DNA of 47,700 bases from Candidatus Pacearchaeota archaeon (GCA_016866975.1 VGKP01000005.1:1-47700); one strand, 5' to 3'; shown: positions 1 through 47,700, numbered from the stretch's first letter. Made by a program: numbers and translations. The notes: a model not told the origin generated them from the letters alone.

Positions 1-6
1 CATCAC

Positions 7-123
7 AAAAACGATGCGCCACCTCGGCTTAAAAGCCGAGGTTTGTTGCAGGCGCTCGTTTTTGGAGATGCTCGGGAACCACCACACCTTGAAAGGTGTG
101 GTTTTCATCGGTTCCCGACATAA
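7..123. mobile_element. Non-autonomous palindromic element resembling IS200/IS605-family ends (PATE/MITE-like), copy A
   Basis: Perfect hairpin ACCTCGGCTT-AA-AAGCCGAGGT (21-42). Nested cruciform TCGGGAACC/GGTTCCCGA (72-80/110-118) encloses ACCACACCTT/AAGGTGTGGT (81-102). Both ends are shared with 44974-45081. No transposase in the window, and the element may extend left of it. Confidence 0.5.
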
Positions 124-198
124 TAAAGTCAACTCCTTTCACCTGATTTTCTCGCAAGAATGTTATATTGGACATACGATATGAGAGTGGTAGTTATA

Positions 199-206
199 TT
201 TAAATA
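199..206 (+). promoter_or_regulatory. Archaeal TATA box (TTTAAATA) of the padR-msrB unit
   Basis: 29 nt before the ATG at 228; the same spacing recurs at 980, 25669, 36081 and 38785. Confidence 0.6.
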
Positions 207-227
207 TATCGGTTACCCAATAAATAC

Positions 228-527
228 ATGAAAGATAATGGTTATTGTTGTGATATGCGAGGGATGCTTTCATTCCTTATTTTATTTATGCTTTCTAAAA
301 AATCAATGCATGGAAAGGAGCTCGCAGATGAACTTGAAAAAAGAAAAGGCGATCGTCCTAGCCCGGGCACAATTTATCCTGCCCTCAAAACACTGAAAGA
401 AGAAGGCCTTATTCTAGAAGAGAAAACAGGAAAAATTATTACTTATCAACTTACCTCTCAAGGTAAAAAGGTTCTCTCCATTGCAAAAGAAAGATTTTGT
501 AAGGCTTTTATGGATGTGATAGAATGA
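228..527 (+). CDS. PadR-family winged-helix transcriptional regulator
   Basis: MHGKELADELEKR...PSPGTIYPALKTLKEEGLI...YQLTSQG matches the PadR pattern. The stop overlaps the msrB start (ATGA). Confidence 0.9.
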   Translation: MKDNGYCCDMRGMLSFLILFMLSKKSMHGKELADELEKRKGDRPSPGTIYPALKTLKEEGLILEEKTGKIITYQLTSQGKKVLSIAKERFCKAFMDVIE

Positions 528-916
528 AAGGAAAAGAAAGAATAAGTGAAGAAAAATTAAAGAAAAAACTCTCACAGGAACAATTTCAAATTCTTCGCCA
601 AAAAGGTACAGAACTCCCTTTCACAGGTAAATATTGGAATACAAAAGAGAAAGGCATTTACAATTGTGCTGCTTGTGGCGCTGAACTTTTCTCATCAGAT
701 AAAAAATTTGATTCTGGTACTGGATGGCCTAGCTTTACCGAAGTGAAAAATTCAAGTTCAGTCAAGCTACATCAAGATGAATCCATGGGTATGCAAAGAA
801 TTGAGGTCACATGCGCCAATTGTGGCAGTCATCTCGGCCATGTTTTTGATGATGGACCAGGGCCGACAAAGAAAAGATATTGCATAAATTCCGCTTGTCT
901 TAACTTAAAAAAATAG
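524..916 (+). CDS. msrB: Peptide-methionine (R)-S-oxide reductase
   Basis: GTELPFTG, KFDSGTGWPSF, two CxxC zinc motifs, HLGHVFDDGP and catalytic RYCINS. Confidence 0.97.
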   Translation: MKGKERISEEKLKKKLSQEQFQILRQKGTELPFTGKYWNTKEKGIYNCAACGAELFSSDKKFDSGTGWPSFTEVKNSSSVKLHQDESMGMQRIEVTCANCGSHLGHVFDDGPGPTKKRYCINSACLNLKK

Positions 917-1008
917 CGAGAATTAATTCTAATCTATTCCTTGACATCATTACAGCGCAGTAGCTCTCAACACAGCAGCTTTAAATAATAGCATTGTCTA
1001 GCATTGAG

Positions 1009-1374
1009 ATGGGCCTGTTTCGCAAAGAAAGTGGGGATATTATTGATTTTACAATGCTTCAAAAAAGAGGCTTACTAAAAAAAGAAGAAGTCCCTAGTTC
1101 TAATGTGCATATAGATAATAGAACAGGATTTATCGACCTTACTCCTCCAATTCCATCATCTCAATCTCCTGTAACTACAAATGATAATCAACCTCAAGAC
1201 TTATTCGGGTTCTTGGAATCTAAATCTGGAGATACATCAAGTTCATCTTTGCCAGAGCCACCTCAAAGCAAGGAGTTCGAGCACCTTAAAGTGAAGATAG
1301 ATGACCTTGAATACAAGATAGATCGCCTTTTGGAGAAGATTGCCTTTTTGGAGAGCAAAGTATCAAGTAGTTGA
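1009..1374 (+). CDS. Hypothetical protein with P/S-rich linker and C-terminal coiled coil
   Basis: The ORF track starts at TTG 994, but the ATG at 1009 lies 29 nt after TTTAAATA (980). C-terminal heptad LKVKIDDLEYKIDRLLEKIAFLE. Confidence 0.75.
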   Translation: MGLFRKESGDIIDFTMLQKRGLLKKEEVPSSNVHIDNRTGFIDLTPPIPSSQSPVTTNDNQPQDLFGFLESKSGDTSSSSLPEPPQSKEFEHLKVKIDDLEYKIDRLLEKIAFLESKVSSS

Positions 1375-1506
1375 TGACAAAGGAAAATGCCATTCCACAT
1401 GTTGAATGACATATTACATTTACATTAAACGCAGTTTTTCAAATCCCGAATACAATCTATATAGGATGTAGGATGTATGATCTTTAGCACACTCAAAAAT
1501 AACTAA

Positions 1507-2451
1507 CTATTTCTTGCACAAAACTAAGACCCATGTCTTTTCTCTATTAAAGAAGTATTTTACATTCTTGAAATATATCTTCATTGCTTTCTTAAGTTCT
1601 GCTTCTTTATATCTATGAGAGACTGCGATAAGGATTTGATCTCCTTTGCTGAAGAATATTGTCCTTCCTCCAAATTTAAGGTTAACGTCTTTCAAGAGAG
1701 TATAATACATCTCAACTCTTGAATTTTTGTACTTGACTCCGAATTCTATTTCCTCTCTCTTAAATCCTATTTGTGTCAAAACTTTACTCAAGAACTGGTC
1801 CATAAGACCTTGTTTATAAGAGGCAATTATATCTTCAGGCTTTGCATTTGTCAATGCTACCCCTATAAGAAGATAGTCCTCACTACCTTCCATTGCCTCC
1901 ATTATTTCATACATTACTTCATGCATTTCGAAGTTGCCTAATGTACCTCCAAGGAACAACAAGAAGTTCTGCCTGTATTCTTGATTCCTAAGAATTGATG
2001 CAACATTCTCTAGATTATCAAAGTCAGAAATATTCCACTGGAACTGTACTACTTCTCCCTTATTCAACTTAGTTATTTTTTCTATAGCCTTGGAAACCAT
2101 ATAGCTACTTATGTCAATCGGACAATACCTTATTTTTACCCTCTTGTGAAGTTCTTCGATTATAGGTACGGCTTTCTTTCCATCCCCACATCCAATATCG
2201 ATTATATTTACTGCATTGGCATTAAGTACCTGGTCAGCTATAGCGGGCATATATTTGTTAAGCATTTCAATCTCAGTCTCGAACATATATTTACTATAAT
2301 CCTTGTGATGCTCAAGTTCTAGATAGCCTTGTGCTTGTTCTGGAGAGAGGTACCATAATTTAGAATCAGCAATGTTCCATACTCGAGTCTTACCTTCAAG
2401 AGAATATCCTCTTTTAATTAATTCCTTGAATATTAAATCGTTGACTTGCAT
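1507..2451 (-). CDS. SAM-dependent methyltransferase, EgtD/L-histidine N-alpha-methyltransferase-like (Methyltransf_33)
   Basis: IIDIGCGDGKK, YCPIDIS, LFLGGTLGNF, LLIGV and SRVEMY motifs typical of this family. Confidence 0.85.
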   Translation of the reverse strand: MQVNDLIFKELIKRGYSLEGKTRVWNIADSKLWYLSPEQAQGYLELEHHKDYSKYMFETEIEMLNKYMPAIADQVLNANAVNIIDIGCGDGKKAVPIIEELHKRVKIRYCPIDISSYMVSKAIEKITKLNKGEVVQFQWNISDFDNLENVASILRNQEYRQNFLLFLGGTLGNFEMHEVMYEIMEAMEGSEDYLLIGVALTNAKPEDIIASYKQGLMDQFLSKVLTQIGFKREEIEFGVKYKNSRVEMYYTLLKDVNLKFGGRTIFFSKGDQILIAVSHRYKEAELKKAMKIYFKNVKYFFNREKTWVLVLCKK

Positions 2452-2582
2452 AAAAATGCAAGGATTAAGCCTTTTTATTCCTTACTATACTGACTTTTCA
2501 CTACACAGTTGCATAACAACTGAGAAAATCTCTAGATTTTCGAGGTGCTCAAGGACGTTTCCCGTCCTTGACAACAGGAAGA

Positions 2583-2589
2583 TTTAAAA
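2583..2589 (+). promoter_or_regulatory. TATA box of tRNA-Glu
   Basis: TTTAAAA at -31 to -25 from the mature 5' end (2614). Confidence 0.6.
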
Positions 2590-2613
2590 GTGATTTTCCT
2601 GTCCTTCAGTTAT

Positions 2614-2686
2614 GCCCTTGTAGTCTAGCAGTCAAGGACGAGGCCCTTTCGCGGCCTAAACCCGGGTGCGAATCCCGGCAGGGGCA
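2614..2686 (+). tRNA. tRNA-Glu (anticodon TTC), 73 nt, intronless, CCA not encoded
   Basis: Acceptor GCCCTTG/CAGGGGC; anticodon arm AGGCC-CTTTCGC-GGCCT; T-arm CCGGG-TGCGAAT-CCCGG; discriminator A. Confidence 0.93.
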
Positions 2687-2820
2687 GTTTACCTTCTCGG
2701 CATTTCAGTGGTGAAATGGCTTTTGTAAGCGTGATTACTCACCATTCTGCGATCTCTTTTATTTAAAAGAATTGTCTTTATGAAATTGGATAAACTAGAT
2801 GTAAGAATTTTAGAATTTTA

Positions 2821-3612
2821 TTAAATAGTATATTCTGGAGCAGTAACTCTTTTGACTTCTTGTAAAAGATCCAGATAATTGCCTTTTTCAGCAATCTTTG
2901 AATCAATAGAAAATATTTCTTCTAATCGATCTTGGCAGAAAAATGTACTAATGTAACGAGCTCTCTGAATATTTTTCGGGCTTGGAGGAGAAAGTCTTGT
3001 TAAATACTCGATTTTCCATGTATTTTCTGGATCGAGTTTACCTCTATGGGCTTCAGAAAGCCTATCTATTCCTTCAATATATAATCTGACTACCTCGTTG
3101 GAAATGCCAAAAAGACCACTAAAAATATCTGCCCAATGACATTTACAGTCAGGAATTTTCATTAGAGTATAAATCTGGCAAACTTCTTCTGCTAACTCCT
3201 GAGGGATTTTTCCTGCAATCAAGCCTTCTTCCATCTCTCTTGCAAAATTTGCCATGCTTGCGCATCCATTTCCTATATCATTAAGGTACAGCACATCCGC
3301 TAATCCTGGGCCAAGACGAAAAGCTAGAGCTTTTTCGAACTCCTCTCTCTTCAGTCCCTTGATCAAGTTCCTGGCATGAATTGCGTCCCTTACTTGGGGA
3401 ATATACGCACTATTTGATTTTTTATATTCAGCATAGAAACGTTCCCTATTAGAACATGTTCTAAACTGAGTGTCGGTGCTAGATATAAGTTGCTTATAGT
3501 TTCTTACTAGTTCCTGAGCTTTCTGTTCCAGTGTTTCTACTCTCTTTACACTATTCTTGGCTTCTTTTACTTGTTTTCTTATGTTCTCTAGTTTTGTTTC
3601 GATAGTTTCCAT
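2821..3612 (-). CDS. Hypothetical protein with N-terminal coiled coil
   Basis: 263-aa ORF with its own TATA (about 3636-3643, minus strand), divergent from the TrmB gene. No recognisable motif. Confidence 0.75.
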   Translation of the reverse strand: METIETKLENIRKQVKEAKNSVKRVETLEQKAQELVRNYKQLISSTDTQFRTCSNRERFYAEYKKSNSAYIPQVRDAIHARNLIKGLKREEFEKALAFRLGPGLADVLYLNDIGNGCASMANFAREMEEGLIAGKIPQELAEEVCQIYTLMKIPDCKCHWADIFSGLFGISNEVVRLYIEGIDRLSEAHRGKLDPENTWKIEYLTRLSPPSPKNIQRARYISTFFCQDRLEEIFSIDSKIAEKGNYLDLLQEVKRVTAPEYTI

Positions 3613-3662
3613 ATTTTTACCAAAATTTAGACTATTTAAATAAAGGTGTCCTTCTACAGGAC

Positions 3663-3676
3663 TACTTTAGAAAGTA
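3663..3676. promoter_or_regulatory. Palindrome TACTTT-AG-AAAGTA, candidate TrmB operator
   Basis: Perfect 6+6 inverted repeat in the divergent intergenic region just before the TrmB gene. Confidence 0.35.
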
Positions 3677-3704
3677 TTAAATACTGAGGGGGAATAATTA
3701 TTCT

Positions 3705-4463
3705 ATGGAAATTACTAATCTCACTAAAGTAGGGTTGACTGAGGGAGAAATCAAAGTCTATTCTGCTCTTTTAGACTTGGGAGAATGCACTAAAACTGCT
3801 TTAGCCAAAAAGTCTGGTGTTGCCCCTTCAAATATCTATGATATTACGAATAGGCTCCTGGAAAAAGGAATTATCTCACGAGTTGAAAAAAACGGTATTG
3901 CTCATTTTAGTGCTGCAAACCCTCAACATCTTCTAGAATTTCTTGGACAGAAAGAAAAAGAAATTGAAAAAGAGCGTGAAATTGTTACATCTCTTTTACC
4001 AACTCTTCTTTCAAAGTTTAACAAAAATGATGGCAAGACACATGTAGAAGTATTTTTAGGTTGGAATGGCCTTAAAACTGTCTTTGAAGAGCTTATAGCA
4101 GATTGCAAATCAGGTGATGAAAACTATGTCTTTGGAGCAAGTAAAGGCAAAAACGATAAACAAGCAGATTTCTTCTTTTCTAAATATTCTAAGATCAGAG
4201 CTGAGAAAGGCATTAAGATTCACATTATTATGAACGAAGAACTCCGTTCACGGAAAGAACGTATCGGATTCATGCTCAAATCTAAAAAATATCATATACG
4301 TTTTTTGCAACATACAACTCCTGCGGAAATAATGGTCTACAAAGATAAAGCATGTATAATTATCCTTATAGAAGACCCTCTTATTATCAGAGTAACAAGT
4401 CAAGAGGTTGCTCGTTCTTTCTTAGAATACTTTAGAATTTTATGGATGGCTGCCAAGAGTTAA
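3705..4463 (+). CDS. TrmB-family transcriptional regulator (paralog 1)
   Basis: GLTEGEIKVYSALL...LAKKSGV..SNIYDITNRLLEKGII HTH, VEVFLGWNGLK, and a C-terminal effector domain. Confidence 0.9.
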   Translation: MEITNLTKVGLTEGEIKVYSALLDLGECTKTALAKKSGVAPSNIYDITNRLLEKGIISRVEKNGIAHFSAANPQHLLEFLGQKEKEIEKEREIVTSLLPTLLSKFNKNDGKTHVEVFLGWNGLKTVFEELIADCKSGDENYVFGASKGKNDKQADFFFSKYSKIRAEKGIKIHIIMNEELRSRKERIGFMLKSKKYHIRFLQHTTPAEIMVYKDKACIIILIEDPLIIRVTSQEVARSFLEYFRILWMAAKS

Positions 4464-4539
4464 GTTTAATTAAGAATAAGCTTTTTGTTTCATCATCAAT
4501 TATGCCAAAATGGTGTCGGCTTTGCAGGAGCATACAGAA

Positions 4540-5145
4540 TTAAGTGATAGTTTTCTTAAGTTCTTCGAAAGTTATCGTGTCAGCCCAGTTAATGATAGGT
4601 GAATCTTTTAACAAAGACTCTTTTTCTTTCTGATCTCCTGAATACGGATCTGTTGCTTCAGCAAGAATTCTTACATCGTAACCTCTAAAGTTTAGTTCTT
4701 GGGCTGTGCAAAGCACACAACAATCAAGAGTTAGACCGATCAATACAATCTTAGTTTTTTCAGGTTTGCCTACTACTGAGTTAAGCCATTTCTCAAATCT
4801 CTTGGGATCTTGATAAGGCAATCCTGGTTTCTTAGATGAAACTCCGCCATTCTTTCTTACCCAAATGGGTGAGTTCATACATTTTATCCATATTTTTTTA
4901 TCTTTGATATCTTTGGGAATTTCAGATTCATAGCCCCATTCTCCAGGATGGCAGCAATTTCCACGGTCTCCAGGTCTTGGTTGTCGATAGTCAGAAATAA
5001 TTTCCGCTATTTTAATCCCTTTAGAATTTAAGAATGGTGCAAGAGTATTTTTTATAAAAGAAACACTTGGGCGAGGTTTGTAACAAACTCCTCCCTCTGC
5101 ACTAAAGTCTTTTTGAAAGTCAATGGAAACTATCTTTATCATCAT
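4540..5145 (-). CDS. Isochorismatase-family cysteine hydrolase
   Basis: IDFQKDF (Asp), KCMNS (Lys) and GLTLDCCV (Cys) form the triad; also GYDVRILAEAT. Confidence 0.85.
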   Translation of the reverse strand: MMIKIVSIDFQKDFSAEGGVCYKPRPSVSFIKNTLAPFLNSKGIKIAEIISDYRQPRPGDRGNCCHPGEWGYESEIPKDIKDKKIWIKCMNSPIWVRKNGGVSSKKPGLPYQDPKRFEKWLNSVVGKPEKTKIVLIGLTLDCCVLCTAQELNFRGYDVRILAEATDPYSGDQKEKESLLKDSPIINWADTITFEELKKTIT

Positions 5146-5214
5146 TCTATAAACTCAACCTATTTTTTAATGTTTTGTAGATACCTTTTTAAACTGGAAA
5201 GAGTAAGTCTAAAC

Positions 5215-5583
5215 ATGAGTGTAAAATTAGGTGCTAACTTGATTGGTGTAAAAGATGTAGCTAAAGCAAAAGTATGGTATGAGAAGATATTCGGCATGAA
5301 GGTAGTTGAGTTTAGACCTCCTGAATTTCTCGAGATGAAGTTAGGAAAGAATACTTTTTATATAGAAACTGCTAATCCAAAACGTGCCAAGGGTTTTGAA
5401 GAAGAGTTTAACATTGGAGGTAGATCATCAGCAATCTTTGAAGTTGACGATATTCACGAATTTATAAAAAAATGTGAAAAGCAAAGTGTCAAGATAATAA
5501 TTAGACCAGTTAAACAGTTTTGGGGTAGCTGGAATGCAGTAATTGCTGATCCAGATGGAAACGAGTTCATAATAGATCAATAG
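5215..5583 (+). CDS. VOC/glyoxalase-family protein
   Basis: KAKVWYEKIFGMKV, FEVDDI and QFWG...ADPDGN. The ORF-track start at 5113 overlaps the opposite gene, so ATG 5215 is preferred. Confidence 0.88.
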   Translation: MSVKLGANLIGVKDVAKAKVWYEKIFGMKVVEFRPPEFLEMKLGKNTFYIETANPKRAKGFEEEFNIGGRSSAIFEVDDIHEFIKKCEKQSVKIIIRPVKQFWGSWNAVIADPDGNEFIIDQ

Positions 5584-5775
5584 AGGGTATAATATGTCTA
5601 GAAAAACCGACTGACATTGCTTTTAATGCCAATTGATGTAAACAAACAGCTGAATTTAAAAAAACAAGTGCCACTGACGGCACTAAGAATTCACGCAAGG
5701 TCTAGAAATTCTTTCAGCAGGTAGGAGCATATCCACTTTCTGTCTAAACAAAAAGCCAACTCTAGTGTTTCGAAA

Positions 5776-6564
5776 TTAGCCCTGCACTAGCTGTATTATC
5801 TTTTCTATATTGGCTTTAGCTGCTTTTCTGCCTAATTCAATTATCTCTGGAGCACGAGAGAAATCAAATGAATCATAGCCATCAGTTTCAAGCTGAAGAA
5901 ATATTGTTTGAGTGTTAGTTTTTGACTTGAGCATAATCAATTCATTAGTCATTATTCCTACTGCTTCAGATATAAGGTCAAACACATCCCCTTCATTTTT
6001 ATGCTTAAAGTGTGTAGGAATCGCATTTACGGCTATCACTTTGTGTGCCATCAATTCGCCATATCTCTGTGGCAATGGATCAACTATTCCTCCATCAACA
6101 AGAATTTGCTTTCCGCATTTCACGGGAGGAAATATTCCAGGGATAGAAATGCTTCCAAGAAGAGCCTTTAGAAGTGATCCTTTATTGATAAAAACTTCCT
6201 TTCCAGTAATAATATCTATCGCCACAGCAGTGAATGATAAATCAAGTTTCTCAATCCTCTTGTTGCGAGAGTACTTTTTCAAAAATGCCTCAAGTTCAGC
6301 AGTAGTTGTCTTTCCCCCTTTTATTTTCCTTGACAAGAACAATGTCACAAGTGTGCTGCCCGAGATTCTAAGTATGTCTTGCTTGAAACTCTTTAAGGTC
6401 CCAGAAGCATAGAATCCCCCGATTATTGCACCCATGCTTGTCCCAATTATAGTGTCGATTGGGACATGATGCTCCTCGAGAATCTCAAGCACTCCTATGT
6501 GAGCCAAACCTCTGGCACTTCCTCCACTAAGAACAAGGGCAAGATTCCTCTTTTTTTCAAACAT
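5776..6564 (-). CDS. Patatin-like phospholipase
   Basis: LSGGSARGLAHIG, nucleophile elbow GTSMG, and VDGG. Confidence 0.93.
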   Translation of the reverse strand: MFEKKRNLALVLSGGSARGLAHIGVLEILEEHHVPIDTIIGTSMGAIIGGFYASGTLKSFKQDILRISGSTLVTLFLSRKIKGGKTTTAELEAFLKKYSRNKRIEKLDLSFTAVAIDIITGKEVFINKGSLLKALLGSISIPGIFPPVKCGKQILVDGGIVDPLPQRYGELMAHKVIAVNAIPTHFKHKNEGDVFDLISEAVGIMTNELIMLKSKTNTQTIFLQLETDGYDSFDFSRAPEIIELGRKAAKANIEKIIQLVQG

Positions 6565-6625
6565 TGATAAAAACAGATATGTAAGATTAATAAAGTTATA
6601 CTTTCTTTAATACAATGACACGAAT

Positions 6626-9265
6626 ATGAGAGGCCTTACTGAAAAGGAAGCTAGAGAAAAACTAAAGTTATATGGTTATAATGAGATAAGAGATACATCC
6701 CTCAGTTCACCATTAAAAATACTTTTTAGGCAGATCAAAAAGAACTTTATAATTTATCTTCTTGCTGTTGCAGCATTGCTTTCATTTTTTATAGGAAAGT
6801 CTGTGACTTCTTACACTATTCTTGGAATAATTATACTAGTAGTTACGATAGGGTTCATTCAAGAGTATAGAGCTGAAAAGGTCATAAAATCCCTTAAGCA
6901 GATGATTGTCCCAGTATCCATAATAATTCGTGAAGGTAAGGAAATGGAGATTGTGTCAAGAGAGATTGTTCCTGGAGATATAATTATATTAAGGAGTGGG
7001 GAAAGAGTACCAGCGGATTGCGCGATCCTTGAGCAAAAAGAGCTTCTTGTTAATGAATCCATCCTTACAGGTGAATCGCGGGAAGTATCAAAGTATGTAT
7101 CAAAGGATGAAAAGAACATTTCAGATGAATCGATGTTGTTCATGGGTTCATTTGTGATATCTGGAAAGTGTACTGCCAAGGCATTACATACGGGGATGAA
7201 TACCAAATTTGGCCAGATTGCTGGTATGATTGCTACTGCAGAGAAAAAATTGCCATTGCAAGACAAGGTCAACAGTATCTCAAGATATATGGTTGCTGTA
7301 GCAATTGTCTTTTCTTTTCTAACTGGAATTTTCATGCTTTTAAGCCAGCCATATTCAAATGAGCTTCTGTTAAGTGCAGCAATTCTCGTAATTGCACTCT
7401 CAGTCTCGGCATTTCCAGAAGGATTTCCAGTGGTTCTGATCACCGCTCTTTCCTATGGCGCATATAAGATGGCCAAGAAGAATGCGATCGTGAACAGGAT
7501 GTCTATAATTGAAACATTGGGCGAGTCTACAGTTATTTGTTCCGATAAGACTGGCACAATCACTAAAGGAGAGATGACAGCCAGCAAAATTTTTTATGAT
7601 TGTAAGAAAATAGAAGTCAGTGGGACAGGTTATAACGGAACGGGAAAATTCACCAATATGGGCTCTGATGTAGTGGTAGAAAAAGATCATGTCCTTTCTT
7701 TCTTGTTGAAGGCAGGAGTGATTTGCAATGACTCCACGATACAGAGGACAGGTGAAGACAATGACTATAAGACTATTGGCCTCCCTACCGAGGCAGCACT
7801 CCTTGTATTGGCATCTAAGGCTAGAATATTCAAGGAAGACCTTGAATTCAAAAGGACAGAAGAGATTTTATTTAATTCCGAAAGGAAGATGATGTCTGTC
7901 AGATGTGAATTGGAAGGTAAGAATTATATTTGTACTAAAGGTGCTCCAGAGATATTATTAGACAAGTGCAAATACGTTCAAAGGAAAGAGGGTATTTTTA
8001 CCCTTACACAAAAAGAAAGAAAAAAGATACTTGATATAAACAAGGAATTTGCATCAAGTGCTCTGAGGGCGATAGCACTGGCCTATAAAAAACCAGTGGG
8101 AAAAGAGAAAATAGATGAGAAAGAGCTTATATTCTTAGGACTTGTCGGGATAGAAGATCCCCCAAGAGAAGAAGTAAGACAAGCAATAAAAGAATGTTTT
8201 TATGCTGGAATAAAGGTCAAAATGATCACTGGAGACCAAAGTGATACTGCGCTGGCTATCGCAAAAGAAGTTGGTTTGGTAGGGAAGCATATAGAAGGCT
8301 CACAGATTGAGAAGATGACTGAAGTGGAACTAGCTGCTATTGTAAATGATTATTCAATCTTCACTAGAGTCAAGCCAGAGCATAAGATAAAGATAGTGAA
8401 GGCACTTAAATTTAATGGTGAAGTCGTAGCGATGACAGGAGATGGCGTGAACGACGCACCGGCTCTTAAGGAGGCCCACATAGGTATAGCGATGGGAAAG
8501 AACGGGACTGATGTTTCAAGGTCAGTTGCTGACCTTACATTGAAAGATGATAATTTCTCTACTATTGTCAATGCTATTAGAGAAGGTAGGACTATATTCA
8601 AGAACATAAGAAAATTTGTGAGCTACCAGCTTTCATGCAATTATGCGGAACTGACAATACTCTTTATTGGTGTAATACTTGCTCCTTTCCTAGGTTGGCA
8701 GGTCCCTTTGCTCCTCGCATTGCAGATATTATTTATGAACATAGTTACAGATGACCTTCCTGCGATAACTCTTTCCTTGACTCCAGCCCCCAAGGATATT
8801 ATGAGAGAAAAGCCAAGAAAAGACCAGCATATATTGCATAAGCATCTCTTCCTATGGATGATAATATCCTCTTCATTGATGGCATTGTTCACTCTCACAG
8901 CCTTCTTCATTGCATTCAACTTGCTCGGGCAGGATACTTCTACAGCTAGAACTGCCGCATTGCTTACACTTATTTTATTAGAGATAATGAGTGCTTATAA
9001 TTTCTTATCATATAAGGCTCCTGTGATTTTTTCCACACTTTTTGAGAACAAATATCTATTCATTGCATCAATTATATCTTTACTGGCTACCCTTGCAATA
9101 ATATATACTCCTTTGAATGTTGTATTTGAGACAGTTCCATTAAGCCCGACTTACTGGATGATATCCGTGGTTTTTTCAATCTTGATAATTGGATTTTTCA
9201 ACTTTTTCAAAGGTATAAACAATAAAATGAACCTATTTGACCTTGATAAAGAAAGAAAAAACTAA
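6626..9265 (+). CDS. P-type cation-transporting ATPase (P2A, Ca2+-ATPase-like)
   Basis: TGES, PEGFP, DKTGT phosphorylation site, KGAPE, MITGD, GDGVNDAPAL, and about 10 TM segments. Confidence 0.95.
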   Translation: MRGLTEKEAREKLKLYGYNEIRDTSLSSPLKILFRQIKKNFIIYLLAVAALLSFFIGKSVTSYTILGIIILVVTIGFIQEYRAEKVIKSLKQMIVPVSIIIREGKEMEIVSREIVPGDIIILRSGERVPADCAILEQKELLVNESILTGESREVSKYVSKDEKNISDESMLFMGSFVISGKCTAKALHTGMNTKFGQIAGMIATAEKKLPLQDKVNSISRYMVAVAIVFSFLTGIFMLLSQPYSNELLLSAAILVIALSVSAFPEGFPVVLITALSYGAYKMAKKNAIVNRMSIIETLGESTVICSDKTGTITKGEMTASKIFYDCKKIEVSGTGYNGTGKFTNMGSDVVVEKDHVLSFLLKAGVICNDSTIQRTGEDNDYKTIGLPTEAALLVLASKARIFKEDLEFKRTEEILFNSERKMMSVRCELEGKNYICTKGAPEILLDKCKYVQRKEGIFTLTQKERKKILDINKEFASSALRAIALAYKKPVGKEKIDEKELIFLGLVGIEDPPREEVRQAIKECFYAGIKVKMITGDQSDTALAIAKEVGLVGKHIEGSQIEKMTEVELAAIVNDYSIFTRVKPEHKIKIVKALKFNGEVVAMTGDGVNDAPALKEAHIGIAMGKNGTDVSRSVADLTLKDDNFSTIVNAIREGRTIFKNIRKFVSYQLSCNYAELTILFIGVILAPFLGWQVPLLLALQILFMNIVTDDLPAITLSLTPAPKDIMREKPRKDQHILHKHLFLWMIISSSLMALFTLTAFFIAFNLLGQDTSTARTAALLTLILLEIMSAYNFLSYKAPVIFSTLFENKYLFIASIISLLATLAIIYTPLNVVFETVPLSPTYWMISVVFSILIIGFFNFFKGINNKMNLFDLDKERKN

Positions 9266-9298
9266 GCTTTTTAAAGCCACTTTCAGTTATTCACCAGC

Positions 9299-9880
9299 AT
9301 GCCGTTAAAAAATGTACATTACAAGCACCCTTGGCACGATATACCGATAGGGGATAAATCTCCAATTATAGTTAATGCAATCATAGAGATACCTAAGGAT
9401 GGCCATCTCAAGTATGAGTTAGATAAAGACTCTGGAATGTTGAAGTTGGATCGTTTCTTATATTCTGCTGTACACTATCCTGGCGATTATGGGTTTGTCC
9501 CTCAGACACTTTGGGATGATGAAGACCCTCTTGATATAGTAATTCTCACCCATAGATCAGTATTGCCTATGACTCTGGTCTCAGTGAGAATAATAGGTAT
9601 ACTTAGGATGATAGATGGAGAAGAGAAGGATGATAAGCTCATCGGAGTTTATGATTGTGACCCCAGATATGTAGAGTTCCAAAGCATCAAAGATGTTCCT
9701 AGGCATATGATCGCAGAACTTAAGCATTTCTTCGAGACATACAAGGAACTGCAAGGCAAGAAATGCAAAATACTTCAGATTCTAGACAAGCAAGTGGCAT
9801 ATAAGGACATTGAAATAGCAAGAAAATTGTATGACTTGAAATTCAGGCCAGATATACTTGCCAATATTCAGAAAAATTGA
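9299..9880 (+). CDS. ppa: Family I inorganic pyrophosphatase
   Basis: HPWHD, KYELDK, YPGDYGFVPQT, DEDPLD, DDKLI and FFETYK. Confidence 0.97.
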   Translation: MPLKNVHYKHPWHDIPIGDKSPIIVNAIIEIPKDGHLKYELDKDSGMLKLDRFLYSAVHYPGDYGFVPQTLWDDEDPLDIVILTHRSVLPMTLVSVRIIGILRMIDGEEKDDKLIGVYDCDPRYVEFQSIKDVPRHMIAELKHFFETYKELQGKKCKILQILDKQVAYKDIEIARKLYDLKFRPDILANIQKN

Positions 9881-9929
9881 TTTTTCTCTTCTCACGATGC
9901 CTTTGAAAATCGGCCATTATTGAATGCGA

Positions 9930-10829
9930 TTACATTGCATTCAATCTTCTTATGCGCTCATCAACTGGGGGATGAGTAGAGAAAAGGCTTGAAAGCTTAT
10001 TCCTGAATGGATCGGACATAAACAACGGTGCGGTCTCTCTTGCTATTCTCTTTGCATCATCTGAAGTCAGATGATCAGTCTTTATTTTTTGCAAAGCAGA
10101 TGCAAGTCCTTTAGGATATCTTGTGAACTTGACTCCTGTTGCATCTGCAGTATACTCTCTTTTTCTGGAGATTGCAAGCGCGACAAGCTGGGCGAATATT
10201 GGCGCAAGAATTGCTACGACAATACCTACTATAAGCAATATTGCTCCAGTTCTGCTATCCCTATTATCTGATGAGAACCAGAAACTTCTAAGTAATATCT
10301 CGGCAGCTATTGAAATCATGCCTATCAGGACAGTAGCTAGTGTCATGAATCTTATGTCAAAATTGGCTATATGTGCCATCTCATGTGCAATCACGCCTTC
10401 TAATTCTTGCTTGTTCAGCTTTTCCAATGCTCCAGTAGTCACACAGATGACTGCATTTCCCGGATTGCGGCCAGATGCAAACGCATTTATCTGATTCGCT
10501 TCCATAACATAGACTCTTGGCACAGGCAATCCTGACGCAAGAGCCATATTCTCCACAGAATGCATGAGTTGCCTATGATGGATTGAAGAGGCTGGCTTTG
10601 CATGAACAGAAGCAAGAGCAATCTTGTCAGAATAATAATATCCAAACCATGTATACAATAAGGAAACAATTATCGAGATTATCATCACAATAAAGAATAA
10701 GCTTGGATTGAGTATTCTTGCAATAAGGAATCCTATCAGTACAAAAGTTACTATTATAGTCCCCATTAATACTACTGATTTAGCCTTGTTTCTGGCAATT
10801 TGATCTTCGAAAGATAGTCTTTCTGTCAT
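9930..10829 (-). CDS. htpX: M48-family zinc metalloprotease HtpX
   Basis: NAFASG, HEMAH (HExxH), SRKREYTADA and STHPP. Start moved from 10907 to ATG 10829 (MTERLSF). Confidence 0.92.
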   Translation of the reverse strand: MTERLSFEDQIARNKAKSVVLMGTIIVTFVLIGFLIARILNPSLFFIVMIISIIVSLLYTWFGYYYSDKIALASVHAKPASSIHHRQLMHSVENMALASGLPVPRVYVMEANQINAFASGRNPGNAVICVTTGALEKLNKQELEGVIAHEMAHIANFDIRFMTLATVLIGMISIAAEILLRSFWFSSDNRDSRTGAILLIVGIVVAILAPIFAQLVALAISRKREYTADATGVKFTRYPKGLASALQKIKTDHLTSDDAKRIARETAPLFMSDPFRNKLSSLFSTHPPVDERIRRLNAM

Positions 10830-10945
10830 AAAACAAAGAGTGAATAAGAGTATAAAAATCTTGGTCTTAGAGAGCTCTAGAAAAAAATTCTTACAATCTT
10901 CCCGCATTCAAAAAACATTTTAAAGGCCATTTACTGCCTATCTCA

Positions 10946-11851
10946 ATGATAAAAGTCCTTTTATTTTATAAGTATGTGCATATAGATGACCCTGTTTCTT
11001 TCAAAGAAGAGCACTTGAGGAAATGCCTAAATCTTGATATAAAAGGAAGGATACTAGTCGCAAAAGAAGGTATAAATGGTTCTGTGGCTGGCTCCCATGA
11101 ACAAGTAAACAAGTACAAAGATATGTTAAATTCAGACTCAAGATTCTCAGATATAGTCTTCAAGGAAGATGATTCGATAAGCATACCTTTCAAGAAAATG
11201 ATAGTGAAAATCAAGAAAGAGATAGTGAATTTTGGAAAAGAAGTAAATTTGTCTTTGACAGGGAAGAATCTCTCTCCAAGAGAATTTCTTGAGATCTACC
11301 AAAGGTATCCTGAAAAAATAGGTGATGAGATAATAATCCTTGATGCAAGGAACGATTATGAAGCAAAAGTGGGGAAATTCAAGAAAGCTAATACTTTGGA
11401 TATCTCAAAATTCAGAGATTTCCCAGAAGCAGTCAGGACATTGTCAGAAAAGAAAAATAAGAAAATAATAATGTATTGCACGGGCGGGATAAGATGCGAA
11501 AAAGCCTCCGCTTATTTAAGGCAAGAAGGCTTCTCAGATGTCTCTCAGTTGAAAGGTGGAATACTTTCATTTGGCAAAGAGTTCCCAGATACGGTATGGG
11601 AAGGCTCTTGTTTTGTATTCGACAAAAGGCTTGTCAGCAGCATAAATTCAGAAAATAAGCCTATCACTTCATGCTCTCATTGCAATGTGCCCTGTGATCT
11701 TGTGAAAAATTGCGCAAAGTTTGATTGCGACTCATTTTGTACAATTTGTATAGACTGTGAAATTAGATATTTAGGATGCTGCTCTCAGCAATGCTTCAGA
11801 TTAAAAATGGAAAATCAGTTGCAATGCTCCAATCCCCAAGCTAGAAGATGA
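10946..11851 (+). CDS. trhO: Rhodanese-domain UPF0176 protein, tRNA U34 hydroxylase TrhO-like
   Basis: KGRILVAKEGING, LDARNDYE..VGKF, YCTGGIRCEKAS, GSCFVFD and a Cys-rich C-terminus. Confidence 0.88.
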   Translation: MIKVLLFYKYVHIDDPVSFKEEHLRKCLNLDIKGRILVAKEGINGSVAGSHEQVNKYKDMLNSDSRFSDIVFKEDDSISIPFKKMIVKIKKEIVNFGKEVNLSLTGKNLSPREFLEIYQRYPEKIGDEIIILDARNDYEAKVGKFKKANTLDISKFRDFPEAVRTLSEKKNKKIIMYCTGGIRCEKASAYLRQEGFSDVSQLKGGILSFGKEFPDTVWEGSCFVFDKRLVSSINSENKPITSCSHCNVPCDLVKNCAKFDCDSFCTICIDCEIRYLGCCSQQCFRLKMENQLQCSNPQARR

Positions 11852-12828
11852 TTATCTTTGTGCCCTCCAGTGAAATTGATATAATAATCTAAGTATCTCC
11901 GGCATCTTGAGAAATTCTGCTCTGCTCGTGTCGCATATTTCTCAGCCTTAAGGGGAAAATAAGACTCTTCAAAATAATCTATAAGATACCTTGCGGATAA
12001 TTCTAAAGTAATCAAGGACATAGCATTTTTTGCCTCACTTGCGCTTATTTCAAAGCATGACTCTGACCTATACCCTCTTAATGCTGAGTTGAAGACATCA
12101 GGCATGAATTCTGAAGTTGAAGGCTTCTTTCTGCACCAGCTTCTGAGTGCGTCTCCGACATCGAGAAGAGGTGAGGCAAACATCAATGTATCTAAGTCAA
12201 GCAAAGATATTGCTTTACCATCTCTGAAAAGAAAATTATTGAATTTGGGGTCTCCATGGATAACTATTTTTTCAATGTCTTTGGAAAGAGTATGAGACTC
12301 TATCATATTAGATATTAAGGCATACTCTCTCTTTGCTCTTTCTGCTTTTATTGCAAATGTAGGAGCGGAATAAACAGACCTGAGTTTAGTTATTATTGAG
12401 GGAGTATCGTGAAAACCTTCAAGCATAAAAGATGGCTTAAATTTCGCCTTAGCCATGGAAGAGTGGAATTTGCCAAGTAACGCTCCAGCCTCAAAAGCAA
12501 GTTCAGGCGTTGGACTCTCAACACGATCATGGGGTATGTACTCGAATGCTCTCCATATGCACCTTTCCTTCATAAAATAAGGACTCCCGTCTCTGTCATT
12601 TAAAAGGACGGGTACATGAACTCCTGAGGTTCGCAAATAAGTTTGTACCGCCCTATAATCATCAATCACTCGAGCATCCCAAATTGGAGAGAGTTTCTGC
12701 AGGACGAATTGGCCCTGTGCCGTCTTGATTCTAAAAGACTGGTTTATAAGTCCGTTCTCAAGAGGTTTACTTTCCTCAATGCTCCCTAATCCAAACTGCT
12801 CAACAATCTCAGTCATAAGTGAATCCAT
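11815..12828 (-). CDS. Aminoglycoside phosphotransferase-like kinase (N-acetylhexosamine kinase-like)
   Basis: GLINQSF, FVLQKL, catalytic HGDPKFNNFLF and LLDLDT. Convergent 37-bp overlap with trhO. Confidence 0.85.
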   Translation of the reverse strand: MDSLMTEIVEQFGLGSIEESKPLENGLINQSFRIKTAQGQFVLQKLSPIWDARVIDDYRAVQTYLRTSGVHVPVLLNDRDGSPYFMKERCIWRAFEYIPHDRVESPTPELAFEAGALLGKFHSSMAKAKFKPSFMLEGFHDTPSIITKLRSVYSAPTFAIKAERAKREYALISNMIESHTLSKDIEKIVIHGDPKFNNFLFRDGKAISLLDLDTLMFASPLLDVGDALRSWCRKKPSTSEFMPDVFNSALRGYRSESCFEISASEAKNAMSLITLELSARYLIDYFEESYFPLKAEKYATRAEQNFSRCRRYLDYYINFTGGHKDNHLLAWGLEHCN

Positions 12829-12870
12829 CTCCTATATAAAAAAACTAAGTATTTAATAATTTTTAATAAA

Positions 12871-12889
12871 TTTATAACTACATTATAAA
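12871..12889. promoter_or_regulatory. Inverted repeat TTTATAA-CTACA-TTATAAA in a divergent promoter region
   Basis: Perfect 7+7 inverted repeat between the kinase and HTH genes. The AT-rich context makes chance occurrence or two back-to-back TATA boxes possible. Confidence 0.3.
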
Positions 12890-12922
12890 AATATTTATAA
12901 ATAGATAATTAGTAGGAAGGAT

Positions 12923-13837
12923 ATGAAAGTTCTTAAGCAAGAACAGAGCAGGACACTTACACTGAACGCGCAAGAGATAGATTCACAGGGGTCAAGTATC
13001 CTGGGCAATCCTATCGCACTTAAAATATTGAAAGAATTGCATAATGAGTCTATGTATCCTAAAAGACTGGCCAAGAAGATGAAAGTTCATGAGCAAAAAG
13101 TATACTATTATATCCATCATCTGGAGAAAGCTAAACTTGTCAAGATTGTCAAGGAAGAAAGACTACAGGGCATTGTTGCTAAATGGTACTCTCCAGTCTC
13201 AGATTCATTTGTGATACCTATAGGTTCATTTCAGGAAAGCTCGAAGATAAAAGAACATAAGTCAGGATTTCTTTATCCATTCATCTCAGAAGGGACTCTC
13301 AATGCAATGATATTAGTCGGAAGTCCTGACCCTCACGGCCCTCTTAAGGCTCGTAGTCGCGATGGATATTTTGGAATGGATCTCGCATTATTTTTAGGAA
13401 CATTTCTCACTCATGTTCCAGAAAGCAAAGTAAAGCTTGACACTGAAGTCCAGGAAAAAGACTTAGAGCAGAATAACTTAATTGTGATTGGAGGGCCTAT
13501 AGTGAACAAAGTGGCGGAAAGCATAGGTAAAAGGATGCCTATATATTTTGACGAAGAAAAGAAAGGTTTCTATTCATCAATTACAAAGAGACTTTATGTG
13601 CATGAAGAAATAGGTGTCATAAATAAATGCAAGAATCCATTTAATGATAAGAAAGAACTACTCTATATTGCAGGAATAAGGAATGCAGGTACAAAAGCAG
13701 CCATACTTTCATTTCTCAAGGACTTCAAGGATATCGAGAAGGGGAATCAGAAAGACTCCAAGATTTTTTGCAAAGTTGTAGAAGGTATTGACCTTGATTC
13801 CGACGGAATAGTAGACAGCATAGAATTCCTAGAATGA
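12923..13837 (+). CDS. ArsR-like HTH protein with C-terminal S-layer-like (NLIVIGGPxVN) domain
   Basis: N-terminal ILKEL...YPKRLAKKMKVHEQKVYYYIHHLEKAKLV HTH; C-terminal NLIVIGGPIVNKV and IAGIRNAGTKAA. Confidence 0.75.
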   Translation: MKVLKQEQSRTLTLNAQEIDSQGSSILGNPIALKILKELHNESMYPKRLAKKMKVHEQKVYYYIHHLEKAKLVKIVKEERLQGIVAKWYSPVSDSFVIPIGSFQESSKIKEHKSGFLYPFISEGTLNAMILVGSPDPHGPLKARSRDGYFGMDLALFLGTFLTHVPESKVKLDTEVQEKDLEQNNLIVIGGPIVNKVAESIGKRMPIYFDEEKKGFYSSITKRLYVHEEIGVINKCKNPFNDKKELLYIAGIRNAGTKAAILSFLKDFKDIEKGNQKDSKIFCKVVEGIDLDSDGIVDSIEFLE

Positions 13838-15622
13838 TTAAATCTTTCTCAATCTCTTTGCAAGATTTTCGGCCTCTTTTACATTACCATCAAATTCGTC
13901 AAGACCTTTGAACCAAAAATCTCTCTTGGATATATCTATCCCCATTTTAAGGAATATTTCTTTTGGAGATGCAGATGTCCCTGCCCTTAGGAACTCCTTA
14001 ACCTTTTCTATATATTTCGGATCTTTCTTCACTTCATTCTGCAATGATTTGGAGATAAGCAGGCCAGAGGCATAAGAATAGTTATAGAAATATGTCCTTA
14101 TATGTCTCCAGTACACCCACCAATTTTCGCACCCTGATGCATTTTCCCCTAGATATGAAGTCATATGTTTTGAGAATATTTTTCCTATCTCTTCCTTAGA
14201 TAGATATCCCTTCTTTCTGAATTCCTCATGGATTTCCTGCTCAAACCTGTAACAGGCTATCTGCCTAAATATTGTTGACACATCATCCTGTAATCTTCTC
14301 ATCATGATCTCAAGTCTCATTTCATCATCGGCCTCCTTCTCTACTTCTTGTACTACAAAATCCTCCATGAATGTGCTTGCTACTTCTGCTGTAGATAGCA
14401 ATGTGCCGAAATTAAGGGAATGTTGTTTTTTCATCAGCTCACTATTTACAGCATGTCCCATCTCATGGGCGATTACAATTACATCTCTAAGAGAATCAAT
14501 ATGATTTAGGAGGACATATGTTGGCATTGTCACTAAGTCATCTGAGCAGAAAGCTCCATCTCTTTTCCCTTTGCCAGGAAAAGCATCTATCTGCCCATTC
14601 TTTATGAAATTATCCAGTATTTCTGCAAACTCTTTATCAAGAGATGAGAATACTTTCCTCACAAGACTAAGTGCTTCAGGATAAGGATATTTCTTCTCTG
14701 AAGAACCTGCAAGATAAAGCACATTTCTTTCAGGATAAGTAAAACTCTTGACCTTTAAGAGCTTGGCTTTCAGGGCGTATAATCTCTTTACAGATTCAAA
14801 TCTTGACGCAACAGCTTCAGCCAATGTGTCTACAACACTGCTATCTAAGTCGTCATCTATGTGTCTCGAAGCATCTGGTCTGGGCAGCTTTCTCAATTCA
14901 TCATCTATCTTCTTGTTCTTCAGTACAGCATTTAATTCGTGCTCGGCCACATTTATATTCTTGAGAAGTATATCGTTGAAAGCGTTGGCAGCGCTGTCTC
15001 TTACCTTTTTATCATTACTCTTTAGCAAGTTGTCTATCTCAGAGAAATTCTTGATTGTCTTCTTGCCATCCTCTCCAAAAACTTCTCTCTCTTCACTTGA
15101 AAGGAACTGCTGCACCATATCTACCCAATTAGTGTATGCTACATCTGCTTTTAGACTGAGAATATTTTCTTCCTTCTCGCTCAATATGTACTTTGCCTGA
15201 GAAAAGCATCTCTCAAGATAATGCTTATATCTATCAAGCCCTTTGTCAGTAAGCATCTTCTTCTGGACTTCTAAAGGGATCTTTCCTATCTTAAGATTGA
15301 AGAACCTTATCTCATTTTCCATCTTTCTTGCAAACTCAAGAGCTTGGCTAAACTTTGCTTTTACATTTGGATTTTCCTGCTCCTGAGATGATCTCAATGA
15401 AAAATAAAAGACTATTCCTCCTTCGACACCATGATGCCTCATAAGAAGTTCAAAATCGTCTAGGGCTTCTCTCAGTATTTTAGGGTCGTTGAGATAATCA
15501 TCTCTGGATGCCCATTTCACCCTAAATTTTTCAATAGCTTTCCTTACATCCTCTTTTCTATTCTCGATCTTAGGATCATTGTCATTCTTGAATAGCTTGG
15601 AAAGGTCCCATTTTTCAGACAT
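13838..15622 (-). CDS. pepF: M3-family oligoendopeptidase F
   Basis: WDLSKLF start, GKRDGAFC, HEMGH, AEVASTFME, HIRTYFYNYSYASG. Start taken at MSEKW (15622); the ORF track gives 15637. Confidence 0.92.
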   Translation of the reverse strand: MSEKWDLSKLFKNDNDPKIENRKEDVRKAIEKFRVKWASRDDYLNDPKILREALDDFELLMRHHGVEGGIVFYFSLRSSQEQENPNVKAKFSQALEFARKMENEIRFFNLKIGKIPLEVQKKMLTDKGLDRYKHYLERCFSQAKYILSEKEENILSLKADVAYTNWVDMVQQFLSSEEREVFGEDGKKTIKNFSEIDNLLKSNDKKVRDSAANAFNDILLKNINVAEHELNAVLKNKKIDDELRKLPRPDASRHIDDDLDSSVVDTLAEAVASRFESVKRLYALKAKLLKVKSFTYPERNVLYLAGSSEKKYPYPEALSLVRKVFSSLDKEFAEILDNFIKNGQIDAFPGKGKRDGAFCSDDLVTMPTYVLLNHIDSLRDVIVIAHEMGHAVNSELMKKQHSLNFGTLLSTAEVASTFMEDFVVQEVEKEADDEMRLEIMMRRLQDDVSTIFRQIACYRFEQEIHEEFRKKGYLSKEEIGKIFSKHMTSYLGENASGCENWWVYWRHIRTYFYNYSYASGLLISKSLQNEVKKDPKYIEKVKEFLRAGTSASPKEIFLKMGIDISKRDFWFKGLDEFDGNVKEAENLAKRLRKI

Positions 15623-15745
15623 TGCAGATAAAAACATTAAATGATTATAAAGATGTTGGTGCTACGTAGTTCTCAAATACTCTCCAGAGAGTATAAGTTT
15701 TCCAGACAGAAAAATCTTTAAAAACCCTGTTTTCGTAATCTCTAT

Positions 15746-16624
15746 ATGGAATCAAAAGAGGTATTCAGGTATATAGGCCTTATATTTTTTTCAATTATAC
15801 TTATACTCTCCCTAATAACTGCCATAACTGCCACAAGCGCAAGAGTTTTCCTGAATCCTTCGATTTATGAAAGTGCATTTGAGAAATCAAACGCTTTTGA
15901 GACACTTGCTAAATCAGCCATTCCACAGGACTCTCCACAGAACATACCTTCAGAAGAACTAAAAAATCAAGGCAACCAATTAATAAGAAATCTTCTTTCT
16001 TATCTCAAGTCAGAGACGCAGACTCTGAATCTTACAATAGTTATACAGCCATCCTTGATAAAATCAATCTTAGCAGAAAGAGTTGAGAAAGCCAGGGTCT
16101 GCAATCAGAATGAGTCTCCATATATCTCGGGAAAGCTTGTCTGCAAGCCAAGTGGTGTGCCAAATGATGTCCTTGTCAACCAAGCATTTATAGAGGGAGG
16201 GTTTTCCGAGGACAAGCCATTGATTGTAGACTTAGGAAAGATGAATGGGGATAACAATGCCATGTTCCAAGATTTAAGAGGATATATTTCAGGCATGCAG
16301 TCTGCAAAGATTATATCTTGGATCGTAGTGATCATCTCCCTGATAGCAATATTTTTCCTTTGCTCAACATACCCGTCTAGAATGAGATGGATTGGCGCGC
16401 CATTGATAATAGCAGGAATATTCTTGATGGGAGTCGTACAAGGAGTGGCAGCAGCAATAGATGACGCCTTAAATAATCCTCAGATAGCACAGGTTCTTCA
16501 GACAGTATTCAAAGAGATAGTCAAGCCGTTTCAATCGAGCATGTTCATTTTCAGCATAATATCTGGAATACTAGGCATATTGCTATTTGCATCCTCATTT
16601 TTCTTAAAGCCTAAAACTAAATGA
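15746..16624 (+). CDS. Hypothetical membrane protein (N-terminal TM plus three C-terminal TMs)
   Basis: Hydrophobic segments at about aa 8-30, 190-206, 214-235 and 265-287 flank a soluble domain containing two Cys. Confidence 0.8.
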   Translation: MESKEVFRYIGLIFFSIILILSLITAITATSARVFLNPSIYESAFEKSNAFETLAKSAIPQDSPQNIPSEELKNQGNQLIRNLLSYLKSETQTLNLTIVIQPSLIKSILAERVEKARVCNQNESPYISGKLVCKPSGVPNDVLVNQAFIEGGFSEDKPLIVDLGKMNGDNNAMFQDLRGYISGMQSAKIISWIVVIISLIAIFFLCSTYPSRMRWIGAPLIIAGIFLMGVVQGVAAAIDDALNNPQIAQVLQTVFKEIVKPFQSSMFIFSIISGILGILLFASSFFLKPKTK

Positions 16625-16642
16625 CTAATTGGAAATAGTTGC

Positions 16643-16967
16643 TTACCCTCTAGAAAAAGCTTCTTGAACACTCATAAAAACGCCACCAGTGCTTCGATAA
16701 GAAAGTTGCAACTTGCCCTGAAAATCATATACGCCTAGCTGCCATTCCGCCCCATCCATTTCAATAATAGTAGGCAAAGTCACGCATAGTCAGTATTACA
16801 ATAAGCCACAAAGCCCTTGTTATCCGCTGTTGCATCGGAAACACCCGCATCACTTGAAACCGCAAATCCCATCATTTTGCCTGAAAAAAACAATCCCAAA
16901 AACACCCCGCATGAAAGAATAACCAAAAACAGCAAGCCAAGAGTCCAATTCCTCCTTATCTTTTCAT
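16643..16967 (-). pseudogene. Frameshifted remnant of a secreted or membrane-anchored protein
   Basis: ATG 16967 hits a stop (ATG AAA AGA TAA); adding one A gives MKKIRRNWTLGLLFLVILSCGVFLGLFFSGKMMGFAVSS..YCNTDYA*. A second frame continues LCVTLPTIIEMDGAEWQLGVYDFQG...FSRG* to 16643. Confidence 0.4.
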
Positions 16968-16997
16968 TGTACGATAAGAAAGATTATGTTTATAAAA

Positions 16998-18119
16998 TCA
17001 TCTCTTCGCTTGCTGTTTTGACAGACACTTCTCAAATATTTTCGCTGCTCTTTGAAGATCCTGCCGCTTTATGCTTGCATGCAATCCAAAGCGCACCGCG
17101 CCACGAATCTCTGCAGAAGAGAGACCTATCGCTTTTAGTACCTTGCTTTCTTTACCCTCTTTGTTTAAGCATGCACTTTTCGTAGAGCAATAAACACCGT
17201 ACTGGGAAAGTGCAAGCACTAAGAGTTCGGCATCGATGCCTGGAAATGTGACAGACACATGATCAGATAGGCGCTGTTCCCGAGAGCCCGTGATTCTACA
17301 ACCTAACTTCTCTAATATAAGTATGAAAAAATCGCGCAGTTCTTGCATTTTTCTCCAATCCTGTCTCTTTGTCATATCCAATGCCTTTGAGAAACCAACA
17401 ATGCCTGGAACATTTTCAGTCCCTCCTCTCAATCCTCTTTCCTGTCCTCCTACTATCATAGGAGAAAGTTTTATGCCTTCCTCAACAAAAAGTAATCCTA
17501 TTCCTTTAGGTCCCCCTATCTTATGGGCAGAAGCTGAAAGCATCCCTATACCAATATTCTTCACAGGCAACTTATATTTTCCAAAAGTCTGCACAGCATC
17601 TGTATGAAATAAACAACCTTTTTTCTTGCATATCTTTCCTATTCTTGCTATGTCTTGTATTGTGCCAATCTCATTATTCCCATGTATAATGGAAACCATA
17701 GCGGTCTTCTCATCTATCTTATTTTCCAGCTCCTTAAAATCAATGAATCCTTCTTTATCAACTCTTATCTTAACTACTTCATGCCCTTTTCTGACTAATT
17801 CATCACTTATTTCATTTATAGAAGAATGTTCAATCGCGCTTATTATCAATTTCTTTTTATTTGAAATCTGCATAAAACCCTTTAATGCGAGGCAATTTGA
17901 CTCGGTACCTCCTGAAGTAAATATCACTTCGTGAGATTTGCATTCTAATTCATTGGCAATAACTTTCCTCGATATACTGATTGCCTTTGTAGCAGCATCC
18001 CCCATTGAATGAGGTGAAGATGGATTTCCATAATTGTTTAGAAAAAATGGGAGCATCGACTCAACTACTTCAGTATATACTGGTGCAGTCGCCGAGCTGT
18101 CAAGATAAATCTTCTTCAT
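16998..18119 (-). CDS. iscS: Cysteine desulfurase (IscS/NifS class I)
   Basis: IYLDSSAT, YGNPSS, FTSGGTES, FHTDAVQ, SAHKIGGPKG (PLP Lys), RGGTEN and STKSAC (catalytic Cys). Start at MKKIYLD (18119). Confidence 0.95.
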   Translation of the reverse strand: MKKIYLDSSATAPVYTEVVESMLPFFLNNYGNPSSPHSMGDAATKAISISRKVIANELECKSHEVIFTSGGTESNCLALKGFMQISNKKKLIISAIEHSSINEISDELVRKGHEVVKIRVDKEGFIDFKELENKIDEKTAMVSIIHGNNEIGTIQDIARIGKICKKKGCLFHTDAVQTFGKYKLPVKNIGIGMLSASAHKIGGPKGIGLLFVEEGIKLSPMIVGGQERGLRGGTENVPGIVGFSKALDMTKRQDWRKMQELRDFFILILEKLGCRITGSREQRLSDHVSVTFPGIDAELLVLALSQYGVYCSTKSACLNKEGKESKVLKAIGLSSAEIRGAVRFGLHASIKRQDLQRAAKIFEKCLSKQQAKR

Positions 18120-18570
18120 CTGATAATCCTCCATTTTTAATGTGATCAATGTGATCAAGAATTTCATACCTTAATACACTGCCTATCATCACCTCAGAAG
18201 TCATCCCAAAATAAGGGTTATTGGAAAAGTTATTAGGAGGAATTATTGGGGTCAATTCTGCAACAAATCTTTCCAGCCCTGCCAAATCTAAAAAAACTAC
18301 ACCATATCTCTCTTGATAGTCTCTATGAGGATTTAATTTTGCTGGAAAATAACCCATACTTTCTGATAATGATTTTACCCCGTCAGTTTTCTCTTTAGAA
18401 GTTATAAGATTTGAATCTACCCAGATCATAAATATTTTTTCAGCCAAGCTGCTTGCATTTTCTTCAATAAAATAACCTGTTTTAATAATATCCACTAGTT
18501 TTTCGTATATTGATGGTTCTAATTCAATTTCATATCTTTTAATCGCATACCTTTGTTTATTGTGTGACAT
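18100..18570 (-). CDS. Hypothetical protein
   Basis: ORF overlaps the iscS start by 20 nt, so it is probably co-transcribed. No recognisable motif. Start at 18570 or 18585. Confidence 0.65.
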   Translation of the reverse strand: MSHNKQRYAIKRYEIELEPSIYEKLVDIIKTGYFIEENASSLAEKIFMIWVDSNLITSKEKTDGVKSLSESMGYFPAKLNPHRDYQERYGVVFLDLAGLERFVAELTPIIPPNNFSNNPYFGMTSEVMIGSVLRYEILDHIDHIKNGGLSDEEDLS

Positions 18571-18666
18571 GCTTATAAAAATCATATTAACTTCTTAAAA
18601 TTTTCCATTCTACTCTAAAAAAATCCGTGTAGCAAGGCTTTTAATCTCCTTTCCACTAGACAATAT

Positions 18667-19629
18667 ATGAAGTTATCAGCAGAAGACAGAATTAAAATCA
18701 TAAAAAGGAATACTGAGGAGATAATCACCGAAGAAGACCTAGTCAATGTTCTCAAGAAAAAGAATCCGAGAGTATATTGCGGGTATGAGCCAAACGGACC
18801 AATGCATCTTGGGCATTTTGTTACCATAACCAAACTCATGGATCTAGAAAAAGCTGGCTTTACAGTCGTTGTGCTTCTTGCAGATATTCACGCGATATTG
18901 AACAGAAAAGGTGGGGAAGAAGACATCAAGAATGAAGTGAAAAATTGGAGGAATACTCTGGAAGCTATTGGAATCAAGGCAGAAGTAGTTCTAGGAAGCG
19001 ACTTCCAATTCAAGAAAGAATTCCAACTGGACGTGATGAGACTTGCTCAAAACTCGACCATTAATAGGGGCCTTAGAAGCATGCAGGAGATTGCAAGAGA
19101 TGTCGAGAATGCAACAATATCTCAACTATGGTATCCTCTGATGCAAGTTGCTGACATCAAACATCTAAAAGCGGATGTTGCACTGGGAGGCTTAGAACAA
19201 AGAAAAGTACATATGATAGGAAAAGATATGAGTAAAACAATAGGTTATGATTTTGTCGCATTACACACTCCACTCATTACTTCTCTCAAGGGCCCAGGCC
19301 AGAAGATGTCAAAGAGCATACCTGGCTCGGGTATAAGCGTGACTGATAGCTACGAAGAGATTAAAAAAACAATCAATGGGGCCTACTGTCCAGAGAAGGA
19401 GATTAAAGATAATCCTTTGCTTCAGATAGCAAGACTCATCATATTTCCTAGGATTAAGAATCTGGATATAAAAAGGCCTTCTAAATTCGGAGGCAATCTA
19501 TCTATTGAGAACTATGAAGATTTGGAAAGTATCTATTCCAAAGGAAATCTCCATCCTATGGACCTTAAGAGTTGTGTAATTGAAGAACTAGAAAAGATTA
19601 TTGCACCTATAAGAAAAAAATACAAATAG
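18667..19629 (+). CDS. tyrS: Tyrosine-tRNA ligase, archaeal type
   Basis: YCGYEPNGPMHLGH (HIGH), YPLMQVAD, GGLEQRK, KMSKS and LHPMDLK. Confidence 0.97.
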   Translation: MKLSAEDRIKIIKRNTEEIITEEDLVNVLKKKNPRVYCGYEPNGPMHLGHFVTITKLMDLEKAGFTVVVLLADIHAILNRKGGEEDIKNEVKNWRNTLEAIGIKAEVVLGSDFQFKKEFQLDVMRLAQNSTINRGLRSMQEIARDVENATISQLWYPLMQVADIKHLKADVALGGLEQRKVHMIGKDMSKTIGYDFVALHTPLITSLKGPGQKMSKSIPGSGISVTDSYEEIKKTINGAYCPEKEIKDNPLLQIARLIIFPRIKNLDIKRPSKFGGNLSIENYEDLESIYSKGNLHPMDLKSCVIEELEKIIAPIRKKYK

Positions 19630-19765
19630 AACTTCTAAAAGCAAAAAGCCTCAAAAGCTAAAACTGCAAAATCAAATGAGAAAGCATTATTTAGAAGAAT
19701 TTAATGGTATTGCTACGAAATATTGAGGACAATAAATAGTCTAAAAGGTATCGCCTCTTTTTCCA

Positions 19766-20215
19766 TCAATTCAAATATGCCTTTAATTTTTCAAGAGAAG
19801 GCAACCCATATTCCTTTCTCTGCTTATCTGTAACGGTCCCGTCAATTTTGTACATCTTCAACTTTCCATTTCTAAGTTTTACAACTTGAGTGCCGAATTT
19901 CTGGGGCTTTTTCTCTAACTGTAAAAGTCTATCCGTTGCTTGTGCAATAAGAGTCTTAGCCGGTTTGTAACTTCTTTCATACGCTTGCTCAGCCAAGCGT
20001 AAAGCCTTCCTAGAAGAAGATAATGTAAATCCATGATGATAAACCATTGCAGACATCCATAACTCTTTCGGAGAGAGCCGCTTATTCCCATATAATAGCG
20101 CATCTAATTTTATTCTTATAGCCCTATTAAAAGCATAAAACTCTTCATCTGTATAATTTTCTTCCCATTTTGATATATGCTTACTGTCTTCTCTGAATAA
20201 ATCTTGAATTTTCAT
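19766..20215 (-). CDS. Hypothetical protein, bacterial-like family with a PQ-x-[FY]GTQ motif (DUF6624-like)
   Basis: AMVYHHG...ALRLAEQAY...AQATDRLL..KPQKFGTQ...VTDKQRKEYGLPSL. Family recalled from the motif, not searched. Confidence 0.65.
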   Translation of the reverse strand: MKIQDLFREDSKHISKWEENYTDEEFYAFNRAIRIKLDALLYGNKRLSPKELWMSAMVYHHGFTLSSSRKALRLAEQAYERSYKPAKTLIAQATDRLLQLEKKPQKFGTQVVKLRNGKLKMYKIDGTVTDKQRKEYGLPSLEKLKAYLN

Positions 20216-20262
20216 ATAGCCTTAAAGAAAAAACAGTATAAAAGAGTTGCCTTAAACTATGA

Positions 20263-20443
20263 AGTTACGCCGATGGCAGGAATACCTGCGCGTAAGCAAG
20301 GGTTGCCGCGGAGCAAAGCTCTGCGAGCACTTCGATTCCTGCAGTTACGCCGATGGCAGGAATACCTGCGCGTAAGCAAGGGTTGCCGCGGAGCAAAGCT
20401 CTGCGAGCACTTCGATTCCTGCAGTTACGCCGATGGCAGGAAT
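20263..20443. repeat. 80-bp tandem repeat (two identical copies plus a 21-nt partial) derived from the tRNA-Ser 3' end
   Basis: Units start at 20263, 20343 and 20423. Each begins AGTTACGCCGATGGCAGGAAT (the tRNA 3' end) and the full units end TTCGATTCCTGC (inverted T-arm). Confidence 0.95.
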
Positions 20444-20509
20444 CGAACCTGCATATCCTTGCGGAAGCTTGCTCTCCAAGCAAGTAGGCTACCACTGCCC
20501 AACATCGGC
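20428..20509 (-). tRNA. tRNA-Ser (anticodon GGA), 82 nt, type II variable arm
   Basis: Acceptor GCCGATG/CATCGGC; anticodon arm CTTGC-TTGGAGA-GCAAG; 15-nt variable arm; T-arm GCAGG-TTCGATT-CCTGC; discriminator G. Confidence 0.95.
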
Positions 20510-20534
20510 ACATATCCATGTGACAATATTGATT

Positions 20535-20540
20535 TTTAAA
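20535..20540 (-). promoter_or_regulatory. TATA box of tRNA-Ser
   Basis: TTTAAA at -31 to -26 from the tRNA 5' end. Confidence 0.55.
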
Positions 20541-20571
20541 GGCTTTGAAGACCAATATAGAAATGTCCCTC

Positions 20572-21072
20572 TCATTTGGGCATCGATCTCCTATAAGTTG
20601 AAAACCTGTAACCTTCTCTCTCCTCGTTGAATGTCTTGTACCATTTTCCTGTATCTTTGTACCTTGGAAAGAAAGTATCTCCTTCGTATCTCCCATCTAT
20701 CTCAGTCATTTCAAGCCTGGTTGCATCTCCAATGGCCTGATAAAATATCTGCTCACCCCCTATGATATAAGCTTCATTGCTTAATGCGTGAGCAGCAAGT
20801 ATAGCTGTATTCAGGTCAGGGCATATATTTGCCCCATGGACAGACAAGCCTCCCTTTCTAGACAGTACGAAATTGACTCGTCTTGGAAGGACCTTGCCTA
20901 TAGATAAAAAAGTAGTATGGCCCATTATTACTGGTTTGTCTAAAGTCAGTCTTCTGAATCTACTCATATCTTCCCTTCTAAGTTTAGTATCGTCCCACCA
21001 AGGTATAGACCCATTGTTTCCAATGACATTATCATAGGCCACTGCAGCGATTAATATTATCTCTCTATCCAT
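20572..21072 (-). CDS. folA: Dihydrofolate reductase
   Basis: VIGNNGSIPW, DMSRFRRLT, VIMGHTTF, LPRRVNFVLS, IIGGEQIF and GDTFFP. Confidence 0.95.
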   Translation of the reverse strand: MDREIILIAAVAYDNVIGNNGSIPWWDDTKLRREDMSRFRRLTLDKPVIMGHTTFLSIGKVLPRRVNFVLSRKGGLSVHGANICPDLNTAILAAHALSNEAYIIGGEQIFYQAIGDATRLEMTEIDGRYEGDTFFPRYKDTGKWYKTFNEEREGYRFSTYRRSMPK

Positions 21073-21866
21073 TAGATTGCTATAGGAGCTTTAATTGCAG
21101 GATGAGGATCATAATTGTTCAATTTGAAATCTTCATAATTGAATGAGAATATTTCCGTTACGGATGGATTTATCTCCATCTTAGGCAAAGCCTTTGGTTC
21201 TCTTGCCAACTGTAGTCTTGCCTGTTCAATGTGGTTGCTATAGAGATGCAGATCTCCAAAAGTATGTACAAATTCCTTTGGCCTAAGATTTGTTACCTGG
21301 GCTATCATCATTGTAAGCAATGAATATGAGGCTATGTTGAATGGCACTCCCAAAAACAAGTCTGCAGAACGTTGGTAGAGTTGGCAGCTCAACTCTCCAT
21401 CTCGGACATAAAACTGGAACAATGCATGGCAAGGAGGAATTGCCATCTTGTCTACCTCTCCAGGGTTCCATGCAGATACAACATGTCTCCTGCTATGAGG
21501 ATCTGATTTGAGTCTCTTTACAAGTTCAGATATCTGATCCACAGACCTTCCATCATGGGTGTCCCAGTCTCTCCATTGTTTCCCATAAACTGGTCCAAGA
21601 TTGCCATCAGAATCAGCCCACTCATCCCAAATGCTTACTCCATGATCTTTAAGATATTTTATATTTGTATCTCCTTTAAGGAACCATAGAAGTTCATATA
21701 TGATAGACTTTGTATGCATCTTCTTTGTCGTCAATAAAGGAAAGCCTTCCTGAAGATCGAATCTCGCCTGTCGGCCAAAAACAGAGAAAGTACCTGTCTC
21801 AGTCCTATCGCTCTTCGGTTTCCCATTGGCCAAAACATCTTCAAGCAACTCAAGAAATTGTCTCAT
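21072..21866 (-). CDS. thyA: Thymidylate synthase, bacterial ThyA type
   Basis: [46 protein letters not shown] and GDLHLYSNH. Confidence 0.98.
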
Positions 21867-21916
21867 TATTTTTAATCAGAAGAACATTATAAATAAATTA
21901 TGGTAAATATTCATAA

Positions 21917-22534
21917 CTATCCAAGATGCTTCTTCAGGTAAGGTAGAAGTTGCAATGTCCATCTCTCAATCTTATTATCAGAGTTTGCAACCAGCTCTTC
22001 TATCTCTTCTATAGTCATAAACTTTCCCTCTTCAATCTCTCCATCTCCCATAGATATTTCATCTTCATCAGTCTCTGCAATGGCCACGACCCCAAAATGA
22101 TATTTCTCTACATCTCCAGTATCGTCATTTACAAATCCTACTATCTTTGGATCAGGATAATTTTCCATTACAACTTCCTCCTGAAGTTCTCTTTTTGCTG
22201 AAGCTTTGATTGGATCTGCATCGTCTTGTCTTTCTATATGGCCTCCGACTCCGCAGCTCCATCTATTATAAAGCCTTTTCTCGGAATATAACTTCTCATT
22301 AGCAGACCTCCTATAGGCAAATATTTTCTTTGTCCAGGGATTTATTATAAGCACATAAGTGATTATCTGTTTAAGGGAAAAGTCATTCTCAAGGTCATCG
22401 CTCCTGAATTCATACCTGTAATTCTTAAGAGCGATTGGCATATAATCATATTCGTCCTTAGGCGAGAATCCTTTTTCAAGATATTTTTCTTTGAAAAGTT
22501 TGTCTCTCGGAACAACCAATGCTTCTTTTCTCAT
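21917..22534 (-). CDS. NUDIX-superfamily phosphoesterase (COG4112-like)
   Basis: KQIITYVLI, WSCGVGGHIE, AKRELQEEV (Nudix box), GFVNDD and HFGVV. Confidence 0.85.
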   Translation of the reverse strand: MRKEALVVPRDKLFKEKYLEKGFSPKDEYDYMPIALKNYRYEFRSDDLENDFSLKQIITYVLIINPWTKKIFAYRRSANEKLYSEKRLYNRWSCGVGGHIERQDDADPIKASAKRELQEEVVMENYPDPKIVGFVNDDTGDVEKYHFGVVAIAETDEDEISMGDGEIEEGKFMTIEEIEELVANSDNKIERWTLQLLPYLKKHLG

Positions 22535-22696
22535 CTTGCTTTGAAAAATAGTAGTGTATAAAAAGATTATGTAAGATATTACTTCTCACTTACTGCTCTA
22601 AATATTCTCCTTGACATTCAACCATCATATCTCTCACTCTGAATATTTTTGAGTATTTGAGGCAACTTTTCAGCAAGGAACAGTAGGCCCCTTAGA

Positions 22697-23005
22697 TTAG
22701 TCTTTCATCTCGATCTTAATTTGTACAGAACGTGGAATTTGTAACTTCATTATAGGATGCAGAATACGGTCCTCTGCAGGTATGTCGATTATTCTTCTAT
22801 GTACTCTCATCTCATATTTATCGAATGTTGCAGTCCCACTCCCGCATGGGCTTTTTCTCGTCGTGACTTTCAAATGCCTAGTAGGTAATGGGATTGGTCC
22901 TCTCATCGCAACGCCGGCACGCATGGTTATCTCTTTTATATTCCGTATTACTGGATTTAGTTCTCCTATATCTATGCTAGCTAGTTTGATTCTGACCTTT
23001 GACAT
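22697..23005 (-). CDS. rpsJ: 30S ribosomal protein S10 (uS10)
   Basis: RIKLAS, GPIPLPT, TRKSPCGSG and FDKYEMRVHRRIID. Confidence 0.97.
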   Translation of the reverse strand: MSKVRIKLASIDIGELNPVIRNIKEITMRAGVAMRGPIPLPTRHLKVTTRKSPCGSGTATFDKYEMRVHRRIIDIPAEDRILHPIMKLQIPRSVQIKIEMKD

Positions 23006-23180
23006 GCATTTCAAAGCGAAAAACGCTTTTTAAAACTTCCGTATACTGCAAAATTGATGAAAGATGAAATGTTTCAGTCTTTAGCTTATGAAAGTTAAGT
23101 CAATGAAAGTAAATGATTTTTGAAATCTTTTCCATTGCACGATAGACAATGTTTAAAAACCCTCTTTTTCTGAATGCATT

Positions 23181-23606
23181 ATGGGATTTAAGCTCAACAT
23201 ATCTGACAAAGAAAAAGCCTGGAAGCTTGAAACAGATACTGAGTCACTTGTAGGCAAGAACGTAGGAGATGTGATAGAAGGAAAAGAGATTAAAAGTGAA
23301 CTTGATGGTTACCAGCTACAAATCACTGGTGGAAGCGACATGGCTGGTTTTCCTCTGTCAAAGAATGTAGAAGGCCTAGCATTGAAAAAGCTCTTACTTA
23401 AGAGAGGATGGGGCATGAGAGATACAAAGAAAGGAATCAGATTGAGAAAGACAGTAAGAGGAAAACAAATCTCAAGCACCACCTCGCAGATTAATATGAA
23501 AGTGATTAAATCTGGCAAGAAGAATCTTTCTGAAATATTCCCCGAACAAAACAAGTCGAAAGAACCTGCCACTGTTGAGCAGAAACCTGTAGAACAAACC
23601 GCATAA
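23181..23606 (+). CDS. rps6e: 30S ribosomal protein S6e (eS6)
   Basis: FKLNISD, LQITGGSDMAGFP, GIRLRKTVRG and QINMKV. Confidence 0.96.
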   Translation: MGFKLNISDKEKAWKLETDTESLVGKNVGDVIEGKEIKSELDGYQLQITGGSDMAGFPLSKNVEGLALKKLLLKRGWGMRDTKKGIRLRKTVRGKQISSTTSQINMKVIKSGKKNLSEIFPEQNKSKEPATVEQKPVEQTA

Positions 23607-23636
23607 ATTTTTAATAGACTACTTTCTATATATCTG

Positions 23637-24380
23637 ATGGACAGCATAAATATTGAAGACTATAATTCTACAAAAAACTTATTGGATGTGACAGAATGTC
23701 AACTAAACAGGATTCACGAAACCTCTGATTTGAAGAAAAGAGGGGCTCTTCTAATGAAGGTAAGACATATCGCTACATTTGCCAGAAATCCATCACAAGA
23801 GAGAAATGCCTTAAGAGCAGTTGAGATAATGGCTGCATATGATTATGAGAAAGAATTCTTATTTGATCTTACTCAAGAGCCTATAGAAGATATAATGCAG
23901 ATGAGGGTTTCTGATATAGCTCAAAGATTCGTGAGAAACGAGCTTGCTTGGAGAGCAAATTACTTCATAAAACAAAATCCCAGGAATTCTTTTGGGGCAG
24001 TATCATCACCAGTCAGCCTTCCAGCAAGCGCAGTGGTAGGCTCAATCGGGAAAGGTCTTGCTAATGAGCGGATGCCTCTTATAGGATTATCAACAAATCA
24101 GATTGCAAATATCGCTTACATAAGGCAAGTTGAAAAAATTTTCAACAAGTTAAAGGATTATTGGATACCTCATATTGAGAGACCGGGAATATTCCATACA
24201 GCCAGTATATCTGTGAAGGGTCAAAAAGAGCCAATCATACCATGCGCACAAACCTATTTCAACTATTCATCTCCTAGAAATTTAGGTCCAATAGTTCGGG
24301 TCTCTGAATATATTGTTAAAGAGTTCAGAAGAAAGGGTCATGACTTGGAGATTGGGTCTAGGATACTTCTTTCTAGATAA
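23637..24380 (+). CDS. Hypothetical protein between rps6e and eif2g
   Basis: 247-aa ORF with no recognised motif. Confidence 0.75.
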   Translation: MDSINIEDYNSTKNLLDVTECQLNRIHETSDLKKRGALLMKVRHIATFARNPSQERNALRAVEIMAAYDYEKEFLFDLTQEPIEDIMQMRVSDIAQRFVRNELAWRANYFIKQNPRNSFGAVSSPVSLPASAVVGSIGKGLANERMPLIGLSTNQIANIAYIRQVEKIFNKLKDYWIPHIERPGIFHTASISVKGQKEPIIPCAQTYFNYSSPRNLGPIVRVSEYIVKEFRRKGHDLEIGSRILLSR

Positions 24381-24439
24381 AAATTTTACTAACTCTTTGT
24401 AACCGCAACCTTCTTAAAACCTCCTCTGCTTCCTTCGGA

Positions 24440-25627
24440 ATGAGTAAAGAAGAATTAGAGACAATAAACGTAGGGATAGTAGGTCATATAGATCACGGCA
24501 AGACCACTATTTTATATAAACTATCTGGAAAATGGGCAGACACGCATTCAGAAGAGATGAAGAGAGGGATAACTCTTAAATTAGGATATGCAGATATAAC
24601 TATCTCAAAGGACAAAGATCAATATAATAAAGATGGAAAAGGTGTCCCTGTCCTCCACGTTTCATTTGTTGATAATCCTGGCCATGAGATGCTTATGGCA
24701 ACAATGCTCTCAGGAGCAGCTATGATAGATACCGCAATATTAGTAATTGCTGCTAATGAAGGTATCAAGCCACAGACAAGAGAACATTTGATAGCCTTAA
24801 AAGCAAAGAATGTAAAGAATCTCATAGTTGTACAGAACAAGATAGACCTCATACCTAAAGAAAAAACAATAGAGAACTACAAGGAGATCAAGGCACTCCT
24901 TAAAGGCAGATTTGACGATGCTCCGATTATCCCCATTTCAGCACAGCAGGAAGTTAACATAGATAAGATTTATCAGGCAATTGCAGAGCTTCCAATCCCT
25001 CCAAGAGACAAAACAGGAAACCCTCTCTTCCTCATCGCTAGAAGTTTTGATATCAATCGTCCTGGAACCTCTCCAAAAGACTTGCATGGAGCAGTGTTGG
25101 GAGGCACTTTGAAGAGAGGTTCATTGAAAGTAGGTGATGAGATAGAGATAAAGCCTGGAAGAGTTATAAAGGAAGCAAATCAGTATCATTATAAGACTAT
25201 GAACACAAAAGTAGTGAGGCTCTTCAAAGGTTCCAAAGAAGTTCAGGAACTGACTCCAGGGGGCAGTATGTCTATAGAGACAGGACTTGACATGGCCTTA
25301 GGAAAAGGAGATGCGTTTGCAGGCTGCATCGCTTCCATATCAAAGACACTTCCCGAGATAACAAACTCTGTAAGGGTATCTTTCTCACTCTTCAATGAGA
25401 GCTTCACCTCATCTGGAACTGTCAAGATAGATCCTCTTAAGCCTTCAGAGACAATACTATTAAGCATCAATACATCAAAGACACTTGCAATTGTGAAGAA
25501 AATGAACAAGAATGAGGCAGAGCTTGTATTGAAGACACCAATCGTGCCCTTCAAAGGAGACACGGTGGCAATCGCCCGCAATTTCAACACACATTGGAGA
25601 CTTATTGGCTCAGGCAATATTGTCTAA
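24440..25627 (+). CDS. eif2g: Translation initiation factor 2 subunit gamma
   Basis: GHIDHGKTT, RGITLKLGY, DNPGHE, QNKID, ARSFDINRPG and WRLIG. Confidence 0.97.
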   Translation: MSKEELETINVGIVGHIDHGKTTILYKLSGKWADTHSEEMKRGITLKLGYADITISKDKDQYNKDGKGVPVLHVSFVDNPGHEMLMATMLSGAAMIDTAILVIAANEGIKPQTREHLIALKAKNVKNLIVVQNKIDLIPKEKTIENYKEIKALLKGRFDDAPIIPISAQQEVNIDKIYQAIAELPIPPRDKTGNPLFLIARSFDINRPGTSPKDLHGAVLGGTLKRGSLKVGDEIEIKPGRVIKEANQYHYKTMNTKVVRLFKGSKEVQELTPGGSMSIETGLDMALGKGDAFAGCIASISKTLPEITNSVRVSFSLFNESFTSSGTVKIDPLKPSETILLSINTSKTLAIVKKMNKNEAELVLKTPIVPFKGDTVAIARNFNTHWRLIGSGNIV

Positions 25628-25684
25628 TTGTCCTCCATTAAATTTATCTGCACAATTCAACCAAAAGATTTAAATAGTTCTATT

Positions 25685-25702
25685 ATATAACATATGTTAT
25701 AT
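25685..25702. promoter_or_regulatory. Perfect 18-bp palindrome ATATAACATATGTTATAT, candidate autoregulatory operator
   Basis: Lies between the TATA box (25669-25676) and the start codon of the HTH-MNT gene, overlapping the ATG. Confidence 0.6.
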
Positions 25703-26285
25703 GGAGAAACCGCAGAGTGTCAAAGAATATCGTATGTTATCCATAGCAACCGCCCCTCAAAAAGTGATGGAAGTAATTTTTAAATATCCTGATAAAGAGT
25801 TTAGTCTCAGTGATTTAGCAAAAGAAGCGGGTGTTGCAAAACCCAATATGAGTGAAATACTTGCACAGTTACAGAGCAAGAATCTCGTTCAAATAGAAAA
25901 ACTTAGTAAAATTTGGAGGATAAGGGCAAATAGAACAAATCAGGAATATATTCGAAACAAGATAATTTACAATCTCAACTTTATCTATCAAAGCGGGCTT
26001 ATTGAATTTCTTGTCAAAGCATATGGTAATCCAAAAGCGATAGTTCTTTTCGGTAGTTTTAGAAAAGGAGAAGACCTCTCAACTTCAGATATTGACATCG
26101 CAATTGAAGATAGTTTTGCTTCAGAATATAATGCTGTATATCTTGGAGCTCTCACAGAGTATGAGAAGTCAATTGGAAGAAGAATCCAAATTCATGAATT
26201 CAATCGTAAAACCATAGAGATTCATGTTTTTAATAATATTGCAAATGGTATAGTCCTTCATGGATTTCTCGAAGTAAAAAAATGA
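25701..26285 (+). CDS. HTH-fused minimal nucleotidyltransferase (MNT) antitoxin
   Basis: N-terminal HTH (FSLSDLAKEAGVAK); VLFGSFRKGE...SDIDIA nucleotidyltransferase motif. ATGA overlap with the next gene. Confidence 0.9.
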   Translation: MEKPQSVKEYRMLSIATAPQKVMEVIFKYPDKEFSLSDLAKEAGVAKPNMSEILAQLQSKNLVQIEKLSKIWRIRANRTNQEYIRNKIIYNLNFIYQSGLIEFLVKAYGNPKAIVLFGSFRKGEDLSTSDIDIAIEDSFASEYNAVYLGALTEYEKSIGRRIQIHEFNRKTIEIHVFNNIANGIVLHGFLEVKK

Positions 26286-26725
26286 AAGAAGAGAAAATAA
26301 ATCAATTCATAAAAGAAAAAAAGCTAATAAAAAAAAGTCCAGATATAGAAAGAGTAAGGTCTTTGATAATAAGTGCTAAAGAAACAATGGACACCCAGCT
26401 ACAAGTTCCGCTCACAGAGAAAAGTGCCACTTCAATATTTAGAGAGACTTATGAATCTCTGCGCCAGCTTGGCGATGCTCTCTGGTGGCAGATAGGATAT
26501 GAAACACAAACGCATGATGCAAGTATCGAATCCATCAAAGAAGCAGAATTTCTGACAAGTGAACAAAAAGTTAAAACATCTTCATTAGATAGATTTAGAA
26601 CTATTCGTCATGATGCAAATTATAGGGGCTTCAAAGTTTCCGTGGCACAAGCACAAGAAATCATAGAATTCTGGAAGTTTGTAGGAAAGTCGATTCTTTC
26701 AGGCATTGAGCACTCGATAAAATAG
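26282..26725 (+). CDS. HEPN-domain protein (putative toxin of an MNT-HEPN pair)
   Basis: All-helical 147 aa with YESLRQL, H-D and RFRTIRHDANY motifs, coupled to the MNT gene. Confidence 0.8.
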   Translation: MKEEKINQFIKEKKLIKKSPDIERVRSLIISAKETMDTQLQVPLTEKSATSIFRETYESLRQLGDALWWQIGYETQTHDASIESIKEAEFLTSEQKVKTSSLDRFRTIRHDANYRGFKVSVAQAQEIIEFWKFVGKSILSGIEHSIK

Positions 26726-26802
26726 GTATTTATTTAGAACGCTTCGAAACATAAAGCCCGAATCAGAGAAAAGTTTATAAAGACCTCTCTACTAAGCCCA
26801 TT

Positions 26803-27618
26803 ATGAAAAGAAGTGGTAAGATTTTTGCATTATTGCTCCTCTCATTAGTTCTCGTCTCATTTATTAGCATTTCTTTGGTTGTAGCCGAAGACGAAGTTGC
26901 AGATGCCGCAAGATCAGCTGTGGCAAGTGGCGCAAGCGAGGCAACAACAGTAGGTGAAAGAATGTTCGGACCACTAGCAGCATTATTTAAAGGCGGAGCA
27001 ATGAGTGAAAGCACTCAACTTCTCATTACCAAACTTTTGCTCATCTTCCTAGTAGTCATAGTCGTATACGCAGTAGCCGGCTTTTTGCCTTTCTTCCCTG
27101 ATAACCAACCAGGACTAAAGTGGGCATTTTCAATAGTTATAGGCATTTTAGCATTCATATTCGTAAAGCCTGCTGAGATAAAAGTACTGCTCACAACATA
27201 CCAAGCATTGGGAATTGCAGTTACCACAATAATTCCCCTTATAATAATTTTAACTTTAACGTATAAATTAAGCGAAAAAGCTCCAGGTGTTGCGTCAATT
27301 GCAAATAAAGTAATCTTGATTATCTTTCTAGGATATTTATTTGTCCAATGGGGTGCAATGACTGCCCAGCCTATAAAACCAAACGAAGATGTTCCTGCCC
27401 TTCTTTGGCTCTATCCGATAACGGCTCTTATAACTTTAGTCTGGCTCCTTGCAGAAAAATGGATTGAAAGAAGAATGAGAAAAGCAGAAAGGGGAGCTGA
27501 GCAAGAAAGAGCAGAAGAAACAATAGATGATGCTGTTGGTGGAGCAAGAGACCTTGCGAAAGTACATAAAGAATTATCCAAAACAAGAACAAAGAAATTT
27601 TCTAAATCGTACAGTTAA
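26803..27618 (+). CDS. Multi-pass membrane protein with signal peptide (cluster member 1)
   Basis: Signal-like N-terminus ending VVA, about 5 TM segments, basic/acidic C-terminal tail. Confidence 0.85.
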   Translation: MKRSGKIFALLLLSLVLVSFISISLVVAEDEVADAARSAVASGASEATTVGERMFGPLAALFKGGAMSESTQLLITKLLLIFLVVIVVYAVAGFLPFFPDNQPGLKWAFSIVIGILAFIFVKPAEIKVLLTTYQALGIAVTTIIPLIIILTLTYKLSEKAPGVASIANKVILIIFLGYLFVQWGAMTAQPIKPNEDVPALLWLYPITALITLVWLLAEKWIERRMRKAERGAEQERAEETIDDAVGGARDLAKVHKELSKTRTKKFSKSYS

Positions 27619-27656
27619 CCCCATATCTTTTTAAAATCCTCTTTCCTAATAGCCTT

Positions 27657-28307
27657 ATGAAAAGTCAAGTGAAAACATTAATTATTCTATTCTTCTTAAT
27701 TTCTATATTACTCCCTCTGACACATGCCGAAACAACTCCTGGTGAAGCAGTAAAACAGCAAATTGGATTCAATCCTGAAGATACACCTACCAATCCTCAA
27801 GACATAAGAGATAAGTACCTACCACAAGAATGGTCTGAAATATTATCGAAGAACAAGTTCATAGGTCCAGTACATAACACATTTGTCGCCAACCCTTTAA
27901 TATTCAGGATAGTTTTTGGCGACCCTTATTCACTTTCTCTTGTTTTTCTAATCATAATTATATTATGGGTCTTTATAGGGGTCAAATCAGGACAGCTTTT
28001 TGAGGCTTCAGGCATCCTGAAAGGCGCTCCCTCTATAATCGCAGGTTTTGTATTCTCTATCCTCTTAGCTCAAACAACTATAATCAGAAACATCTCAAAG
28101 ATAACTCTTGATCTTGTATTCAAGGCAGAAAATTGGGCTTTGCAACTTATCATAGCACTTCTATTCTTCGTGGTCCTGTTTATAATCTCTTATATAATGT
28201 CAATATCCGAGAAAGCACTAAAGGAAAGAAGAAAAGCAAAAAAAGAACAGAAATTAGATGAGAAAACAGAAGAAATAGAGGCCCTAGAGAAAGGTCTTAA
28301 GAATTAA
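27657..28307 (+). CDS. Multi-pass membrane protein with signal peptide (cluster member 2)
   Basis: Signal-like N-terminus ending THA, 3 TM segments, K/E-rich tail. Confidence 0.85.
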   Translation: MKSQVKTLIILFFLISILLPLTHAETTPGEAVKQQIGFNPEDTPTNPQDIRDKYLPQEWSEILSKNKFIGPVHNTFVANPLIFRIVFGDPYSLSLVFLIIIILWVFIGVKSGQLFEASGILKGAPSIIAGFVFSILLAQTTIIRNISKITLDLVFKAENWALQLIIALLFFVVLFIISYIMSISEKALKERRKAKKEQKLDEKTEEIEALEKGLKN

Positions 28308-28952
28308 TTATGAAGTTTCACTTAATTTCCTTACACCTTTACTCAAAACTTCTGCACTCTTTACTCCTCGGGCAATAGTCTCTCCAGTGTTTTCCATTTC
28401 AGCTTTCTTCTTAGCTCTTGACATCATCTTTGAGAGTTTGGATAGTGCAAAGAACAGTATAAGTATAAAGACAACACTTAATAGAAGCTGGAATAACGAA
28501 CTCCCTCTCATAACACCTAGCGTCTCTCCAAACCTGAAGAAGAAATATGCTGACTCTCTGAATCCTCCAGAAATAGCGACTATCATTGTAATTACCACAC
28601 CTCCAACCCAAGATTGCCAACCTTCTCCAAAGAAAGGCGTAAATTTAAGGACTTGATGAACAATCAGGAAAAAGACTATCCAAAGGCAAAGTAAAACTAT
28701 AAGAAATCTTAATTCTATAGCTTTACTTATCCCAAATAAGGACGCAATAAACTCAAAACCCGAAGGAATCTCAACATTCCCTTCCAGCACTTTATTTACC
28801 TGGTCTCCAGCACCCTCAATCCCTTGTGTGTTTTCCTGAACTTTTTCTCCAGTCTTTTTTACATCTGAAACTACGCTGCTTTCTTCAGCAATTACACTAG
28901 AAACTAAAGATATAATGAGAATAAGCAATAATAACACAAATCCCTTTTTCAT
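28308..28952 (-). CDS. Multi-pass membrane protein with signal peptide (cluster member 3)
   Basis: Signal-like N-terminus ending VIA, 3 TM segments, K/E-rich tail. Its stop codon abuts that of member 2. Confidence 0.85.
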   Translation of the reverse strand: MKKGFVLLLLILIISLVSSVIAEESSVVSDVKKTGEKVQENTQGIEGAGDQVNKVLEGNVEIPSGFEFIASLFGISKAIELRFLIVLLCLWIVFFLIVHQVLKFTPFFGEGWQSWVGGVVITMIVAISGGFRESAYFFFRFGETLGVMRGSSLFQLLLSVVFILILFFALSKLSKMMSRAKKKAEMENTGETIARGVKSAEVLSKGVRKLSETS

Positions 28953-29016
28953 TAAAACATATGACTAAAACACTTTATATGTTTTGCTAATGAGAAACTT
29001 TGTCAACTGTATTTGT

Positions 29017-29613
29017 TTACTCAAAGGGACTAGCAGAGTCTGTAGAATCAATCTTGCCATATCTTTGCAAGAAACCATCCAATGTACTATATCTTCCTGC
29101 CTGATCCTTTCTAAGCTGTTGAGCGACATATTCTCTCACTTTATTCATGTATACTGAACCTCTATCTAAGAATTCCTTTCCTTTCTTACCGTATAAGGTA
29201 TTTGTATCCATATTTCCGTAAAAGAATTCTGTCCTATCATTTAAGAATGTTCTCTTCTTCACAACCTCAAGTGACTCTATCTTTGCAGGATCCCTGTTTG
29301 TACTAGAAACCTCCCAGTTTAGTGGAGTTTGACCTTCTGTATCTTTAAAAATATATATTTCATCCCCTCTTTCAACTTCAAGGACATTTCCGTTATTGTG
29401 CTCAGTATATCTTATATTCTGCCCTTGAAAATTCCCCCTATATGATACATCAGAAACAATACCCCTAGAGCCATTATTATTCAGCGTATTTTTGAACTTG
29501 AATGCGCCAATAGTCAATAGAGGAATTGCAAATACAGTAGCTAAATGAGGCAGGTATGGCTTTACCGATCCCACTATTTTACGTATTCTTTCAACAATAT
29601 TGTTTTCTGTCAT
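29017..29613 (-). CDS. Hypothetical protein with an N-terminal membrane anchor
   Basis: One hydrophobic segment (LATVFAIPLLTIGAF) followed by a beta-rich soluble domain. TTTAAATAG promoter about 30 nt upstream. Confidence 0.75.
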   Translation of the reverse strand: MTENNIVERIRKIVGSVKPYLPHLATVFAIPLLTIGAFKFKNTLNNNGSRGIVSDVSYRGNFQGQNIRYTEHNNGNVLEVERGDEIYIFKDTEGQTPLNWEVSSTNRDPAKIESLEVVKKRTFLNDRTEFFYGNMDTNTLYGKKGKEFLDRGSVYMNKVREYVAQQLRKDQAGRYSTLDGFLQRYGKIDSTDSASPFE

Positions 29614-29747
29614 TCTACTATCCTCCAGCTCGTCTATTTAAATCTTTCTATTGTTATCACTAAATAGAAATTACATAAATAAAGAGTTTGCAAGATTAGA
29701 GCATCATCTTGCAAAAGACTTAAATAATCTCAATAAAAAATAGAAAC

Positions 29748-30047
29748 ATGAACAGATTTTTTAAATCAGGACTTATAACTGCCTTAGGCTTGACCGGAAT
29801 ATATCTTATACACGAGAATATAGACAATCTCCCTGCAAAGATCATATTGGAAGCACCTTTGGTATTGACTTCTCTATCTCTTGCATACAAGGCACTTGTA
29901 AAAAAGCAAGACGATGAAAACTCTGTAAAACAACATCAATACAGAAACTTTCTGCTAGGCAATTCAGGTAATGGTCTTTATAAAAATGCCGGGAGAATCT
30001 ATCGCGATTCAAAAGAATCTCAGATGCCTGAAAGAAAAAGCACTTAG
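29748..30047 (+). CDS. Small hypothetical membrane protein (2 TM)
   Basis: Two N-terminal hydrophobic segments and a polar tail. Confidence 0.65.
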   Translation: MNRFFKSGLITALGLTGIYLIHENIDNLPAKIILEAPLVLTSLSLAYKALVKKQDDENSVKQHQYRNFLLGNSGNGLYKNAGRIYRDSKESQMPERKST

Positions 30048-30081
30048 GAAAACTTAAATAGGACAAGATATCTGAGAGATT

Positions 30082-30438
30082 ATGGGTAAAGTCGCTGCAG
30101 GTTTGGTTGGGATATTAGCAATTGGGACAGGAGCAGTCATTGGATTTAATGAAAAGCTCCCTAATGAGTTGAGGATAGGTGGTGCAGCTGCGATGGCATT
30201 TGTAGGAATTTATGGAGCAAGTGTAGCTTCTCGAAAAGACTATTCTAATAGAAATTTACAAAGAACAAGTACAACAAACCAACAACCTCCAATTACAAAT
30301 AATCATACACATTACAATGACAATCGCCATTACGAGGATAACAGACAAGTACATATCCATTACAATTTTAACCCGCAAACTCCACAACCAAACCAGAATG
30401 TAAATTCTCCTCAGAATCAACCTCGATTAAATCCTTAA
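30082..30438 (+). CDS. Small hypothetical membrane protein (2 TM) with an N/Q/H/P-rich tail
   Basis: Two Gly/Ala-rich TMs, then TNNHTHYNDNRHYEDNRQVHIHYNFNPQTPQPNQ. Confidence 0.7.
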   Translation: MGKVAAGLVGILAIGTGAVIGFNEKLPNELRIGGAAAMAFVGIYGASVASRKDYSNRNLQRTSTTNQQPPITNNHTHYNDNRHYEDNRQVHIHYNFNPQTPQPNQNVNSPQNQPRLNP

Positions 30439-30477
30439 AATGTGAAACTATTTATACCAGATTAAATTCTTTTCTAC

Positions 30478-31215
30478 ATGGGGGTAAAAGTGGAAATTAA
30501 AGTACCTGGAAAAGGTATACATCGAATTGAATGCAATGAAGATCCACGTCTCACTGCCAAACTTGTCTACCTTTATCGCACTCTGGATTGGCTTAAGAAT
30601 TTTAAACATGCAAAGTTCGATGCAAATCCATTAGTGGGTGCATATAAAGCACATATGCCTTGGGTTCAAAGAGAACCTGGGAAAATGCCTCTCTATGCAG
30701 GATTTGCCGATAAGATTGAGGGAAAAGAAGTTGTAGTGCTTAGTGACTCTCTCTCTGAAGATGAATCGATAGGTATACTCATGCATGAGATTATTCATAA
30801 AACAAATCCCCATGCAAGCGAGTCCGAGGTACAGGCAAAAAATATTCTTTACTTAGAAAAAATCGCTCAAAACTATCATTTTATCACTGATTCTCGTAAT
30901 CATCAAAACTTTACCAGAGAAGGAGTTTCTCCACATACTATCCCCAGACATACGTTTCAAAGAGCATACGAGAACCAAAAATCAGCTCATATCTATGGAG
31001 TCAATGAAGAAAATTATAAAAGACTTGCAAAAGGAAATCTGGAGCGCCTTTTTACTATCATTTCTCTTGTTTTGCTTTCAGTCTCTTTCCTTACAAGTTC
31101 AAGCATAATCTCCGGTGCAACCATTCTTGAAGATACATCTCTTCCTTATTCAACAATCAGTGCTCTTTGTTTTATAGGAGGAGTGATTACTTTATTAATG
31201 AGTAAGCGTAACTAA
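30478..31215 (+). CDS. Putative zincin-like (HExxH) protein with a C-terminal two-TM anchor
   Basis: ILMHEIIH followed by ESEVQ; C-terminal NLERL-TM-ISGATI-TM. Confidence 0.7.
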   Translation: MGVKVEIKVPGKGIHRIECNEDPRLTAKLVYLYRTLDWLKNFKHAKFDANPLVGAYKAHMPWVQREPGKMPLYAGFADKIEGKEVVVLSDSLSEDESIGILMHEIIHKTNPHASESEVQAKNILYLEKIAQNYHFITDSRNHQNFTREGVSPHTIPRHTFQRAYENQKSAHIYGVNEENYKRLAKGNLERLFTIISLVLLSVSFLTSSSIISGATILEDTSLPYSTISALCFIGGVITLLMSKRN

Positions 31216-32219
31216 AACAACTTCTTTTGCGCCTGCTCTTTCTTTAATTCATTGAACTTGGCAAGATGACTATCAACTCTCTCAGATGAGAACTCATGCC
31301 TTCCCACAAGTATTTCCTTGACCTTGCCTTCATTCATGACTGGCATCTTAACAAGTTCTCTTGAGACATTTGGCTTCTTGAATATCTCAAAAACCTCCTG
31401 CCAATTGAAATCAAGCCTCTCTTCTATCGCCCTGAAAATATGTACAGGATATTTTTTTTCCTTGACAAGGGCAAGAGCTTTCTTTGGCCCTATTCCTCTG
31501 ACTCCTCCGGGATTGAAGTCCGTCCCAACAAGAATTGCCAAGCAAATAAGCTGGTCAGAATCTATTCCTAGCTCATTAAGTACTTTATCATACTCTATCA
31601 TCTCAGGAGCAATATACACAAATCCTCCAGGCGTCTTTCTCTTCCTCGCCAATGTAAGATTTTGTATCAATCTGGTCCCTCCCACTGCAAGTGCATCATA
31701 ATCCTGGCTTCCTACTGCATATGCCTGCCCATTCTTGACTAACTCAGCACATTGCATCTCTCCTTCTCCAGGGGCCTGCACGACAGCAATCCCAAGAGCA
31801 TTCAGGAGTTCCTTGCTCTCCTCTATCATCCCTTCATCAAGTCTTATGAATCCTCTTGAATACTTTGACATGCCTTCTATATCTTCCTCATCCTTAGCTT
31901 CCTCATATCTTTCCTTGGCCAGGTCCTTGGCTTCCTGCCTCAGAGCATGAGTCTTCCCTTTCAATTTATGATACTCTCCATCAAAGACGTATACCAGTTT
32001 TATTCCTTCAAGAAGCAAAGATACATTTCTGTAAAACAATCCAGAAAGATGAGAAGTGACTCTTTTCTGGGAATCCATCAAAGGTGTTCCATCGGGCTGT
32101 CGTATAGAACTCAAGAATTGGTATATTGCATTAAATGCATCTATCGCAATGACCTTGCCCTTCAAGTCTTCAAACTTGACCTCTTTCCTTGGAACTATAT
32201 CTCCTATCTGCAGACCCAT
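31212..32219 (-). CDS. fen: Flap endonuclease-1
   Basis: AIDAFNAIYQFL, VFDG, APGEGE, SQDYD, GTDFNPGG.RGIGPKKA and C-terminal PIP-box QKKLF. Confidence 0.97.
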   Translation of the reverse strand: MGLQIGDIVPRKEVKFEDLKGKVIAIDAFNAIYQFLSSIRQPDGTPLMDSQKRVTSHLSGLFYRNVSLLLEGIKLVYVFDGEYHKLKGKTHALRQEAKDLAKERYEEAKDEEDIEGMSKYSRGFIRLDEGMIEESKELLNALGIAVVQAPGEGEMQCAELVKNGQAYAVGSQDYDALAVGGTRLIQNLTLARKRKTPGGFVYIAPEMIEYDKVLNELGIDSDQLICLAILVGTDFNPGGVRGIGPKKALALVKEKKYPVHIFRAIEERLDFNWQEVFEIFKKPNVSRELVKMPVMNEGKVKEILVGRHEFSSERVDSHLAKFNELKKEQAQKKLF

Positions 32220-32272
32220 AGAGAATATATTCTCTTGCCAATTAAATAAGTATCTATGATGTGGATTTAGAA

Positions 32273-32620
32273 TTAATTAAAGGTAATCCTGCATTTTTGA
32301 GGGTCAAAATTTAAAGAAATACCAAGGTATCTATCTTGAAATACTTTTTCTAAACCTTTCACATATTCAGCTACAGATTCTTTTTGCTCTTGATCAGTTA
32401 AGGCCTCATCATCGGTACTCTGATAAGCTTTATAAAGAGCAAATATTTTTCCCATCGTAGAAAATTCTGCGGTAAACTCGTAACGATGGTCTCCGCGCCG
32501 GCCTACATCTTGAAAAGAAACATCGATGCGTGATGTATACAAGTAACTAGAATTAGGAAATTCCCTGGCAATTGTTTTAACGTAGGATTCTGGAGTATCA
32601 CAACTTTTTAGAGAGCCCAT
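32273..32620 (-). CDS. Hypothetical protein
   Basis: ORF between fen and polB. ATG 32620 is preferred over 32659. No motif. Confidence 0.6.
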   Translation of the reverse strand: MGSLKSCDTPESYVKTIAREFPNSSYLYTSRIDVSFQDVGRRGDHRYEFTAEFSTMGKIFALYKAYQSTDDEALTDQEQKESVAEYVKGLEKVFQDRYLGISLNFDPQKCRITFN

Positions 32621-32712
32621 ATAGAAAAAAAGTAATTTCACTATAAAATAGTACGTCACCCCTAAACGGTAATACTAGTAGTTCTTATAAACCTCTCATT
32701 CCTTCAAAAAGC

Positions 32713-35040
32713 ATGAAAGGATTTATCGTCTATGTAACATATGACCTTCAAGAAGAGAAAACCGTTGTTCAGCTCTTTGGAAGGCTCGAAAACGGCCAGT
32801 CCTTTGCAGCAATCATCCCTCTTCAGCCTTACTTCTTTATTGCAGAGAAAGACCAAAAGCATCTGAGCAAGCTCCTAGAAAAATTTAACATTGAGACAAC
32901 TTCCCTCATGACATTCAAGGGTGAAAAAGTGATTAAAGTATCATCTGAAAACCATATATATTTAAACAAACTTGCAGAAGCAATTCATAAAAGTGAACGC
33001 AATACCTACGAGGCAGATATCAAGCCGCATATGCGTTTCATGATTGACAACGATCTTTTAGGTTCTATATTCATTGAGGGAGAGTATGAGACTGCTGAAA
33101 GAGTCGATCGAGTCTATCGCTATCCTGATATCAAAGCCTCAAACTTTATCCCCAAGCTTAAAGTCATATCTTTAGACACAGAATCAGACAGAAATGGCAA
33201 CTTATTCTGCATAGGGATGTCAGGAGAGAACTACGAAAAAACATTTATGATCACAGAAAAGAACATGAAAAATGTGGTTGCATGTAAGGATGAGGAAGAA
33301 TGCCTTCTGAAATTCAAGGAAGAGTTGATCAAGATTGATCCTGATATTCTCACCGGCTGGAACATGATTGCCTTCGACCTTGAATATCTCAAAAACCTGA
33401 TGAAGAAACATAAAATCCAGTTTGACATTGGAAGAACAAACGAGCAAGTGCGGCTGCGCATCGAGTCGGGTTTCTTCAGATCTTCCAGCGCAGACATTTC
33501 AGGCAGGCAAGTTTTGGATGCTATGAATATGATTAAAGATCCGTTCATCAAAGAAGCGCCATCCATCAAGCGCGCAGAATTCGATTCCTTTGCTCTCGAA
33601 GATGTTGCTCAGGCCCTTTTAGGAAAGGGTAAACTCATCAAAGGAAAGGACAGACATGCAGAAATAGAAAAAATCTTTATTTCTGACCAGCAAAAACTTG
33701 TTGATTATAATATACTTGACTGCAAGCTGGCATATGAGATTTTAACGACAACACAGATGCTCAATCTTGCCATCGAGCGTTCACAACTCACAGGACTTCC
33801 TCTAGATCGTCTCGGAGCATCAGTAGCAGCATTTGATTCTCTTTATCTAAGAGAATCAAGAAAAAGGGGTCTTGTATCTCCTACTACAAGATTCAGCCAA
33901 AAAGAGAAAGGAATTATTGGCGGCTATGTCAAATCCTCTAGTCCAGGAATATATCACAATGTCGTTGTCTTGGACTTCAAATCGCTTTATCCCAGCATAG
34001 TAAGGACATTCAACATAGATCCCGCATCTTTCCTTGAGAAACGTGAGAAAAACTGTATAGAATCTCCAAATAAGGCCTACTTCAAGAATACTGATGGGAT
34101 ACTTCCATCAATAATAGAAAAACTTCACAATGCCAGAGAAAAAGCAAAGAAAGACCAAAGAGAGCTTGCAAATTATGCTATCAAGATAATAATGAATTCT
34201 TTTTTCGGCGTCCTAGCAAACCAGAATTGCAGGTATTACAACTACGATATGGCCAATTCAATAACTCATTTCGGCCAGATGATTATCAAGTTGACTGCGG
34301 AGCAGATTGAGAAGAAAGGATATAAGGTAATCTACAGCGATACAGACTCTGTATTTGTAGAGACAAAATCTGATAAGATAGAAGCTCAATCTCTTGGAAA
34401 AGAGATTCAATCTTTCATAAACACATTCTACAAATCATATATAAAACAAAACTATCGGAGAGAATCTTTCCTAGAATTGCAGTTTGAGAAATTATATCTT
34501 TCTATGATGCTCCCTGCTGTCAGAACAAGCAAAGAAGGCGAAGAAAAAGGGGCAAAAAAAAGATATGCTGGCTTAATTGAGAAGAAAGGGAATGAAGAGC
34601 TTGAACTTACAGGACTTGAGGCAATAAGAGGTGATTGGACTGAAGCCGCACAGGATTTCCAGAAAGAGCTTCTTCTTAAGGTATTCCACAAAGAGTCTCC
34701 AGAAGAATTTATCAAGACAACTATAAAAAAGATAAAAGAAGGGAAGATGAACAGCAAATTAGTCTATAGAAAATCAATCAGAAAGGAATTAGACGAGTAC
34801 ACTAAGACCACCCCTCCCCATGTGAAGGCTGCCAGGCAATTAGACAAACTTGATGGCAATCTCATAGAATATGTAATCACGACTGCCGGTCCAGAACCCA
34901 TTCAAAAATTAAGGCATTCTTTAGATTATGATCATTATATTGATAAGCAGATAGCCCCTATTGCCAATCAAGTCCTCTCACTTTTTGGTAGCTCATTCGA
35001 AGACATCCAAAAAGGCAGTAAGCAGAAGAAATTATTCTAA
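32713..35040 (+). CDS. polB: Family B DNA polymerase (Pol II-like) with intact 3'-5' exonuclease motifs
   Basis: Exo DTE, WNMIAFD, YNILD; polymerase LDFKSLYPS, KIIMNSFFG, YSDTDS, KKRYAG; C-terminal QKKLF. Confidence 0.95.
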   Translation: MKGFIVYVTYDLQEEKTVVQLFGRLENGQSFAAIIPLQPYFFIAEKDQKHLSKLLEKFNIETTSLMTFKGEKVIKVSSENHIYLNKLAEAIHKSERNTYEADIKPHMRFMIDNDLLGSIFIEGEYETAERVDRVYRYPDIKASNFIPKLKVISLDTESDRNGNLFCIGMSGENYEKTFMITEKNMKNVVACKDEEECLLKFKEELIKIDPDILTGWNMIAFDLEYLKNLMKKHKIQFDIGRTNEQVRLRIESGFFRSSSADISGRQVLDAMNMIKDPFIKEAPSIKRAEFDSFALEDVAQALLGKGKLIKGKDRHAEIEKIFISDQQKLVDYNILDCKLAYEILTTTQMLNLAIERSQLTGLPLDRLGASVAAFDSLYLRESRKRGLVSPTTRFSQKEKGIIGGYVKSSSPGIYHNVVVLDFKSLYPSIVRTFNIDPASFLEKREKNCIESPNKAYFKNTDGILPSIIEKLHNAREKAKKDQRELANYAIKIIMNSFFGVLANQNCRYYNYDMANSITHFGQMIIKLTAEQIEKKGYKVIYSDTDSVFVETKSDKIEAQSLGKEIQSFINTFYKSYIKQNYRRESFLELQFEKLYLSMMLPAVRTSKEGEEKGAKKRYAGLIEKKGNEELELTGLEAIRGDWTEAAQDFQKELLLKVFHKESPEEFIKTTIKKIKEGKMNSKLVYRKSIRKELDEYTKTTPPHVKAARQLDKLDGNLIEYVITTAGPEPIQKLRHSLDYDHYIDKQIAPIANQVLSLFGSSFEDIQKGSKQKKLF

Positions 35041-35160
35041 TTTCTGACCAAGATAAGTCTCAAGGCACTTTAAAGGAACTGTCGAACAAGTTTCTCTTTT
35101 AACTTCGAGCTACGAACTAAGAGTCTCGAGTAAGCTAAACCTCACAAGAATGGGCTCTTT

Positions 35161-35207
35161 GCGTAATTGCTGGAGTATTGTTTTAGTTGAGCGAGGCCTA
35201 TTTTTTA
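35161..35207. repeat. 47-bp dispersed repeat, copy 1
   Basis: GCGTAATTGCTGGAGTATTGTTTTAGTTGAGCGAGGCCTATTTTTTA; 45/47 identical to 37032-37078; 15 nt past a minus-strand stop codon. Confidence 0.9.
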
Positions 35208-35222
35208 AGATACCATTTGGAT

Positions 35223-44127: not shown

Positions 44128-44830
44128 TTCTCAACTGTTTTCTTCGCAATAAATATGTTCCTTGTTCAAACGCCGGCAACCAAAGTCCATGCTCATGCGC
44201 AAGAGAATTCAACTTCTCGCGGTAATAAGTCCCTGAAACAGGAAGATGAGCGATAACTCACCCCATCTGTTTAAAGTACCGTAATGCGCGATCACGTGCA
44301 AGATCGGGAAAAACAACAAGAAGATATCCGTATCCATTAACGCTTCCTCCAAAATATTCCTGCAGAGGTTCCAGGCGTTGGCAAATCGCTTTTGGCTTCA
44401 AGTAGGTCTCGATTGATCCCGCTCCTCCATCCATGCGCAATCTTGTTTTTACTTCTATCACGACGGGCAGGCCTTCTGCTTGTACAAGGAGATCAATGCC
44501 TGCAATTACTCTCTTTTCTTGTATTGATTCAATGCGTAACTCTCCGTGTTCATATAAAAAAGAATAATGCTGAGTTGCCGCCCCTTGAGGAATCGGGTGA
44601 GGAACACATTGCTCCTTTAAGGAACGATGCCTTGCCTTTACAATCTGAGTAACGTGTTGTTCTGCTACATATGCAGCCATCTGTGAATCGCTATACGATC
44701 CACTTCTGCAGAGAGCCGTACGCTTAAATGCCTGCATATGCCTATTCCAATGAATGCGTTGCTCACTTATCTCTTGTGCAATGCGATAGACTTCACGATT
44801 ATACCTAAGCAATAACGATGATTCAGGCAT
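44120..44830 (-). pseudogene. PD-(D/E)xK nuclease-like gene interrupted by an in-frame TGA (44258-44260)
   Basis: IDLLV...IEVKT motif. The ORF track ends at TGA 44258, but the same frame stays open for 45 more codons (VIAHLPVSGTYYREKL...LRTM) to TAG at 44120-44122. Confidence 0.55.
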
Positions 44831-44973
44831 GGAGGGAAAAGATGTAAATCAAAGGAGACTAGAAAATATAAACTTTCCTACAAGTCTATATATTTCATCA
44901 TCTTCAGGTCATATCAAGACTATTATCACGGCTAAAGAAACAATTGTGATCACTTCTTAAATAGGAAAATTAA

Positions 44974-45081
44974 AAAAACGATGTGCAACCACACCTTAAA
45001 CTTCGAGGATGTGAATCTTTGATGGCAGTTAGGAATCTTAGATTCCTGATGAGGTGTGTTTTTGGTCGGTTCCAGACATAA
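44974..45081. mobile_element. Non-autonomous palindromic element, copy B (related to 7-123)
   Basis: Starts AAAAACGATGTGC, contains AACCACACCTT...GAGGTGTG enclosing the hairpin AGGAATC-TTA-GATTCCT, and ends TCGGTTCCAGACATAA. Confidence 0.45.
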
Positions 45082-45105
45082 AAAGTAATAAGGGTTACGC
45101 TTTGA

Positions 45106-45145
45106 AAGGAAGGTTGACCCACAAAGAAACCTTGGTTTCCTTAGG
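45106..45145. repeat. Diverged single copy of the 36-bp repeat found at 47596-47700
   Basis: Shares GTTGACCCACAA exactly, followed by a related hairpin (GAAACC-TT-GGTTTC) and TTAGG. Confidence 0.7.
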
Positions 45146-45188
45146 GAGGAGGGTTAATAAGGGCAACGCTAATTTAAAGGAAAGTTAA

Positions 45189-45210
45189 TAAGAAAACCTT
45201 GGTTTTCTTA
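45189..45210 (-). terminator. Palindrome TAAGAAAACC-TT-GGTTTTCTTA overlapping the cdc48 stop (REP-like or terminator)
   Basis: Perfect 10+10 inverted repeat, related to the hairpin core of the 36-bp repeat family. Confidence 0.45.
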
Positions 45211-47508
45211 TCCGGCGTATATCGGCCCCATCTCTAATCCTGCTTTCGCACTCTTCAAATAATGCTCTTCCAATTTCTTATAACGCTTAGCAGTTTCAGT
45301 AGATACGCTAGGTCTAATCTTCGCAAGCGCTTCATCAAAGTCTTTGCGCGTTACAATCTTTGAATTAATATCTCTTCTCAATGAATTGAGTGCTGCTTCA
45401 ATGACAAGGCTTTCAATATCAGCGCCGACAAATCCTTCAGTCTGCTTTACAAGCTCATCAATGTTCACTTCCTTTTCAAGTGGTGTATTCTTGAGATGCA
45501 CTTCAAAAATCTTCTTTCTGCTTGATTCATCTGGGACATCTACAAGTATTATACGGTCAAATCTTCCAGGTCTTAATAATGCAGAGTCAAGCATATCTGG
45601 CCTGTTTGTCGCTCCTATTATTGTCACGTCTTTCAAGCCTTCAAGACCGTCAATCTCGGCAAGCAATTGGTTCAGAACACGTTCGGTCACTTTATTCCCC
45701 ATATCAACACCGCGTCGTCCCGCAAGAGCATCAATTTCGTCGAAGAAAATGACGCACGGCGCTACCTGCCGCGCCCGCTCAAAAATCTTCCTGATGCCCT
45801 TCTCGCTTTCTCCCACCCACATGCTCAAAAGGCTTGGCCCCTTGACCTGAATGAAATTAGATTCGCTTTCCTTCGCGACCGCTTTCGCAAGCAATGTCTT
45901 TCCTGTCCCGGGAGGGCCATATAGCAATATCCCTCTTGGAGGCCTGATGCCCAGGCGTTTGAAACTTTCTGGATGGCTTATTGGCCACTCTACTGCCTCT
46001 TTCAACTGCTGCTTGGTCTTTTCCAATCCACCAATATCATTCCAGCTAACGTTCGGCGTTTCAACAAGAACTTCACGCATTGCACTCGGGCGCACAATCT
46101 TAAGCGATCCTTCAAAGTCCTCTCCCCCTATTATTATCTTGTCCAAGACTTCTTTGGGAATCGCCTCATCATCCTCGAGGCGCAAATTAGGAAGCACTTT
46201 GCGCAGCACGTGCATCGCGGACTCTTTTGCGAGGGCAGAGAGGTCAGCACCAACAAATCCATGTGTTTTGCCTGCAAGCGCTTCTAGATTGACATCTTTT
46301 GCCAAAGGCATATTTCTAGTATGAATCTTCAGGATGTTGAGGCGCGCCTTCTTGTCAGGTACAGATATCTCAACTTCCCTGTCAAATCTGCCTGGCCTGC
46401 GTAATGCAGGATCAATTGAGTTTACCCTATTTGTGGCGCCAATGACTACTATCTTTCCTCGAGTCTTAAGGCCATCCATCATTGTAAGAAGCTGTGATAC
46501 CACTCTTCTCTCGACTTCTCCCTGCACATCTTCTCTCTTAGGGGCAATTGCATCAACTTCATCAATAAATATTATGGAAGGAGCATGCTTTTCAGCCTCA
46601 TCAAATATATCTCTTATCTTCTTCTCACTCTCCCCATAGAACTTGCTCATTATCTCTGGCCCATTTAGAAGAATAAAATGTGCCTCACTCTCATTTGCCA
46701 CTGCTTTTGCTAAAAGGGTTTTGCCTGTACCTGGAGGGCCATGTAGCAATACTCCTTTAGGCGGCTCTATTCCCAATCTATCAAATATCTCAGGATGCTT
46801 GAGAGGCAACTCCACCATCTCTCTTATTTTCTTCACCTCATCTATCAATCCCCCGATATCTTCATAAGTTACATCTGGAACTGTTTCCTCGCTTACATCT
46901 ACTGCTTTAGAGTGTACAGTCACTTCAGTCTCTTCATTGATTATGCATGATTGATTTGGAGAAGTAGATACGACGGTGAACCTTATCTGCTGGAATCCTA
47001 GTGGAAATCCAAAATTGCTTCCAAATAGGTCATGCAAGTCTCCAAATATATCTGGGAATCCCTCACTCATGACATCTTTTCTCCTCTGTACTCCTCCAAG
47101 AGATATAAGGTCTCCTTTCATTACAGCTCTTCCAAGAAGCCCTTGTTTGAACATCTCAGGGTCTCCTTGTACCATTATCCCTTGCTGCGCAGGCGCTATA
47201 GCGACCTTTGTGGCAGGTTTTGCGCCCGCTTTCTTTACACTTACCTGCTCTCCTACCGAGGTTCTTGCATTCCTTCTTATAAGTCCGTCAACTCTTATTA
47301 TCCCTTCTCCGACATCGGCAGGATATGCCCTGTCAACTATTGCAACAGTCTCCTTTTCTCCTTTAATTAATATTATATCTCCTCTATTCAGCCCGAGAGC
47401 GCGCATAAGGTTGGGATCTATTCTTGCAATTCCCTTATATGCATCATCCTGTAGTGCTTCGACTACTCTTAACTTGATTTCATCATTTCCAGTTTGTTTA
47501 GCACTCAT
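45208..47508 (-). CDS. cdc48: Cdc48/VCP-family AAA+ ATPase
   Basis: N-domain plus two AAA modules (GPPGTGKT twice, [28 protein letters not shown]). Confidence 0.98.
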
Positions 47509-47595
47509 TTTCTTTCTCCCTTACCAGATAATAAAGTTGATTCAATGTCTTCCCTATAAAGGATAGTTGTCCAGAAGGGAACCGTAGGCATATTA

Positions 47596-47700
47596 AAGGG
47601 AGTTGACCCACAAGAACCGTAGGTTCTTAGGAAGGGAGTTGACCCACAAGAACCGTAGGTTCTTAGGAAGGGAGTTGACCCACAAGAACCGTAGGTTCTT
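47596..47700. repeat. 36-bp head-to-tail tandem repeat (two full copies plus one truncated by the window edge), no spacers
   Basis: AAGGGAGTTGACCCACAAGAACCGTAGGTTCTTAGG at 47596, 47632 and 47668; internal hairpin AAGAACC-GTA-GGTTCTT; degenerate copy at about 47559-47595. Confidence 0.95.

What the first reader, a model, noticed from the sequence alone, without database searches (positions are those of the whole stretch)
20263..20447. tRNA-Ser 3' end amplified as an 80-bp tandem repeat whose trailer is complementary to the T-arm
Seen: read on the minus strand, the tRNA ends ...TTCGATTCCTGC-CATCGGCG-TAACT and is followed at once by GCAGGAATCGAA, a perfect 12-nt reverse complement of the T-loop/T-stem (20411-20422 vs 20436-20447). 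A GC-rich hairpin (GCAGAGC-TTT-GCTCCGC) follows, then a copy of the tRNA 3' end with 3 nt deleted from the T-loop. This unit occurs twice, identically. Known: integrases duplicate tRNA 3' ends, and tRNA-linked repeats exist in bacteria. Inference: either (a) a tRNA-targeting mini-element that regenerates its att site and stacks in tandem, or (b) a trailer that refolds the pre-tRNA, sequesters the T-arm and yields small tRNA-like RNAs.
Basis: partly seen in the sequence, partly recalled or inferred. Interest (0 to 1): 0.72.

Follow-up and report, generated by a model that had tools for sequence, protein, structure and literature searches.

The report
Mini hairpin element stacked behind tRNA-Ser
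The 80-base repeat behind this serine tRNA gene is two stacked copies of a tiny gene-less hairpin element that sits behind many different tRNA genes in a few small-genome (DPANN) archaea, each copy ending in a fresh copy of the tRNA's tail; it looks like a new kind of miniature mobile DNA, and how it moves is unknown.

Summary
Window 20263-20443 is an exact 80-bp tandem repeat (2.3 copies) directly 3' of tRNA-Ser(GGA), with a perfect 12-nt inverted copy of the T-loop/T-stem. It is not an assembly error: repeat k-mers have about twice the flank depth in three lake metagenomes, and a fourth holds a one-unit allele.

It is not a local oddity. The same conserved hairpin follows at least five tRNAs in this 0.8-Mb archaeal genome and at least 12 tRNA species in other DPANN genomes and metagenomes. 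The layout is always: tRNA, short linker, inverted arm matching the local T-arm, two-hairpin module in either orientation, then a direct copy of the local tRNA 3' end.

Distribution is patchy: 4 of 16 genus members and 1 of 400 sampled phylum genomes. Orthologous sites are empty or differ. The hairpin shows compensatory changes.

Best reading: a non-autonomous mini integrative element that regenerates the tRNA end, so copies stack. The enzyme is unidentified.

The "3-nt T-loop deletion" is really the direct repeat starting at A58, as in most of the family's (+)-orientation copies.

This scan already described the family on two other contigs of this genome. The closest known analogue is the unexplained E. 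coli tRNA-linked repeats.

The parts
20428..20509 (-). tRNA-Ser(GGA), intact, the only Ser-GGA gene found in the genome
   Evidence: ARAGORN; Rfam tRNA 57.8 bits
20436..20447 (-). Segment S: T-loop plus the 3' strand of the T-stem of the tRNA (TTCGATTCCTGC), the partner of the inverted arm
20423..20443 (-). Direct repeat copy 0: tRNA from A58 to the 3' end plus 5 nt of flank (ATTCCTGCCATCGGCGTAACT)
20343..20422 (-). Unit 1 (80 nt): inverted arm, core hairpin, short tail, direct repeat
20411..20422 (-). Inverted arm X of unit 1 (GCAGGAATCGAA), a perfect complement of S
20384..20410 (-). Conserved core hairpin of unit 1 (27 nt, GTGCTCGCAGAGC TTT GCTCCGCGGCA)
   Evidence: covariation
20364..20383 (-). 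Reduced remainder of the second hairpin and family tail (ends ...GCGCAGGT). Relatives carry an 8-10 bp hairpin here
20343..20363 (-). Direct repeat copy 1
20263..20342 (-). Unit 2, identical to unit 1 (arm 20331-20342, core 20304-20330, direct repeat copy 2 at 20263-20283)
20221..20246 (-). First T-rich runs after the array. Probable transcription stop, so the array would be part of the tRNA trailer (inference only)
   Evidence: Sequence; no RNA data

Best explanation
The repeat is two stacked copies of a much-reduced member of a family of gene-less, hairpin-built mini-elements that live directly behind tRNA genes in some DPANN archaea.

Shown:
- Each unit has an arm that is the reverse complement of the local tRNA's T-loop and T-stem 3' strand.
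- This is followed by a structurally conserved two-hairpin module, of which the window's copy keeps only the first hairpin.
- The unit ends in a direct copy of the local tRNA from T-loop position A58 to a few bases past its 3' end.
- The family has multiplied onto many different tRNAs and turns over quickly between relatives.

Inferred:
- The element enters by recombination at the tRNA 3' end in a way that rebuilds the tRNA and leaves a second copy of its tail. The site survives and further copies can stack.
- The step from one to two identical units could equally be unequal exchange or slippage between the 21-nt repeats.
- Because arm and tail pair with each other, a single-stranded unit folds into a stem that recreates the T-arm duplex of the tRNA gene. 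I therefore favour a recombinase supplied in trans that acts on folded DNA, as integron attC sites and CTX-type phages do.
- The genome's Xer-type tyrosine recombinases are the only candidates seen. This last step is a guess.
For: - Same core hairpin 3' of tRNA-Arg (C9, 3 tandem units), tRNA-Arg-GCG (C8, one unit of about 200 nt), tRNA-Gly-CCC (C3) and tRNA-Gly-GCC (C1) in the same genome.
- 8 of 43 tRNAs carry 3' units that end in a copy of their own tail.
- C1 has an A-B-A stack of two unrelated fillers, each bounded by the same 12-nt tRNA end.
- Of 38 distinct low-GC copies from genomes and metagenomes, 29 lie within 450 nt 3' of a tRNA, most within 12-23 nt. They cover Ser, Arg, Gln, Ala, Val, Phe, Gly, Asp and Leu tRNAs. 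Arm and repeat are always matched to the local tRNA.
- Patchy distribution: 4 of 16 genus members, 0 of 24 other relatives, 1 of 400 evenly sampled phylum genomes, reversed-pattern controls 0.
- At the orthologous locus the closest relative has one long unit of about 195 nt with the same arm and the same A58 junction. Four other genus members have an empty site.
- A one-unit allele with identical flanks occurs in another lake sample.
- Core hairpin: 4 pairs change on both sides, none on one side only, 92% of cells paired, 0 of 500 shuffles reach the score.
- The second hairpin folds in 20 of 20 copies with different sequences.
- An inverted arm was found behind unit-bearing tRNAs only (5 of the 8; plus one 9-nt match 488 nt away behind tRNA-Met). 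It was not found behind tRNAs without units, so it comes with the element.
- The unit folds into a closed three-way junction (-33 kcal/mol, z -2.6).
Against: - No mobilising enzyme is linked to the element. Both Xer-like paralogues are common in the genus whether or not the core is present. No integrase gene lies beside any copy.
- No free or circular form, no copy carrying a gene, and no viral copy was found.
- The spacer between the tRNA segment and the inverted arm varies from 6 to 22 nt. That fits a hairpin loop but not a classical double-stranded core site.
- Nearly identical modules sit at many different tRNAs with arms fully matched to each. A simple att-exchange model does not explain how both arms are re-made at each jump.
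- The two units here are identical, so this array says nothing about repeated integration as against slippage.
Confidence: 0.6

Rival explanations
1. The units are a functional part of the tRNA transcript. The trailer pairs with the T-arm, delaying or controlling tRNA maturation, or is cut out as a small structured RNA of about 80 nt. The structure is conserved for that reason.
For: There is no strong terminator between the tRNA and the array; the first T-runs come after it. The predicted fold of the read-through transcript pairs the T-loop and T-stem 3' strand with the arm (12 bp; -108 kcal/mol, z -3.8). Hairpins show compensatory changes. In E. coli, some tRNA-linked repeats downstream of rRNA operons are processed sRNAs (PMC8144298).
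Against: The module occurs in both orientations relative to the tRNA: (+) behind Ser, Arg, Gln, Ala, Val and Phe; (-) behind Gly, Asp and Leu. It also occurs antisense inside a 23S rRNA insertion. It is missing from most close relatives and from orthologous tRNAs. Copy number varies between samples. No RNA run holds the region, so nothing is known about expression.
Confidence: 0.15
2. The units are decayed scars of ordinary kilobase-sized integrated elements (viruses or plasmids with their own integrase). The tRNA tail copy is attR, the rest is the last remnant of the element's end, later amplified by slippage.
For: Direct repeats that start in the T-loop and run past the tRNA end are the known signature of T-loop-targeting tyrosine integrases (for example Ms6, PMC1762012). 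Related genomes show classical 38-nt tRNA-Ser 3' half copies behind the same tRNA (L020, L022). Larger integrase-like frames exist in three genus members.
Against: No copy, of about 38, contains or adjoins an integrase or any gene between arm and repeat. Sizes cluster at 60-200 nt. The module keeps its hairpins through compensatory change, which scars would not. The same module is fitted to at least 12 different tRNAs. There were no hits in 2.9 million viral contigs.
Confidence: 0.15
3. The units are non-autonomous derivatives of an IS200/IS605-type element (PATE or REP-like). They would be moved as single strands by the genome's Y1 (HUH) transposase, with the inverted arm acting as a long guide that pairs with the target.
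For: The genome holds at least three Y1 transposase copies. The layout of target, linker, complementary segment and imperfect hairpin resembles the left end of IS608 (my own knowledge).
Against: Hairpins flanking the resident transposase genes are unlike the core. Y1 genes are not found in G008, G005 and G016, which carry the core, and are present in five genus members that lack it. IS200/IS605 elements make no direct repeat. The arm changes with every target.
Confidence: 0.05
4. Assembly artefact: a single unit was wrongly duplicated by the assembler.
For: The copies are exact and the data are short-read metagenomes.
Against: Repeat k-mer depth is about twice the flank depth in three samples, and about three times for the three-unit array on C9. 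The same architecture recurs in many independent assemblies.
Confidence: 0.02

Closest known systems
E. coli tRNA-linked repeats (TLRs; the tyrT/tyrV 178-bp repeats with rttR, and rrA/rrB/rrF behind 5S rRNA)
   Same: One to five units lie directly behind a tRNA or rRNA gene, each ending in 18-19 bp identical to that gene's 3' end, with function and origin mostly unknown (PMC8144298). Tested here on K-12: the tyrV units end in a 19-nt copy that also starts at A58 of the T-loop. Each unit holds a 10-nt inverted complement of the T-stem 3' strand and acceptor.
   Different: Bacterial, 100-180 bp, with no sequence or Rfam similarity to the archaeal module. The inverted arm lies 59 nt into the unit, not at its start. 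It was not found behind 5S rRNA (rrnB), so it is not general. TLRs are conserved in enterobacteria, whereas the archaeal family is patchy.
Integron attC sites and cassette arrays
   Same: Arrays of units are bounded by imperfect palindromes that are thought to act as folded single strands. Bulged and mismatched bases are conserved. Sequence varies but structure is kept. The site is regenerated at each insertion.
   Different: The unit has no GTTRRRY/RYYYAAC boxes. The recombinases score below the integron-integrase cut-offs (201.8 against 265 bits). There are no cassette ORFs and no attI. The arms copy a tRNA.
Elements that exploit Xer recombinases (CTX-type phages, from my own knowledge)
   Same: The attachment site is a folded single strand that mimics a chromosomal site. 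A host recombinase does the work. The site is regenerated and elements stack in tandem.
   Different: The target there is dif, not a tRNA gene. Those elements are phage genomes with genes. No experiment links Xer-like enzymes to the archaeal units.
T-loop-targeting tyrosine integrases and their att scars (Ms6, PMC1762012; archaeal tyrosine recombinases, PMC8371274)
   Same: The direct repeat begins in the T-loop and runs beyond the tRNA 3' end, so the tRNA is rebuilt.
   Different: No integrase lies next to any copy. The element is 60-200 nt instead of kilobases. There is an extra inverted arm.
MITEs, REP/REPIN and IS200/IS605-derived palindromic elements
   Same: Tiny, non-coding, hairpin-forming and multi-copy, with patchy distribution and dependence on an enzyme in trans.
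   Different: The terminal arms are not constant but copy each target. The duplicated target is 12-27 bp and differs by subfamily. Location is almost exclusively behind tRNAs.

Membership tests
DPANN tRNA-trailing hairpin element family (defined in this scan, not in the literature) | Conserved 27-nt imperfect core hairpin (GTGCTCRCAGARC NNN GYTCCGYGGCA) | tested here: met
   Exact in both units at 20384-20410 and 20304-20330
DPANN tRNA-trailing hairpin element family (defined in this scan, not in the literature) | Sits within about 25 nt of a tRNA 3' end, begins with an inverted copy of the T-arm 3' part and ends with a direct copy of the tRNA tail | tested here: met
   12-nt arm, 21-nt repeat from A58
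DPANN tRNA-trailing hairpin element family (defined in this scan, not in the literature) | Second 8-10 bp hairpin directly after the core | tested here: not met
   Replaced by a 20-nt remnant at 20364-20383. Relatives have the hairpin in 20 of 20 copies. The window's unit is a reduced derivative
E. coli tRNA-linked repeats | Unit directly downstream of a tRNA or rRNA gene, with its 3' end identical to that gene's 3' end | tested here: met
   16 nt of tRNA plus 5 nt of flank are repeated. For the definition see PMC8144298
E. coli tRNA-linked repeats | Sequence homology to the enterobacterial TLR/rtT family | tested here: not met
   No Rfam match other than tRNA, even at E up to 10
E. coli tRNA-linked repeats | Co-transcribed with the upstream gene and processed | not testable with these tools
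   No RNA run holds the region
Integron cassette / attC | R''/R' boxes (RYYYAAC ... GTTRRRY) in an imperfect palindrome | tested here: not met
   Reading both strands of the unit: the only GTT-starting heptamers are GTTACGC and GTTGCCG, and neither fits
Integron cassette / attC | Integron integrase with the IntI-specific domain | tested here: not met
   Both recombinases pass the XerA model and fail TIGR02249 and NF011946
IS200/IS605-derived palindromic elements / REP-RAYT | Hairpins like those flanking a resident Y1 transposase gene; co-occurrence with that gene | tested here: not met
   Different hairpins; no co-occurrence in the genus
Classical tRNA-integrating element (att scar) | Direct repeat of the tRNA 3' part starting in the T- or anticodon loop | tested here: met
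   Repeat starts at A58
Classical tRNA-integrating element (att scar) | Integrase gene and cargo between the repeats | tested here: not met
   59 nt between the repeats and no ORF. None in about 38 copies
MITE | Constant terminal inverted repeats and a fixed-length target duplication | tested here: not met
   Arms change with each tRNA. Duplications are 12-27 nt and depend on subfamily
CRISPR array | Repeats separated by unique spacers; Cas1 | tested here: not met
   The 'spacers' are identical. No Cas1 in the genome

The most novel reading that the evidence does not exclude
These units and the 45-year-old E. coli tRNA-linked repeats would be two faces of one undescribed class. They would be gene-less elements whose single-stranded form folds so that arm and tail rebuild the T-arm duplex of a tRNA gene. 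A host Xer-type or other structure-specific recombinase would then insert them at the T-loop, restore the tRNA and leave a reusable site. Both arms would be re-copied from each new target.
Probability: 0.2. Interest if true: 0.85.

Novelty: new variant of a known kind. Interest (0 to 1): 0.62.

Why it matters
- tRNA genes are the classic landing sites for mobile DNA, but the known users are kilobase-sized elements with their own integrase. An element of 60-200 nt that targets many different tRNAs would point to an insertion mechanism not yet described in archaea. It carries arms tailored to each target and rebuilds the tRNA.
- It would give a testable model for the unexplained tRNA-linked repeats of E. 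coli.
- It matters for annotation of DPANN genomes. Partial tRNA copies and hairpin arrays behind tRNAs, and the same module inside an rRNA insertion, can be mistaken for tRNA fragments or regulatory RNAs.
- If the trailer really competes with the T-arm in the transcript, these elements could also affect tRNA supply in organisms with single-copy tRNA genes.

Tried and rejected
- RNA evidence: no RNA holder is listed for the region, so expression could not be addressed.
- Rfam: nothing but the tRNA, at gathering threshold and at E up to 10.
- By eye I looked for box C/D (RUGAUGA/CUGA), a K-turn and a bulge-helix-bulge splice motif at the arm-tail helix. None is present, so a guide RNA or a T-loop intron reading was dropped.
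- Split-tRNA idea (the units as shared 3' pieces for other Ser isoacceptors): dropped, because Ser-TGA, Ser-CGA and Ser-GCT genes are complete elsewhere.
- Enzyme census in the 89%-complete genome: no TnpB, Cas1 or reverse transcriptase found.
- The Y1 transposase and Xer paralogues do not track the element within the genus.
- Viral contigs: 0 hits.
- Pattern hits in high-GC bacteria, including tandem ones in L110 and L122, are unrelated sequences.
- Strand of action could not be inferred. Each strand of the core has one wobble and one mismatch.
- An inverted arm as a general TLR feature: found at tyrV but not behind rrnB 5S. proM and glyY have no repeats at all.
- The 7-nt match of the unit's filler to the tRNA anticodon stem (CTTGCTT) is within chance.

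Full report
**What is there**

- On the minus strand the window holds an intact tRNA-Ser(GGA) at 20428-20509.
- Its last 21 positions, counted from A58 of the T-loop through the discriminator plus five flank bases (ATTCCTGCCATCGGCGTAACT), recur twice more at 80-nt spacing. This gives the exact 2.3-copy repeat at 20263-20443.
- Each 80-nt unit has four parts:
  - a 12-nt arm (GCAGGAATCGAA) that is the perfect reverse complement of the T-loop and the T-stem 3' strand;
  - a 27-nt GC-rich imperfect hairpin;
  - a 20-nt remnant ending in GCGCAGGT;
  - the 21-nt direct repeat.
- The first T-rich runs come only after the array, so the array would be part of the tRNA's trailer. That is inference.

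**Is it real?**

- Contigs built independently from public lake-water runs were laid on the region.
- In three samples the graph breaks at the repeat, and the repeat unitig has about twice the depth of the flanks: 39.3 against 19.8/21, 6.9 against 3.8-4.8, and 7.6 against 4.2.
- The related three-unit array on contig C9 shows about three times the flank depth (64.4).
- In a fourth sample a 956-nt contig with zero mismatches runs straight through with exactly one unit fewer.
- At 4.4-fold depth a missed junction k-mer could mimic the one-unit contig, so I call it suggestive of copy-number polymorphism, not proof.
- An assembly artefact is excluded.

**It is one locus of a family**

- The window comes from an 806-kb, 31-contig, roughly 89%-complete genome with many long tRNA introns. 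Titles of related records name Nanoarchaeota, Pacearchaeota and Woesearchaeota, that is DPANN archaea.
- The same core hairpin follows other tRNAs in this genome:
  - an intron-bearing tRNA on C9, with three 86-nt units (Arg-TCT by my reading; ARAGORN calls it Gly-TCC);
  - tRNA-Arg(GCG) on C8, with one unit of about 200 nt;
  - tRNA-Gly(CCC) on C3, in inverted orientation;
  - tRNA-Gly(GCC) on C1, in inverted orientation.
- In all, 8 of 43 tRNAs carry 3' units that end in a copy of their own tail. These include other filler families on C25, C4 and C12.
- On C1 two unrelated fillers alternate as A-B-A. Each is bounded by the same 12-nt tRNA end, which is hard to get by slippage alone.
- One further core copy lies antisense inside an insertion in the 23S rRNA gene.

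**Wider distribution**

- The core pattern occurs in 4 of 16 other genomes of the genus and in 0 of 24 further relatives.
- It occurs in 1 of 400 evenly sampled genomes of the phylum, with zero hits for the reversed control pattern.
- Across 185,579 species it hits about 14 low-GC DPANN genomes plus chance hits in high-GC bacteria.
- Among metagenome contigs there are 21 low-GC hits.
- Viral contigs give none.
- Of 38 distinct low-GC copies, 29 lie within 450 nt downstream of a tRNA 3' end, most within 12-23 nt. Only about 2.5% of such a genome lies that close behind a tRNA. Several of the rest sit at contig ends.

**Constant anatomy**

- The order is always: tRNA, linker of 2-12 nt, inverted arm, module, direct repeat.
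- Behind Ser, Arg, Gln, Ala, Val and Phe tRNAs the module is co-oriented with the tRNA.
  - The arm (8-12 nt) pairs with tRNA positions -21 to -10.
  - The direct repeat starts at A58 (position -16/-17) or, in a subgroup, at T54.
- Behind Gly, Asp and Leu tRNAs the module is inverted and the repeat starts at -12/-13.
- The arms nevertheless keep the same arrangement relative to the tRNA. So the arms follow the target and the module is a passenger in either orientation.
- The different repeat starts go with the filler subfamily, not with the tRNA. Nearly identical tRNA-Arg(CCT) genes carry a repeat from -13 with one filler (C25) and from -22 with the core-type filler (L109).
- An inverted arm was found behind unit-bearing tRNAs only (5 of the 8, plus one 9-nt match 488 nt away behind tRNA-Met), not behind tRNAs without units.
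The GCAGGT before the repeat is the family's tail CTCAGGT, which also occurs behind tRNAs with other T-stems. There is no 3-nt deletion.

**Structure is selected**

- In an alignment of 20 distinct copies, the core hairpin has 11 pairs.
- Four pairs change on both sides: 2-27 UA/CG 15:5, 7-23 GC/AU 11:9, 12-18 GC/AU 11:7, and 3-26.
- No cell changes on one side only. 92% of cells are paired, and no shuffle of 500 reaches the score.
- A bulged C4, a U5.G25 pair (19 of 20) and an A9.C21 mismatch (16 of 20) are conserved.
- The second hairpin folds as 8-10 bp in 20 of 20 copies with quite different sequences.
- The window's unit has lost this second hairpin.
- Longer relatives of about 150-200 nt have four to six hairpins (C8, L007, L017, L109).
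- The 80-nt unit folds into a closed three-way junction in which the arm pairs with the start of the repeat (-33 kcal/mol, z -2.6 on the plus strand).
- Conserved bulges and mismatches in a hairpin are typical of protein-recognised folded DNA. They do not tell DNA from RNA, and each strand has one wobble and one mismatch.

**Turnover**

- At the orthologous locus of the closest relative (tRNA 99% identical, same downstream gene) there is one unit of about 195 nt. It has the same arm and the same GT|ATTCC junction, followed by a stump of another arm.
- Four other genus members have empty sites, with a T-run directly after the tRNA.
- Two show stacked 38-nt tRNA-Ser 3' halves of the classical integrase kind.

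**Who moves it?**

- Not shown.
- The genome has two Xer-type tyrosine recombinases that are 39% identical. Both pass the archaeal XerA model and fail the integron-integrase models.
- It also has at least three IS200/IS605 Y1 transposase copies.
- No TnpB, Cas1 or reverse transcriptase was found.
- The Y1 enzyme is a poor candidate. Its own flanking hairpins differ, and its presence in the genus does not track the element.
- The Xer paralogues are common in the genus with or without the element. They are possible host factors but are not implicated by co-occurrence.

**Mechanism proposed**

Shown:
- The element family duplicates onto many tRNAs.
- Each copy carries a target-matched inverted arm and a target-matched direct repeat that leaves the tRNA intact.
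- Copies stack.
- The structure is conserved.

Inferred:
- Insertion is by recombination in or next to the T-loop. Repeats starting in the T-loop are the known signature of T-loop-targeting integrases, such as Ms6 (PMC1762012).
- The variable 6-22-nt spacing between the tRNA segment and the arm fits a hairpin loop rather than a double-stranded core site.
- I therefore favour a folded single-stranded intermediate whose stem mimics the T-arm duplex, in the manner of integron attC sites (archaeal examples in PMC9668308) or CTX-type phages.
- The growth from one to two identical units here needs nothing more than unequal exchange between the 21-nt repeats.

Unexplained:
- How are both arms re-made at each jump to a new tRNA?
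- In two copies (L118 Ala-CGC, L074 Gln-CTG) the arm differs by one base from the local T-stem while both repeat copies match it.
- That could mean the arm is inherited and the repeat is made locally, or it could be simple mutation.

**The RNA alternative**

- The read-through transcript is predicted to pair the T-loop and T-stem 3' strand with the arm (12 bp) instead of forming the T-arm.
- It is thermodynamic potential only.
- Both orientations of the module, its patchiness and the lack of RNA data make a conserved RNA role the less likely reading. A side-effect on tRNA maturation remains possible.

**Comparison with the known**

- The nearest described thing is the E. coli tRNA-linked repeats: 22 units at ten loci, each ending in 18-19 bp of the upstream tRNA or rRNA 3' end, mostly of unknown function (PMC8144298).
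- I tested K-12 directly.
  - The tyrV units end in a 19-nt copy that also starts at A58, and each holds a 10-nt inverted complement of the T-stem 3' strand and acceptor.
  - The unit behind rrnB 5S has the direct copy but no inverted one.
- So the likeness is real but partial, and there is no sequence relationship.
- I found no paper describing the archaeal family.

**Earlier notes of this scan**

- Notes on two other contigs of the same genome (C3 and C1) reached the same family-level reading.
- I re-derived that reading independently.
- I add the read-depth and allele evidence, the orthologous-locus comparison, the survey of about 38 copies with the A58 junction, the covariation counts, the enzyme census and the direct TLR test.

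**Verdict**

- The feature is real and well supported as a reduced, duplicated member of a small mobile hairpin-element family tied to tRNA 3' ends.
- The mechanism is open.

Noticed in passing
G000 contig C6:5778-5804 (locus L015:1501-1527, minus strand): A copy of the core plus second hairpin lies antisense inside a roughly 1-kb excess of sequence within the 23S rRNA gene. The Rfam match covers model positions 1765-2987 over 2236 nt. The rRNA insertion or intron therefore carries the same module.
   Followed up: partly
G000 contig C1:78500-79000 (locus L125): Behind tRNA-Gly(GCC) two unrelated fillers alternate as A-B-A, each bounded by CCGGCGGGCGCA. Filler A (70 nt) has no inverted arm.
   Followed up: partly
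G000 contigs C25:3000-3500 (L126), C4:1-200 (L127), C12:25900-26300: Other small filler families sit behind tRNA-Arg(CCT), tRNA-Thr(CGT) and tRNA-Pro(TGG). Each ends in a copy of the tRNA tail. The first two have an inverted arm and GNRA-loop hairpins. The C25 filler contains a stray GGGAATCGAAG, which looks like an old arm from another tRNA.
   Followed up: no
G000 C7:16846-17682 and C22:9078-9881: An 0.8-Mb genome has two XerA-type tyrosine recombinases that are 39% identical. Both paralogues recur across the genus, which is unusual for archaea that normally have one XerA.
   Followed up: partly
G000 C10:194-541, C6:1-153, C12:26760-26912: IS200/IS605 Y1 transposase genes are present, two of them cut by contig ends. 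A multi-copy IS therefore breaks the assembly. No TnpB partner was found.
   Followed up: partly
L020 (G009) and L022 (G006), 3' of tRNA-Ser(GGA): There are stacked 38-nt tRNA 3' halves (variable arm to 3' end). One comes from a different serine tRNA (Ser-GCT type). These look like classical integrase scars at the site that is occupied by the mini-element in the window.
   Followed up: no
L037:1080-1185 (Woesearchaeota MAG): A core-like hairpin sits on the 5' side of tRNA-Ser(GCT), with a duplication of the tRNA's first 12 nt (GCCGTCGTGGCA). This is a possible 5'-end variant of the same theme.
   Followed up: no
L053:6544-6649 (Halorutilus salinus) and L035:6789-6894: A core-like hairpin is paired with an inverted second copy (GTGCTC...GAGCAC closing stem). 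In Halorutilus it lies in the 16S-tRNA-Ala spacer. This may be a REPIN-like relative or a chance match.
   Followed up: no
E. coli K-12 NC_000913.3 1286200-1287800 (L068): Each 178-bp tyrV repeat unit contains GGGGAAGGAT, the inverted complement of tRNA-Tyr positions 59-68. Its terminal tRNA copy starts at A58 after ...GAGT. Chance expectation for the inverted match is about 0.003.
   Followed up: partly
G000 contig C9:7843-7988: ARAGORN calls this intron-bearing tRNA Gly(TCC). With a canonical 37/38 intron the anticodon reads TCT (Arg), and its T-arm matches tRNA-Arg(CCT).
   Followed up: no
window 45188-45211, 33833-33859, 9919-9945: There are further perfect or near-perfect short hairpins (11-12 nt arms, 2-5 nt loops) elsewhere in the window. 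Their relation to the genome's other hairpin repeats was not examined.
   Followed up: no
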